Positions 1 through 64,000 of a DNA stretch of 64,000 nucleotides are shown here, piece after piece. The position numbers were made by a program, and so were the translations under genes. The notes beneath the pieces were generated by a model, which did not search any database, had not been told where the DNA came from, and saw nothing but the letters and a program-made list of their open reading frames with translations. Numbering within the stretch: the stretch's first letter is position 1; every line of letters starts with the position of its first letter. Source of the DNA: Myxococcota bacterium (GTDB lineage: Bacteria > Myxococcota_A > UBA796 > CAJQPC01); assembly GCA_036229005.1 (NCBI GenBank), contig JAZAMN010000052.1, forward strand, positions 160,001 to 224,000, written 5' to 3'.

Positions 1-1
1 C

Positions 2-1612
2 GCGGGCCTGGGCGTGGGTGTCCAGGGTGTCCATCTGCACCTTGCCCATGGTGGCCACCGAGTGCTGGGGGGTCTCCTGGATCAGGTCCTCGATGCGGTG
101 CTTGCGCCAGGGGCTGAAGTAGAAGGTGCCCAGCTTGTAGGGGTCCACGCTGGCGTCGGTCTGGGGCGCCTTGGTGTTGGCCGAGACGATCACGCCGCCC
201 TCGGGGTCCATCAGCCCGGGCATGGCCTCGATCCACCCGTCCCAGCCGTGGTACTCGGAGCTGGCCGGGTAGGGCACGCGGCCGGTGTGCCCCTTGCGCT
301 GGGGCAGGATGCCCAGGGACTGGTAGCCGATGCTGCCCTGGTCATCGCCCAGCACCAGGTTCAGGCCCACCAGGGTGGGGGGCCGCTCGCTGGCGACGAA
401 GGCCTCGACCGTCTCGCTGTGGTTGAGCATCTTGAGCAGCGCCGCGCTCTGGTCGGGGTGATGGAACGCGGACCACTGCATGACCAGGACGTGGTCCCCC
501 TCAAGCTCGGTGAGCACCGGGCCCAGCTCGGTCATCTGGACCGTGTGCACGGAGCGCTCCCCCTCGGGCAGCTCGATGGTGAACTCCTGGGCCTGGAAGG
601 CCTTCTGCTGGCCGGCCAGGATGTAGCCGTCGCCCTTGCGCTGCACGATGGCGTAGTCCAGGTAGTCGGCCATCAGGTTGGTCATGCCCCAGGCCATGTG
701 TTCGTTGTGGCCGGAGATCACCCAGGGCATGCCCGGCATGGTGCCGCCGGCCACGTGCAGGTCGCCGCCCTTGGCCTCGACGATGTACCAGATGCCCGGC
801 ACCCGCACGGGCAGGTGGGGGTCGTTGGCCACGATGGGGGCCTCGCCCTTGGAGCGCTCCGCGCCCACCACCCAGGCGTTGGAGGCCTCGGTGTCCGTGC
901 CCTTGGCCATAAAGAAGTCCACGAAGCCCTGGAACTCCGGCGTGAAGCCGCCGGCCTCCATCTTCTGCACCTGGGCCCAGTAGGGGTCCACGCGCGGGCT
1001 CCCGTCACGCACCCAGAGCGCGTCCAGGTCGTCGCGGTCCAGCTTCTCGCGGAGCTGCCAGGACACCAGCTCCTGCCAGTGTCCGGAGCCCAGGCCCAGC
1101 GACTGCATGAAGATCACCGCCATGGAGTCCGCCGCAGTCCAGTCCGCGAAGCCGCCCTCCACCTTGAGCAGGCGGTACTCGATGGGGTCCTTCTTGGCCG
1201 TCTGGAAGCCCGCGTTGACCCCCTGCGCGTAGGCCGCGAGCTGGAAGCGCGTGTCGGGGTCCATCGCCCGCAGGCCGTCCTCCGCGCGCTTTTGCAGGTC
1301 CATTGCGCGCATGAACGCGTCCAGCTCGGCGAAATCGGGGCCCAGGACCTCCGAGACGCGCCCGTAGGCGATGCGCCGCATCAGGTCCATCTGGAAGGCG
1401 CGGTCCTGCCCGTGCACGAACCCGATGCCGTAGGTGGCGTCCGATTCGGAGCCCGCGCGGACGTGGGGGATGCCCTTGGAGTCGCGCAGGATCTGCACCT
1501 CGCCGGCGAGCCCGGGGCCCGTGGCGGCGCCGTCGATCTGGGGCAGCGAGCGGCCCTGACTCATGAGGGTGGTCACGGCGCAGCCGGACAGCAGCAGCAG
1601 CAAGGAAGGCAT
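2..1612 (-). CDS. Penicillin acylase family (Ntn-hydrolase) lipoprotein; 3' end runs off the window
   Basis: Not in the ORF track because there is no stop in the window. Manual translation from ATG 1612: MPSLLLLLSGC..., ILRDSKGIPHV, GFVHGQDRAFQMDLMRR, beta-subunit nucleophile SNAWVVG, ANDPHL. Confidence 0.9.
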   Translation of the reverse strand, partial: MPSLLLLLSGCAVTTLMSQGRSLPQIDGAATGPGLAGEVQILRDSKGIPHVRAGSESDATYGIGFVHGQDRAFQMDLMRRIAYGRVSEVLGPDFAELDAFMRAMDLQKRAEDGLRAMDPDTRFQLAAYAQGVNAGFQTAKKDPIEYRLLKVEGGFADWTAADSMAVIFMQSLGLGSGHWQELVSWQLREKLDRDDLDALWVRDGSPRVDPYWAQVQKMEAGGFTPEFQGFVDFFMAKGTDTEASNAWVVGAERSKGEAPIVANDPHLPVRVPGIWYIVEAKGGDLHVAGGTMPGMPWVISGHNEHMAWGMTNLMADYLDYAIVQRKGDGYILAGQQKAFQAQEFTIELPEGERSVHTVQMTELGPVLTELEGDHVLVMQWSAFHHPDQSAALLKMLNHSETVEAFVASERPPTLVGLNLVLGDDQGSIGYQSLGILPQRKGHTGRVPYPASSEYHGWDGWIEAMPGLMDPEGGVIVSANTKAPQTDASVDPYKLGTFYFSPWRKHRIEDLIQETPQHSVATMGKVQMDTLDTHAQAR

Positions 1613-1651
1613 GGGGGATTCTCTCCTGTGGCCGTGGTATACCCCGCCGCG

Positions 1652-2050
1652 ATGTCACAGACGCCCACCTTCACCGTCGTGGCCGCCCGCATCGAGCGGG
1701 ATGGCCGCTTCCTGATCACCCAGCGCCGGCCCCAGGCCGTGCTCCCGCTGCTCTGGGAGTTCCCTGGGGGCAAGGTGGAACCGGGTGAGACGGAGATCGA
1801 GGCCCTCCGCCGGGAGCTGCGGCACCGCATCAACGTCGAGATCGGTCACGCAGTCGAGGACATGGAGGTGCAGCACCCCTACGCCGGCTACACGCTGTGC
1901 CTGCGCCTCTACACCTGCCAGCTCGCCCAGGGCTGCGAGCCCCAGGCCGTGAACTGCAACGACCTCAAGTGGGTGCTCCCCGAAGAGCTCGCCCAGCACG
2001 AGTTCCCCGGCGCCGACCAGGCCACCGTGGATCAGCTCCTGGGGCGCTGA
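1652..2050 (+). CDS. MutT/NudG-like Nudix hydrolase with a degenerate Nudix box
   Basis: Last 132 aa of ORF 14..2050: VVAARIERDGRFLITQR...WEFPGGKVEPGETEIEALRRELRHRINV, C-terminal FPGAD. Confidence 0.85.
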   Translation: MSQTPTFTVVAARIERDGRFLITQRRPQAVLPLLWEFPGGKVEPGETEIEALRRELRHRINVEIGHAVEDMEVQHPYAGYTLCLRLYTCQLAQGCEPQAVNCNDLKWVLPEELAQHEFPGADQATVDQLLGR

Positions 2051-2089
2051 GCCGCTCCTGCTGAGCCCGCCATCTGGGCGGGGAGGCCC

Positions 2090-3823
2090 TCAGTCCCGCC
2101 GCCGCCCCAGCAACAGCAGCGGCAGCAGCAGCAGCGCCGCGGAGCCACCACTCTCCCCGCAGCCGCCCATCAGAGTGACGCCGCTGCCAGAGACACTGCC
2201 GGTGCCTCCGCCCTCGCCGCCCCAGACCTCCGCGTTGGGCCCGCCAAAGGCCCCGATGTCCGACAGGCCCCCGTCGGGATCCTGGATCTCCGGGCTCCCG
2301 TTGTCCACCAGCGGCGAGCCCTCCGCGGGGACGGGGTCCACAGCGCAGTCCTGGTCAGCGGCCGCGAACGCCGATTCGAACTCCGGCGGCGTGTCGATCA
2401 GGTTGCCCTCGCCGAGCTCCAGGCCTGCCTCCGTGATGGAGACCACCAGGCCGTCCAGGAGGTTGTAGGAGAAGTTGTCGACCACCCCGACCAGGTCACT
2501 CCGGAGCCTGTTCACGTCGACCACCGCGTTGTTGACGAACCACAGAGAGCTGGGGCTGCTGTCGATCAGCGCGTCATCGAGCTGGTAGAAGGTGTTGTTG
2601 ACCAGCTCCAGGCTGCCGTCCACGTTGAGCCCCGGCCCGCTCACCTGCCGGAGCACGCTGTTCTGCATCCGCAGGCCGCCGTCCCGCACCTCGAAGAGGG
2701 AGCCGCTGTCGCTGCCCACCGAGCAGAAGCGCCCGTTGACCAGGTCGACCACCTGCCCCAGCCCCTCGGCGTAGACGACCCCACCGGCCTTGGCGCTGGC
2801 CCCCTCCACCCGGATCCCCTTGAGGATCAGGGCCTCGCCGTCCGTGCTCTTGACCACCGCGCCGTAGTCCGCGTCCACGTCGCGGAACACACCCCCGCTG
2901 ATGGCCAGCGAGGCATCCACCGCGTAGAACGCCCCCCCGTCCACGCCCGTGACGCTGACATCCGACCAGCTATGGCCCCCGTCCAGCAGGTAGATGGCGT
3001 TGCCCTCGGCCTCGACCACCTGGACGCCCTCGGCCACCGAGTCCACGCCCGAGAGGAAGACCGCGGAGCCAAAGGACCGGCCGGCCTCGTAGCCGATCTC
3101 CGCGCCGGTCACCGTCAGCCCGTCGATGCGAACGGAGTTGGTGACCCCGCCGCTGCCGAACACGCTGTCGACAAGCAGCCCGGTGTTTCCCGTGCCTGTC
3201 GTGTCCTCCGGCACCTCGATCACGACATCCTGGAACACCCACTCCCGACCGTCCGCGACCGAGGAGGTGATCACGATCGCCGCCCCCGGGTAGCCCGCCG
3301 CGGCGGAGAAGTCGTTGCCGTGGAAGCTCACGCCGTAGAGCTCCAGCCCCCCGCTGTCCACCTGCAGCGGCGTCCCAAAGGTCCCTCCCGAGACCCCCGA
3401 GAACTCCAGCTCCTTGCCGATGAACGTGGCCCCCTCCCGCACGATCACGCCAGAGGTGCCCTCGGCCAGGATTTGGTTCGACGGGTAGGTCGACGCGGCG
3501 ACCACCGAGGACCCAGGCTGGACCTGTCCCTGCTCCACGGTGACCGTGACGCCGTCGCCGCTGACGACCATGCAGGGCAGCGACCGTGGCTCGCCGTCAG
3601 AGGACCGGATGGTCACGCTTCGCCACACCTCGACGCAGGCAAAGTAGCCGCTCCCGGAGAGCGCCCCCTCCAGGTTCTCGTAGTCCGGCTGCAGCTCGAT
3701 GACCTGGAGGTCCTCCCCGGCGAGCTGCAGGGCATCCGCGATGCGCTCGTAGTCCCGGTCCGCGCTCGCGCCGACGGTGACAGTGGATTGCGCGAAGCCC
3801 AGAGACGAGAGCAGCAGGATCAT
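2090..3823 (-). CDS. Secreted right-handed beta-helix protein with a MYXO-CTERM-like sorting tail
   Basis: Start MILLLSSLGFAQS; DYERIADAL motif; G/V-rich beta-helix-like repeats; SPLVDNG...D.D.G.SDIGAFGGP; tail GGCGESGGSAALLLLPLLLLGRRRD. Confidence 0.7.
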   Translation of the reverse strand: MILLLSSLGFAQSTVTVGASADRDYERIADALQLAGEDLQVIELQPDYENLEGALSGSGYFACVEVWRSVTIRSSDGEPRSLPCMVVSGDGVTVTVEQGQVQPGSSVVAASTYPSNQILAEGTSGVIVREGATFIGKELEFSGVSGGTFGTPLQVDSGGLELYGVSFHGNDFSAAAGYPGAAIVITSSVADGREWVFQDVVIEVPEDTTGTGNTGLLVDSVFGSGGVTNSVRIDGLTVTGAEIGYEAGRSFGSAVFLSGVDSVAEGVQVVEAEGNAIYLLDGGHSWSDVSVTGVDGGAFYAVDASLAISGGVFRDVDADYGAVVKSTDGEALILKGIRVEGASAKAGGVVYAEGLGQVVDLVNGRFCSVGSDSGSLFEVRDGGLRMQNSVLRQVSGPGLNVDGSLELVNNTFYQLDDALIDSSPSSLWFVNNAVVDVNRLRSDLVGVVDNFSYNLLDGLVVSITEAGLELGEGNLIDTPPEFESAFAAADQDCAVDPVPAEGSPLVDNGSPEIQDPDGGLSDIGAFGGPNAEVWGGEGGGTGSVSGSGVTLMGGCGESGGSAALLLLPLLLLGRRRD

Positions 3824-3911
3824 GGACGCAGCATACAAAAAGGCCACCGGGGTTGTCCCCAGTGGCCCTCTCACCCGCCTCTCGGCGGCACGCGGCCCAA
3901 AGACCCGGCGC

Positions 3912-4853
3912 TCAGAAGCCCGGGTTGTTGGTGGCCTTGACCTTGAGCTCGGCGATCGCCACGCTGCCCTTGGCGCTGGTGCCCTCGTAGACCTCCAGGA
4001 CCTCCATCTTGACAGGGCCAAAGGCCGAGCCGGTGTACCCAAATGGCGTGGGGATCATGGCCAGGTGCTCCCCCTTCTCGTCCGGGATCTCGGTCACCAC
4101 CGACTTGTTGTTGGCGGTGAGCTTGACCTTCTTGACGCGGTCGTGGGTCTTGGGTCCGTGCACGATGCGCACGCTGGACAGACCCAGGATGGAGGAGAAC
4201 TCCACGAACGCGCCCTCGCTGGGGGTCGCGAAGAAGCTCTTGGCGTTGTCGTCCATCATGTCCATCGTGATGTGCTCGGGGTCCTCCTCCGAGCTGCTGT
4301 CGATGGTGGGCACGGCGTCGTACTCCTCCATGTGCACAGCCAGCTCGGAGATGGCCACGGAGGGGAAGTCGCGCCCCTCGTAGACCTCTACGATGGAGAG
4401 CTTGAGCCAGCCGCCAAACCCGTTCTCACCGACCTCGGCGTTCTCGATGTCCACCACCTGCACGTCGGCGGTGTCAGCGAGGTCGATGTGGGTGGTGAAG
4501 GTGGTCTTCACGTCGCCCATGGAGCTGGTGCAGCACACAAACTCCACCTTCATCTTCTTGACGCGGGCGTAGTCGGAGAAGGTCTCCTCGTCCTTGACCC
4601 ACCCGTTCTGGAACGCGATCTTGTCGAGCTTGCCCTGGGGCACCTCGATCTGGATGTACTCGCCGACGTTCTCGGAGTCGCCGGGCACCATCCACGCGGT
4701 CTCCGGGTTCCCGTCGATCGCCGAGTTTCCACCCCAGAAGTTCTCGGTCTGGCCGCGGGCGGCGTTCTTCTGGGAGCTGACCTTCGCGCCGCCGAATGCC
4801 AGGGCGGGCAACAGGACGGCCGCGGCTGCGGTCAGGGCGATGGCCTTCTTCAT
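3912..4853 (-). CDS. Secreted protein with two discoidin/galactose-binding-like domains
   Basis: Signal MKKAIALTAAAAVLLPALAFG; AIDGNPETAW...GEYIQI; internal duplication EVYEGRDFPSVAISEL / EVYEGTSAKGSVAIAEL. Confidence 0.7.
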   Translation of the reverse strand: MKKAIALTAAAAVLLPALAFGGAKVSSQKNAARGQTENFWGGNSAIDGNPETAWMVPGDSENVGEYIQIEVPQGKLDKIAFQNGWVKDEETFSDYARVKKMKVEFVCCTSSMGDVKTTFTTHIDLADTADVQVVDIENAEVGENGFGGWLKLSIVEVYEGRDFPSVAISELAVHMEEYDAVPTIDSSSEEDPEHITMDMMDDNAKSFFATPSEGAFVEFSSILGLSSVRIVHGPKTHDRVKKVKLTANNKSVVTEIPDEKGEHLAMIPTPFGYTGSAFGPVKMEVLEVYEGTSAKGSVAIAELKVKATNNPGF

Positions 4854-4944
4854 GACTACTCTCCACGAAATGGTGCGGCAGCGTAGCACGCAACAGGCCT
4901 GCGCCATTCCGAGCATGAGCGGCCTTCACGGTTAGAGAGCGTCC

Positions 4945-5526
4945 ATGAACGAGCCCAGCCCACCGCCCCTGGAAGTCGGCCAGCTCCTGGCGCGCATGAC
5001 CGCCGGGGTGTTGGTGCTCATGGCGGCCCTGGGCCTCACCGGGTGGCTGTGGGGCGAGCAGATCAAGGCCGGCGGCACCTGGTTCGTGGAGACCCTGGGC
5101 CTTCCCGGACTCTTTGCCTGCTTCTACGTGCCCGACGCCATCCCCATCCCCGGCGCCCACGAGGTCTGCACCGGCCTCTCCCTGATCGGTGGCGTCAACT
5201 TCTGGGCCATCACCGGGGTCGCCGGCCTGGGGAGCGTCAGCGGCGGCATCACCGGCTACTTCCTGGGTCGCCTGCTGGCCCACACCGAGCGCCTGCAGTC
5301 CTTCCTGAGCGGGCGCGGCGCCAAGGCCAGCCTGCTCGTCAAGCGCCACGGCGCCACCGCGGTCGCCCTGGGCGCGGTCTCCCCCATCCCCTACTCGGTC
5401 ACCGCCTGGGCCGCGGGCAGCCTGCGCATGCCCCTGCTGCCCTTCATCCTGGTCAGCCTGCTGCGCTTCCCGCGCATCGCCTTCTACCTGTGGCTGATCC
5501 AGCTCGGGGTCGCCTCCACGAGCTGA
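4945..5526 (+). CDS. DedA/VTT (SNARE-associated) family membrane protein
   Basis: GSVSGGITGYFLGR, SPIPYSVTAWAAG.LRMP..PF, hydrophobic helices. Confidence 0.8.
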   Translation: MNEPSPPPLEVGQLLARMTAGVLVLMAALGLTGWLWGEQIKAGGTWFVETLGLPGLFACFYVPDAIPIPGAHEVCTGLSLIGGVNFWAITGVAGLGSVSGGITGYFLGRLLAHTERLQSFLSGRGAKASLLVKRHGATAVALGAVSPIPYSVTAWAAGSLRMPLLPFILVSLLRFPRIAFYLWLIQLGVASTS

Positions 5527-5547
5527 CGGCGCTGTGCTCCCCGGGGC

Positions 5548-6798
5548 TCAGTCCAGCCGGGGTCCGTGGTGGGGGTCTTGGGCCAGGCGGCGCTGAACGC
5601 CCAGGTCCAGCTCCAGCCAGATCCGCTCGGGGATGCGGCCATCCGGGCGTGTCCACCAACAGAAGAACTCATCGGCCAGGGAGTCCCGCAGCCAGTCCAC
5701 CCCGCCGGCGTGGACCACCGCGCCTTGGGCGTCCAGCAGCTTCACGTTCTCCAGGTCTGGGAAGGACCCGTGGTGTACGCGGGCCCAGCGCTTCAACGCT
5801 CTGGCACCCGTGAAGTCCAGGGACACCCCTACACCTCCGACCGCCAGCGAGGTGCGGTCGTCCATGAGCTGCTGGTGCACCGTCCAGCGCAGGTCGGCGT
5901 CGCACTCCGAGAGCACCCGCGGGCTACCCCCCAGGTCGGCCGGGTGCGCGCCCGGGTCCCCGTGGGGGTAGACCGTGCTGGGGCCTGGGTCGGGGTCCGC
6001 GTCGCCGTCGAGCTCGGCCAACGCCTGCTGCAGCGTGCCCTTGGGCACCCGGCCCAGGGTGGCGCGGGTGGTCTCGGGCTCCACGGACACATCCCCGGGT
6101 GGCAGGGGCTTGAAGTGCGTCTTGCGGCCTTCGCCCTTGCGGCGGCTGCCCACCAGCGCCTCGAGCTCCGGTCCGGTCCAGCAGCGCGGGCCGCCCAGCG
6201 CCAGGGCGCGGCCGGGCTGCTCGATGCGGTCCAACAGGTCCAGGATGGCCTCGGCGGCGTCCAGACGGCTGATGGGTGCGTAGCGGCTGCTCTCCTTGAA
6301 GGTGTAGGGGCTGCCGCCGTCCGGCGGCTGTACGTGCCCCTCGATCACCTCGTCGTGGTAGCAGGAAAAGCGCAGGATGGTCCACGGGGCGTTGCAGTTG
6401 CGCACCCCGCCCTCCAGGTAGAAGGAGCGCCGGTTCAGGCTGGCGTAGGACCAGCGGTAGGCGCCCATCACGGACACGTGCAGGATGGTGTGGGCCCCCG
6501 CGTCGCGGGCGGCGTTCACGATGTTCTCGGCGGCCACCCCGTCGTAGATGGGCGCGCCGGGCCCGCAGGTGCGCGGGTCGATGCAGCTCACCACCGTGGT
6601 GGCGCCCTCCATGACCGCCTTGAGGGCGGAGGGCACCATGGGGTCGGCGTAGCAGAGCTTCTGCACGTCGGCCAGGCCGCGGATGCGTTCGATGTCGCGG
6701 TCATCCCGCACCACCGGGCGCACGGGGATCCCGCGGGCCTCGGCGAGGCGGAGGACCTGGAGGCCGGTCAGGCCGTTGGCACCAAGCAGTACGAGCAT
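5548..6798 (-). CDS. NAD(P)-binding atypical SDR/NmrA-like protein with a C-terminal extension
   Basis: N-terminal LGANGLTG Rossmann motif; HVSVMGA; WTILR; PISRLDAAEA. Confidence 0.75.
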   Translation of the reverse strand: MLVLLGANGLTGLQVLRLAEARGIPVRPVVRDDRDIERIRGLADVQKLCYADPMVPSALKAVMEGATTVVSCIDPRTCGPGAPIYDGVAAENIVNAARDAGAHTILHVSVMGAYRWSYASLNRRSFYLEGGVRNCNAPWTILRFSCYHDEVIEGHVQPPDGGSPYTFKESSRYAPISRLDAAEAILDLLDRIEQPGRALALGGPRCWTGPELEALVGSRRKGEGRKTHFKPLPPGDVSVEPETTRATLGRVPKGTLQQALAELDGDADPDPGPSTVYPHGDPGAHPADLGGSPRVLSECDADLRWTVHQQLMDDRTSLAVGGVGVSLDFTGARALKRWARVHHGSFPDLENVKLLDAQGAVVHAGGVDWLRDSLADEFFCWWTRPDGRIPERIWLELDLGVQRRLAQDPHHGPRLD

Positions 6799-6891
6799 GG
6801 CCGCAGTATGGCACCCGCCGCGCCTCGACTGACAGACCCAGCGCAGCTTTTGGGGTGGGCTGCGGGGGCGAGGCGGTGGACCCCCGGGCGG

Positions 6892-9114
<2,223 letters not shown>

Positions 9115-9196
9115 GGGGAGCTCCGGGGATCGCGGCCATCGTGTCAGGGGCGGGCGGGCGCTTCAATAGCGCAGCGGCTGTGTCGATGGGGAGGAC

Positions 9197-9700
9197 ATGT
9201 TGGCACTCCTCCTTGCATGGCAGGCTGTGGGCGGCGACGCCCTGGGTCCTTGGCAGCTCGGCACCCCCGGCTCCTCCCGCGCGACGGTCGCCCAGGTCCT
9301 GGGCGAGCAGGGCATCCTCCGCGCCGAGTCCTGTGACGGCCAGGTGCAGCAGCTCATCTTCTCGGTCCCCTTCTCCGAGGTCGTCCTGCCCTCCGAGCGC
9401 TACCCCGCCGTGCGCCAGACCCCCGACGCCGTCAGCGACGCCGCGATGCTCACCCTGGCGCTCTACGAGCGCATGTCCCTGGCGGGCTGGCGCGGCGATC
9501 CCTTGAGCCCCCGCGACTTCTGGGCTGCCACCCCCGCGCACTTCTCCGATCCCGACCTGCCGGAGCAGGGTCCGGTGCAGTGGACTGTCCGGCGCTCGCT
9601 GGATCGCGGCCCCCACCACCGGGAGCTGGTGCAGTGGTGCAGCGGGACGCGGGATCTGCGCACCTGCGAGGTCAGCGTGGTGGCCGGCGAGGGGTGTTGA
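9197..9700 (+). CDS. Hypothetical secreted protein
   Basis: GGAGG SD before ATG; short hydrophobic N-terminus; fills the gap between flanking genes. Confidence 0.55.
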   Translation: MLALLLAWQAVGGDALGPWQLGTPGSSRATVAQVLGEQGILRAESCDGQVQQLIFSVPFSEVVLPSERYPAVRQTPDAVSDAAMLTLALYERMSLAGWRGDPLSPRDFWAATPAHFSDPDLPEQGPVQWTVRRSLDRGPHHRELVQWCSGTRDLRTCEVSVVAGEGC

Positions 9701-9712
9701 GGGGCCTGACCC

Positions 9713-10291
9713 TCAGGCGGTGAGCTCCACCATCCCCTCCGCACAGGGCGCAAAACGCAGCGCCTCCAGCGCAGCGATGCGCTCCGCTCCCCGGCTCTGC
9801 ACGACGCGCTCAAAGTCGGCCGCGGTCAGCGAGCGCGCGGAGAGGTTGATCTCCATCTCTCCATCGACCACCTCCAGCGTGAGCTTGCTGCCCAGCTGGG
9901 ACTGGTCCAGACGCACCATGCACACCTGCTCCCAGGACAGCGACCGGGTCTCCAGCTGGACGTTGAAGCGGTGGGGCACAAAGTGCAGAGCCCGATCCGT
10001 CACGAACAGGCGCCCACCGCGCATCTCCGCACCCACGCGGTGGTTCGCCGGCGCATGCCCGACCACAAGCTCCCCGGCTCCGATCCGGACGGTGGGCCTG
10101 GGCAGGAAGAGACCGCGGCCCATGGTCCAGAACACCGCGATCAGCGCAGCCGGGACCAGCCCAAAGCAGACGGTGAGGAGGATCCGCAGCCCCAGAGTCA
10201 TCTGGCCCCCTTCGCCGGGGCCGGCGAAGAACCACGCGGCCAGGCTGAAGATGGGCGCGAGGACCAGGAAGACATGCTGAGGCTTGGGCAT
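9713..10291 (-). CDS. Membrane protein with a PH/GRAM-like domain
   Basis: Two N-terminal TM helices, then ANH...GGRLFVTDRALHFVPHRFN. Confidence 0.6.
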   Translation of the reverse strand: MPKPQHVFLVLAPIFSLAAWFFAGPGEGGQMTLGLRILLTVCFGLVPAALIAVFWTMGRGLFLPRPTVRIGAGELVVGHAPANHRVGAEMRGGRLFVTDRALHFVPHRFNVQLETRSLSWEQVCMVRLDQSQLGSKLTLEVVDGEMEINLSARSLTAADFERVVQSRGAERIAALEALRFAPCAEGMVELTA

Positions 10292-10325
10292 GGACGGGGA
10301 CTAACGCCGGCGAGGGTGGCCCAGC

Positions 10326-10600
10326 CGGCGAGGCTACGGGGTCTGAATGAAATCCGGCCGAGGCTACGGGGTCTGAGTGATCCCGAGGGGGTGGCTACGG
10401 GTCCTGGGTGAGCGCTTCGCTGCGGCTACGCAGGCTCAGTGAGCGATCCCGAGGGCCCGCGAAGGCCAGATCGGTGTCCTGGGCCCGATTTCAGCGGGTT
10501 TGGGGCCCCCAATCGGTCCTCTCTGAGCAGATCGGTGAGCCGAGCGCTCACCGGTGGGGCGTAGCCTCAAAGGGCCGCTCATTGGGAGGGCGTAGCCGCC
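10326..10600. repeat. Inverted array of about 31-bp units (GGCTACG-N8-RTGA)
   Basis: GGCTACG at 10332, 10362, 10393, 10424 (+); its complement CGTAGCC at 10560 and 10591. Confidence 0.7.
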
Positions 10601-10615
10601 GTCTGGGCAGGCCGC

Positions 10616-11071
10616 TCAGCCCTCGAGGGCCTGATTCAGCGCGGCTGCGGCGCGCTCCACCTTGTCCTTGGGCAGCGCGATGGCGTGAATGCGCAGCGTC
10701 TCCGCCCCCACCTTGAGCTCCAGGCGTCCCTGCCTGGGGCTCAGCAGGACCGGCGCGACCTGGGCGCCCGTGAGCTCCGCGCGGGAGACGCTCTGTGTGC
10801 CACGCAGGGACAGCGGCCCGGTGTGCACCGAGAGCTGCTCGCCATCCAGGGTCAGGCGGGTGGTGTTCAGCAGCAGCGAGAGCCCCTGCAGCAGGAAGCT
10901 TCCCCCCAGGCCGATCGGCCCAAGGAGCAGCCCGTTGGGCAGCACGGGGTTGAGCACCAGCACCACCCCCCACACGATGCAGACGAGCACCACCAGCAGG
11001 GGAAGCCAGGCCGTCGACAGGCCGCCCCAAGGGAGCTCAATGACGGCGGGGGAGTCGCTCTGAGAGGTCAT
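10616..11071 (-). CDS. Small membrane protein (2 TM plus PH-like domain)
   Basis: Two hydrophobic helices, then NTTRLTLDGEQLSVHTGPL; TAGATT -10-like box 6 nt before the ATG. Confidence 0.6.
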   Translation of the reverse strand: MTSQSDSPAVIELPWGGLSTAWLPLLVVLVCIVWGVVLVLNPVLPNGLLLGPIGLGGSFLLQGLSLLLNTTRLTLDGEQLSVHTGPLSLRGTQSVSRAELTGAQVAPVLLSPRQGRLELKVGAETLRIHAIALPKDKVERAAAALNQALEG

Positions 11072-11129
11072 TTTCGGAATCTATGCGCCCAAGGTCCGCG
11101 CGCCATGGGAGTGCGGTCAAGTCCGGAGG

Positions 11130-11543
11130 TCAAGGCCCAGAGGGCGCGTAGTTGGCTTCGTCGCAGGTGTAGAAGTTCTCGAGAGCAGGCTGGGCGATGG
11201 GCTCGAAGTAGACGTCCCAGTTCTCAAACTCCTCTTCGACGAGGGGGTCTGCGAGGGAGCAGTCCTGCTCCCGGACCGACTGCCAGTGCTCCCGAGCCGC
11301 GCACCAGTCGATGCACTGTTCGGCCTCCACAGGCGGGATCAGCTGATCGGCGAAGAAGTTGGTGCAGTAGGCCAGGTGCCGCTGCTCCAGGTGCCCGCAG
11401 TCGAAGATCAGCCAGTTGCAGGTCTCGCGCACGGTGTTGAAGCGCACCTCATCAATGTCACCCACGTCCTCGCAGCCGGTGTCGGCGGAGGAATCCACCG
11501 GTTCGGACGGGCACCCGAACAGACACAGGAAGATCAGGGCCAT
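11130..11543 (-). CDS. Cys-rich small lipoprotein (paralog 2)
   Basis: MALIFLCLFGC; shares C-x3-GDI, CxDWCAARE and FYxC with the adjacent gene; start overlaps the upstream stop. Confidence 0.75.
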   Translation of the reverse strand: MALIFLCLFGCPSEPVDSSADTGCEDVGDIDEVRFNTVRETCNWLIFDCGHLEQRHLAYCTNFFADQLIPPVEAEQCIDWCAAREHWQSVREQDCSLADPLVEEEFENWDVYFEPIAQPALENFYTCDEANYAPSGP

Positions 11544-11917
11544 TGGGTCTCCCCACAGATGTAGAAGGGAGCCGGCTCGTCCTCGTTGTAGGTGGTCAGA
11601 TCTGGAGACGCGTAGCACTCCACGTCTTCCCAGAGCTTGTAGGCCTCTCTGGCCGCGCACCAGTCAAAGCACCAGCCCTGATCAGGGCCGTCGTAGATGG
11701 CGCTGTTCGCCTGCCCCAGGTAGTTCACGCACTCGTAGTAGTCCAGATCTGGCTCGACGCACTCGATCAGGTAGAGACAGTGCTCCTTGTGCCAACGCAT
11801 GAGGAACCGAGTGATGTCGCCTGGCTCGGAGCAGTCCTGGGGCGCGGTGTCGACGCTTTCCTCCATCAAATCGATAGAAGCCGAGTCGCCACATGCGAAA
11901 TACAAGAAAAACCACAT
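11534..11917 (-). CDS. Cys-rich small lipoprotein (paralog 1)
   Basis: MWFFLYFAC; 8 mature Cys; CFDWCAARE; starts 2 nt after the FG-GAP gene stop. Confidence 0.75.
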   Translation of the reverse strand: MWFFLYFACGDSASIDLMEESVDTAPQDCSEPGDITRFLMRWHKEHCLYLIECVEPDLDYYECVNYLGQANSAIYDGPDQGWCFDWCAAREAYKLWEDVECYASPDLTTYNEDEPAPFYICGETQWP

Positions 11918-11919
11918 GA

Positions 11920-14272
11920 CTACTGATCCTCGCACACGCTCTCAGATATCCTCACACCATCGGCCGGAATCTGTGGAGGGTTTCCGGTCGTCCCATCCAC
12001 CGGCGAGTACTCATCACAGTCGGCGCCCCCAGCACCAGTGAACTTGAACGAACAGCCCACGCCTTTCCGCTCCGCGGAGATATGGGCCCACACGTCTCCG
12101 GGCCAGTCGATCTGCACATCCAGTTCTACCTCATTGGTGGCGGCTGAGATAACCTCAATGCTCACCGTCGCAGTCGCATTGCGAAGATCTGTCTCTGAGT
12201 CCTCCGCCAGGATTGCCAAGAGACCCTCATCCAAGCTGTCGAGGATGATGTCACCAACCGGGACATCCGTCCATACGTAGGAGTTGGTCGAAGAATCAAA
12301 GGCCCCAGAGCATGTGTCCGGTAGGTACAACGAAGTTCCCGACGGAATGGAATTCGCGGCATACTGAATCTGGTCCACTTCGCCCAAGGCCACAGCCGCC
12401 GAAAGGAGGGCGTCGCAACCGATTCCATAGTTCACACTCGTATCCAGCAAGTCCATCATGCACGGCTCAGAGCCGCCCGCCTCAGACACGTTCAGATACA
12501 GAGGCTTCTGAAACAGGACCACGGTCTCCCCAGCGTCCTCCCAGACCACGATCTCCGCAGTTCTGTCGACGAACTCAGTAGTATCTTCTTTCCACTTCTG
12601 AGTATCCACCTTCCACCAGCCAGTGAGCTCGGGACAAGCCCCGATAGATGAGGTGTTGGTCGCGGTAGCGCGTGTAAGCGCGGGCATATCATTGGCCGGC
12701 TGCGAAATGACCAAATCACCCCACAGGCGCTCTGCGATATAGCCGCTGGACATGCTCTCGCCGAAGCGATAGCCGGGGCCACCAAAGGGATCCACCACGG
12801 CCGACACAAAGCCCGTTGGGTCGAGACCGTCGGGCTGAGCAGCGAAAAGGGCCACCGCTCCTTGGTCCGAACCCATTCCCGGGATGCCGACTGCGATGTC
12901 GTTGAGCAGCGACGCGTCTGAATAGTACTGCCCGTTCTTGTCAGATGCGACAAAGTTTCCGACAGCTACAGACTCTCCGAGTCGATTGCCGGACGAGGAC
13001 AGCCCAATGGAGGACCCAGTAAGACAGGTGGTCGACTGCACGGCGAGGAGGGAAGCCTCAGCGAAGTCCGTGTCGATCAAGAACTGGCACACGGCACCAG
13101 CGTCTGGCTTGGTCGTCCCATAGGTCACGTCGTATCCAGGTATGCCGACCAAGAGGCCATGCTTCTTGGTCATCAACTCGTCATCTGGGGAGTAGATGAT
13201 CGGGCCGCTCGCCAGGGAATGACCAAAGTCATCGTCCATCGGGCTACTGTCAAGTGATGTATCTCCATTCCGTCTGACGTTCAGCCCGATGGGGTAGACG
13301 GGGGTCGAGACGCCATAGCCCCCCTGCCCCCGGAACACCCAGACGGCTCCTCCACTTGTTCCGTACGGCGCAGCGACAATCAGGTCCGGCCAGCCCTGTC
13401 CGTCATTGTCAACGTTGTCTACGATGATCTCCGAGCCAAACCCCCAGTGGTCGGTGGGGTTGGGGTTGGGGATGCTCATTACCCAAGTGAATGGACTCGA
13501 TCCCCGCTCCGCTGCTGTGGGGTCGACCTCGAAGATCTCTACACGCTCGTCTCCGGGAGCCCCAACGGCGATCCACTCCGGTGCCAGCTCTGCTCGGTCC
13601 CATGGCGCATCCTCGTCAACCTCGTCTCGACTGGCGATGGCGATGGCGGCACCAAACTCAGAGCCCAGCATGGGAGTGGGGTCAACGACCTCGCCCGCAT
13701 AGACCAGAATGGGCTCAACAGACGGGTCATTGTTCGGCTCAAATAGGTATACACCACCAACAGTGGAGCCTGTCCCGGTATCAGGAGCCCCAATTAACAG
13801 CTCTTCGCCACAGGCGTAATCCGGTCCCCCCGGCCATGCCTCCCGGCAGTCATTGATGTTCCCTGCAGCCAACTCCGCTCCAAACTGATACTCAACGCCA
13901 CCAGACGCTCCCCCGAAAACGGCCGGTACGTCTGACGGCACAATCTGCATGACATTGGCACTGGAGCCATCGAATTGCGAGCTCGACAGGTTGGCTTCCA
14001 TGATCTGAACGAAGCCTTCGAGGTCACCGTCAGGTGCAGATCCAAGAGCCACCAGACGCAGCGCGTCCGGTTCAGCGGGGGAAGATCCCACACTAAGGAT
14101 AGCGCTTGCAGCACCAAGCTCCATCGAGTGAGAGTAGGGAGAAGAGATCCCCGCCGCGTAGTCTCCAATGTCCGGTTCGCACAGGAGCGGATCTACCCCC
14201 TGCGCTGGCTCGTCCACGCCGTTGTCTCTACAGGCGAGAAGAGAAGAGAAGAGAAGAGAAGAGAAGATTCAT
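11920..14272 (-). CDS. FG-GAP/integrin-alpha repeat lipoprotein, frameshifted in a (TTCTC)6 tract in its signal peptide (putative phase-variable, OFF)
   Basis: Body has FGAELAAG, LLIGAP, FGSEIIV, LIVAAP, IAVGIPG and FGES repeats. ATG 14272 currently reads MNLLFSSLLFSSRL*, whereas the body frame extends upstream as L-A-C-R-D-N-G-V-D-E. Confidence 0.8.
14236..14265 (-). repeat. Simple sequence repeat (TTCTC)6 [(GAGAA)6 on +]
   Basis: Six perfect pentamers between ATG-AAT-C and the GCC-TGT (Ala-Cys) lipobox codons. Confidence 0.95.
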
Positions 14273-14361
14273 CACGCCCCCAACGGAGTCTTCAAGGTGT
14301 TCTCCGAGAGTAGAACTCACCTCGCCCACCCAGTCAAGGAGACTTGCATCACCGTCAAACC

Positions 14362-15321
14362 TCACCCTGCCAGCGCCCCCCCACAGCTCGACCCCGCCCC
14401 CGCCGTACACCCCAGACAGTGCCGGGCCACCGCGATGCCCTCCCCCTGGAGTTGGGCCACGTCGTCCAGCTCGAAGAGGGTCCGGGGCCCGTTGGGGAGG
14501 GGCATCTCCAGCATCTGGTTGAAGTCGCAGTCGTAGAGGTTGCCCTGCCAGTCCACGCTGATCAGGTGTCGACACATCAGGCCGGGCAGGGTCGCGGGGT
14601 TGAAGCTGGAGCGCAACAGGTGCAGGTAGTCGTCCAGCTTGCCCTGCCGCTTGAGCTGGCGTTCAAAGCGCGCAATGGGCATGTTGGCCAGGGTCAGCAG
14701 GTCGTTGAAGACCACGCCGTGGTCACGCAGCAGGCGCAGGCTGTAGTCGGCCTGCAGGCCGGCCTGGGAGCCGGGCAGGAAGGCGCCGCCGGGGTTGTAG
14801 ACCAGGTCCAGGGCCAGGCCGCTCCCGGGCTTGCCGTAGCCCAGGCGGTTGAGGGTCCGAAGCCCGTCGATGGAGCGCTCGAAGACGCCCTTGCCGCGCT
14901 GCTTGTCGACGTTGTCCTGGGTGTAGCAGGGCAGGCTCGCCACGATCTGGACGCCATTGTCGGCCAGGAACTGTGCGAGGTCCTCCTGGCCCGGCTCCGA
15001 GAGGATGGTCAGGTTGCAGCGGTCGGTGACCTTGCGGTCCAGTGACCTCGCCGAGACGACGAGTCGCCGAAAGTGGGGGTTGAGCTCGGGAGCCCCGCCG
15101 GTGAGGTCCAGGTGCTCCAGCGCCGGGTTCTGCTCCAGCACCTCAATCACCCGGTCGATGGTGCGCGCGTCCATCATCTCGGTGCGCGCAGGCGAGGCGT
15201 CCACGTGGCAGTGGGTGCAGGCCTGGTTGCACTTGCGGCCCAGGTTGACCTGAAGCCAGGAGGGCAGCGCGCGGGTCAGCGGAGGCAGGCCGTTGGCAGT
15301 GAGGGTGGCTGAGAAAGACAT
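14362..15321 (-). CDS. arsS: Arsenosugar-biosynthesis-type radical SAM protein (ArsS family)
   Basis: LQVNLGRKCNQACTHCHVDASP, DLTGGAPE, DRCNLTIL, YDCDFNQML, C-terminal HCLGCTAGAGSSCGG. Confidence 0.85.
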   Translation of the reverse strand: MSFSATLTANGLPPLTRALPSWLQVNLGRKCNQACTHCHVDASPARTEMMDARTIDRVIEVLEQNPALEHLDLTGGAPELNPHFRRLVVSARSLDRKVTDRCNLTILSEPGQEDLAQFLADNGVQIVASLPCYTQDNVDKQRGKGVFERSIDGLRTLNRLGYGKPGSGLALDLVYNPGGAFLPGSQAGLQADYSLRLLRDHGVVFNDLLTLANMPIARFERQLKRQGKLDDYLHLLRSSFNPATLPGLMCRHLISVDWQGNLYDCDFNQMLEMPLPNGPRTLFELDDVAQLQGEGIAVARHCLGCTAGAGSSCGGALAG

Positions 15322-15389
15322 CCAAGGCTCCAAAGGGGCGAGGATGCCACGGAGGGGGGCGGGTTGCGGGGGGAGGCGCGGCTGGGCGC

Positions 15390-16005
15390 TGCGCGGCCGG
15401 GGTCAGGGGCCGGGGCTCAGGAGTCAGGTATCAGGTATCAGGACGGCTCGGGAGGGCTCGGCGACAGGCGACAGGCGACAGGCGACAGGCATGACGGAGA
15501 GCCAGGTGCAGGCGGTGAGGCTCTGACCGGCAGCGCATCACGCGGGGGCGGCTTCAGCGCCGGCGCTGGGCGGCCGGGGTCAGGGGCCGGGGCTCAGGAG
15601 TCAGGATCGGGTCTCAGGAGTCAGGTATCAGGTATCGGGCATCACGCCGGGGCAGGGTCCAGCGCCGACTCTGGCCCGGGCTGGCAGCACTTGCCGCCAC
15701 CTCCGGCGCCTCCCCTGCCCCAGAGTAGGCTGCCACCCCCAAACCTCACCTTCCACCTACGTCATCGCCGGTTGCCGGTCGCCGGTCGCCAGTCGCCGCC
15801 CAACACCTGACCTCCGATACCTGATACCTGATACCCACCCCGCACCAACGTCGGCTGCCACGCCCAAACCACCCCTTCCTCCTGCGTCATCGCCGGTCGC
15901 CAGTCGCCGCCCGACACCTGACCTCCGATACCTGATACCCGATACCCACCCGCCCCCAACGTAGGCTGCCACCCCCAAACCGACCCTTCCTCCTACGTCA
16001 TCGCC
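15390..16005. repeat. Composite heptamer-built intergenic repeat cluster
   Basis: 36-nt direct repeats at 15393 and 15570; (GGCGACA)4 at 15460-15487; TCAGGTA runs; three units starting GT(A/C)GGCTGCCAC at 15725, 15850, 15961 that contain GGTCGCC and GATACCT heptamers. Confidence 0.9.
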
Positions 16006-16034
16006 TATGACTGTTTTTGGTGGTTTTCCACCTG

Positions 16035-16210
16035 CACGCACAGCACCCCATCACCTACAAGTCGCCCGCCCCGTTGAGGGCTAGGACCGGACCCGGGATG
16101 GGGTGCTGCTGTGGGCAAGAGGGCCTTAGTGATGCCTTGTCCCACGACCGATGTTGACAACGGACCTGTCGGAGAACTTCATAGGCGCGCCCCACATGCC
16201 CACAGCAGCG
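16035..16210 (+). ncRNA. Predicted IS110 bridge RNA (target-binding loop followed by donor-binding loop)
   Basis: Stem 16041-16052/16097-16108 encloses AGTCGCC and GGACCGG (reverse complement of the right flank CCGGTCC). Stem 16109-16117/16197-16205 encloses TAGTGATG (= right end 17500-17507) and TCATAGG (reverse complement of left end CCTATGA). Exact RNA ends are unknown. Confidence 0.8.
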
Positions 16211-16231
16211 TGCTCCAACACAGGAGCATTC

Positions 16232-17479
16232 GTGATCTATCTGGGAATCGACTGGAGCAAGTCAGAAATCGTCGTCGCAGTCAGCCAGGGGGGCGCTAAG
16301 CCCCGGCATCTGGGCAGCTTCGACCGCAGCCGAAAGGGGGTTGAGGGGCTCGTCAGGCGCCTTCGAAAGCAGGGCGCGTGTGGAGCTGATGCCATCGTCG
16401 GCGTGATCGAAGCGGGGGCGCCAGGGTGGCAGGCGCTGCTGCATGACGCGGGCATCGAGCTCCACGTCGCAGACCCCAAGCAGGCCAAGTCCTTCGCGGC
16501 CTCGCTGGGCTCCTCGGGTGCAAAGGACGACCGCCGAGACGCCGCTGCCCTGTGCCTGATGGCCCAGAGTCCGGTGCATCGTGGGGAGCGCTGGACGCCG
16601 CACGCCGGCGTGCACGCGCAGCTGGTGGTGCTGTCCAAGGGGCACCAGACCCTCAGTGAAGAGAGCACACGCGCGCGCCAGCGCCTCCGCGCCCTCCTCC
16701 GAGAGGAGAACACGGCGGTGGAGGCGCTGATCCGAAGCCTCGACGTCCACTGGTGTCACGCGCTGCTCCAGGCCTACCCCACCGCCTGGCACCTGGCGGC
16801 AGCCACCCCGGAAGCGCTCGATGCAGTCCTGGGTGGGACGCGCTGCCCAATGGACAAGCGCGCGGCGCTTGTCCAGGTCCTCGCCGATGCCCGCAGGTCG
16901 TCCTGGCAGTCCGAGGGACTGGCCCAGGTGCAGGGGTTGGTCATCCAGCAGTTGCTCACCCAGGTCTCCCTCCTCAAGGCCCAGCTCAAGGTCCTCGACG
17001 ACCGGATCGACGCCTGCCTGCAGCAGCTCACTGAGGCACAGCACATCATGCAGATCAATGGCATCGGCCGGCAGCTGACAGCGCGGATCCTGCGCTTTCT
17101 GGGGCCTCTCGAGGGCTCTGGGCAACGGGACCACGCGTCCATCGCGCTGGGCGTTGCGCCGGTGTTCCAGGGCTCGGGGACGGACCGGATGGGTCGGCCC
17201 AAAGGGCAGGTGCGAATGCGGAAGTCAGTCGACCCGCACGCGCGCGCCACGGGCTATCTGCTGGGGCGCCTGGCGACGCAGAACCTGGACTGGGCGCGGG
17301 CCAAGTACGCGGACGCGCTGGCGCGCGGCAAGAACTCAGCGACCGCGTACCGCATCGTCGCCCGCAGCATGCTGCGCATCATCACGGCAATCCAGAAGAC
17401 AGGGCAGCCCTACGACCACGACCGCTACGTGCGGCGCTTGAAGGCCAACGGCGTGCCGTGGGCGATGGGCCTTGGGTGA
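16232..17479 (+). CDS. IS110-family DEDD transposase/recombinase
   Basis: GTG start after AGGAG; YLGIDWSK, VIEAG, AKDDRRDA (DEDD); INGIG; GVAPVFQGSG (catalytic Ser region); A.A...VAR. Confidence 0.92.
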   Translation: MIYLGIDWSKSEIVVAVSQGGAKPRHLGSFDRSRKGVEGLVRRLRKQGACGADAIVGVIEAGAPGWQALLHDAGIELHVADPKQAKSFAASLGSSGAKDDRRDAAALCLMAQSPVHRGERWTPHAGVHAQLVVLSKGHQTLSEESTRARQRLRALLREENTAVEALIRSLDVHWCHALLQAYPTAWHLAAATPEALDAVLGGTRCPMDKRAALVQVLADARRSSWQSEGLAQVQGLVIQQLLTQVSLLKAQLKVLDDRIDACLQQLTEAQHIMQINGIGRQLTARILRFLGPLEGSGQRDHASIALGVAPVFQGSGTDRMGRPKGQVRMRKSVDPHARATGYLLGRLATQNLDWARAKYADALARGKNSATAYRIVARSMLRIITAIQKTGQPYDHDRYVRRLKANGVPWAMGLG

Positions 17480-17510
17480 GATTTGGGTGGACGAAACGGT
17501 AGTGATGTCC

Positions 17511-17600
17511 GGTCCGGTCCCCAGTCGCCGGTCTCCGGTCGCCGCTCCCCTGCAGGGCCCCACCGATACCCGATACCCGACACCCGACACCCGATACCCG
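17511..17600. repeat. Continuation of the heptamer repeat unit to the right of the IS110
   Basis: CCAGTCGCCGGTCTCCGGTCGCC, then GATACCC/GACACCC x5. Confidence 0.85.
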
Positions 17601-17690
17601 GGCTGCCCGACCTGAACAGCCGGTCACACACTTGTTGGGTCCGGTCCCCCGCCGAGTCGGTTAGGGCCGGAGACCCAAAGCGAGGAACGA

Positions 17691-18560
17691 ATGAACTTCC
17701 AGGACCTGATCCTGGCCCTGCAGCGCTACTGGGGCGCCCAGGGCTGCGCAGTTCTCCAGCCCCTGGACGTCGAAGTCGGCGCCGGCACCTTCCACCCGGC
17801 CACCTTCCTGCGAAGCCTCGGCCCCAAGCCCTGGCGCTGCGTCTACGTTCAGCCCTGCCGCCGTCCCGGTGATGCGCGCTACGGCGAGAACCCCAACCGG
17901 CTCGGCCACTACTACCAGCTCCAGGTGCTGATCAAGCCCAGCCCCGAGAACATCCAGGAGCTCTACCTGGGCTCGCTGGAGGCCATCGGCATCGACCTGT
18001 CCAAGCACGACGTGCGCTTCGTCCACGACGACTGGGAGAGCCCCACCCTGGGCGCCTGGGGTCTGGGCTGGGAGGTCTGGCTGGATGGCATGGAGGTCAC
18101 CCAGTACACCTACTTCCAGCAGTGCGGCGGCCACGATCTCGGCCCCATCAGCGTCGAGCTGACCTACGGCCTGGAGCGCCTGGCCATGTACCTGCAGAAG
18201 GTGGACAACATCTTCGATCTCACCTGGGTCGACGGCATCTCCTACCGGGACGTCTACCTGGAGAACGAGAAGCAGCAGTCGGCCTACAACTTCGAGCACA
18301 GCACGGTCGAGGCGTTGCTGGCGAACTTCGACTTCGCCCAGTCCGAGTGCAAGCAGCTCGCCGAGAAGGGCCTGGCTCTGCCGGCCTACGACTACGCCTG
18401 CAAGGCCTCGCACCTCTTCAACCTGCTGGACGCCCGCGGCGCCATCTCCGTCGCCGAGCGCGCCCAGTACATCAAGCGCATCCGGGATCTGGCCTGCGCG
18501 TGCGCAGACGCCTACGTCGAGACCGAGTCCGGCACCACCCCCGCGCAGCAGGAGGCCTGA
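17691..18560 (+). CDS. glyQ: Glycine--tRNA ligase alpha subunit
   Basis: [58 protein letters not shown]. Confidence 0.98.
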
Positions 18561-18563
18561 GCC

Positions 18564-20597
18564 ATGGCCGAACTTCTGATCGAGTGCCTCTGCGAAGAGC
18601 TCCCCTACGGGATGATCGAGCCCGCCCTCAAGGCCCTGGACAAGGGCCTGCGTGAGCTCCTCAAGGGCGTGTCCATCGGCGCCTCCCGCTGCTACAGCAC
18701 CCCCCGCCGCCTCTGCGTGGTCATCCAGGACGTGGCCGAGGGCCGCCCCCTGACCGAGGAGCTGGTGACCGGTCCGCCGCTGGCCGCCGCCAAGCGTGAC
18801 GGGCAGTGGACCCGTGCCGCCGAGGGATTCGCCAAGGGCAAGGGCCTGACGGTGGACGACCTGCAGGTGGTCGAATCCAAGGGCCGTGAGGTCATCGCCG
18901 CGATGGTCAAGGGTGGGGGAGAGCGCAGCGTCGAGCTGGTCGCCGCCGGCCTGGACAAGCTGGTCATGGGCCTGCCCTTCAAGAAGTCCATGCGCTGGGG
19001 CGTCGGCGAGTTCCGCTGGGGCCGCCCCCTGCACGCCGTGTGCGCCATCTACGACGGGCAGCGCATCGAGACCACCGTCGCCGGCAAGCCCACCACCGAC
19101 CAGGTCGTCGGCCACCGCCGCAGCACCCTGGGCAGCTTCACCGCCACCACCGAGGCCAGCTACCTGAGCGGCCTGCGGGAGCGCTGGGTGGAGCCCGACC
19201 GCGACAGGCGCCAGGCCACCATCCGTCAGCAGCTCAATGACCTCGCTGGCACCCAGAGCGTCACGGTGTCCTGGGACCCCCGCCTGCTCGAAGAGGTGAC
19301 CGACCTCGTGGAGTGGCCCACTCCTGTCGCTGCCAACTTCGATGACAAGCTGCTGGAGCTGCCCTCCCGCCTGCTCGTCGAGTCCATGCGCGTGCACCAG
19401 CGCTACTTCCCGACCACCCGGGATGGCGCGCTCACGAGCACCTTCCTGCTGGTCTCGAACAACCCCACCGGGGACGCGCAGATCATCGCCGAGGGCAACC
19501 GCCGGGTGCTGGCCGCCCGCTTCCACGACGCCAGCTTCTTCCTGGCCGAGGACCGCAAGCTCAGCCTCCAGGAGCACGCCGCGGGGCTGGAGAAGATGAG
19601 GTGGGTGCGGAAGCTGGGGACCATGGCGGACAAGCAACTCCGCATCACCCAGCTCGCCGCGCAGATCTCTGCACTCTTCGGCGCCGACGAGGACACCGTT
19701 GCTGCGGCTGGCGCCGTCTGCAAGGCCGACCTGCTCTCCCAGATGGTCGGTGAGTTCCCCGAGCTCCAGGGCCACATGGGCCGGCTCTACGCCGAGCACC
19801 AGGGCATGCCGGAGTCCCAGGCCGTCGCCATCGAAGAGCACTACCTGCCGCGCTACTCCGGTGACGCGCTCCCCGAGACCCCCGCGGGTCGGGCCCTGGC
19901 CGTCGCGGACCGCCTGGACACCCTGCTGGGCTGCTTCTCCATCGGGCTCATCCCCAAGGGCAGCGCGGATCCTCAGGGTCTGCGCCGCGCGGCCATCGGC
20001 ACCAACGCCATCTTGGCGGCCGCCGGTCCCCAGGACCTGAGCTGGAAGGCGCTGCTGGAGCTCGCCTCCGCCGGTCGCGACATCGACGCGGAGACCCTGG
20101 GTAAGCTCCAGGGCTTCATGCAGGCCCGCTTCCGGGCGGCGCTGATCGCGGAAGGCTACGGCACCGACCTGGTGGACGCGGTCCTGGCCGCCGAGGGCGT
20201 CGAGCCCGGCCCCGCGCAGGTGCTGGCGCGCGCCAAGGCCCTCAAGGCCCTGAGCGAGGGAGGGGAGTTCGGCACGCTGCTGCAGGCCCTCCGCCGCCCC
20301 CTGAACATCGCCAAGGACCACAGCGGCTCCGCCCTGCACCTGGGGGCCTACGCGCTCCCCGTCGAGCAGTCCCTGGCCGAGGCCGCGCAGGCTCTGAGCG
20401 AGGCGGTGTCCCAGGACTCGCCCGCCGAGCTGCTCGCGCGCATGGTGGCCCTCAAGCCGCAGATCGACGCCTACTTCGACGAGGTGATGGTCATGGCCGA
20501 CGACCCCGCGGTGCGGGCGCAGCGGCTGGACCTGATGCGCTTCATCGCCGGTGTGTTTTTGACTTTGGCGGACTTCCGCCTCATCTCCACGGAGTGA
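18564..20597 (+). CDS. glyS: Glycine--tRNA ligase beta subunit
   Basis: LLIECLCEELP, TPRRL, KSMRWG, CKADL..MVGEFPELQG.MG, EHYLPR, GSADP.GLRR; follows glyQ. Confidence 0.97.
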   Translation: MAELLIECLCEELPYGMIEPALKALDKGLRELLKGVSIGASRCYSTPRRLCVVIQDVAEGRPLTEELVTGPPLAAAKRDGQWTRAAEGFAKGKGLTVDDLQVVESKGREVIAAMVKGGGERSVELVAAGLDKLVMGLPFKKSMRWGVGEFRWGRPLHAVCAIYDGQRIETTVAGKPTTDQVVGHRRSTLGSFTATTEASYLSGLRERWVEPDRDRRQATIRQQLNDLAGTQSVTVSWDPRLLEEVTDLVEWPTPVAANFDDKLLELPSRLLVESMRVHQRYFPTTRDGALTSTFLLVSNNPTGDAQIIAEGNRRVLAARFHDASFFLAEDRKLSLQEHAAGLEKMRWVRKLGTMADKQLRITQLAAQISALFGADEDTVAAAGAVCKADLLSQMVGEFPELQGHMGRLYAEHQGMPESQAVAIEEHYLPRYSGDALPETPAGRALAVADRLDTLLGCFSIGLIPKGSADPQGLRRAAIGTNAILAAAGPQDLSWKALLELASAGRDIDAETLGKLQGFMQARFRAALIAEGYGTDLVDAVLAAEGVEPGPAQVLARAKALKALSEGGEFGTLLQALRRPLNIAKDHSGSALHLGAYALPVEQSLAEAAQALSEAVSQDSPAELLARMVALKPQIDAYFDEVMVMADDPAVRAQRLDLMRFIAGVFLTLADFRLISTE

Positions 20598-20601
20598 TCC
20601 C

Positions 20602-23241
<2,640 letters not shown>

Positions 23242-23296
23242 GAATAGGCTAAGGGGGTGGTCCGAACACCCCTGGGGTGTCCTCGGACACCCGCGT

Positions 23297-26200
23297 GTGG
23301 AGACCTTCGTGCTGCTGTTGAGCCTGACCCTGGGCTGCCTGGTCCAAGACGGCGCGCCCTATGTTGGCGCGTGCGCCGAGTACCCCGGGACCCGCTACGA
23401 CTACGGTCAGATCGGCATCGGGGACTGCCTGGCAGGCCCCATCAGCCTGCACTGGGTGGACGAGGACACGCTCCTCGTCACCAACGCGAACCCCTTCCGG
23501 GACTTCGTGGGGGGCTCGGTGATCACGGTGGATGTCGCCGCCTGGAGGCAGGACGCAGCCAAGCGACCCGACGGCCGCGTGGCCATCGTCCCGGACGTCC
23601 ACGTGCCCTACAGCGTCGGCGTGAGCACCTTCTCCGATGACGGCGTCAGCGACGAGAGCATGCCCGGGGAGTCCCTGCTCATCCCGGACAGCGACCTGCT
23701 GCTGGTCCCAAACCGCTACTCCCCGGACGCCCGCAACCGCGTCTGGTTCGACCGGGTCAACTTCTACTTTGTGGAGGAGTCCGGCCAGGTCTACGAGGTG
23801 GGCGCGGCGGACGGCGAGCGCAGTCTGGAGCTGATGTCCGACCCGGTCACCAGCACCTACGACGCCGAGAACGAGCAGGTCTACATCGGCAACATCACCT
23901 CGCACACGGTCAGCGTGCTGTCGGTGGCCGACGGCCAGGTCAGCCTGGTGGATGGGAGCCCGGTGGCGAGCCTCTCCAGTCCCGCGATCCGCGACCTGGA
24001 TGGCAGCGGCAGCGAGATGGAGTTGAGCATCTCGGAGATCGTCGACTCTGAAGATGTCCTGACGGAGACCTGGACCCTGACCTACGTCGAGGGGACCGAC
24101 CGCATCTGGGAGGCCACCGCCGACGGCCTGCTGCGTCACGAGAGCGTGGGGCAGGAGCAGTGGGTGACCGCCACCACCGTCGACCTGCCCGTCACCGATC
24201 TCGTCCTCTCCGACCCGACCTACACCATCGGCGCCGATGGCAGCTACCTGGGCATGGTCGTGGTCCAAGGGGGCATCTACAACGCGGTGCCCTCGGCTGA
24301 CAGCGCGGAGACCTGGGGCCTGCTCAGCGCGGCCGCCCTCAGCCCACGATCGGACAACTGGGACGCCGTGCTCGGGGGCCCCCACCACCTGATCTCCTCC
24401 AGCACGGACCACCTCTTCTTCGACGGCTGGAACGAGGCCACCGGGGAGTCCGGCATCGGGCTCGCCACCAGCAGCGACAGCCGGGTCTACACCCGGGAGA
24501 CCAGCGGCCCGCTCTTGTTGGCCGGCAGCGCCGGGGGTGACCACGACAGCGTCCGTATCGCCGATCCCTTCGTCGTCTACGACGCCCAGGCCGACCGCTG
24601 GCGCATGTACTACTCCGCGTTCGACGGGGAGCACTGGAGCATCGGCCACGCGGTCAGCAGCGACCTGCGCAGCTGGCAGCCCGACGCCGAGCCCGTGTTC
24701 GACACCACCACGGGCGCCGCGGCCCCCATCCTGCGCGTAGACGGCTCCGGCTTCCGGATGTGGACCTCCCGCCCCACCGATACCGGCTGGGAGCTGGGCG
24801 TCGCCTGGTCACTGGACGGCAGCGACTGGGAGGACCTCGGCGCCGTCCTGGAGCTGGAATCCACCGACAGCGAGCCCCCGGGCGTGAGCCTGCAGCGCCT
24901 GAGCACGCTGGGCTGGAGCGTCTGGGGCAACGACAGCGGCGGCCAGGAGCTCACGCTGCTCAGCGGGGACCTGTCCGAGTTCGGCGGCCTCTACGTGATG
25001 CCCTCCCACGGCTTCTCCCACGGCCTCAGCGCCAGCGAAGATGCGGAGACCGGCGTCCAGGCCTGGAGTCTGCTCTCCGACGGCACCCTGCTCCTGGCCC
25101 TGACCGATGGGGAAGGGGAGCGCAGCATCGCCTGGGGAGGGGCGGGTGGGCATGTCTCCCGGCCCGTCTTCACCGCCTCGGACTCCGAGCTGGCCACCAC
25201 GGGTGTGCACAGCCCGACCGCATACGAGGTCAACGGGGCCCTCTACATGCTCTACGCAGCCACCGATGATGACGGCCTGGACCGCATCGGCCGCGCCACC
25301 AGCACCGACGGCGGCAAGAGCTGGACCGACCTGGGCCTGGCCCTGGACCTGGGTGAAGACTGGGACAGCGTGCGCGTGTTCCCTGGCTCCGTGGTCGGGG
25401 ACGAGACCGAGCTGACCCTCTACTACACCGGCTTCAACGGCACCCAGAGCCGCCTGGGCCTGGCCACGTCCACCGACGGCGGCGAGACCTGGCTGCGCAG
25501 CGAGCCCGACGAGCCCTGGCTCTACCAGGGCGGCACCCCGGGCAGCTTCGACGACTCCGCCGTGCGCAACCCCTTCGTGCTGCGCCAGGACGGCGTCGAC
25601 CACATCTGGTACGGCGGCTTCGACGGCGAGCTCTGGCGCCTGGGCTACGCCACCCGCAGCGTCGGCAGCCTGGAGTGGGTGCAGCCCGCGGACCGCGACG
25701 GCGAGCCCAAGTGGGCCCACGTCGGCATGCCCTCGACCTTCGCGTCCGAGAGCGTGGATCGGGTGGTGCTCCAGCAGCTCAGCGACGGCAGCTACCAGGG
25801 CTACGTCAGCGGCTGGGACGCGCCCGAGGCCTACGAGCGGGTGGGCCGCGTGTTCGGCACCTCGCCGGAGACCCTCTACCCGGACCTGGGCATGCCCACC
25901 GCTGGCGACCAGATGGTCCTCTACACCCACCGCGGCGACGACAGCGACAGCATGGCCATCGACCTGGAGCTGGACGTCGGCGGCGCCACGTTCAGCGGGC
26001 AGGCGACCGCGGCGCTGCGGGTGGACCACGAGCGCGGCTTCCTCTACGTCGCCTCCGAGGTCCAGAACGCCATCTACGTCATCGACATCCGCGATGACAG
26101 CGACGGGCTCTTCGACGACAGCAACGTCTTCGACGTCGAGGCCGTGCTGATCAACAACAACAACACCGGCGCCTACAAGAGCCGCGACATCCTCGCCCCC

Positions 26201-26677
26201 CAGGGCAGCGACTGGATCTACGCGCTCAACGCCACCCCGGATGCGCTGGTGGTCTACGACGCCACCCAGATCGTCGACGACGGCGACACCGAGCTCGTGT
26301 TCGACGCCCCCATCGGCGTGCTCCCGCTCCCCCGCGCGAGCACCACCGTGGACAACGGCGTGCAGACCACCGTCGAGGTCGGCCCGGGCCGCATGGTCCA
26401 GGTCGGCGAGCTGCTGGTGGTGTCCAACTTCAACGAGAACAGCCTCAGCGTCATCGATCCCCGCCTGGGCACCTTCGGCCAGGTCATCGGGGACGTCGAG
26501 AACATCGGCGAGAACCCCTTCGCCATGGCGCTCTCCCCGGACGGCACCACCCTCGCCGTCGCGAACTACGTCGGCGAGATCCTGGACCAGCACGTCAACC
26601 CCAGCGTCGTGCTGGTCGACATGGACCCGGACAGCGAGACCTTCATGCAGCCCGTGGCCACCCTGGTGAACGAATGA
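23297..26677 (+). CDS. Large lipoprotein with glycosidase-like five-bladed propeller repeats and a YVTN-like propeller
   Basis: GTG start, LTLGC lipobox; blades such as DSVRIADPFVVYD..WRMYYS, IGRATSTDGG.SW, FDDSAVRNPFV; C-terminal GENPFAMALSPDG..LAVANY. Confidence 0.7.
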   Translation: METFVLLLSLTLGCLVQDGAPYVGACAEYPGTRYDYGQIGIGDCLAGPISLHWVDEDTLLVTNANPFRDFVGGSVITVDVAAWRQDAAKRPDGRVAIVPDVHVPYSVGVSTFSDDGVSDESMPGESLLIPDSDLLLVPNRYSPDARNRVWFDRVNFYFVEESGQVYEVGAADGERSLELMSDPVTSTYDAENEQVYIGNITSHTVSVLSVADGQVSLVDGSPVASLSSPAIRDLDGSGSEMELSISEIVDSEDVLTETWTLTYVEGTDRIWEATADGLLRHESVGQEQWVTATTVDLPVTDLVLSDPTYTIGADGSYLGMVVVQGGIYNAVPSADSAETWGLLSAAALSPRSDNWDAVLGGPHHLISSSTDHLFFDGWNEATGESGIGLATSSDSRVYTRETSGPLLLAGSAGGDHDSVRIADPFVVYDAQADRWRMYYSAFDGEHWSIGHAVSSDLRSWQPDAEPVFDTTTGAAAPILRVDGSGFRMWTSRPTDTGWELGVAWSLDGSDWEDLGAVLELESTDSEPPGVSLQRLSTLGWSVWGNDSGGQELTLLSGDLSEFGGLYVMPSHGFSHGLSASEDAETGVQAWSLLSDGTLLLALTDGEGERSIAWGGAGGHVSRPVFTASDSELATTGVHSPTAYEVNGALYMLYAATDDDGLDRIGRATSTDGGKSWTDLGLALDLGEDWDSVRVFPGSVVGDETELTLYYTGFNGTQSRLGLATSTDGGETWLRSEPDEPWLYQGGTPGSFDDSAVRNPFVLRQDGVDHIWYGGFDGELWRLGYATRSVGSLEWVQPADRDGEPKWAHVGMPSTFASESVDRVVLQQLSDGSYQGYVSGWDAPEAYERVGRVFGTSPETLYPDLGMPTAGDQMVLYTHRGDDSDSMAIDLELDVGGATFSGQATAALRVDHERGFLYVASEVQNAIYVIDIRDDSDGLFDDSNVFDVEAVLINNNNTGAYKSRDILAPQGSDWIYALNATPDALVVYDATQIVDDGDTELVFDAPIGVLPLPRASTTVDNGVQTTVEVGPGRMVQVGELLVVSNFNENSLSVIDPRLGTFGQVIGDVENIGENPFAMALSPDGTTLAVANYVGEILDQHVNPSVVLVDMDPDSETFMQPVATLVNE

Positions 26678-28611
26678 TCTGGATGCTCGCCGCGCTGGCC
26701 TGCAAGGAGCCCAACAACCTGCAGGGCAGCTTCGACGCGCCGGCCTACGCCAGCGTGCTCAGCCCCGAGCAGGGGGGGCCCTTCGTGGACCCCGTCGCGT
26801 TCGTGGTCAACCAGGACTCCGGCGTGATCATGCCCCTGGACGTGCAGCACGGCTGGATCGTCCCCGAGGACGCCGCCGCCCCCTACGTGCCCTCCGCTGG
26901 CATCCCCACGGGCGCCGACCGGCAGCTCGGCCCCATCGCCGCCTACGCCCCCGACGACAGCAGCGTCAGCCTCTGGGTCGCCGACCTGGCCAGCGACTCT
27001 TTGCTGCAGGTTCCCTGGATCTCCGGGGTCTCCGAGTCCGGCCTCCAGGCCCAGGGCGCCGAGATCTCGGGGGAGCCCGAGTTCAACGACGCCGACGCCA
27101 GCGGGGACAGCGCCACCCTCTCGGTGGTCGCCCTGCGTCGCGGCGCCGCCGCCTCCGAGACCTGGACCCTGAGCTGGACCGGCCAGGACTTCCTGGTCGT
27201 GGGCTCCCAGAGCGGTCGGCAGGCGCGCCGGGCCACCTGGCTCGCGCCCTACGCCACCGACGACAACTCCGTCCAGCTCCTGCTGGAGGGCACCGCCACC
27301 GTGGGCGACAGCTTCACCTTCACGGTGGACAGCGGACTCACTGAGCTGCCCGTGGGTGGCGCGGTACAGGACCTCTGGATGGCGCCGGATCAGAGCGCCC
27401 TCTGGGCGCTGGTGATGGACGTGGACGCCGTGGTGGCCGACACTGGCGGGGACACCGCCGACACCAACAGCCCCTCGGACACCGCAGACACCGGCCTGAC
27501 CAGCGAGGACACCGGCACCACGACCCTGCTCGCAATCGACCCCGCCAGCGGCGCCACCCTCGCCCAGGTCGCGCTGCCCAGCGGCGCCATGCCGCACCGG
27601 ATGAACGCCACGCCGGACGGCCTGCGCATCTACCTCAGCGACGCGGTCGGGGAGCAGGTGCTCCAGCTTGACCTCGCCGATGGGCTGGAGTCTGCCGCGT
27701 TGACGAGCATCCCCATGCCCGGAGCGGTGGTGGACGCTGTGTGGCAGACCGACGAGTCCGCCTCCTCCCGGCTCTATGTGGCCCTGCGGGGCGAGAAGGC
27801 CGTGCGCGTCTACGACCTGGACACCCAGCAGTGGGTGGACGTGAACCCCGTCACCGCCGAGATCGACGGCGTGTACGTGGGCTCCCCCGTGCTGGCCCTC
27901 AGCGCGCCCGCCGCCCCCTTCCTGATGCAGGAGGAGGGCACCTGGGAGACCCGCGAGCGCGACTACGCCGTCGCCATCACCACCTGGGAGGGCACCGTCC
28001 AGATCGCGCAGGCCAGCACCGGATGCCTCGCGCAGACCCTGTCCGGGGCCTACGTGAACTTCGGCGAGACCACCACCGACGACGGCTGGGACGACCAGGG
28101 GGCCACCTCCAACCCCGGCTTCGAGCTGGACGCGCTGGACGAGCCCGTCCAGGTCAACCCCTGCGGTGGCATCGCCCGCAGCGAGAGCTGGCGGCTGACC
28201 TACGACGGCTCCCAGGGCAACTGGATCGTCGAGGGCAGCGTCTCCGGCGTCCAGGCCGCACGCGCGCAGGAGGGGCAGCGCTACGTGTCCGACACCGGCG
28301 CCATCTCCTTCACCATCCGCTCGGGGACCCAGCCCAGCAGCGACGGGGACAACTTCTTCTTCACCGTCAGCAACGGCACCCTGGAGATCGACTTCGATCG
28401 CGACGGGGACGGCGTGCTCTCCAGCACCGGCAGCGAGACCCCGCTGGACAACCCGGCGCGACCCGCGGTCTACACCTTCCTGGCCGGCGCAGAGGACGGC
28501 GGCTGGGTCTCGGTGAACCGCAAGGTGGGCCTGGTCCTCCCGGTGACCGGGTACGACAACGTCGCCAAGGTGGATCTGCAGGCCGGTAGGGTCGTCTCCA
28601 TCTGGGACTGA
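26674..28611 (+). CDS. YncE/YVTN-like beta-propeller lipoprotein
   Basis: ATGA overlap with the upstream gene; MIWMLAALAC; PHRMNATPDGLRIYLSD, RLYVAL. Confidence 0.7.
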   Translation: MIWMLAALACKEPNNLQGSFDAPAYASVLSPEQGGPFVDPVAFVVNQDSGVIMPLDVQHGWIVPEDAAAPYVPSAGIPTGADRQLGPIAAYAPDDSSVSLWVADLASDSLLQVPWISGVSESGLQAQGAEISGEPEFNDADASGDSATLSVVALRRGAAASETWTLSWTGQDFLVVGSQSGRQARRATWLAPYATDDNSVQLLLEGTATVGDSFTFTVDSGLTELPVGGAVQDLWMAPDQSALWALVMDVDAVVADTGGDTADTNSPSDTADTGLTSEDTGTTTLLAIDPASGATLAQVALPSGAMPHRMNATPDGLRIYLSDAVGEQVLQLDLADGLESAALTSIPMPGAVVDAVWQTDESASSRLYVALRGEKAVRVYDLDTQQWVDVNPVTAEIDGVYVGSPVLALSAPAAPFLMQEEGTWETRERDYAVAITTWEGTVQIAQASTGCLAQTLSGAYVNFGETTTDDGWDDQGATSNPGFELDALDEPVQVNPCGGIARSESWRLTYDGSQGNWIVEGSVSGVQAARAQEGQRYVSDTGAISFTIRSGTQPSSDGDNFFFTVSNGTLEIDFDRDGDGVLSSTGSETPLDNPARPAVYTFLAGAEDGGWVSVNRKVGLVLPVTGYDNVAKVDLQAGRVVSIWD

Positions 28612-28630
28612 ACCGCCTGGCGGCCTGGGC

Positions 28631-30277
28631 CTACCCCAGCCTCAGGGCCTGATTGCGCTCCGGCGAGGACAGCTCGGCGTCGACCTCGGCGAGCTGCTGC
28701 AGTAGCTCTTCGACCCGCAGCGAGTCGCTCCCGGCCCGCTCGACCACCAGCAGGTGCCTCAGGACCTTGCGGGCCCCCCGGAGGTCGCCCAGGCGCGCCG
28801 CTTCGCCCAGGGCCTGCTGGTAGATGTCGGCCGCCTCGGCCAGCGTCCCGGCCGCAGCCGCCAGGTCGCCCTGCAGACGGCGGCAGCGTGCGGCGGCCTG
28901 GGGCTCTCCCGCGCGCAGGTAGAGGGCGTGCGCGGCGTCGAGGGCGGCGGTGGCCTCGGGGTGCCTGCCGGTGCGCAGGTGGATGTCGGCCCGGAGCCGC
29001 AGCGCCCCCGCGAGCACCACCGGGCGGGAGCTGCCCAGGGCCTCCGCCTGGTCCAGGAGCAGCGTGGCGCCCATGGTCTCGCCCCGGGAGATGGAGAGCG
29101 CGGCGCGGCCCAGGCAGAGGTTGGCGCGGGCCAGAGTGGTCTGCGGCTGCTCGCCCATCACCGCGCCGGCCTGCTCATACAGCGCGTCGGCGCTCAGGAC
29201 CTCGCCGCTGTGGACGGCCACATCGCCGGCGGCCCGCAGGGTCTCGGCCACGCCCAGGGGATCCCCGTGGTCGCGGTGGAGCGCGCGGGCGCGGCGCATG
29301 CGGGAGATGGCCTCCTCGGATTCGCCCATGGCCGCCAGGATGTCCGCGCTGCGGCGCAGCAGGGTCGCTGCCAGCAGGGGCGCCTGGGCCTTCATGAGCA
29401 GGCGCAGAGCGGCCTCGTGGTGTCCGGTCGCCGCGCCCGTCAGGCCCTGTCGGAGCAGCAGGTCGCCTTCGGCCCAATGCAGCAGCGCCCGGGGCTCGCC
29501 GCCATGCGCTTCGCGGCCCTGGTCCAGCAGCTCCCGAGCCAGGGGGAGCTGGCCGCTGATGCCCAGCAGGCGGGCCGCTGCGGCGATTGCCTGGGCCTTG
29601 GGGAGCCCCGCGGGCAGGTGGCGGACCAGGGCCCGGAGGAAGAGCAGGTCGGCGTGCTCCAGGCCCGCGGGGAGTGCCTCACCGTGGGCGATGCTCAGGA
29701 GCTCCTGGGCCCGGGGCAGCAGCTCGGTTGCGGCTTCTGCGGGGTCGGCGTGGGGGCGGGCGCCCTCCAGGCGCTCGGGGGGCAGGCGCTCGCGAGGGGA
29801 CAGCAGGTCCTCGCCGGGGACACCAGCCGGACAGAGGCTCAGGGCATCTGGTGCCGAGAGGTGGGGTGGGGGAGTGACGCCATGACACTCGGCCCCCTCG
29901 ATCTCCCGAGCCCCAAACCCGACGACCGCGAGGCCGTCTCCGAAGGCGATCAGGGCCTCGGCGGCGGTGCGGGCGTCCTCGGCCTGGAGCTTGCGCCAGA
30001 TCAGCAGGGTGCCCGGCTCAAGTGCCTGGGCGACGGCCCCCGTGACGCCTGGGCTGGGGAGCCGGAGGGCGAGCCCAGTGGCTCGGATGAGATCGGGCGC
30101 GTCCACGCATCCCAGGGTGTCCACCTGCAGGCTGGGCCCGGTCCAGGCGTCCAGCAGGGACTCCAGGGCCTCCTGTCGGCTGCGGGGCCCACCGACGTGC
30201 AAGACCAGGGGGGTGCCCAGGTGAATGGCCTTCAAGGCGCTGCGAGGCCAGGGGGATTCGGGGGCGTCGGGCGGCAT
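28631..30277 (-). CDS. TPR-like helical repeat protein with an N-terminal degenerate NTPase-like region
   Basis: MalT-type TPR-like repeats (A...R..GD..G.AETL..GD); A/L/R-rich. Confidence 0.6.
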   Translation of the reverse strand: MPPDAPESPWPRSALKAIHLGTPLVLHVGGPRSRQEALESLLDAWTGPSLQVDTLGCVDAPDLIRATGLALRLPSPGVTGAVAQALEPGTLLIWRKLQAEDARTAAEALIAFGDGLAVVGFGAREIEGAECHGVTPPPHLSAPDALSLCPAGVPGEDLLSPRERLPPERLEGARPHADPAEAATELLPRAQELLSIAHGEALPAGLEHADLLFLRALVRHLPAGLPKAQAIAAAARLLGISGQLPLARELLDQGREAHGGEPRALLHWAEGDLLLRQGLTGAATGHHEAALRLLMKAQAPLLAATLLRRSADILAAMGESEEAISRMRRARALHRDHGDPLGVAETLRAAGDVAVHSGEVLSADALYEQAGAVMGEQPQTTLARANLCLGRAALSISRGETMGATLLLDQAEALGSSRPVVLAGALRLRADIHLRTGRHPEATAALDAAHALYLRAGEPQAAARCRRLQGDLAAAAGTLAEAADIYQQALGEAARLGDLRGARKVLRHLLVVERAGSDSLRVEELLQQLAEVDAELSSPERNQALRLG

Positions 30278-30345
30278 TCGGACCGTGGCTGGAGGCCGGT
30301 TTCTGCGTTAGCGGACTGCCCCAGAGATACCAGACGGAGAGGGCC

Positions 30346-31221
30346 ATGTCCGAGAGCGTGATCGACATCCAGAACATCGGCGTGGTCGGCGCCGGACAGA
30401 TGGGCAACGGCATCGCCCAGGTCGCCGCGCAGGCGGGCTACCAGGTGGTCCTCAGCGACATCTCCCAGCCGGCGCTGGACAAGGGGATGGCCACCATCCA
30501 GAAGAACCTCGGGCGCATGGTCCGCAAGGAGAAGCTGACCGAGGCCGAGGCCCAGAGCGCCCTCTCGCGCATCCGCACCGCGACCGAGCTCTCCGCCTTT
30601 GGGGACAGCCAGCTCGTCATCGAAGCGGCGACCGAGCGCACCGAGCTCAAGTTCAAGATCTTCGAGCAGCTCTCCGCCGCGACCTCCGCGGACACCCTGC
30701 TGGCCTCGAACACCAGCTCGATCTCCATCACCGCCATCGCCGCCCACACGGACCGGCCGGACAAGGTGATGGGCATGCACTTCATGAACCCCGTGCCGGT
30801 CATGAAGCTGGTGGAGCTCATCCGGGGCCTGGCCACCGCCGACAGCACCTGGAGCGCGGTCGAGGCCGCCGCGCAGCGCATGGGCAAGACCACGGTCGAG
30901 GGGCGGGACATGCCCGGGTTCATCGTGAACCGCGTGCTCATGCCCTACATCAACGAGGCGGTCTACGCCCTGTACGAGGGCATCGGCTCGGTCGAGGACA
31001 TCGACACCGCCATGAAGCTGGGCACCAACGTTCCCATGGGGCCCCTGACCCTCGCGGACTTCATCGGCCTGGACACCTGCCTGGCCATCATGGAGGTCCT
31101 GCACACCGGCATGGGCGGCGACTCCAAGTACCGCCCGTGTCCGCTGCTCCGCAAGTACGTCGAGGCCGGCTGGCTGGGGCGCAAGACCGGTCGCGGCTTC
31201 TACACCTACCCGGCCAAGTGA
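30346..31221 (+). CDS. hbd: 3-hydroxybutyryl-CoA dehydrogenase
   Basis: GVVGAGQMGNGIAQV, LASNTSSISI, GMHFMNPVP, PGFIVNR, PMGPL.LADFIGLD, GWLGRKTGRGFY. Confidence 0.93.
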   Translation: MSESVIDIQNIGVVGAGQMGNGIAQVAAQAGYQVVLSDISQPALDKGMATIQKNLGRMVRKEKLTEAEAQSALSRIRTATELSAFGDSQLVIEAATERTELKFKIFEQLSAATSADTLLASNTSSISITAIAAHTDRPDKVMGMHFMNPVPVMKLVELIRGLATADSTWSAVEAAAQRMGKTTVEGRDMPGFIVNRVLMPYINEAVYALYEGIGSVEDIDTAMKLGTNVPMGPLTLADFIGLDTCLAIMEVLHTGMGGDSKYRPCPLLRKYVEAGWLGRKTGRGFYTYPAK

Positions 31222-31228
31222 GGGACCG

Positions 31229-32026
31229 ATGAGCTCCGATCGCACCGTCCACCTGTACAGCACGATCAAGGTGGCCTTCGACGACCGCGTCGCCGTGGTC
31301 ACCCTCAACCGCCCCAAGGCCCTCAACGCCATCAACAGCACCATGGTCCAGGAGCTGGGCGAGGTCTTGGACGAGGTCACCCAGCGGGAGGCCCTCGCCG
31401 TGGTCCTGACGGGCGCGGGCCCCAAGGCCTTTGCCGCTGGCGCCGACATCTCCGAGATGCGCCGCATGAGCCCCGCCGAGGCGGCCCGCTTCGCCGAGCA
31501 GGGGCAGCGCGTGTTCTCTCGCCTGGAGAGCTTCGACCGCCCGATCATCGCTGCGGTCAATGGCTACGCGCTGGGGGGCGGCTGCGAGCTCGCCATGTCC
31601 TGCGACATCATCCTGGCCGCCAAGAACGCCGTGTTCGGCCAGCCCGAGGTCAAGCTGGGCGTCATCCCCGGCTTCGGCGGCAGCCAGCGCATGACCCGCC
31701 TGGTCGGGCGCCAGCGCGCTCGGGAGATCTGCTACACCGGCCGCAGCGTGCGCTCGGAAGAGGCGGCTCGCATCGGGCTGGCTGCACGGGTCGCAGAGGG
31801 GGACGTCGTCGCCGAGGCCATGAGCCTGGCCAACCAGATCGCCAACAACGCGCCGCGGGCGGTGAGCCTCTGCAAGCGCGCCATCAACACCGGGGCCGAC
31901 CTGGACATGAGCAGCGCGCTCGCGCACGAAGCCCAGCTCTTTGGGCTCTGCTTCGCCAGCTCGGATCAGAAGGAGGGCATGAGCGCCTTCCTCGACAAGC
32001 GCCCCCCCAACTTCACCGGTCGCTGA
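31229..32026 (+). CDS. crt: Enoyl-CoA hydratase (crotonase)
   Basis: LNRPKALNA, AFAAGADISEM, AVNGYALGGGCELAMSCD, FGQPEVKLG.IPGFGGSQR. Confidence 0.9.
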   Translation: MSSDRTVHLYSTIKVAFDDRVAVVTLNRPKALNAINSTMVQELGEVLDEVTQREALAVVLTGAGPKAFAAGADISEMRRMSPAEAARFAEQGQRVFSRLESFDRPIIAAVNGYALGGGCELAMSCDIILAAKNAVFGQPEVKLGVIPGFGGSQRMTRLVGRQRAREICYTGRSVRSEEAARIGLAARVAEGDVVAEAMSLANQIANNAPRAVSLCKRAINTGADLDMSSALAHEAQLFGLCFASSDQKEGMSAFLDKRPPNFTGR

Positions 32027-32042
32027 GACCAGGAGCACACCA

Positions 32043-33185
32043 ATGTTCGAGCTCTCCGAGGACACCCTCCAGATCCGGGATCTGGCCCGCAGCTTCGCCC
32101 GCGATGCCATCCTTCCCGGCGCCGCCGCCCGCGATCTGAGCAAGGAGTACCCCGCCGACCTGGTCGCCCAGCTCGGTGAGATGGGCTTCATGGGCATGTT
32201 CATCCCCGAGGAGTACGGTGGCTTCGGTATGTCCATCCTGGACTACGTGGTCGCGCTGGAGGAGATCTCCTACGCCGACGCCTCCGTGGGCGTGGTGATG
32301 AGCGTCAACAACAGCCTCGCCTCCTCGCCCATCATCAACTTCGGCACCGAGGCCCAGAAGCAGAAGTACCTGCCCAAGATGGCCACCGCCGAGTGGCTGG
32401 GCTGCTACGCGCTGACCGAGCCGGGCGCTGGCTCCGACGCCGCCGCCCAGAAGACCCGCTGCGTCCAGACCGAGGACGGCAACTGGGAGATCAGCGGCAC
32501 CAAGATGTGGATCACCAACGGTCCCCAGGCGGACGTGGCCGTGGTCTACGCCAGCATGGACCCGGAGGCCCGTCACAAGGCCGTGTGTGCGTTCATCGTG
32601 GAGACCAAGTGGGAGGGCTTCAAGGTCTCCAAGGTCGAGCCCAAGCTGGGCCTGTCCGCCTCGCAGACCGCCGAGCTGGTCTTTGACGGCGTCAAGGTCC
32701 CCGCGGAGAACCTGCTGGGGGACGAGCGCGAGGGCTTCAAGGTGGCCATGGGCACCCTGGACGGCGGCCGCATCGGCATCGCCGCGCAGTCCCTGGGCAT
32801 CGCGCAGCGCGCCTTCGACCTGGGTCTGGCCTACAGCCAGGAGCGCATGGCCTTCGGCAAGCCCATCGCCACCAAGCAGGCCATCCAGTGGATGCTCGCT
32901 GACATGGCCACCCGCATCGAGGCCGCCCGCCTGCTGACCTGGAAGGCCGCCGTCGCCAAGGACAAGGGCGAGCGCGCCAGCCAGCTCTGCTCCATGGCCA
33001 AGCTCTACGCCTCCGAGACCGCCAACTTCTGCGCCGACAAGGCCCTGCAGATCCACGGCGGCTACGGCTACTCCAAGGAGTACGAGGTCGAGCGGCTCTA
33101 CCGCGACGCGCGGATCACGACCCTGTACGAGGGGACCTCCGAGATCCAGCGCCTGGTCATCGCCAAGAGCCTGCTCTCTCGCTGA
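32043..33185 (+). CDS. Short-chain (butyryl-CoA-type) acyl-CoA dehydrogenase
   Basis: ALTEPGAGSDA, GTKMWITNG, LDGGRIGIAAQ, QIHGGYGY, YEGTSEIQR. Confidence 0.93.
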   Translation: MFELSEDTLQIRDLARSFARDAILPGAAARDLSKEYPADLVAQLGEMGFMGMFIPEEYGGFGMSILDYVVALEEISYADASVGVVMSVNNSLASSPIINFGTEAQKQKYLPKMATAEWLGCYALTEPGAGSDAAAQKTRCVQTEDGNWEISGTKMWITNGPQADVAVVYASMDPEARHKAVCAFIVETKWEGFKVSKVEPKLGLSASQTAELVFDGVKVPAENLLGDEREGFKVAMGTLDGGRIGIAAQSLGIAQRAFDLGLAYSQERMAFGKPIATKQAIQWMLADMATRIEAARLLTWKAAVAKDKGERASQLCSMAKLYASETANFCADKALQIHGGYGYSKEYEVERLYRDARITTLYEGTSEIQRLVIAKSLLSR

Positions 33186-33212
33186 GGCAGCGCAGACAGA
33201 GCGAAAGCGTCA

Positions 33213-33242
33213 CACCCCGAGGCCCCCGGTCTCGGGGTGCTT
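33213..33242 (+). terminator. Hairpin after the acyl-CoA dehydrogenase gene (possible terminator)
   Basis: CACCCCGAG...CTCGGGGTG stem; weak U tract. Confidence 0.45.
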
Positions 33243-33268
33243 GCGTATAGGATGTCGGTCGTCGCCCC

Positions 33269-33901
33269 ATGGCATCGGGGCTGGAGGACCTCCTGCGGAA
33301 GCGGAGCCAAAAGGCTGCGCCGGCTGCCCTCGCGGGCACCAGCAGCATGTATCTGCGTGCGCGGTACCTCCCCAAGGTGCTGCGTGAGCGCCGCTTGGTG
33401 GTCATTTTGGGGCCAAAGGGCGTGGGGAAGGCCAGCGTCGCCCGGCGCGTGCTGCCCTCCGGCTCGCTCACCTTGAGGGGGGACGCCCTGCATGAGGCCT
33501 GCAACCGCGCCGTCCGGCGGCGGGCCTGGCCCAAGGAGATCCTGGAGGCCCCCGGACTCTTCATCAAGGAACCCACGTACCTCCAGCGTCGCCATGGCGT
33601 CACACGCCTGCTGGGCCAGCTCATCGAGAGCCGGGTCGATGGGGGCCTCACCACCGTGGTGAGCGAGGGGCAGGACGACTCCGCGCTGCTGCTGCTGGAT
33701 GCCGTCGAGCCGGGGCAGGGGGTCACCCTGAACCTGCGCTTCCCCAAGCGGGGCGGGCGGATGCGCTTTGCCAGGGCGCGCTGCGAGGACCTGGGGCTGG
33801 ATCCGCGGCTCGCGGCCAGGCTCGAGATCGAGGAGCCCTGGACCTACCTCAAGGTGAGCCGGGCCCTCTACCGGATCCGCAGAGACCGGGAAGAGGGCTG
33901 A
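33269..33901 (+). CDS. Hypothetical small P-loop NTPase-like protein
   Basis: VVILGPKGVGKAS Walker A; no clear acidic Walker B. Confidence 0.6.
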   Translation: MASGLEDLLRKRSQKAAPAALAGTSSMYLRARYLPKVLRERRLVVILGPKGVGKASVARRVLPSGSLTLRGDALHEACNRAVRRRAWPKEILEAPGLFIKEPTYLQRRHGVTRLLGQLIESRVDGGLTTVVSEGQDDSALLLLDAVEPGQGVTLNLRFPKRGGRMRFARARCEDLGLDPRLAARLEIEEPWTYLKVSRALYRIRRDREEG

Positions 33902-33952
33902 GGCGCTGGCCCCCAAGCTGGGGGGCCCAGCCTACGGAGACACAGCCTGGGC

Positions 33953-34252
33953 TCAGTGGAAGACCTCGTCGGTCACGTCCTCACCGCCGGAGAAGCAGTG
34001 GAACAGGGCCTGGGGGGTGCGGATCAGGCCCCAGGGCAGCCCCCACCAGCCCATCACCCCGCTGAGCAGGATGTAGGGGAATGCCTTGCCAAAGGCCGAC
34101 TCGTCCGCCTTGATGAAGTGGACATCGCTCTTTCGGTAGAAGGTCATGATCAGGATGGAGATCGCGTAGGGGAACACCACAAAGCGACCGCCCTTGGCGA
34201 CCTCGTTCTGGATGTCCGCGTCGCTCATTCCCTCGATGCCCTTGATGCTCAT
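33953..34252 (-). CDS. Small conserved-looking membrane protein
   Basis: Last 99 aa of ORF 33953..35149: MSIKGIEGMS...GGRFVVF.YAISI..MTF...GWWGLPWG...GGEDVT; AAGGAG SD. Confidence 0.75.
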   Translation of the reverse strand: MSIKGIEGMSDADIQNEVAKGGRFVVFPYAISILIMTFYRKSDVHFIKADESAFGKAFPYILLSGVMGWWGLPWGLIRTPQALFHCFSGGEDVTDEVFH

Positions 34253-34353
34253 TGCTGCTCCTTGGCGGCGCTGGCCGCGTTCTCTCTCTCGGGGGATGGC
34301 AACGCTGGCTGGCGCCGCATCCTTACGCTGGGATCTCCCAGGTGCGCGGCAGA

Positions 34354-35184
34354 TTAGTCGGCGGCCGGCGGATTGGAAAGCCCGAGCTCCCCCAGGAAGC
34401 GCTCGACGGCCTCCGCGGGCTCCGGGAGCAGCTCGAGATCGGCGTTGTGGTCCACGTCTGCGACCTCGACGTAGCGGGCGTTGGGCAGGGCCTCGGCCAG
34501 GGCGCGCCCGTGGCTCACCGGGATCAGCTCGTCCGCCTGGCTGTGGGTGACCAGGGTGGGGACCGCCACCTGCGGGGCCCGATCGATGCTCCGGAAGGGG
34601 CTGCGCATCAGCAGGCCGGCGGGCACGACCGGGAAGCGCCTCCAGGCTACGTTCGCGATGGACTTGAAGGTGCTCTCCAGGATCAGCCCCGCTGGGCCGG
34701 GCCCCTCGATCTGCGAGAGCACGCCGAGCGCGACCCCGCCGCCGAGGGACTTGGCGTGCACCAGGATGCGCTCCGGTGGGTGGGTGCGCAGGGCCTCCTC
34801 CCAGGCCGCCAGGCCGTCCGTGATCAGCCCGTCCTCGCTTGGGACTCCAGGGCTGCCAGGGTAGCCGCGGTAGTTGACGTGAAGCGTTGCAAATCCCCGC
34901 TCCAGGTACCGCTCCTCCCTCTCTTGCCAGCCCCCGACAGTGGCGGCGTTCCCCGAGAAGAAGAGCACCAGCTTGTCTGCGTCCCCCCGTCGCCAGGCGT
35001 AGAGCGGCATTCCCTGGGCGTTGACGACGGTGCGCTCCTGGACGCCGAGCCTGCGTGCCTCGGCCTGCAGCGCGCTGCGGGGGAGCTCCGGCGCTGGAAA
35101 CACCATCCGGGTCTCCATCAAGAGGAGCCCGGCGACAGCGACGCCCCACACGACCAGCAGGGCGATCAGCAGCTTGACCAGCAC
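34354..35184 (-). CDS. Alpha/beta hydrolase (ABHD13/YfhR-like)
   Basis: N-terminal TM; NYRGYPGSPG.PSE; KSLGG nucleophile elbow; DELIP; DHN. Confidence 0.88.
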   Translation of the reverse strand: MLVKLLIALLVVWGVAVAGLLLMETRMVFPAPELPRSALQAEARRLGVQERTVVNAQGMPLYAWRRGDADKLVLFFSGNAATVGGWQEREERYLERGFATLHVNYRGYPGSPGVPSEDGLITDGLAAWEEALRTHPPERILVHAKSLGGGVALGVLSQIEGPGPAGLILESTFKSIANVAWRRFPVVPAGLLMRSPFRSIDRAPQVAVPTLVTHSQADELIPVSHGRALAEALPNARYVEVADVDHNADLELLPEPAEAVERFLGELGLSNPPAAD

Positions 35185-35189
35185 GGGTC

Positions 35190-37667
35190 TCAGTTCTCGA
35201 TGTAGCCGAGCGCCTGCAGCTCAGCTTCCATGTCGGCGTCCCGGGAGGTCGTGGTCTCGACGTGGTCCTCCACCCGATCCTGGACCAGGATCACCACGCC
35301 GCGCTCCACCCGCAGCTTGCTCCGGCCCACGCTCACGGGCACACCCGGCACCAGCTTCACGCGCTCCTCGCCCACCATCACCTCGGCGCTGCCGTCCTGT
35401 GGGAGGGTCAGCAGGAGGGTCCCGCGGGGGGACTCGCCCGGGTTGAAGGTGAAGGACTCGCGGTTGGGGGCCATGTCGATGCTGCCGATCTCGTGCTTCC
35501 AGACGGCGGGCATGTCGCCCCACTCGATGTTCGCGCGGCGCTTGCTCGCGGCCTCGGGGTCCATGACCTGGGCGTCGACGGGCTGGTCAAAGAGGAAGAT
35601 GAGGGGCTCAGCGACCCGGTCCAGGTGCACACGCAGGCCCTCACCGACCGGGAACCCGGTGGCCTCCGCCATCTTTGCCTGCAGCTCCACCGTCGAGGAC
35701 ACGCTGGCGAGATCCTGCTGCTCGTCGGGATCCTGGGTCAGGTCGTAGAGCTCCTGGCGGCCGTCCCAGGTGCGCAGGATGTACTTCTTCCCGCCAAAGA
35801 CCACGCCCCAGAGCTCCTGGTCGTACATCAGGTGCCCGAGCTGAAGGGGGCGGCTGTCCAGAGCCTGCTGGAGGGCCGGCAGCTCCGCGCTCTGGGAGGC
35901 GTCCAGGTAGGGGCGCAGGCTGGTTCCATCGAGCTCCGGCCAGTCCTGCTGCGGGATGCCGACCATGTCGTAGAGCGTGGGGGCGATGTCGATCAGCGAG
36001 ACCGGCTCGCTGACCCGGTGGGGGCCGCCGCCCCAGCCGCCGGGGGGACGGATCCACAGGTTGGCCTGGGTGACCTCGTCGTAGAGGGTGTGGTTGTGCT
36101 CGTAGGAGCCGTGCTCCCAGAACTCCTCGCCGTGGTCGGAGTGGATCACGACCAGGGTCTCGCCCTCCAGGGAGAGCAGCCAGCCCAGCCAGGCGGCGAG
36201 CTGGTCGCTCAGGTAGCGGACCTCGCCCCAGTAGCGCTCCTCCAGCCAGAGCTTGTTCTCGTCCGTGAGCTTGGAGCCCATGCCCAGGATCTTCCAGCGG
36301 TTCATCTCCGCTTCCAGGGGGCCGGCGTCGCTCTCCACGTACATGTTCTTGTAGCGGCCGGGCGCCCGGTAGAAGTTGTGGGCGTCCATCAGGTGCAGGA
36401 AGAGCAGGCTGTCGCGGTCCGGGTTGGCCTCGATGAAGCGCGTGGCGCGATCGAGCTGCACGTCCGCGTCCACGGAGTTCTCGAACACCCAGCTATCGTA
36501 GCCGTCGTTGAACCCAAAGCGCGGCACCAGGTGGACGTTCGCGGTCACGCCGCCGGTCACGAAGCCGGCGTCCCGCAGGGTCTCGCCAAAGGTCTGCGCG
36601 TCGATGGCCTGCACCGGGTAGCGGCCGGTGGTGCTGCTCCGGAAGCTGGGTCGGGTGCGCGGCGCGGGGGCGTAGGCCATGTCGAAGACCAGGCTGCTGT
36701 CGGCGATGGGCTGCAGCGCGACGGAGACGTCCTTGTCGTTGCCGTGCTGGCTCATCACGTCGTAGCGCAGGGTGTCGATGCCGATGACCACCACGCGGCG
36801 CACGGGGCCCTTGGGCGTGCCGGTCAGCAGCGGCTCGGCGATGAACAGGGTGTCCCACTCGGCGCTCTTGCCGGGGTCGGACTCGAAGGTCAGGCGCACC
36901 GACTTGCCGGCGTAGGCGCTCAGGTCCACGCTCAGGTCATCGAAGTCGGCGTCGGTGGCCTTGGCCGAGGCGACCTCCTGCTCATCGACCAGGATGTGCA
37001 GGGTGGCGCCGTCGGAGCGGGCCCCGCCCTCCGGGTCGATGAGGGCCACGGCGGTGTCCAGGCGCGCCCCCTCCGGGACCTGCAGCTCCACCGTGAAGCG
37101 CGCGGGCGCTGGCAGCAGCATGCCCGAGCGGGTCTCGGTCTTCTTGCCCTGCTTCACCGTGTGCTGGTGGTGCAGGTAGTCCTGGGGCTCGAGGCCAGAG
37201 CTGGCGGGGTCCAGGCGGGCCTGGCTGTCCCGGAGCTCCAGGGAGATGAAGGTGACGGGCGTGTCCTGCTCGCTGGGGTCCTGCTCGGTCTGCAGGTGGA
37301 TCTGTCCGTCCTCCAGGCTCCACTCGCGGCCGTACTCCAGGATGCGGTCGCCCTGCACCAGGCTCACCCCAGCCGGGGCGCTGCGGTACTTCTTGCCGGC
37401 CTTGAAGGGGACCGGAGAGCTGTGCTTCCACGCGCCGGAGCCGGCCCTGCGCCACCCCACGTCCAGCACCACGGCGCCAGGGGGAGGGGAGCCTTCGGGG
37501 AGCACGCTCTCGGGGAGCTGGAGCTCCACTGGGGACAGCGCGCTGACGTGCACGGTGTTGTCGCTACCGACCTCCAGACCGCCGGAGGGCTGTGTGCTCT
37601 GCGCTGGGGGGATCTCCGCCGTTGGCGTGCAAGCGGGGATCAGCAAGGACAGCAGGGTCGGAAACAA
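35190..37667 (-). CDS. Sulfatase-like (alkaline phosphatase superfamily) lipoprotein with an N-terminal beta-sandwich domain
   Basis: TTG start after GAGAGG; LIPAC lipobox; GIDTLRYD, RTRPSF, HLMDAH, SDHGEEFWEHG, DIAPTL, ELYDL..DPDEQ, LQALGYI. Confidence 0.85.
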   Translation of the reverse strand: MFPTLLSLLIPACTPTAEIPPAQSTQPSGGLEVGSDNTVHVSALSPVELQLPESVLPEGSPPPGAVVLDVGWRRAGSGAWKHSSPVPFKAGKKYRSAPAGVSLVQGDRILEYGREWSLEDGQIHLQTEQDPSEQDTPVTFISLELRDSQARLDPASSGLEPQDYLHHQHTVKQGKKTETRSGMLLPAPARFTVELQVPEGARLDTAVALIDPEGGARSDGATLHILVDEQEVASAKATDADFDDLSVDLSAYAGKSVRLTFESDPGKSAEWDTLFIAEPLLTGTPKGPVRRVVVIGIDTLRYDVMSQHGNDKDVSVALQPIADSSLVFDMAYAPAPRTRPSFRSSTTGRYPVQAIDAQTFGETLRDAGFVTGGVTANVHLVPRFGFNDGYDSWVFENSVDADVQLDRATRFIEANPDRDSLLFLHLMDAHNFYRAPGRYKNMYVESDAGPLEAEMNRWKILGMGSKLTDENKLWLEERYWGEVRYLSDQLAAWLGWLLSLEGETLVVIHSDHGEEFWEHGSYEHNHTLYDEVTQANLWIRPPGGWGGGPHRVSEPVSLIDIAPTLYDMVGIPQQDWPELDGTSLRPYLDASQSAELPALQQALDSRPLQLGHLMYDQELWGVVFGGKKYILRTWDGRQELYDLTQDPDEQQDLASVSSTVELQAKMAEATGFPVGEGLRVHLDRVAEPLIFLFDQPVDAQVMDPEAASKRRANIEWGDMPAVWKHEIGSIDMAPNRESFTFNPGESPRGTLLLTLPQDGSAEVMVGEERVKLVPGVPVSVGRSKLRVERGVVILVQDRVEDHVETTTSRDADMEAELQALGYIEN

Positions 37668-37738
37668 GAACGCACCTCTCTGGCTGGCCCTGTTAACCCG
37701 TGATTGCAGGGCCCTGCCCGCCTGCACGGAGCTTGCCG

Positions 37739-38260
37739 ATGTCCGACACCCCCAAGCGCGGAACCCTCGCATACACGATGGCCACGTGGATCCATGCCCT
37801 GCACCAATCCGGGATCACCGCCGCGGACCCTGGTGTGCAGGAGGCCTGCGCGCGCCTGGCCGCAGACGAGGACAACGAGGAGGCCGGCGAAGCCCTGGTC
37901 GCGCTGCTCCGCGCGCAGCTCGGTGACGGTGAGCTCGGCGACGCCCAGGTGCTCGCAGCGCAGCTCTACGGGACCGCCACGGTGGCCACCGGGCTCGGGG
38001 AGTCGCGGCGTCAGGCCCTCCGGGAGGCCCGCCGCTACCAGTTCCAGCGGGGGCTGCCCTGGATGGCGTGCATCGTCGATCGCTTCCCTGACGGCAGCGT
38101 GGGGCCGCACTGGGTGCTGGTCGAGGCGCTGGACATGCAGGTCACCTGCCTGGATCCCTACCCCTGGGACGACATCGACGAGACCCTCACCCAGCCCCTG
38201 GTGGATTTCCTGGTCAAGTGGGAGCTGGGCGGCATGGAGGGGCTGCGCTGGGTCGGCTGA
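37739..38260 (+). CDS. Hypothetical protein; C-terminus resembles a C39-like peptidase fold
   Basis: PHWVLVEAL...TCLDPYPW pattern; coding-like codon usage. Confidence 0.6.
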   Translation: MSDTPKRGTLAYTMATWIHALHQSGITAADPGVQEACARLAADEDNEEAGEALVALLRAQLGDGELGDAQVLAAQLYGTATVATGLGESRRQALREARRYQFQRGLPWMACIVDRFPDGSVGPHWVLVEALDMQVTCLDPYPWDDIDETLTQPLVDFLVKWELGGMEGLRWVG

Positions 38261-38320
38261 GTGCTGTCAGAAAGGGCCTCACAGAGCGGGCCCCACTGAA
38301 CTGGCCCCACTGAACCGGGC

Positions 38321-41143
38321 TCAGGGGCCGAAGAAGATCCCGACCTCGCCCGCCCGAGTGGTGGACCCGCGCTTTATGCCCTCGCTGCCGACCACCCACT
38401 CGGCGCTGCCGTCGCCGTCCAGGTCCCCCAGGATCGCGGGGGCCCGGCCGGTGTAGCTGCCGCCCGCTGAGCCCTGCACCCAGGCCTTGGCGGAGTCGTC
38501 CATGTGCAACCCCGTCGTCCACGCCGTGTAGCCGGCGCCGGAGATCAGCCAGAGGGTCCCGCTGTTGTTGGGGCTGTCCGTGGCGTAGGCCCCGCTGGTC
38601 CAGTCCTGGACGCCATCGCCGTCCACGTCGCCCACGGCCAGGTCCCAGCCCAGGCGGTCGTCCGCGCCGCTGCTGCCCCAGCTCGCGTCCGCGCTGCTGC
38701 TGGCCAGGGTCCCGGAGAGTCCGCTGCCGCCGAAGAAGAAGTAGACGCCGCCGGCCGAGCTCCCGTCCACGGACGCTGTGCGCGCCCCCAGGAGCAGCTC
38801 GTCTGCGCCGTCGCCGTCCAGATCCTGGAGGGAGGCCCCGCTGATGCCCAGGTTCTCGCCGGCTGCACCGGTGAAGGTGGCCTGCGCCAGGCTGGAGACG
38901 CTCCCGGAGCTCAGGCTGCTGCCCTCCAGCAGGTAGGCGGCGCCTGCGCCCGAGTCGGCGTTGTAGGCCCCAAGCAACAGGTCGTCGTTGCCGTCGCCGT
39001 CCACATCGCCCAGCGCGCGCACGGCGTTGAAGCCCAGGCGGTCCTTCTCCGCGGCGCCCAGGATCTCGTAGTCCGCGTCCTGCGCGCCCAGGCTGCCTGC
39101 GAGGCCGCTGCCGCCCAGGAACACATAGACCGCGCCCGCTGCGGACGCCGCGCTGTCCTCGTACGCCGCGGCGATCAGCAGGTCCGAGACCCCGTCGCCG
39201 TCCACGTCGGCGCTCCCAAGGCCGTCACCCAACAGGTCCTTGTCCGCGCTCCCGCTGATGACCAGCGCAGCGTCGTCGCTCACGCTGCCACCGCTGCCCC
39301 AGCTCCCTGCGTCGCCGCCGCTCAACAGGTAGACCACGCCCCGTTGGGTGCCGCCTCCGGCTGCGGTGGGGGCTCCGAGCAGCAGGTCCGCCAGGCCATC
39401 CGCGTCCGCGTCCCCGGCTGCCGCGATGCCCTGGTCCGTTCCCAGGCCGTCAGCCGCTGCGGCCCCCTCCCACCACGCGTCCGCGTCGTCGTCATCCAGG
39501 GTGCCGCTCAGCGATGCGCTGGACCAGAACCAGACGGCGCCTCGGCCGTTGTCGTAGCCCTCGCCAGCCACCAGCAGGTCGTCGCCGCCGTCGCCGTCCA
39601 CGTCTCCCAGGGCCACCACGGTGGAGCCAAAGGCGGCCTTGGTGTGGGAGCCGCGCAGGCGTACGTCGGCGTCTGCGGGGGCGTAGCCACCCGAGAGCGC
39701 GGACTCCAGGTCCAGCTCGTCGAAGTCGGAGACCAGGTCGCTGCCGTCGCTCACCTTGAGCTTGCACCAGACCGTGTCGCCGCCGGAGAGCCCCGTGGTG
39801 TCGAATGTCTGCGTGTTCACGCCCTGGTTGGTCCCGTTGACCTTCCACACAAAGGTCTCGGTCAGCACATCCGCTGGATCCAGGTCCACCGAGCTCGTCA
39901 GCACCGCGCAGGTGAGCGTGTCGCCCGCGTAGGCCTCCTGCGGTTGGAGCTGAACCTCCGGCTTGCTGGGCGGGCTGTTGAGCACAAAGGTGTGCTCGCT
40001 CTCCACCGGCGCGCTGTCGTCCAGACCATCGTTGGCGGTGGCGGCGCACCACACCTCGTTGCCGCGGTCGAAGTCCGCGCCGTCCAGATACTCGCCGCTG
40101 TCGACTAGGCTGCCGTTCACGTACCAGTCCAGACGCACGCTGACGGCGTCGCCCTCGGGGTCGGAGGCCACGGCGCTGCAGGTCAGCGCGCCGCTCTCAT
40201 CCACGGGGGCGCCGGAGAGGCTCACCGAATCGACCACCGGGGGCGCGTTCGCGATCACGGCCTCGGCGCGCCGCACGGTCGCCTCACTCGAGGTCGCGCT
40301 CACCTCGCAGGCCAGGGTGACCCCTCGCTCCAGGGGCCCCAAGCGGCTGTCCGCCGAGCCGCTGTCCACGCCGTCCACCAGCCAGCGCGCGGAGATCGAG
40401 GTGACCTCGTCGCCGTCCGGATCGAAGGCCTCGTAGTCGCAGCGCACCCGATCCTGGGAGGTGGGGGCGGCAGGGTCCAGCGCCACGTTGACCACCGGAC
40501 CCGAGTTCTCGATCGCGACCGTCGCATCCGCCTGGACGCTCAGCTCGCCGTCCGAGACGTCCATCACGACCTGCCAGGTCTGCCCCAGCTCCGTCACGCC
40601 CTCGGGGATGTCGTAGAGGTCCTGGTACTCGGCGCGCTCCACCCCGTCGGCATACCACCGCAGACCGATCTGCAGCGGCTGCCCCTCGGGATCCTCGGCA
40701 TCGGCGAGGACCTCGAGTCGCAGGCTCTCGCCGTTCACCGGATCGCTGGGCGAGATGGCCAACTCGGGCAGGGTGGGGGGCTGGTTGCTGAGCTGCTCGA
40801 CCTGCACGCTGGCCTGGCCCCGGTTGCTCGCGGGGTCCACCGCGATGACCTGCAGGGTGTGTACACCCTCGCTCAGGGTGGCGCTCAGGCTGAACGCACC
40901 CTGGGTGGTCGGCGTGCCCGTGGCCAGCTCTCCGTCCAGGTCGCTGACCAGCGTGAGGCTGAGCTCACCCAGCGCGTCGTCAGGGTCCGAGACCAACCCG
41001 CTGACCTGCACCGGGACCCCGAGCGTGAGGGGGTCACCCGAGCTGGGCTCGAGGATCTCCACGCTGGGCGCCAGCGCCTTGTAGTAGGCCCCCGGGGCTG
41101 GGGCCCAGTCTGCGCTGCACGCGAGGGAGAACAACCACAACAT
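38321..41143 (-). CDS. Lipoprotein with Ig-like domains and C-terminal FG-GAP repeats
   Basis: MLWLFSLAC; repeated N.PP...L.P...L.C...DP.GD; GDVDGDG.DDLL.GA blades. Confidence 0.85.
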   Translation of the reverse strand: MLWLFSLACSADWAPAPGAYYKALAPSVEILEPSSGDPLTLGVPVQVSGLVSDPDDALGELSLTLVSDLDGELATGTPTTQGAFSLSATLSEGVHTLQVIAVDPASNRGQASVQVEQLSNQPPTLPELAISPSDPVNGESLRLEVLADAEDPEGQPLQIGLRWYADGVERAEYQDLYDIPEGVTELGQTWQVVMDVSDGELSVQADATVAIENSGPVVNVALDPAAPTSQDRVRCDYEAFDPDGDEVTSISARWLVDGVDSGSADSRLGPLERGVTLACEVSATSSEATVRRAEAVIANAPPVVDSVSLSGAPVDESGALTCSAVASDPEGDAVSVRLDWYVNGSLVDSGEYLDGADFDRGNEVWCAATANDGLDDSAPVESEHTFVLNSPPSKPEVQLQPQEAYAGDTLTCAVLTSSVDLDPADVLTETFVWKVNGTNQGVNTQTFDTTGLSGGDTVWCKLKVSDGSDLVSDFDELDLESALSGGYAPADADVRLRGSHTKAAFGSTVVALGDVDGDGGDDLLVAGEGYDNGRGAVWFWSSASLSGTLDDDDADAWWEGAAAADGLGTDQGIAAAGDADADGLADLLLGAPTAAGGGTQRGVVYLLSGGDAGSWGSGGSVSDDAALVISGSADKDLLGDGLGSADVDGDGVSDLLIAAAYEDSAASAAGAVYVFLGGSGLAGSLGAQDADYEILGAAEKDRLGFNAVRALGDVDGDGNDDLLLGAYNADSGAGAAYLLEGSSLSSGSVSSLAQATFTGAAGENLGISGASLQDLDGDGADELLLGARTASVDGSSAGGVYFFFGGSGLSGTLASSSADASWGSSGADDRLGWDLAVGDVDGDGVQDWTSGAYATDSPNNSGTLWLISGAGYTAWTTGLHMDDSAKAWVQGSAGGSYTGRAPAILGDLDGDGSAEWVVGSEGIKRGSTTRAGEVGIFFGP

Positions 41144-41262
41144 CGAGCTTCGCTCCTTGAGCCACCATACCCGCCAGCAATCTGGCCGGTTAGGGCCGCG
41201 CCCACCATCGGGAGCTTCCCTTGCTGACCTGGACCCCATCCGGCGCTGTCGAGAGCCCCAGC

Positions 41263-42129
41263 ATGGTCCAAGTGCGTGTCCAGCGCTCCTATCCCGGTAG
41301 GGTGCGCGCCGGGGCCCCGGTCCCGACTCGCTCCATGACCACGCAGGAGATCCGGGACAACCTGCACTACTTCGCCGTCACCCTGGACGGTCCGCGCACC
41401 CGCGCCTGCACGCGGCTTGTGCTCTCCGGCGTGGGCGTCGCCGCCAGGCCCGACACCCCAGAGCTGCTCGCGCAGGCCCGCGAATGGGGGATCGGGCACG
41501 TGGTCCTGCACCTGGGGCGGGACGATCTGGACATCGTGGACCCCGCTGTGTTCGCCGGCAAGGTCGATGCCCTCGTGGTGCCCGTCCAGCCTGGCCCCAC
41601 CGGGGGGGCGGTGGCGGACGCGACCCGCGTGATCCAGGCCTGCCAGGCCGCCGGGATCCAGGTCGTGGCCAACACGGTGCTCTCGCCGCTGGCCCTCAAG
41701 GATCTGCTCCCCGCGGCCCGCGCGGTGGTCGCCTCCGGGGCCCAGCGCGTGTCCCTGAGCTACCCCTTCCCGATCGCCGGGAACGTGGCCGGAAACGTCG
41801 CGCCGATCGCGGCCACCCTCCAGGCGCTGGGGGCCGCCGTCGGGCTGCTGGAGCGGTCTGGTGTGCAGGTCTCCATCAAGGGGCTGCCCGGGTGCTATCT
41901 GGGCGATCTGGCGCGGCTGATCCACCGCAGCGCCAACCGCTGGTACGTGGACGCCGATCACCAGCTCGATCGCGCCGTGCTGTTCTTCCCGGGGGTCGTG
42001 TCCTTCACCAAGCGCGAGGTCTGCCGCTTCTGCGCCCTGGATGGCCAGTGCGATGGCTTCTTCGCGACCTACCTGCGGCGGCCTGGCTACCCCGCCCTCA
42101 AGGCCGTCGAGCCCAGCCCGACCTCGTAG
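41263..42129 (+). CDS. Radical-SAM-like protein lacking CX3CX2C, with a C-terminal CxxCx5C motif
   Basis: MTTQEI..., LVLSGVG in place of GGEP, RPD.PELL..AR..G, VANTVL, GLPGCYL, CRFCALDGQCDG. Confidence 0.65.
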   Translation: MVQVRVQRSYPGRVRAGAPVPTRSMTTQEIRDNLHYFAVTLDGPRTRACTRLVLSGVGVAARPDTPELLAQAREWGIGHVVLHLGRDDLDIVDPAVFAGKVDALVVPVQPGPTGGAVADATRVIQACQAAGIQVVANTVLSPLALKDLLPAARAVVASGAQRVSLSYPFPIAGNVAGNVAPIAATLQALGAAVGLLERSGVQVSIKGLPGCYLGDLARLIHRSANRWYVDADHQLDRAVLFFPGVVSFTKREVCRFCALDGQCDGFFATYLRRPGYPALKAVEPSPTS

Positions 42130-42142
42130 GGGAGCGGATCCT

Positions 42143-43213
42143 TCAGAGGTCGCTGCTCCTCAGGGCCGATGCCAGGGCTCTGGCGTCGGCGCTGCGCCCG
42201 TGCTCACGTTGGGCCAGGGTGTCCAGCAGCACCAGAGCCTGCTCGTCCTCCCCCTCCAGGATCAGCGCCTGAGCGCGCCACCAGTCGTATCCCCACGGCA
42301 GGGTGTCGCTCTCGGCGAGCCGGGCGACCTGGTCGAAGGCCTGCAGCGCCTTGTCGCCGTCTCGGGCGCAGACCCAGGCGGTCCCCTCGTACCAGTGCAG
42401 GTAGGGGTCGCTCTGGCCCTTGGCCTCCAGGTGAAGGGTGGTGGCGGACTCGCGGCAGTGGCCGTCCCTGAGCTGGCTTATCGCGCGCTTTGCCGGGCCT
42501 TCGTAAAGGGGGGCTCGCTGCGCGGGGGGGAGCTCGTCAGGGAGCAGGGCGGCGCGGGCCCATACCCGCTGTTGGTCGCTGGGCTGCAGCTTCCAGACCA
42601 CGGCGCCGACGACGGCCAGCAGCGCCAGGAAGGGCAGGATGGGGAGGGAGCCGCTCTGGGTGCCCTTGGACTTTGGGGCAGACCGCTTGGGCTTTGGGGG
42701 CAGCGGCTTGTCCTTTCTGCGGGCTGAGCGCGGGCGAGGTGCGGCTGGCTGGGGGAGGGGGCGCGTCGGAGCCTTGGGCGCGGCCTGGGCGGTCGCGGCG
42801 GTGCGGAGGGCGTGCCGCAGGGCCTCCATGTGATGGCGACAGGGCTCACAGTCGGTCAAGTGGCCTTCCACCCGGGCGACCTGCGCGGCGGAGGCGGCGC
42901 CCAGACCGACGCGCGCCATCTCAAGGGGATCGGGGTGCTCTCCGATCACGACGTCGCGCCGCCGGAGGAAGCGAATGCCCGAAGCGCCCGCCTGGGACAT
43001 GGCCTCCTCGGTGAGGGCCTGGACGCTGTTCTCGCCCGACTCCAGGGTGTTCTGGGCGGCTTCGCGCTCCATCTGCGCCCGCAAGCCGCTATCCTGTAGG
43101 CTCCACTGGGGTGCCCCCAGGACCCGTGCCGCCAGCGTGCGCAGTTGGTTGCGCAGAGGGGTGACGGCGCTGGGGTCTCCCGCGATGAACTGCTCTACAA
43201 GCTTCTGGTCCAT
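42143..43213 (-). CDS. Membrane-anchored sigma2-like/zf-HC2 fusion with a C-terminal TPR-like domain
   Basis: MDQKLVEQFIAGDPSA; HPD...HLTDCEPCR; Pro/Lys linker; TM ILPFLALLAVVGAVVW; helical repeats. Confidence 0.65.
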   Translation of the reverse strand: MDQKLVEQFIAGDPSAVTPLRNQLRTLAARVLGAPQWSLQDSGLRAQMEREAAQNTLESGENSVQALTEEAMSQAGASGIRFLRRRDVVIGEHPDPLEMARVGLGAASAAQVARVEGHLTDCEPCRHHMEALRHALRTAATAQAAPKAPTRPLPQPAAPRPRSARRKDKPLPPKPKRSAPKSKGTQSGSLPILPFLALLAVVGAVVWKLQPSDQQRVWARAALLPDELPPAQRAPLYEGPAKRAISQLRDGHCRESATTLHLEAKGQSDPYLHWYEGTAWVCARDGDKALQAFDQVARLAESDTLPWGYDWWRAQALILEGEDEQALVLLDTLAQREHGRSADARALASALRSSDL

Positions 43214-43291
43214 GCAGACAACCTTTCCCTTCGAGTCCGGCACCGGCCGGTGCGGAAGCATCATACTGGAACGCCTGGGAGCACTCCGTCC

Positions 43292-44743
43292 ATGAAGCGC
43301 GCGCCCACCGTTCTGCTGATCGAGGATGAGGAGCCCAACCTCAAGGCGCTCACGCGGCTGATCTCGCGTCAGGGCTACCAGGTGTTCGGGGCCATGACGG
43401 GGCAGGGGGGGCTGGACCTGGCGAGCGAGCGGGGACCCGACCTCGCGATCGTGGATCTGCAGCTCCCCGACCTCTACGGAGAGGAGGTGATCCGGCGGAT
43501 GCAGTCGGCCTCCCCGGGGACCCAGTGCATCGTGCTCACGGCCACCGGCAGCGCCGCCAAGGCCTTCGAGTGCCTCCAGGCGGGGGCCACCGACTACTTC
43601 GAGAAGCCCATCGTGGACTTCGCCCGCTTCTTCCAGGTGCTCCGGAAGGCGGTGGAGATCCGGGACCTCAAGGAGGAGAACCGCCGCCTGCGCCGGGGCA
43701 ACCGCGACGGCGTGGAGAGCCTGATCGGCAACAGCCGGGCCATGCAGGAGCTCAAGCAGATGCTCACGGAGGTCGGGCCCTTTCCCTTCCCCGTGCTGAT
43801 CACCGGCGAGTCGGGCACGGGAAAGGAGGTCGTCGCGCGGGCCGTGCACGCCAGCTCCAACCGCCGCGAGGGGCCCTTCCTGGCGGTCAACTGCGCCGCC
43901 ATCCCCGAGCAGCTCCTGGAGAGCACGCTCTTTGGCGCGGAGAAGGGGGCGTTCACCGGGGCGGACAAGATGCGGGTCGGGCTCTTCGAGGAGGCCCAGG
44001 ACGGCACGCTGCTGCTGGACGAGATCGGCGACATGCCCCTGAACATGCAGGTCAAGCTGCTGCGCGTGCTGGAGATGAAGGAGATCACCCGGCTGGGGGC
44101 GAACAAGCCCATCAAGGTCAACGCCCGGGTGCTCACCGCCACACACCGGAACCTGCAGGCCTGGGTCAGCGAGGGGAAGTTCCGAGAGGACCTCTACCAC
44201 CGCATCAAGGTCATCGAGGTGAAGATCCCGCCGCTGCGCGAGCGCCTCGATGATGTGCCCCTGCTGGCCTACTACTTCCTCAAGGAGCTCAACGCGGAAT
44301 ACAACCGCGAGGTGCGGATCGACAGCTCGGCCATGAACACGCTGGCGGCCTACCCCTGGAGCCGGAACAACGTGCGGGAGCTGCGCGGTCAGCTCACCCG
44401 CGCGTTCGTGCTCTGCAAGGACGACAACATCATGGCGACGGACCTGGACCTGAGCGCCGAGCCGCGCGGGTTGGCGAGTCGTCCGCCCGCGGACGCTGCC
44501 GGGGGTGAGTCCGACGCCACGTTCGGGCTGATGTCCGAGCTGGTCGAGCTGAACTACCGGGACGCCAAGGAAGAGGTGCTCAAGGAGTTCTCCAGGCAGT
44601 ACCTCCAGACCCTGCTCCAGGAGACTGGCGGGAACATCACAAGGGCAGCCGATCGTGCGGGCATGGAGCGTCCCAACTTCAGGCGCCTGCTCAAGCGCTA
44701 TGGGGTCACGCGGCCGACGGGGAGTCAGACGGTTGAAGGCTGA
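43292..44743 (+). CDS. Sigma-54-dependent response regulator (NtrC family)
   Basis: Receiver (IEDE, VDLQLPD, EKP); GESGTGKE; GAFTGA; LLDEIGD; FREDLY; Fis-type HTH GNITRAADRAGM. Confidence 0.95.
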   Translation: MKRAPTVLLIEDEEPNLKALTRLISRQGYQVFGAMTGQGGLDLASERGPDLAIVDLQLPDLYGEEVIRRMQSASPGTQCIVLTATGSAAKAFECLQAGATDYFEKPIVDFARFFQVLRKAVEIRDLKEENRRLRRGNRDGVESLIGNSRAMQELKQMLTEVGPFPFPVLITGESGTGKEVVARAVHASSNRREGPFLAVNCAAIPEQLLESTLFGAEKGAFTGADKMRVGLFEEAQDGTLLLDEIGDMPLNMQVKLLRVLEMKEITRLGANKPIKVNARVLTATHRNLQAWVSEGKFREDLYHRIKVIEVKIPPLRERLDDVPLLAYYFLKELNAEYNREVRIDSSAMNTLAAYPWSRNNVRELRGQLTRAFVLCKDDNIMATDLDLSAEPRGLASRPPADAAGGESDATFGLMSELVELNYRDAKEEVLKEFSRQYLQTLLQETGGNITRAADRAGMERPNFRRLLKRYGVTRPTGSQTVEG

Positions 44744-44752
44744 CTCTCGCTG

Positions 44753-44773
44753 ACTGAGGGGTGGCTCAGTTTT
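44753..44773 (+). terminator. Probable intrinsic terminator
   Basis: ACTGAG-gggtgg-CTCAGT followed by TTT, 9 nt after the stop codon. Confidence 0.5.
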
Positions 44774-44857
44774 CTGTGACAACGCGTTGACAGGCTACCC
44801 GCCGAGCGATCACGCGGGCCTGTGATAAGCCCTCGTCAATCCCAGCCTGGAGCGTTC

Positions 44858-45928
44858 ATGGATCCCTTTGAGCAGATGGCCTCCCTCGGCCACGAGCAGG
44901 TCGTCTTCACCCGCAACGATGACGTCGGTCTCCGCGCGATCATCGGCATCCACGACACCACTCTGGGCCCCGCCCTGGGCGGTTGCCGGCTCTACCCCTA
45001 CGGCTCCGAAGCCGAGGCCCTCCGGGACGTGCTCCGTCTCTCCCGCGGAATGACCTACAAGGCGGCCGTGGCCGGCCTGGATCTGGGCGGCGGCAAGGCC
45101 GTCATCATCGGGGATCCCGGCATCAAGAGCGAGGGGCTCTTCCGCGCCTTCGGGCGGGCGGTGGAGTCTCTGGGCGGCCGCTACATCACCGCCGAGGACA
45201 TGAACACCAACGTCGAGGACATGAACAACATCGCGCGCGAGACCCGCTGGGTCAGCGGGCGGGGGCATGCGACCGCGGGCGGCGGAGATCCCTCTCCGGT
45301 GACGGCCTGGGGCGTGTACCACGGCGTCCGCGCTGCGGCCGAGGTCACCTTCGGCAGCCCCGACATGGCCGGCAAGAAGGTCGCCATCCAGGGTTGCGGC
45401 AACGTGGGCTACTGGCTGGCCAAGTACCTCCACGAGGAGGGCGCCGAGCTCATCTACTCCGACATCAACGGGGACCGGGTCAAGCGCTGCCTGAACGAGT
45501 TCGGCGGCCGCGCGGTCGAGGGGGACGAGTACTACTCCCTGGACGTCGACGTGCTGGCTCCCTGCGCCATCGGCGGCATCATCAACAGCACCACCATCCC
45601 CATGCTGCGGGCCCCCATCATCGCGGGCGGCGCCAACAACGTGCTGAACGAAGAGGACGAGGACGGCCACGCGCTCCTGGAGCGCGGCATCGCCTACGCC
45701 CCGGACTACGTGATCAACGCGGGCGGGCTGGTCAGCGTCTACGCCGAGCTCCACGCGCTGCCCCACGCCAAGGCCATGGAGGACGCCGCCGGCATCTTCA
45801 ACACGGTCAAGTCCATCATGAACGCCGCCAAGGCCCAGGGCACGACCACCATGAAGGCCGCGAACGCCCTGGCCGAGGCCCGCATCGAGACGGTCGCCCG
45901 CGTCAAGCGCATGCACATTCCCGGCTGA
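44858..45928 (+). CDS. Leu/Phe/Val dehydrogenase
   Basis: HDTTLGPALGGCR, LSRGMTYK, GGGKAVI, YITAEDM, GDPSPVTA.GV, QGCGNVG, GGANN, PDYVINAGG. Confidence 0.93.
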   Translation: MDPFEQMASLGHEQVVFTRNDDVGLRAIIGIHDTTLGPALGGCRLYPYGSEAEALRDVLRLSRGMTYKAAVAGLDLGGGKAVIIGDPGIKSEGLFRAFGRAVESLGGRYITAEDMNTNVEDMNNIARETRWVSGRGHATAGGGDPSPVTAWGVYHGVRAAAEVTFGSPDMAGKKVAIQGCGNVGYWLAKYLHEEGAELIYSDINGDRVKRCLNEFGGRAVEGDEYYSLDVDVLAPCAIGGIINSTTIPMLRAPIIAGGANNVLNEEDEDGHALLERGIAYAPDYVINAGGLVSVYAELHALPHAKAMEDAAGIFNTVKSIMNAAKAQGTTTMKAANALAEARIETVARVKRMHIPG

Positions 45929-46006
45929 GCTGGGACCCGCAGCGCGCGGGGATGTCAGAATGTCGGTCGCGGGTTCCCGCCCAAGGGGAGCCGGACTGGA
46001 GACAGA

Positions 46007-47047
46007 ATGACCTCGACTGCGCGCTGGATGCTCGCTGCCCTGTGCGGCGCCACGATGCTCACGGTGGGCCTCACCGCCAGCCGGACCCAGGCCGGCGGTG
46101 ACCTCGACTTTGGCTACACCCCCAACCCTCAGGCCGGGGAGAAGCCTGCGCTCTTCGTGACCCCCGCGCGCCCGGTCAAGGAGCTCTACGTGAGCTGCAC
46201 CGTGGGCGGACAGGACCACGAGTGGACGCGCACCGGGGTCGCCGCGGGCAAGCAGCAGAACTTCGCCTGGCCCCGCGACACCCGGCACACCCACGCGGAC
46301 TGCTTCGTGCGGGCCACCTTCGCCGATGGCTACGTGAGCGAGCAGCAGCTCCCCATCGACTACAGCTTCGGCGGGGCGCTGAGCGTCGACCTCTCGCGCG
46401 CGGAAGCCGACCTCAAGGAGCACACCCTGACCGTCGCGGTGAGCGAGCACGTCGACACCGCCGAGATCGTGGCCTACGGCGCGCACAAGACCCTGCTGGA
46501 CAAGCGGGTGATTCAGGTGGACTCCGGGCCCGGGGACATCACGCTGCCTTGGGTCGGCGACCCCGGCGAGGTGGTCCTGCTGGAGGTCAAGGTCGAGAAC
46601 AGCAATGCCTGGGCGGGTTTTGAGTTCTCGCCCTGGTTCCTGGACATTCCGCACGACGACGTGCTCTTCGAGAGCAACTCCGACGTCATCGACCCCGACC
46701 AGGAGCACAAGCTCGAGCGCACCCTCAAGGACCTGAACGAGGTCATCGACAAGTACGGCGAGATCGTGCCCGTGAAGCTCTACATCGCCGGCTGCACCGA
46801 CACCGTCGGGGACGCTGGGGGCAACCGCGAGCTCTCCCGCCGCCGGGCCAAGGCAATCGCCAAGTGGCTGCGCGCGCACGGGTACAGCCACCCCATCTAC
46901 TACCACGGCTTCGGGGAGTCTCTGCTGGCCGTGCCCACCGGCGACAACGTGGACGAGGTCCGCAACCGCCGGGCGCTCTACATGGTCGGGGCCTCCGCGC
47001 CCGGGAAGGGGAGCGGGATCCCTGGCGTCAAGTGGACCGCGCTCTGA
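46007..47047 (+). CDS. OmpA C-terminal-domain protein
   Basis: Signal peptide; VLFESNS, AGCTDTVG...NRELSRRRA, GFGES.L, NRRA. Confidence 0.88.
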   Translation: MTSTARWMLAALCGATMLTVGLTASRTQAGGDLDFGYTPNPQAGEKPALFVTPARPVKELYVSCTVGGQDHEWTRTGVAAGKQQNFAWPRDTRHTHADCFVRATFADGYVSEQQLPIDYSFGGALSVDLSRAEADLKEHTLTVAVSEHVDTAEIVAYGAHKTLLDKRVIQVDSGPGDITLPWVGDPGEVVLLEVKVENSNAWAGFEFSPWFLDIPHDDVLFESNSDVIDPDQEHKLERTLKDLNEVIDKYGEIVPVKLYIAGCTDTVGDAGGNRELSRRRAKAIAKWLRAHGYSHPIYYHGFGESLLAVPTGDNVDEVRNRRALYMVGASAPGKGSGIPGVKWTAL

Positions 47048-47129
47048 CCGCCTGACCCCTGGGCGCCCGCAAATCTCTGCCTTCGGTCCCGCCAGCGAGG
47101 TCAGGCTGGCGCGGACCCAGGGGCCCTGT

Positions 47130-49886
47130 TCAGAAGCGCGCGTTGACGCCGATGCTGGCGGCGCCCTGCAATGCGCGGATCTTGGCGATGTCGGCGACGT
47201 CCCCGCTGGGGGGCACCGCGAGCCGAGCGTGGTGCAGGTGGAGCTGGTAGCCCAGGCTCACGGCGATGGGGTCGCTGACCGGGATGTCCAGGTAGGTGTT
47301 CAACTCGGTCATCACGGGCCTGGGGGCGAAGGTCTCGGCCAGGTCGAAGCGGAAGCCCATGGTCTCGGTGTCCAGGGCGACGCCCGCGCTCAAGCGCGCG
47401 CCCGCCATGCGTCGGTCGTAGGAGCCGATGTCGGTGAGGGTCTCGTTGTAGCGGAGCACCGGCATGTCCACCAAGCCCACGCCCAGGCCGCCGAAGAAGT
47501 AGGCGGCGCCCTGAACGCTGCCCACCGTGAGGGCCGCGTGCGCCGGAAGGATGGTGTCGGCCATCTCCACGCCGGAGACCTTCATCTTGTAGCGGCCGGC
47601 CCGGAGCCCGGCGTCGAAGCCGATCATGCCCTGGGGGCCGCCGTGGCCGTCGAGCTGGATCACGGCCGCCGGGATGGCCATCTTGGAGAAGGCCACCGAC
47701 GAGGGGACGCGCCCGTTTCCGTCGTTGTTGTCGCGCACCGCGCTGTGTCGGTACTGGACCACGGCGCCCATGAGTCGGGCGTTCCCAGAGAAGCCGCTGC
47801 TGCCGCCGCTGCTCCCGTCGCGGGGGGGCTTGTCACGGCCTCCGTCGGTGTCGGCTGCGTCCGCGGACATCTGGGCCAGAGTGGGCAGCTCCAGGGTCCC
47901 GGAGGCGGTGCCGACCGTGGCGCTGAGGGTGAGCGGGCCGTCGACGCCGGGGGGGAGCTGAACGGGCACGTTGTAGCTGCCGTCGCCGTTGTTCTGGAGG
48001 GTGCCGACGGTGCCCACGGAGGCGGTGACCTGGGGGGGCTGGTCGACAATGGCCTTGCCGGCGGGGTCGAGCACCTTGATGGTCACCAGCAGGGCGGCGC
48101 CGGGGGTGGTGTAGGTGGGGACCGAGGCGACCTGCACCGCGCTGGGCGCGCCCACGTCCGCGCCGACCCGTCCGACCTTGAGGGAGACCAGGGTCTGCTG
48201 CCAGCGGGCCACGCGGGCGCGATCCTCGGCGGAGCCACCCGTCTCGACGGCGCCCGCGCTCTGGTCGGGGGTGTGGAGCACGAGCACGCTGCGGCCCACC
48301 ACGCCGCCTGCGCTGGCCTGCAGGCCCACGAAGCCGGCCTCGGTGCCCGCGCGGACCTGGACGTGCGCGACGCCGCCGCTGTCCGTCTTCACGGAGGGCT
48401 CCATGGCGGCGCTGCCCACGGGCACGGAGAGCTCGATCTCGGTGTTGGGGACGGGGACACCGGTGGCGTCCAGGGCCACCAGGGTGAGGGTGGCGGTGGC
48501 GCTGCCGTCCGCGGGGAGGCTGCCCTGGTCCATCCACATCACGACGTGGCGTACGGGCAGGCCGGTGGCCTTGTAGACCGGGCGCACGCGCACGGTGGCG
48601 TCGTCGGCCTTGCTGCTCATGCGCAGCTTCTGGGTGTAGGTGCCGTCGCCGTTGTCGCGGGTCCCGGCCAGCTTGGAGGCACCCTCGGCCTGCACCTGGA
48701 TCTTGCGCTTGGTCATCGCGGCGCCGTCGGCCCGCTGCAGGTGCGCGGTCACGTGAAAGTCCCGCTCCTTCTCCTTGAGGGCGGCCGGGTCGCTGGACAG
48801 CGCGACCCGGGGGACGGCGTCCACCAAGGTGATCTTGTGGCTGTCCTTGAGCTCGCCGAGGGTGGCCTCGATGCTCAGGGAGCCGGGATCCGCGGCGGTG
48901 GTCAGGGTGAAGCGGTACCAGCCCTCGCCCAGGTTCTCCCCGCTGGCGCCGTTGAGCTTGGGGGCCTCGCCACGCCATGCCTCGCCGTCACCAGAGAGAG
49001 CGAGGACGTGGACCACCAGGGTGTGGTCGGTGGGGAGCACAGCCGGGAGAGGGGCCAGAGCCAGCAGATCCGGGCTGTTGAGCTCCAGGGTCACCTGGGA
49101 GTCCTTGCGGTTGCCCAGCTCGTCGACCGACTGGAGGGTCGCGGTGGTGACCCGGGGGTCCAGCTTGGCGGTGACGGTCACGCCGTCGGGGCCGGCGGTC
49201 GTGGGGCCGTACTGGGCGTTGCCGATCACCAGCACGTTCTGGGAGCCAGCGGGGGCGCTGACCTGCTGGGCACGCTCCAGGAGCACGGGGAGGGCGCCGT
49301 AGCCCACGACCTGGTTGGGGGTGGTCGCGTCGGTCGCGGTGAAGACGACGTGCTGGGGGTCGGAGAAGCTGCTGGTGGGGGTCCAGGTGGCCGACCAGGT
49401 GCCGTCGTCGTTCTGGGTGAGGGGCCCGACCCGGCCGCTGCTGGCCTCGAGCATCACGGAGCGGCCCTCCAGGGGGAGGGGGTGGGGGCCCTCGGCGCTC
49501 ACGGTGAGCGCGACCGTGCCCTTGTCCCCGGCGGTCCAGGTCTGGGGCTCGAAGGCCACCGAGAGCTCACCCATGGGCGAGGGGACCAGCGGGATGCGCA
49601 GCTCTTCGTCGTGCTTGCCGCGCACGCGGATGCGGACGGTCGCGTCGGTGTTGGAGTAGGCCTGGCTGGGGGTGAACTCGAAGAGGATCAGGTCATTGGC
49701 CGGGATCGCCGCGGCGCCCACCTCGCCGCTGGAGGCCTGTACGCGGAGGCGGTCTCCGGGCACCACCCCGGGCGCGTGCACCTGCACCTGCACCACGCTC
49801 TGCCCGTCGGCCTCGATGGGGGGCATGGGCAGGACGCTCAGGGACGCGGCGAACACGTTGGAGCTCACGAGCAGAGAGAGCAGCAT
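47130..49886 (-). CDS. Invasin/Big-1 Ig-repeat surface protein with a C-terminal outer-membrane beta-barrel
   Basis: ADG...ATLT...D..G.PV and DNGDGTYT/NNGDGSY motifs; alternating beta strands ending IGVNARF. Confidence 0.75.
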   Translation of the reverse strand: MLLSLLVSSNVFAASLSVLPMPPIEADGQSVVQVQVHAPGVVPGDRLRVQASSGEVGAAAIPANDLILFEFTPSQAYSNTDATVRIRVRGKHDEELRIPLVPSPMGELSVAFEPQTWTAGDKGTVALTVSAEGPHPLPLEGRSVMLEASSGRVGPLTQNDDGTWSATWTPTSSFSDPQHVVFTATDATTPNQVVGYGALPVLLERAQQVSAPAGSQNVLVIGNAQYGPTTAGPDGVTVTAKLDPRVTTATLQSVDELGNRKDSQVTLELNSPDLLALAPLPAVLPTDHTLVVHVLALSGDGEAWRGEAPKLNGASGENLGEGWYRFTLTTAADPGSLSIEATLGELKDSHKITLVDAVPRVALSSDPAALKEKERDFHVTAHLQRADGAAMTKRKIQVQAEGASKLAGTRDNGDGTYTQKLRMSSKADDATVRVRPVYKATGLPVRHVVMWMDQGSLPADGSATATLTLVALDATGVPVPNTEIELSVPVGSAAMEPSVKTDSGGVAHVQVRAGTEAGFVGLQASAGGVVGRSVLVLHTPDQSAGAVETGGSAEDRARVARWQQTLVSLKVGRVGADVGAPSAVQVASVPTYTTPGAALLVTIKVLDPAGKAIVDQPPQVTASVGTVGTLQNNGDGSYNVPVQLPPGVDGPLTLSATVGTASGTLELPTLAQMSADAADTDGGRDKPPRDGSSGGSSGFSGNARLMGAVVQYRHSAVRDNNDGNGRVPSSVAFSKMAIPAAVIQLDGHGGPQGMIGFDAGLRAGRYKMKVSGVEMADTILPAHAALTVGSVQGAAYFFGGLGVGLVDMPVLRYNETLTDIGSYDRRMAGARLSAGVALDTETMGFRFDLAETFAPRPVMTELNTYLDIPVSDPIAVSLGYQLHLHHARLAVPPSGDVADIAKIRALQGAASIGVNARF

Positions 49887-50049
49887 GGCGGGGGCCTCCA
49901 GGGCGGTGAGGGTACCCCAGCGGGGCCACCGCTCGGCGCTGACGGTGCCCGATTTTCGTCCTGTTGACCCCTGCAGTGGGCCCCGCCTGGGGAGGGTCTG
50001 CCCGGGCCGGCTTGGGGTGTTAGGTGGCAGGACCTTTGAAGGACCGCAC

Positions 50050-51168
50050 ATGCCCACGAACGTCGACACCTCTGGCTGGAAGCTGCCCATCAACCTCGGT
50101 CTGAACGACGGCACCTACTGTGCCCAGGGCGCGATCGACGTGCTGCTCCAGCACAACGAGCGGCACTCCCTGCGCAACTACAGCGACGGTGACAACAGCG
50201 AGCTGCGGCGCCTGATCGCCGAGGAGTGCGGCGTCACCCCCCAGATGGTGTACCTGCAGAACGGCTCCGGCCCCATCCTCAAGCAGGTCATCCCGCACCT
50301 GGTGCGCGACTCCATCAAGAGCAGCGCGAGCCGGATGCTCAAGCACCTGACCTCCAAGAGCGGCTACCCCATCATCACGCCCAGCCTGACCTACTTCAAG
50401 GTGCCCCTGGGCGCGGAGAAGAAGGGCCTGAGCGTGCGCCTGGTGCCCCTGCGTCCCGAGCGCGACTTCAAGCTGGACATCGGCGAGCTTGAGGCCGCCA
50501 TCAAGCAGGGCGACGGGCTGGTCTACCTGGCCAACCCCAACAACCCCACCGGCAACGTGCTCGTGACCCGCGAGCAGATCGTGCCGCTGATCAAGAAGTA
50601 CCCCAAGTCCACCTTCTGGATCGACGAGGCCTACGTCCAGTACGTGGACCCCGCCAAGCACAGCTACATGCCTGACCTGGTGGGCCAGTTCGAGAACGTG
50701 GTGTGCACCCGCACCTTCTCGTTCGCCTACGGGATGGCCAGCGCCCGCATCGGCTACATCGTCGCGCAGCCCGACCTGATCGCGAAGCTGGAGGGCGAGG
50801 TCACCAACTACCGAATCCCCCTGCTGACCGAGCGCATGGGCGTCGCCACCCTCAAGGACACCCAGCACCTGCCGGACGTGCGCGTCCGCAGCAAGCAGGC
50901 CCGCGACTACCTGACCGAGCGCATGGGCAAGTGGTCGGACCGCCTCAAGGTCTTCCCCAGCGAGGTCAACTTCCTGCTGGTCCAGACCCTGGACGGCCCC
51001 AAGGCCAAGGCCATCGCCGCCGGTCTGCTGGAGCGCGGGGTCAAGATCAAGACCTTCGTGCCCCTGCAGGACTACCGCTACGACGAGTTCTTCCGCATCA
51101 CCATCGGCCTGCCCGAAGAGAACGAGTTCCTGGCGGACATGCTCGATGAGGTGATGGAGGTCCTCTGA
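50050..51168 (+). CDS. HisC-like class I/II aminotransferase-fold protein lacking the PLP lysine
   Basis: NGSG, YLANPNNPTG, IDEAY, RTFSFAYGMASARIGY, PSEVNFLL, RITIG.PEEN. Confidence 0.85.
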   Translation: MPTNVDTSGWKLPINLGLNDGTYCAQGAIDVLLQHNERHSLRNYSDGDNSELRRLIAEECGVTPQMVYLQNGSGPILKQVIPHLVRDSIKSSASRMLKHLTSKSGYPIITPSLTYFKVPLGAEKKGLSVRLVPLRPERDFKLDIGELEAAIKQGDGLVYLANPNNPTGNVLVTREQIVPLIKKYPKSTFWIDEAYVQYVDPAKHSYMPDLVGQFENVVCTRTFSFAYGMASARIGYIVAQPDLIAKLEGEVTNYRIPLLTERMGVATLKDTQHLPDVRVRSKQARDYLTERMGKWSDRLKVFPSEVNFLLVQTLDGPKAKAIAAGLLERGVKIKTFVPLQDYRYDEFFRITIGLPEENEFLADMLDEVMEVL

Positions 51169-51171
51169 GGG

Positions 51172-51466
51172 GGGCAGGTATCAGGAGTCAGGGGTCAGGT
51201 ATCAGGCATGACGCCGAGCCGGCTCCCAGCGCCGCTCTCTCCCGGGATTCGGATACCCGATACCCGGTTCGCCGCGCCCTCGTGTGGCCCGCGCGCAGCG
51301 CTCGGACCCTCCCCGCAACGCCCAACAAGTAGGCTGCCACCACCACCCGACCCCGGAACCAGGTCATCGCCGGTCGGTCGCCAGTCGCCGCAGCCCACCA
51401 CCCGATACCTGATACCTGATACCTGATACCTGATACCTGATACCTGATACCTGACCTCCGATACCC
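51172..51466. repeat. Second copy of the composite heptamer repeat, without an IS
   Basis: TCAGGTA-type left arm; GTAGGCTGCCAC at 51329; GTCATCGCCGGTC at 51363; (GATACCT)7 at 51404-51452. Confidence 0.9.
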
Positions 51467-51474
51467 CCCCAGAG

Positions 51475-51510
51475 AACAAACGGCGCCGCCCCAACAAGGG
51501 CGACGCCGTC
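51475..51510 (-). terminator. Probable intrinsic terminator of the FKBP gene
   Basis: Minus strand ACGGCGTCGCCC-ttgttg-GGGCGGCGCCGT followed by TTGTT. Confidence 0.6.
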
Positions 51511-51527
51511 TTCGCTCTGGCCCGCAA

Positions 51528-52796
<1,269 letters not shown>

Positions 52797-52841
52797 GCCC
52801 TGCGGCTAACCCACCCCCGCCGATCTGCCATGATGGGGCGC

Positions 52842-53135
52842 ATGCCCGAGGTCTACTGCCAAGGTCTGGAGCGCAGCGTCACCCTCGCCGAGGGGGAGGA
52901 CCTGCTGCACGGTCTGCTCAAGGCGGGCGTCCCCGTGGCCAGCACCTGCCGCGGCGACGGGATCTGCGGCCAGTGCGCCATGTGGGTGGAGGGGCCCCAG
53001 GGCCCGGTCGGTGAGCTCGAGGCCCGGACCATGAAGCGTCAGCGTGTTCAGGCCTCGCAGCGCCTCGCCTGCAGGGTCGTGTGCCAGCACGGGCAGGTCT
53101 TGCGGACCAGTTACTGGGGTGTACCAAAATCTTGA
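52842..53135 (+). CDS. 2Fe-2S ferredoxin-like protein
   Basis: CRGDGICGQC...RLAC; C-terminal YW. Confidence 0.85.
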   Translation: MPEVYCQGLERSVTLAEGEDLLHGLLKAGVPVASTCRGDGICGQCAMWVEGPQGPVGELEARTMKRQRVQASQRLACRVVCQHGQVLRTSYWGVPKS

Positions 53136-53244
53136 ACAGTGTCCCAGATCCTGCTCCGTTTCCTGAACGACCCTGAAGATCCAGGGGCCCGGGAACCCCC
53201 TTGAGTCCTCGCGTGTCAAAGGGAGGTCAGAAGTCCTGTCAAGC

Positions 53245-53260
53245 TGGCGTGTCCTTTGCA
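53245..53260 (+). promoter_or_regulatory. Sigma-54 (-24/-12) promoter
   Basis: TGGCGT-GTCCT-TTGCA with exact GG-N10-GC spacing, intergenic, 70 nt upstream of ATG 53331. Confidence 0.6.
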
Positions 53261-53330
53261 TGGAGCGCGAGTGACCGCGGGGCTTCGGCCCGACCAGCCG
53301 TGGTCCAAACCCTCTCTCTACGGAGACCCG

Positions 53331-53900
53331 ATGCGCACTGCCATCCCGCTGCTCTTGACCGCCCTGTCCCTCGCGAGCCTGTCCGCGCCCGTGATCGCCG
53401 CCGAGGGCGAGACCGAGGAGGAGTTCGACTTCCTGGTGGAGGGCGAGGAGGCCGCCAAGAAGAAGGCGGAGGAGGCTGCGCAGTCCGAGGACTTCGACGC
53501 CTTCGCGCTGGAGGACGAGTTCGACTTCTCCGCCCCCGAGCCCGCTCCGGTGGTCCAGGTGGAGCGGGAGCCGCAGGCCGACAACTTCCCCGCGCGCGTG
53601 GTGGAGACCCTTCCCGGTCGGGTCGTGGTCGAGCTGCCCGTCGTGTTGGGCACCGCCGCGCAGGTCACCCAGGACTTCTGGCTGGTCGGTGAGGTCTACG
53701 TGGACGGCCAGAAGGTGGGGGAGGTGAGGCAGCTCGTCGTGGCCAGCGCGCTTGGGGAGCACACCTCCACGGCATTCTTGAAGGTCCAGGCCCCCGTGGA
53801 CCAGGCCAGTGGCGCCGTCGAGGTCAGGGTGTCCCAGATGGTCGATGGGGAGCAGCGAGCCCTGTTCTCGCGCAGCACGGACTTCCGGATCGGCGGCTGA
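53331..53900 (+). CDS. Hypothetical secreted protein
   Basis: GGAG SD; signal MRTAIPLLLTALSLASLSAPVIA; acidic linker plus beta-rich domain. Confidence 0.7.
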   Translation: MRTAIPLLLTALSLASLSAPVIAAEGETEEEFDFLVEGEEAAKKKAEEAAQSEDFDAFALEDEFDFSAPEPAPVVQVEREPQADNFPARVVETLPGRVVVELPVVLGTAAQVTQDFWLVGEVYVDGQKVGEVRQLVVASALGEHTSTAFLKVQAPVDQASGAVEVRVSQMVDGEQRALFSRSTDFRIGG

Positions 53901-53932
53901 CGGAGTAGCTTGGCTCCGCGACCGGAGGGTGC

Positions 53933-54922
53933 GTGGAGCTGGGCAAGTTGGCCGAGGCCCTGGATGAGCGGGGCGATGTTCTGGTGCTGCGGACTCCGGT
54001 GGGCTTCTACCGGAAGCGCGGGGTCACCTTCCTGTTGGCGATCCCCTTTCTGGCCGTCGTGTTCGGTGGGCTGTGCGCTGGGGGCATCGCCGATGGCTCC
54101 GGACTCTCCAATGACGAGCTGAACATCATGCTCGCGGTGCTCTCAGTGCCCGTGCTGGCGGTCGCTGGTGCGGGCTTCCTGGCGGGCGTGATCACGCTTG
54201 TCCGTGCGCCCGGCAAGAGCGAGGCGTCGACCGTCCGGGTGGATCTGGGGCGCCGGGTCCTGGAGCGCGGAGGCCAGAGCGTGTCGCTCTCCGAGTTCTC
54301 CAGCCTGGAGCTGGTGCAGCCCTCCAAGGTGCTCAAGTGGCGCAGCATCCGGGCGTGCAGGCCGGCCAGCAGTGAGCAGAGCGACAACCCCTACGCCAGC
54401 AGCTCGCGGGCCGAGCCGATGGTTCTGCTGGAGAACATCGAGCCCCTGCAGGGGGAGGCCGCCGGGGCGCTGCTCCGCTACCTGGGGGAGCGCATGGAGC
54501 TGCAGGTCCGGGCGGCGCCGGGGATGGACAAGAGCGCGCTGGGAGGGCTCGGCGGGAGCAGCAACCACGCCGCGATGCTCTGCTACCTCCCGGTCCAGGG
54601 CATCTGGCTGATCGCGAGCCTGGGCATGCTGGTGTTCTCCAAGGAGCCGCTGGTCCGCTTCCACGCCAAGCAGTCGCTGCTGATGGGGGCCGCGCACATT
54701 GGGCTCGCCATCGCGATGGTGGCCGGCGGGGCCATTGGCTTCGAGGTGCTGGGCAGTGACGCTGTGGGCGCCGTCCTCATGCTGCTCCCCTTGCTGCCCA
54801 TGATGCTGCTGATCGTGCTCCGCTTCGTGGGGGCCTACAAGGGCCACAAGGGCGCCTGGTGGGTGTGCCCCGGGCTGGGCTGGCTGACCCGGCGGTGGAT
54901 CCCGGCGGAGACGGAGGCCTGA
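53933..54922 (+). CDS. Membrane protein with a C-terminal DUF4870/Tic20-like region
   Basis: GGAGG SD, GTG start; AAMLCYL...KEPLVRFHAKQSL...P.LG. Confidence 0.7.
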   Translation: MELGKLAEALDERGDVLVLRTPVGFYRKRGVTFLLAIPFLAVVFGGLCAGGIADGSGLSNDELNIMLAVLSVPVLAVAGAGFLAGVITLVRAPGKSEASTVRVDLGRRVLERGGQSVSLSEFSSLELVQPSKVLKWRSIRACRPASSEQSDNPYASSSRAEPMVLLENIEPLQGEAAGALLRYLGERMELQVRAAPGMDKSALGGLGGSSNHAAMLCYLPVQGIWLIASLGMLVFSKEPLVRFHAKQSLLMGAAHIGLAIAMVAGGAIGFEVLGSDAVGAVLMLLPLLPMMLLIVLRFVGAYKGHKGAWWVCPGLGWLTRRWIPAETEA

Positions 54923-54972
54923 AGCAGAGAACCCCCCGCCGAGGCGGAGGGCTCAGCACTCCAGGTGCCGAC

Positions 54973-55761
54973 TCAGTCGAAGCTGGTCGGTGCGCGGTTG
55001 AAGACGACCCAGCTCACGTCGGTGTCCGGGTTGTCCTCGCAGTCGCCGTCCCCGGTCAGCTCGTAGCTGGTGATGTTGCAGGCGGTGTAGGGATCCACGC
55101 CGATGCGCAGGGCCCCGTCCTCGTCCGGGAAGAGGGTGAGGCGGTCCAGGGTGGTCTTGTAGGACACGGCCAAGGCGGTGCGCTCCCCGCAGGGGGTGTT
55201 GACCACGCCGACGGAGTCCCCGACCTCGACCTCGAAGCCGTCGATGTGGGTGTCGATGTCGGCCTGACCGTCGCGGCCGGCCTCCATGGCGTAGATCAGC
55301 TCCTGGTCCTGGTGGACAGCGAAGCCAGCGGACTCCCCGTCCCCCTGGGCGACGGTGATGTCCACCCGCTGGGTCTCCCAGAGGTCGATCCAGGGGGTGT
55401 TGTCCCAGCCCTCCTGGTCCAACCAGGCGTAGCCGACGGTCCAGATCACGCCGTCATCGCCGTCGATGACCAGCACCGCGGCGGGATCGGTCCAGCAGGG
55501 GATGAGGTTGTCGAAGCCGTCCGGAGCGCCGCTGGTGCGCAGGATGGTGCCGGAGAACGCGTAGCTGTCCGCGGGGTCCACGGGCTCGCTGGCGCCCAGG
55601 CAGACGAGGGCCTGGCCGACGGTGGAGACCGAGCTGGCCTGGTCCCAGGGGCTGTGGCCGTCGCCAAGCAGCGTGCTGCCGGCGATGCTGCCGCCCAGGA
55701 CGGTGCAGCCGGTGGAGAGTGCCAGCGCGGCGATGGCGCCTGCGCCCAAGAGCTTGTTCAT
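54973..55761 (-). CDS. Hypothetical lipoprotein
   Basis: GGAGG SD; MNKLLGAGAIAALALSTGC lipobox. Confidence 0.7.
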   Translation of the reverse strand: MNKLLGAGAIAALALSTGCTVLGGSIAGSTLLGDGHSPWDQASSVSTVGQALVCLGASEPVDPADSYAFSGTILRTSGAPDGFDNLIPCWTDPAAVLVIDGDDGVIWTVGYAWLDQEGWDNTPWIDLWETQRVDITVAQGDGESAGFAVHQDQELIYAMEAGRDGQADIDTHIDGFEVEVGDSVGVVNTPCGERTALAVSYKTTLDRLTLFPDEDGALRIGVDPYTACNITSYELTGDGDCEDNPDTDVSWVVFNRAPTSFD

Positions 55762-55845
55762 CGAGCCTCCCTGATTCCTGCCCAGTGAGGCTTCACCGTA
55801 GCGGGGGATTCCTGCCGCAGAAAGCGGGGATTCCCCAAAGCGTAC

Positions 55846-56844
55846 TCAGTCCAGAACACCCAGGTGGTGGCAGGCGGCGCGGCGGCCGGCGTCCAGGTCC
55901 TGGAGCTCGGGGCGCTCGTGGTCGCAGGCGCCCTCTTGAAACACCGGGCAGCGCGGGTGGAAGGCGCAGCCGGCGGGCGGGTTGATGGGGGAGGGGACCT
56001 CGCCCTGAAGGACCTGACGGGTGCGCTTGCGCTCCGCGATGGGGTCCGGCAGCGGCACCGCGGAGACCAGCGCTCGGGTGTAGGGGTGGCGCGGGTGGTC
56101 GCAGATCTGCTCGAAGCTGCCGATCTCGACGATGCGGCCCAGGTACATGACGGCGATGCGGTCGCAGAGGTGGCGCACCGCGCTCAGGTCATGGGCGATG
56201 AAGAGGTAGGCGAGCTTGCGCTCGGTGGCCAGCTCCTTGAGCAGGTTCAGGATCTGGGCCTGGATGCTCACGTCCAGCGCGGAGATGGGCTCGTCGCAGA
56301 CGATCAGCTCGGGCTCGCTGGCCAGGGCGCGGGCGATGCCGATGCGCTGGCGCTGGCCGCCGGAGAACTCGTGGGGGTAGCGCCGGACGAAGCGGGGGTC
56401 CAGACCGCAGGTCTCCATGAGCTCCTGCACGCGGCGCTGAGTGGGCTCACCGGGGGCGGTCAGGCCGTGGGTGAGCAGGGGCTCGGCGATGATGTCGCCG
56501 ATGGTCATGCGCGGGTTCAGGCTGGCGTAGGGGTCCTGGAAGATGATCTGCATGCGCTTGCGCAGCGCCCGCATCTTCTTGCCCGAGAGCCCGGAGAGCT
56601 CCTGCCCGCGGAAGCGCACGCTGCCGGCCGTGGGCGGGATGAGGTTGAGCACCGCGCGGCCGGTGGTGGACTTGCCGCAGCCGGACTCCCCGACGAGGCC
56701 CAGGATCTCGCCCTCGCGCAGGGTGAAGCCCAGGCCATCCACGGCCTTGACCGAGCCGGTCTGCCGCTTGATGAAGCCGCCGCCAAAGATGGGGAAGTGG
56801 ACCTTGAGGCCGGAGACCTCCAGCAGGACCTCGCCGGCGCTCAT
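55846..56844 (-). CDS. oppF: Oligopeptide ABC transporter ATP-binding protein
   Basis: [46 protein letters not shown]. Confidence 0.93.
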
Positions 56845-57803
56845 GAGTGCTCCCCAGCGCGCCAGCAGGCGGCACCCCTGGTCGGTGTGCCCTGCCAGTC
56901 CGGATACACCTGGCACCTCACCTCCCTGAGCGGACAGCGGGGCAGGAAGGCACACTCGGGGCCCATATCGGCCAGGTTGGGGGGCATCCCCTCGATGGGG
57001 GTGAGCACGCCGCGGGTGTCCAGGCGCGGGACGCTGGCCAGCAGGCCGCGGGTGTAGGGGTGCTGGGGCTGGGCGTAGAGGGACTCGACCGGGCCGCGCT
57101 CGACGATGCGTCCGCCGTACATGACGGCGACCTTGTCGGCCACGCCAGCGACCACGCCGAGATCGTGGGTGACCATGACGACTGCGGTGCCGCGCTCGCG
57201 GGCGAGGGTCTGGATGAGCTCCAGGATCTGGGCCTGGATGGTCACGTCCAGGGCGGTGGTGGGCTCGTCGGCCAGCAGGAGGGCGGGCTCGCAGGCCAGG
57301 GCCATGGCGATGACGACGCGCTGGCGCATGCCGCCGGAGAGCTCGTGGGGGTACTGGTCGATGCGCTGGGCGGGGCCGGGGATGCCGACCTGCTCGAGGA
57401 GTTCGATGGCGCGCTTGCGGGCGGCGGCCTTGTCCAGCTTGAGGTGGAGCCGCAGGACCTCGGTGATCTGGCGCCCGATCCGCAGAGTCGGGTTCAGGGA
57501 GGTCATGGGGTCCTGGAAGATCCTCGCGATGCGGTTGCCGCGCAGGCTGCGGATCTCGCGGTCGGACATCTGCAGGATGTCGCGGTCCTCGAAGAGGATG
57601 CGGCCGCCGGCGTAGCGACCGGGGGGCGTCGGGACCAGGCGCAGGATGGAGAGGTTGGTGACCGACTTGCCGGAGCCGGACTCGCCCACCAGGCCCAGGA
57701 TCTGGCCGGGCTCCAGCTCGAAGGAGACGCCGTCGACGGCCTTGACCACGCCGTGCTCGGTGTGGAAGTGGGTCTGGAGGTCCTGGACGGAGAGCAGCGG
57801 CAT
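56841..57803 (-). CDS. oppD: Oligopeptide ABC transporter ATP-binding protein
   Basis: [46 protein letters not shown]. Confidence 0.93.
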
Positions 57804-58705
57804 CAGGACTTGCTCGCGCTGGGGTCGAGGGCGTCGCGCAGGCCGTCCCCCAGGAAGTTGAGGCAGAAGAGGGTGAGGGTCATCACGCCGCCGGGGAAGG
57901 CCAGCAGCCAGGGGTAGACGGCCATGGCGTTGGCGCCGTCGTTGACCAGGGTCCCCCAGCTCGCCTGGGGCTCGCGGATGCCCAGGCCCAGGAAGCTCAG
58001 GAAGGCCTCGGAGAGCATGACCGAGGGGATGGTCAGGGTGCTGTAGACGATGACCGGCCCCAGGGTGTTGGGGACGATGTGCCGGAAGAGGATGCGCAGC
58101 GGGGGGACGCCGATGGCGCGGGCGGCCTCGACGAACTCGCGCTCCTTGAGGGAGAGGACCTGACCGCGGACGATGCGGGACAGGGTCAACCACGACACGA
58201 GGCCCAGCGCGGCAAACATGAGGATGAAGCTGCCGTCGAGGTCACCGACCTGGATCGCGGTCGGGGGGATGAGCGCCATCAGGACGATGACGAGCAGCAG
58301 GTAGGGGGTGGACATGGCGAGGTCCACGAAGCGCATCATGGCGTTGTCCACGCGCCCGCCCACGAAGCCGGAGATGGCGCCGTAGGTGGTGCCGACCAGC
58401 AGGCTGACGGCGGTGGCGACGGCGGCGACCAACAGGCTGACGCGCCCGCCGTGCATGGTGCGGACCATGACGTCGCGGCCCAGCACGTCGGTGCCGAAGG
58501 GGTGCGCCAAGGTGGGGGCGGTGGCGCCCAGGGGGATGTCCTGGCTGGCGTAGTCCAGGCCGAAGAGGGCAGCGACCAGCGGGCCGAGCACGCAGAAGAC
58601 GCCGATGGCGAGCACGACCACGCCGGAGACCAGGGCGACGCGGTTGCGCTTGAGGCGCCGCCAGGCGTCCTGCCAGAGGGAGCTGCCTTGGACCGGAGCG
58701 TTCAT
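57803..58705 (-). CDS. oppC: Oligopeptide ABC transporter permease
   Basis: [44 protein letters not shown]. Confidence 0.93.
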
Positions 58706-59616
58706 GAGAGCTTCACCCGCGGGTCCAGCCAGGTGTAGGCGATGTCCACGGCCAGGTTCATGAGCATGAGCAGGGCGCTGTAGAAGCAGACGACGCCCAG
58801 CACCATGGAGTAGTCGCGGTCCAGGGCCGACTGCACGAAGTAGTAGCCCAGGCCGGGGACCTGGAAGATCTTCTCGATGACCACGGTGCCCGTCAGGATG
58901 CGCGCGGTGGCCGGGCCCAGGAAGGTCACGACGGGCAGGATGGCGCCGCGCAGGGCGTGGCCGAACACGATGGCCCGCTCCGTCAGGCCCTTGGCGCGGG
59001 CGGTCCGGATGTAGTCGGTGCGGATGACCTCGAGCATGCCGGCCCGGGTGAGGCGCGCGATGTACGCGGCGTAGGCCAGGCCCAGGGTCACGCTGGGCAG
59101 GATCATGGTGGACAGGCCGTCCCAGCGGGCCGGGGGCAGCCAGCCCAGGCCCAGGGCGAAGATGCCGACCAGCACGGGGCCCAGCACGAAGTTCGGGACC
59201 GAGATGCCCACCAGCGCGATGCTCATGGTTGTCCAGTCCCAGACGCTGTTCTGGCGGATGGCGCCGATGATGCCGGAGCTCACGCCCACGACCAGGGCGA
59301 AGGCCAGCGAGAGGCTGCCCAGAGCGGCGCTCACCGGGAAGGAGCTGGAGATCAGCTCGCCGACGGTGAGCCCCGGGCGCTTCATGCTGGGCAATGTGCC
59401 GTCGGCCAGGCCGCGCAGGTACATGCCGAACTGGACGTGCCAGGGCTGGTCGAGCTGGAAGCGGGCCTCGAGCTGGCGCTGGATCTCCGGCGGGAAGTTC
59501 CGCTCGGCGTCGAAGGGGCCACCGGGTGCGAGCTGCAGCAGGGTGAAGGTCACCGCCGCCAGGAGCACGACCAGGGGCAGGATGGCCAGCAGGCGCTTTG
59601 TGATGAAGCCAGTCAC
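58702..59616 (-). CDS. oppB: Oligopeptide ABC transporter permease
   Basis: APGGPFD, DYIRTARAKGL, EKIFQVPGLG, LDPRVK. Confidence 0.93.
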   Translation of the reverse strand: MTGFITKRLLAILPLVVLLAAVTFTLLQLAPGGPFDAERNFPPEIQRQLEARFQLDQPWHVQFGMYLRGLADGTLPSMKRPGLTVGELISSSFPVSAALGSLSLAFALVVGVSSGIIGAIRQNSVWDWTTMSIALVGISVPNFVLGPVLVGIFALGLGWLPPARWDGLSTMILPSVTLGLAYAAYIARLTRAGMLEVIRTDYIRTARAKGLTERAIVFGHALRGAILPVVTFLGPATARILTGTVVIEKIFQVPGLGYYFVQSALDRDYSMVLGVVCFYSALLMLMNLAVDIAYTWLDPRVKLS

Positions 59617-59641
59617 CGGGCGCCTCTATCGCAGCGGGGGC

Positions 59642-60772
59642 TCACAGGGGGGCGTCCAGATCGGCCGACCAGTCGTCGGCGCGGATGCGGTCGGCCAGCT
59701 CGTGGACCGCGGCGCCCACGTGCTGGATGCCGGTCGCGCCCAGCAGCACCTCGCCGGGGGACGAGAGGTCCATGCCGGTGTTCGCGGGGTTCTCCCGGTC
59801 CTGGGCGGTGTAGACGGAGTCCGGGTTCAGCCGCAGCCACCTCGCCCCCGAGAGCGCCTGCCCCAGGCCGATGACGTGCGGCGCATCGGAGAAAGGCTGG
59901 ACGTGGTCCTGCTCCCCGGCCACCAGGATCGCGGCGAGATCGGGCTGTTGCGAAAGCACTTGCGGGGCCAGGTGGTCGCCCCGGCGATCGGTCCAGAAGG
60001 CGTCGGTGTCGTCCTGGCTGGCCAGCGGGTGGGTCTCGGGGAGCAGGGGCTCCAGCAGGCGCCGCATCTCGGGGGAGACGTAGCGCGCGCCCTGGACGTC
60101 CAGGCCGGCCCAGGTGGGCTCCGGATCCTCCCAGGCGCCGCTGCCGTTGCGATCCAGGTAGGGCTGCTCGTCCCAGGCCAGCGCGCTGTAGTCCATCTCG
60201 CAGCGCAGGCTCCCGTCGGTGAGCGCGCAGTCGCCCCGCTCCGGCAAGTGGTACTCGCGGGAGGCGAACGCGGGGGTGGACGGGACCTCCCAGAGGACCA
60301 GCCCGTCGACGCTCGGGGTGTCCTCCAGGGCGAGGGTGGCCAGGGCGAGGTCGCCGCCCAGGGAGAGGCCGACCAGGACCAGGCCGGCGGGGTCGGGGGC
60401 GTAGGACTGGAGGCTGCAGCCAGTGTCATCGGGCAGCTCTCCGGCGGCGAAGCGCAGCAGCTGGAGCACGTGGGCGCGGTCCAGAGGCCCCAGGTCATCC
60501 CCGGGGAGGTCTCCGTGGAGCTGGACCACGCTGGCCCCGCTGGGGAGGATGAGGCGCTGCTCGGGGGGCGCCTGGTCCGCCTTGAGGCCGCCGTGGAGGA
60601 CCAGGGCGATCACGGGCGCGCGCTCGGGCTCGGGGTCGCCGGCGAGCCAGATCTCCAGGCCGTCCAGGCTGCTGGTGGCGCTGCGGTGCTGGCCGTCCAG
60701 AGCGAGGGTGCAGTCGCCTTCGCCAGAGTCGGGGAGCGGGCCGCGGGTGCACGCCAGCAGCGCCCAGATCAT
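59642..60772 (-). CDS. Alpha/beta-hydrolase-like lipoprotein inside the opp operon
   Basis: MIWALLAC with ATGA overlap on the oppA stop; VLHGG oxyanion-like motif; VGLSLGG nucleophile elbow; GEQDHVQ. Confidence 0.65.
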   Translation of the reverse strand: MIWALLACTRGPLPDSGEGDCTLALDGQHRSATSSLDGLEIWLAGDPEPERAPVIALVLHGGLKADQAPPEQRLILPSGASVVQLHGDLPGDDLGPLDRAHVLQLLRFAAGELPDDTGCSLQSYAPDPAGLVLVGLSLGGDLALATLALEDTPSVDGLVLWEVPSTPAFASREYHLPERGDCALTDGSLRCEMDYSALAWDEQPYLDRNGSGAWEDPEPTWAGLDVQGARYVSPEMRRLLEPLLPETHPLASQDDTDAFWTDRRGDHLAPQVLSQQPDLAAILVAGEQDHVQPFSDAPHVIGLGQALSGARWLRLNPDSVYTAQDRENPANTGMDLSSPGEVLLGATGIQHVGAAVHELADRIRADDWSADLDAPL

Positions 60773-62934
60773 CGCTCGATGCTCACGTAGCGCAGGGGGT
60801 GCTGGTCCAGGAGGTTGGGGTGGCTGCCCTGGACCTCGGGCTGGGTGAGCTCGTACCAGACGTACCAGTACATGGGGATGAAGGGCACCTCTTCATTGAG
60901 GATGGCCTCGGCCTCCATGAGCTTGCGGGCGCGCTCGGTCGGGTCGGGCTCGCGGGCGGCCTGTTTGAGGAGCGCGTCGTACTCCGCGCTGCCCCAGCCC
61001 GTGTTGTTGTTGCCGCCGCCGGTCACGAAGAGGTCCAGGAAGGTGGTCGGGTCCAGGTAGTCCCCGATCCAGCCCCCGCGGGCGATGTCGTAGTCGCCGT
61101 TGTTGACCGCCTTGAGGTAGGTCTTCCACTCCCGGTTCTCCAGCTCGACTTCGATGCCCAGGTGCTCGGCCCACTGCGCCTGGATGACGGCGGCGACGAG
61201 CTGGTGCGCGTCCTGGGTGTTGTAGAGGATGGTGAAGGGCGGGAAGCCCTCGCCGCCGGGGTAGCCGGCCTCAGCCAGCAGCTCGCGCGCCCGCTCGGGG
61301 TCGAAGTCCATGCCGGGGGCGCCGGGGTAGCCAGGCAGCCCGGGGGGCACCAGGTGGCTGGCCGGGATCTCGCCGCCCTTGCGGACCGCCACCACGTCGC
61401 GCTTGTCGATGGCCAGGGCCAGGGCCTGACGCACCCGCACGTCGTCAAAGGGGGGCTTGTCCGTGTTGATTCGGTACAGGTAGACCGAGAGCGCCGGCGA
61501 GGTGTGGAAGTCCTGCTTGTCCTGCAGCAGCGGCAGGAAGTAGACCGGCAGGTCGTTGGCCACGACCAGGTCCGTGTAGCCGGCCTTGTAGAGGTTGGCC
61601 GAGGTGGTCGGGTTGTCGATGGAGTAGGCCATCACCCGGTCCAGCTCCAGGGTCTCCGCGCCCCACCAGTCCGGGTTCGCGTCCAGCACGAACTTGTCGC
61701 GGACGACGTGCTCGGTGAGCAGGAAGGGCCCGCTGGTCACAATGTTCTCGGGGCGCGTCCAGCGGGAGCCGTGCGTTTCCCAGGCCTGCTGCGGAGCGGC
61801 CCGCAGGGTGGTGTGGGAGCTGAGCTGCAGGAAGTAGGGCGCCACCGAGCTGAGCCGCACGATGAGGGTGTGGTCGTCAGGGGCTGAGAGGCCCAGCAGG
61901 CTGTCGTCCACAACGACCTGCCCCAGGGTGACCTCGACGGTGGGAGGGGTTGTGTCCGCAGGCGAGGTCACCCCGGTGTCGATGGGTGAGGTGTCCCCGT
62001 GGAAGTCGACCGGATCCAGCTCCTTGGCCTGGTACACGACGAGCTCGGCGCGGGGGTCCTCCAGCACGGAGATGCGCAGGGTGCCGGTCTTCTCCTCCTG
62101 GCCGTAGAACACCTTGGCGCGCTCCCCGTCGACGCTGAGCAGGGTGACGGTGTCGCCGCGGGAGAGCTGGGCGAGGGTCTCGCCCTGGGGGTCCTCCAGG
62201 CGGGTGGGGGCCTTGAGCACGCGGGAGTTGACCAGGGGCCAGGCGGTCTCGACCTGGTCGGCGGGGAGCCAGGCGCTCACCGGGGGTCCGGCGCAGTCCT
62301 GGAGCAGCTCGAGGTCGGAGATGTCGGGGCAGGCGGCCCGTGCGGAGACCTGAACCTGGTCGCCGTCGCGGTCGAGCAGGGTGATGCTGGCGCCCTCGCG
62401 CACGGCGATGTGGCCGACCTGCAGATCCTGGGTGGCCCGCACCACGTTGACGTCGGTGGCCTCCAGGGCGGTCCCGGCGGGCAGGCTGGGGTGCTGGGTG
62501 ACCAGCAGGGCGCGGCTGGTGTTGTAGAGGTCCGCGCGCTCGACCAGGTAGAGCTGCTGGGCGTAGCGGGCCAGGTAGACCGGGTTGAGGACGTGCTCCC
62601 AGGACCACAGGTAGTCGTGGGCGGTGACGGGCGTGCCGTCGGACCACACCGCGTCCTTGCGCAGGTGGAATGTGTAGCCGCGTCCGTCGGGGTGGGTCTC
62701 CCAGGACTCCGCGTGGCTGGGGCGCGGGGAGAGGTCGACGGGGTCGTACTCGGTCAGCCCGTCGAAGAGCTCTCCGATGATGCGGCCATCGGGGTGGCCG
62801 GTGGCCTGGGTGGGGTCCAGGTATTCCGGCTCGGTGGCGTTGTTGAAGACCAGCACGCGCGGGTCCTCGTCCATCCGAGAGGGGCCGAAGGTGGAGGAGT
62901 CGTCGGAGCAGGCCAGGGCCAGGAGCAGCAGCAT
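60769..62934 (-). CDS. oppA: Oligopeptide ABC transporter substrate-binding lipoprotein with an insertion of about 200 aa
   Basis: MLLLLALAC; EPEYLDP, LFDGL, YTFHLR...WSDG.PVTAHD, VTSGPF, PFDDVRVRQAL, GWIGDYLDP.TFL. Confidence 0.9.
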   Translation of the reverse strand: MLLLLALACSDDSSTFGPSRMDEDPRVLVFNNATEPEYLDPTQATGHPDGRIIGELFDGLTEYDPVDLSPRPSHAESWETHPDGRGYTFHLRKDAVWSDGTPVTAHDYLWSWEHVLNPVYLARYAQQLYLVERADLYNTSRALLVTQHPSLPAGTALEATDVNVVRATQDLQVGHIAVREGASITLLDRDGDQVQVSARAACPDISDLELLQDCAGPPVSAWLPADQVETAWPLVNSRVLKAPTRLEDPQGETLAQLSRGDTVTLLSVDGERAKVFYGQEEKTGTLRISVLEDPRAELVVYQAKELDPVDFHGDTSPIDTGVTSPADTTPPTVEVTLGQVVVDDSLLGLSAPDDHTLIVRLSSVAPYFLQLSSHTTLRAAPQQAWETHGSRWTRPENIVTSGPFLLTEHVVRDKFVLDANPDWWGAETLELDRVMAYSIDNPTTSANLYKAGYTDLVVANDLPVYFLPLLQDKQDFHTSPALSVYLYRINTDKPPFDDVRVRQALALAIDKRDVVAVRKGGEIPASHLVPPGLPGYPGAPGMDFDPERARELLAEAGYPGGEGFPPFTILYNTQDAHQLVAAVIQAQWAEHLGIEVELENREWKTYLKAVNNGDYDIARGGWIGDYLDPTTFLDLFVTGGGNNNTGWGSAEYDALLKQAAREPDPTERARKLMEAEAILNEEVPFIPMYWYVWYELTQPEVQGSHPNLLDQHPLRYVSIER

Positions 62935-62943
62935 GGGCCCAGG

Positions 62944-64000
62944 CTAACGCGGCGCGGTGGGCTCAGAGTCTTCGGGGGCGGGGGCTTGGGGCTCGGGCGG
63001 CGGGCAGGGGCTGCCCTGGTCGATCCAGGCGAGCACCAGGGCGATGTCCGGATCGGGGATGGCGGGCAGGCCCATGGGCATCCCGGGCTTGCCGCTGTGG
63101 GCGAGCTGGCTGGGCTGCTGACCGGGGCGGACCTGGTCCCGCTGCAGCTCCTCGGCGCGCTGGAGGAGCTGGCCGGGGATGGTGTCGGAGACGCTGGCGA
63201 CGCCCTCGCACGACTGGAGCTCCACGCCGGTAGAGGGCCACCCAAAGCCGCCGGCGTTCCCGGGGCCCGCGCGCCCCTCGTTCCACTCGGGCTTCATGTG
63301 ACAGTGGGCGCAGATGCGGCCGAAGACGCGGTCGTTGACCTCGTCCCAGGTGACCGGTCGGTCGGCGGGGGCGGGGAGCTGGACGCTGGCCGATGGGGTA
63401 GGCGTCCAGTCCAGCTCGGCCAGGTAGAGGTAGTCGCGCAGGGCGATGGCCTCGTCTGCGCTCAGGCCCATGTTGGGCATGGTGGCGGCGGGGGAGACGG
63501 CCTGCGGGTCCTGGATCCAGGCCACCGCTCGGTCGGGGTCCATGCGCGCGCGGGTGTGGCCAAGGTCGGGCGCCATGGGGATGCCGCCGGTGTGGCGCGC
63601 CCCGAAGCTGTGACAGGCCGCGCAGCCCTTTGTGGTGAACAGCTCCTCGCCGGCGCCCAGGTTTTCGCGGGTTGGGGTGGGGGAAGATGCGACAGGGGTC
63701 TGGGCGGATGCGAAGAGGGCCGCGATGGCCGCTCGCTCCCCCTCGGAGAGGTCCATGCGGGGCATGGTCTCGGGCAGCATCGGTCGCAGGTCGTGGGGGT
63801 TGTTCAAGTACGCGGCCACCCACTCGGGATCCAGGCGGGCCATGGCGGCCTCGAGGCTGGGGACCTGCAGGTAGGAGTGGACGGTGCGCTCGTAGCGCTC
63901 CCAGAGGGGGAAGACCTCCAGGGCGACCTGGCGCTTGGCGGGATCCGCGGCGATGTCCTGAATCCAGATGTGACAGCCGCTGCAGGACTCCTGGCGGGTG
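62944..64000 (-). CDS. Multiheme c-type cytochrome; 5' end runs off the window
   Basis: Frame stays open to the window edge; CSGCH (near 63975), CAACH and CAHCH; two P.TMP axial-Met motifs. Confidence 0.85.
   Translation of the reverse strand, partial: TRQESCSGCHIWIQDIAADPAKRQVALEVFPLWERYERTVHSYLQVPSLEAAMARLDPEWVAAYLNNPHDLRPMLPETMPRMDLSEGERAAIAALFASAQTPVASSPTPTRENLGAGEELFTTKGCAACHSFGARHTGGIPMAPDLGHTRARMDPDRAVAWIQDPQAVSPAATMPNMGLSADEAIALRDYLYLAELDWTPTPSASVQLPAPADRPVTWDEVNDRVFGRICAHCHMKPEWNEGRAGPGNAGGFGWPSTGVELQSCEGVASVSDTIPGQLLQRAEELQRDQVRPGQQPSQLAHSGKPGMPMGLPAIPDPDIALVLAWIDQGSPCPPPEPQAPAPEDSEPTAPR

Follow-up and report, generated by a model that had tools for sequence, protein, structure and literature searches.

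Bridge RNAs, which direct the recombinases of IS110-family insertion sequences, were described in 2024 and have been predicted in 85.7% of the IS110 elements in ISfinder (Durrant 2024, PMC11208160). IS621 of E. coli (IS110 group; 8wt6) combines a two-domain DEDD/Ser recombinase with, as described in PMC11208160 and PMC11208158, a long left end (LE), a short right end (RE) and a 2-nt core at which it inserts without duplication. Its RNA is described as a 5′ stem-loop followed by a target loop (stem, left target guide or LTG, hairpin, right target guide or RTG, 2-nt handshake) and a donor loop (stem, left donor guide or LDG, hairpin, right donor guide or RDG, handshake), the left guides having the sense of the top strand and the right guides being its complement. 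By the same description, the LDG reaches the first core base only, a mismatch at left donor position 7 is tolerated, and the promoter is split across the RE–LE junction. ISCro4 (IS622; Citrobacter rodentium; 9t56) is reported to be 88% identical to IS621 and to carry a bridge RNA laid out in the same way, handshake guides included (10.1101/2025.05.14.653916). The IS1111 group shares the DEDD recombinase and RNA-guided site choice (seekRNA/bridge RNA), but is described as having a long RE that contains the RNA, a short LE and subterminal inverted repeats of 7–17 bp (PMC11208160). Bridge recombinases are currently of interest as RNA-programmed genome-rearrangement tools; according to one preprint, 72 orthologues have been screened already, any activity in human cells was found for 18 of the 72, and only the IS621/IS622 lineage works well so far (10.1101/2025.05.14.653916).

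In the 64,000-nucleotide stretch of DNA that was analysed here (the window), positions 16006–17508 very probably represent an intact insertion sequence of the IS110 group, the 226-nt LE of which would specify a bridge RNA directing a DEDD/serine recombinase to join the donor ...TAGTGATGT-CC-TATGA... to CATCG-CC-GGTCC (Table 1). Apart from the split promoter, for which there are candidate motifs, the features listed above for IS621 recur in this element, those of the RNA as predictions. The element measures 1503 bp and is bordered on either side by a CC core, in contrast to the CT core of IS621, and its ends, its core, its same-site insertions (at least four) and the corresponding empty sites could be read directly from the sequence. 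CC is the sole sequence common to the left (CATCG-CC-TATGAC) and right (GATGT-CC-GGTCC) junctions. Within the same genome, 4/4 left junctions read ...CATCG-CC followed by TATGACTG, and 4/4 right junctions read ...TAGTGATGT followed by CC-GGTCC; the further left ends lie on contigs C13, C45 and C66 and the further right ends on contigs C7, C16 and C57, all with identical break bases, the three other copies being known from contig-end fragments alone. Other genomic copies ending at different positions had been named as an observation that would refute the original prediction; the ends of the further copies were found at identical positions. Comparison of left junctions, right junctions and empty sites revealed insertion around the 2-nt core without target-site duplication, and metagenome unitigs from two studies start exactly at 15999 and end exactly at 17515. 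With its long non-coding LE and short RE, the element agrees with the IS110 group as described in PMC11208160. Membership of the IS1111 group was rejected, as the RE is only 29 nt long and the RNA lies in the 226-nt LE.

Table 1. Features of the element and its target site (positions in the window).
Feature	Position	Strand	Remark
111-bp tandem intergenic repeat, two copies	15779..16005	+	Tandem Repeats Finder: period 111, 2.0 copies, 91% matches
Left target (LT) bases CATCG	15999..16003	+	common to all four insertions
Core dinucleotide CC, left copy	16004..16005	+	junction comparison
Non-coding LE of 226 nt, predicted to encode the bridge RNA	16006..16231	+	
TATGAC, comprising right donor bases and the putative –10 of a circle-junction promoter	16006..16011	+	
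5′ stem-loop GGTGG-TTTT-CCACC	16019..16032	+	single-sequence fold
Basal helix 5′ arm GCACG, pairing with 16209–16213	16034..16038	+	RNAalifold helix 1
Target-binding loop module, stem 1 arms 16041–52 / 16097–108	16041..16108	+	
LTG CAAGTCG-CC (CAAGTCGCC)	16058..16066	+	position fixed by homologues
Target-loop inner hairpin GCCC-CGTTGA-GGGC	16068..16081	+	helix 3
RTG GGACC-GG, reverse complement of CC-GGTCC	16084..16090	+	
Target-loop handshake guide (TBL-HSG) AC, complementary to donor positions 6–7 (GT, 17507–08)	16091..16092	+	
Donor-binding loop module, stem 2 arms 16109–17 / 16197–205	16109..16205	+	helices 4 and 5
Donor-loop inner helix GGGC / GCCC	16121–24 / 16189–92	+	
LDG TAGTGATG-C-C	16127..16136	+	TAGTGATG at 16127–34 = RE bases 17500–07
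Donor-loop inner hairpin	16137..16178	+	exceeds that of relatives by about 17 nt
RDG TCATA-GG, reverse complement of CC-TATGA	16179..16185	+	
Donor-loop handshake guide (DBL-HSG) CG, complementary to target positions 6–7 (CG, 16002–03)	16186..16187	+	
Basal helix 3′ arm CGTGC	16209..16213	+	
Hairpin GUGCUCC / GGAGCAU	16210..16229	+	covers Shine–Dalgarno AGGAG (16222–26), overlaps basal helix 3′ arm
Recombinase gene, GTG start, 415 aa, DEDD RuvC-like and Tnp domains	16232..17479	+	
RE, 29 nt; contains –35-like TGGACG (17488–93) and left donor bases TAGTGATGT (17500–08)	17480..17508	+	
Core dinucleotide CC, right copy	17509..17510	+	
Right target (RT) bases GGTCC	17511..17515	+	common to all four insertions

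The 415-aa recombinase of the original prediction was borne out, its intact frame carrying both IS110 domains and a complete set of catalytic residues. The N-terminal RuvC-like DEDD domain (residues 4–158) matched Pfam PF01548 with an E-value of 2.1e-17, and the match of the C-terminal Tnp domain to PF02371 was barely above threshold (E 1.9e-4; 22.2 bits, threshold 21.3). NCBIfam NF033542, 'IS110 family RNA-guided transposase', scored 145.4 bits, its threshold being 140 (E 2.2e-42). Alignment of 27 sequences revealed E60, D100, D103 and S315 to be invariant and D7 to be nearly so. A profile of the clade matched IS621 8wt6 across both domains (E 2.3e-24), placing D7/E60/D100/D103/S315 opposite IS621 D11/E60/D102/D105/S241, the roles of which are described in PMC11208158; profile residues 245–395 aligned with IS621 172–322, with the invariant GS315G opposite S241-G242. 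The IS621 chain has 328 residues against 415 aa here, and about 75 extra profile positions (169–244) separate the RuvC-like and Tnp matches. The same profile matched ISCro4 with an E-value of 3.9e-20; the recombinase is a remote relative of both IS621 and ISCro4, found by profile only. Its clade is small, comprising 26 proteins at 39–47% identity with all others at 28% or less, and the element is a new, divergent member of the IS110 family. Roughly 17 of the clade proteins come from Logan/ENA contigs only. Relatives at E ≤ 1e-10 were found in 0/21 other genomes of the host's family, and a search of viral contigs with the clade alignment revealed no relative; a single-protein search of the genome contigs returned relatives at 25–32% only, which were of no use for covariation. 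The host genome is 70% G+C and occurs in marine metagenome assemblies as well.

The predicted fold of the LE RNA is kept by compensatory changes across relatives. Single-sequence folding of 16006–16231 yielded a minimum free energy (MFE) of –95.4 kcal/mol (z = –3.1), with 0/200 shuffles folding as well, and both stems of the original prediction appeared in the MFE structure. Over 12 elements the fold comprised five helices, with 90.9% of cells paired and compensatory change in 22/33 pairs; none of 500 shuffles equalled the observed conservation, and slid controls were 34–49% paired. A covariance model built from homologous left ends, also proposed beforehand as a check, recovered the held-out 13th element (L106) at 151.6 bits. 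The predicted RNA contains two internal loops that are each interrupted by a hairpin, as in the IS110 group. Compensatory change was seen in 9/9 consensus pairs of helix 2, which belongs to the target-loop module, and one pair of helix 3 switches between C-G and A-U in a 6:6 ratio among the 12 sequences. The inner hairpin of the donor loop had been expected to be long (about 40 nt) and does span 16137–16178, its extra length corresponding to an insertion of about 17 nt relative to the other 11 sequences (alignment A3). In one metagenome contig, a variant with a 3-nt deletion was observed at position 16157. Both loop modules are closed by a covarying basal helix (16034–38 / 16209–13) and separated by a short linker of about 0–6 nt, whereas the published description of IS621 places a linker between nucleotides 98 and 110 and, as far as that description goes, names no basal helix. 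An Rfam 15 scan of 15500–18000 with E-values up to 1 returned a chance miRNA match only, and Rfam may hold no bridge RNA family.

Every string of the original prediction was present at its coordinates (including CCTATGA at 16004–10 and CCGGTCC at 17509–15), and all four of its guides could be located, although the register of the LDG needed correction. Guides were compared with the DNA of their own and of other loci in 20000 permutations, the figures of which overstate independence because the 12 elements are related; the LTG was scored on 12 elements and the RTG and LDG on 7. L032, a partial CDS that lacks a left end, appears in none of the tables, and the guide–flank tests omit L106, whose left flank is the remnant of a right end. 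In this comparison, the LTG, RTG and LDG tracked each element's own flanks and ends. The LTG matched its own left flank at a mean of 4.58/7 non-core nt versus 2.47 for other loci (0/20000 permutations), the RTG its own right flank at 4.57/5 non-core nt versus 1.29 (5/20000; n = 7), and the LDG its own RE at 8.71/9 versus 6.95 (10/20000; n = 7), with TAGTAATGT, TAGTGACG, TAGTCACGT, TAGCGATGT and TGGCGATGT as covarying LDG variants in relatives. Of the covariation proposed for the guides, it was thus the RDG part that did not reach significance (1524/20000), given how little the left terminus varies; the RDG changes that do occur, in L024 (TATAA), L025 (TATGAG) and L023 (core TC), are consistent with pairing. 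Dinucleotide shuffles of the 226-nt LE (20000) contained the RTG 7-mer in 3.6%, the LDG 8-mer in 0.19% and the RDG 7-mer in 0.36% of cases, and all three strings together in 0/20000. The 5-nt LTG match was present in 14.8% of shuffles and therefore is not significant by itself.

As predicted, both loops of the window's element contain right guides of 7 nt that are exact reverse complements, GGACCGG (16084–90) and TCATAGG (16179–85), in contrast to wild-type IS621, where the RTG is described as 4 nt long and the RDG as discontiguous rather than contiguous. The LTG was expected to match the left flank in its last 5 nt (TCGCC); this match is present, but beyond the core it amounts to TCG only, or 3/7 non-core target bases, in all four copies. 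Similarly poor LTG matches occur in L021 (3/7), L023 (2/7) and L100 (3/7), of which only L023 falls below the window's element, while at least 5/7 positions match in 8/12 elements. An alternative LTG at 16047–55 (CCCATCACC, 7/8 to the flank) was rejected, lying within stem 1 while the homologues put the LTG directly 5′ of the inner hairpin. With regard to the LDG, TAGTGATG-C-C-U faces the donor TAGTGATG-T-C-C with 8 matches, a mismatch adjoining the core, the first core base matched and the second unpaired. The core-aligned register implied by the original prediction was discarded in favor of this left-aligned register, which gives 8–10 contiguous matches in 7/7 elements with an RE.

Judging from their pairing potential, the two handshake dinucleotides behave as in IS621, for which the rule is described in PMC11208158. 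The dinucleotide AC of the TBL-HSG is complementary to donor GT in 6/7 elements having a right end, and the DBL-HSG forms 19/24 Watson–Crick pairs with its own target over 12 elements, compared to 0.67/2 for other loci (0/20000 permutations). Pairings of the handshake guides with their cognate DNA are mostly absent, as in the IS110 group. Because six guide segments, ends, core and natural targets are readable from the sequence, the lineage formed by this element and its 12 relatives, which is distant from other database IS110 proteins (28% identity or less), is testable without further boundary mapping. It also provides natural specificity data, including a core of either CC or TC, a 7-nt RTG, conserved handshake dinucleotides and insertions made despite four left-target positions being unpaired.

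In biological terms, the element is an insertion sequence of an ordinary sort that has colonised an intergenic repeat. REP-targeting insertion sequences were reportedly treated by Tobes and Pareja in 2006, and the present element, all copies of which sit in one conserved intergenic repeat, resembles IS110 elements that target repeated extragenic sequences, such as ISPpu10. The repeat here is a tandem unit of 111 bp containing the sub-repeats GGTCGCC and GATACC, and this intergenic tandem target is unlike that of IS621. All copies are inserted in this one repeat family, the target site being the junction between 111-bp units, and the genome holds 13 copies of the empty site CATCGCCGGTCC (CATCG-CC-GGTCC). 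The empty CATCGCCGGTCN sites carry A in 7, C in 13, G in 18 and T in 6 cases, and the occupied ones carry C in 4/4, which is the base read by the RTG. The ideal site of the LTG (AAGTCGCCGGTCC) is absent from the genome, and the 2 genomic sites that match the LTG better (AGTCGCCGGTCC) are empty.

This insertion pattern might in turn indicate that target choice is mostly by non-pairing recognition (for example by the protein, or of the structure of the 111-bp repeat), with the bridge RNA adding only the right half-site and core. The 3/7 pairing of the LTG in all four insertions would fit such a scheme, as would the placement of 4/4 insertions in one repeat family despite 31 other TCGCCGGTCC sites. 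A 2026 preprint on ISPpu10 moreover puts forward a match of sequence plus structure for an IS110 element whose target is a single intergenic repeat, and another preprint reports half-match recombination. However, across the 12 elements the LTG agrees significantly with the left flank of its own locus, in most of them at five or more positions, the DBL handshake guide too reads target positions 6–7, and 4 insertions make for only a weak preference for the repeat family ((17/48)^4 ~0.016). We therefore regard recognition mostly without pairing as unlikely.

If the bridge-RNA reading is followed, the element would, by analogy with IS621, excise as a circle, the RE–LE junction of which would create a promoter (–35 in the RE, –10 = TATGAC) driving both bridge RNA and recombinase. 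The LDG (16127–36) and RDG (16179–85) of the donor loop would act on this junction as the target-loop guides would on the target; S315 together with D7/E60/D100/D103 would cut beside the core, and after top-strand exchange AC 16091–92 and CG 16186–87 would pair with positions 6–7 of the non-cognate partner, the Holliday junction being resolved without target-site duplication. The circle junction would carry candidate promoter motifs. The –10 region is TATGAN or TATAAC in 12/12 elements and lies 17–18 nt from the RE –35 in the 7 complete elements, with TTGACA-17-TATGAN in L025, L100 and L102, TTGACA-18 in L101 and TTGACT-17 in L023. In the window, the junction would read TGGACG-17-TATGAC (4/6 and 4/6), the –10 being without the usual final T. 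A simple sigma-70 scan of the integrated element (15850–17650) returned 0 sites. The element was found in 20 sequencing runs from 10 studies, with no RNA run among them, and one metatranscriptome (X24) yielded 0 contigs.

The –35, degraded to TGGACG compared to TTGACA in relatives, could also hint that the element has recently become immobilised, being a relic with genuine bridge-RNA features of which this copy no longer transposes. The poor match of the LTG to the sites used points the same way, as does the RE–LE joint of a circle or tandem (17508 back to 16006) not being seen in the contigs of 8 runs, where the joints reported fall in flanking repeats; contigs drop rare forms, however, and so cannot reveal rare circles. 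Against immobilisation stand the intact open frame with all catalytic residues, the 97–98% identity of the ends of at least four copies over about 140–155 nt, and the occurrence of the element, at ≥99% identity, in assembled metagenomes from several studies. Recent loss of activity thus seems even less probable than target choice mostly without pairing.

That the LE is a mere 5′ leader controlling recombinase translation, with chance or terminal-repeat remnants as its flank and end matches, might be suggested by the hairpin over the Shine–Dalgarno sequence, which recurs in most relatives (3′ tails of 12 elements folded), and by the insignificance of the LTG match alone, but is highly improbable given that the three long guide matches occur jointly in none of the shuffles and that, in different genomes, changes in the guides go along with changes in unrelated flanking DNA, which leader function cannot explain.

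Within the preferred bridge-RNA reading, this hairpin may nevertheless have a regulatory role. We tentatively propose, as a rather doubtful extension, that the clade has a bridge RNA variant in which the basal helix ties both loops in a three-way junction, and that the element naturally operates with a half-matched left guide. The 3′ arm of the basal helix would compete with the hairpin that hides the RBS, and complete folding of the bridge RNA would therefore switch on recombinase translation, which, if true, would amount to an inbuilt link between guide and enzyme. In the basal helix itself, both sides have changed in 4/5 pairs, and 93% of cells are paired.

The genome carrying the window (6.4 Mb, 70% G+C, 74 contigs) was found to contain, beyond the complete copy of the IS110-family element, three left ends (LE; contigs C13, C45 and C66) and three right ends (RE; contigs C7, C16 and C57), all located at contig ends. 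The four left junctions all read ...(C/T)CATCG-CC/TATGACTG and the four right junctions ...GGTAGTGATGT/CC-GGTCC (slash, element boundary), with CC as the sole sequence common to both sides. Together with 13 empty CATCGCCGGTCC sites in the same genome, this common CC indicates that the element is 1503 bp long and has a 2-nt core, without target duplication. The element formed a separate unitig in metagenome assemblies from two studies, spanning exactly 15999-17515 and corresponding to the element plus the 7 bases per side that are common to all insertions. The element was absent from all 21 other genomes of the family searched. The target site is where units of a 111-bp intergenic tandem repeat meet; the preceding unit boundary (CATCG-CC-GGTCG) is unoccupied. 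Empty CATCGCCGGTCN sites number 7 with A, 13 with C, 18 with G and 6 with T genome-wide, and the occupied sites have C in 4/4 cases, which is the base read by the right target guide (RTG). The intergenic DNA around the element (15395-15950 and 17514-17600) carries 7-nt sub-repeats (GGCGACA, TCGCCGG and GATACCT/CCGATAC) within the 111-bp unit, and this repeat family is present on many contigs and also flanks the other copies of the element. Judged from translation only, the ORF at 14362-15333 (-) resembles a radical-SAM-type protein with CxxxCxxC near its N-terminus, and that at 17691-18560 (+) a glycine-tRNA ligase alpha subunit. The T-run at 16014 is shorter by one T in the other genomic copies and several metagenome contigs, and one ~99% identical metagenome contig lacks 3 nt at 16157, within the long donor-loop hairpin; the guide segments showed no variant among these copies.

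The recombinase ORF matched Pfam DEDD_Tnp_IS110 (2.1e-17), barely passed for Transposase_20 (22.2 bits, cut-off 21.3), and scored 145.4 bits (cut-off 140) with NCBIfam NF033542, 'IS110 family RNA-guided transposase'. A search of 5.8 billion clustered proteins yielded 85 matches at E <= 1e-3, of which 26, all metagenomic and mostly from IS-length contigs, showed 39-47% identity and the remainder <=28%. In a 27-sequence alignment E60, D100, D103 and S315 were invariant and D7 nearly so. The clade profile covered both domains of the transposases of IS621 from E. coli (8wt6; E 2.3e-24) and ISCro4 (9t56; E 3.9e-20), and, once a shift of 2 in chain numbering is taken into account, the conserved residues line up with IS621 D11, E60, D102, D105 and S241, whose roles are described in the available part of PMC11208158. 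Profile positions 169-244, about 75 in all and situated between these two domains, are without counterpart in the IS621 alignment.

For comparison, querying metagenomes with the clade alignment provided eight loci having a left end (L019-L026) and one, L032, without. Among 401 genomes of the phylum, 10 matched the profile at E <= 1e-40, and three of these contributed clade members flanked on both sides (L100, L101 and L102). The resulting set comprised 12 elements, window included, with the right end on the contig in seven (1493-1783 bp long).

The left end folds (MFE -95.4 kcal/mol, z = -3.1) with both stems of the original prediction, whose sequence strings and coordinates are all present. 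RNAalifold on the 12-sequence alignment returned five helices: a basal helix, stem 1, the target-loop hairpin, stem 2 and an invariant GGGC/GCCC helix within stem 2. In this consensus 90.9% of cells were paired, with compensatory changes in 22/33 pairs; none of 500 shuffles reached any of five measures, and slid controls were 34-49% paired. The derived covariance model recovered its training sequences at 104-179 bits and, at 151.6 bits, L106, an element kept out of the training set; in the genome carrying the window the complete copy was its only match. Weak matches (23-40 bits) in six distant IS110 loci (L056, L062, L067, L077, L103 and L110), on the coding strand and directly upstream of the recombinase gene, suggest that the modelled architecture reaches beyond the clade. 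Rfam reported no family at the element. The Shine-Dalgarno AGGAG lies in a hairpin (GUGCUCC/GGAGCAU) whose 5′ arm shares bases with the basal-helix 3′ arm (CGUGC) at 16209-16229, and because of this overlap the two predicted folds look mutually exclusive. The CUCC/GGAG hairpin is present in most of the 12 relatives.

Guide registers were set from homologues, and each guide was scored against its own DNA and that of every other element.

Features of the element and fit of the guides to their own DNA and to that of other loci (20000 permutations; because the 12 elements are related, these counts overstate independence; the flanks are unrelated sequences)
Feature	Window position	Description	Own DNA	Other loci	Permutations reaching observed	Elements
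Element	16006-17508	IS110 family
Left end	16006-16231	contains predicted bridge RNA
Basal helix	16034-38 / 16209-13	helix 1
Left target guide (LTG)	16058-66	9 nt ahead of 0-1-nt spacer and target-loop hairpin	4.58/7	2.47	0/20000	12
Right target guide (RTG)	16084-90	5 nt ahead of conserved GG (GA if core TC)	4.57/5	1.29	5/20000 (about the floor for 7 elements)	7
Target-loop handshake guide	16091-92	AC
Left donor guide (LDG)	16127-36	starts one base past GGGCC	8.71/9	6.95	10/20000	7
Right donor guide (RDG)	16179-85	3′ end ATAGG	5.00/6	4.83	1524/20000	12
Donor-loop handshake guide	16186-87	CG
Shine-Dalgarno	16222-26	AGGAG
Recombinase ORF	16232 (start)	GTG, 415 aa
Right end	17480-17508

The own-versus-other difference was not significant for RDG because the left terminus barely varies; all three variants still co-change (L024 TATAA, L025 TATGAG and L023 core TC). 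Poor matches were those of LTG in the window, L021 and L100 (3/7 each) and L023 (2/7), and of RTG in L100 (3/5), where a C-run makes the junction ambiguous. When the left end was dinucleotide-shuffled 20000 times, the RTG 7-mer, LDG 8-mer and RDG 7-mer recurred in 3.6%, 0.19% and 0.36%, and jointly in none; the 5-nt LTG match by itself was not significant (14.8%). The donor match proposed for LDG held, but its register did not: aligned from the 5′ end, LDG TAGTGATG-C-C-U faces donor TAGTGATG-T-C-C, so that it spans the left donor, stops at the first core base and leaves the core-adjacent base mismatched.

Handshake guides can be added to this map. In IS621, according to the portion of PMC11208158 consulted, the two bases 3′ of RTG and of RDG pair with non-cognate positions 6-7 after strand exchange. 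Here, the conserved AC directly after the GG of RTG is complementary to the pre-core GT of the right end in 6/7 elements, and the CG is complementary to target positions 6-7 (CG, 16002-03). Across the 12 elements the donor-loop handshake guide formed 19/24 Watson-Crick pairs with its own target, versus 0.67/2 with others (0/20000 permutations), and pairing with cognate DNA was mostly absent. These handshake pairings account for the conserved GGAC motif.

IS110 circles rebuild a promoter across the core, as stated in the accessible text of PMC11208160. Joining RE to LE in silico created TTGACA-17 nt-TATGAN in L025, L100 and L102, TTGACA-18 in L101, TTGACT-17 in L023, a weak TTGCTG-17 (read by eye) in L024 and TGGACG-17-TATGAC in the window, from which we infer that the junction would act as a promoter; the integrated copy has no sigma-70-like site. 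No RNA run was among the sequencing runs listed with the element, and contigs of eight runs showed no RE-LE joint; the single metatranscriptome yielded 0 contigs. Expression, a circular intermediate and programmability are thus far predicted for this element.

In every feature of IS110-group bridge systems that sequence could test, the element agrees with them, and it is a divergent member of this already described kind: bridge RNAs are predicted for 85.7% of ISfinder IS110 elements (PMC11208160, in part) and 72 orthologues have been screened, according to the part seen of preprint 10.1101/2025.05.14.653916. Unlike IS621, it has a CC core, a 7-nt RTG, a contiguous RDG, a longer recombinase, a predicted basal helix around both loops and a poorly matched LTG. 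Two properties of LDG recur in IS621, as far as the sections consulted describe: the missing pairing with the second core base, since LDG there pairs over 8 nt, not 9 (PMC11208158), and the mismatch beside the core, since left-donor position 7 there tolerates one (PMC11208160).

Some relatives carry traces of rearrangement. L026 (locus ~1170-2110) is truncated after recombinase residue 170, and ~50 nt of its upstream flank recurs in inverted orientation on the downstream side, as though L026 lay within another element's terminal inverted repeat and an inversion or deletion had taken place. In L106 (genome G124, oriented ~1100-1900), a right-end remnant TTGACA...TAGTGACGT abuts a left end with one base in the core position, followed by an N-terminal recombinase fragment broken past ~residue 155; the arrangement resembles an RE-LE junction preserved as a fossil in the chromosome. 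Among the junctions of L101, L022 and L023, core copies differ within one element in L101 (left CC, right TC) and L023 (left TC, right GC); this is the trace that mismatched donor and target cores would leave if the mismatch were resolved once strands had been exchanged. In L101, LTG fits the left core copy and RTG the right one.
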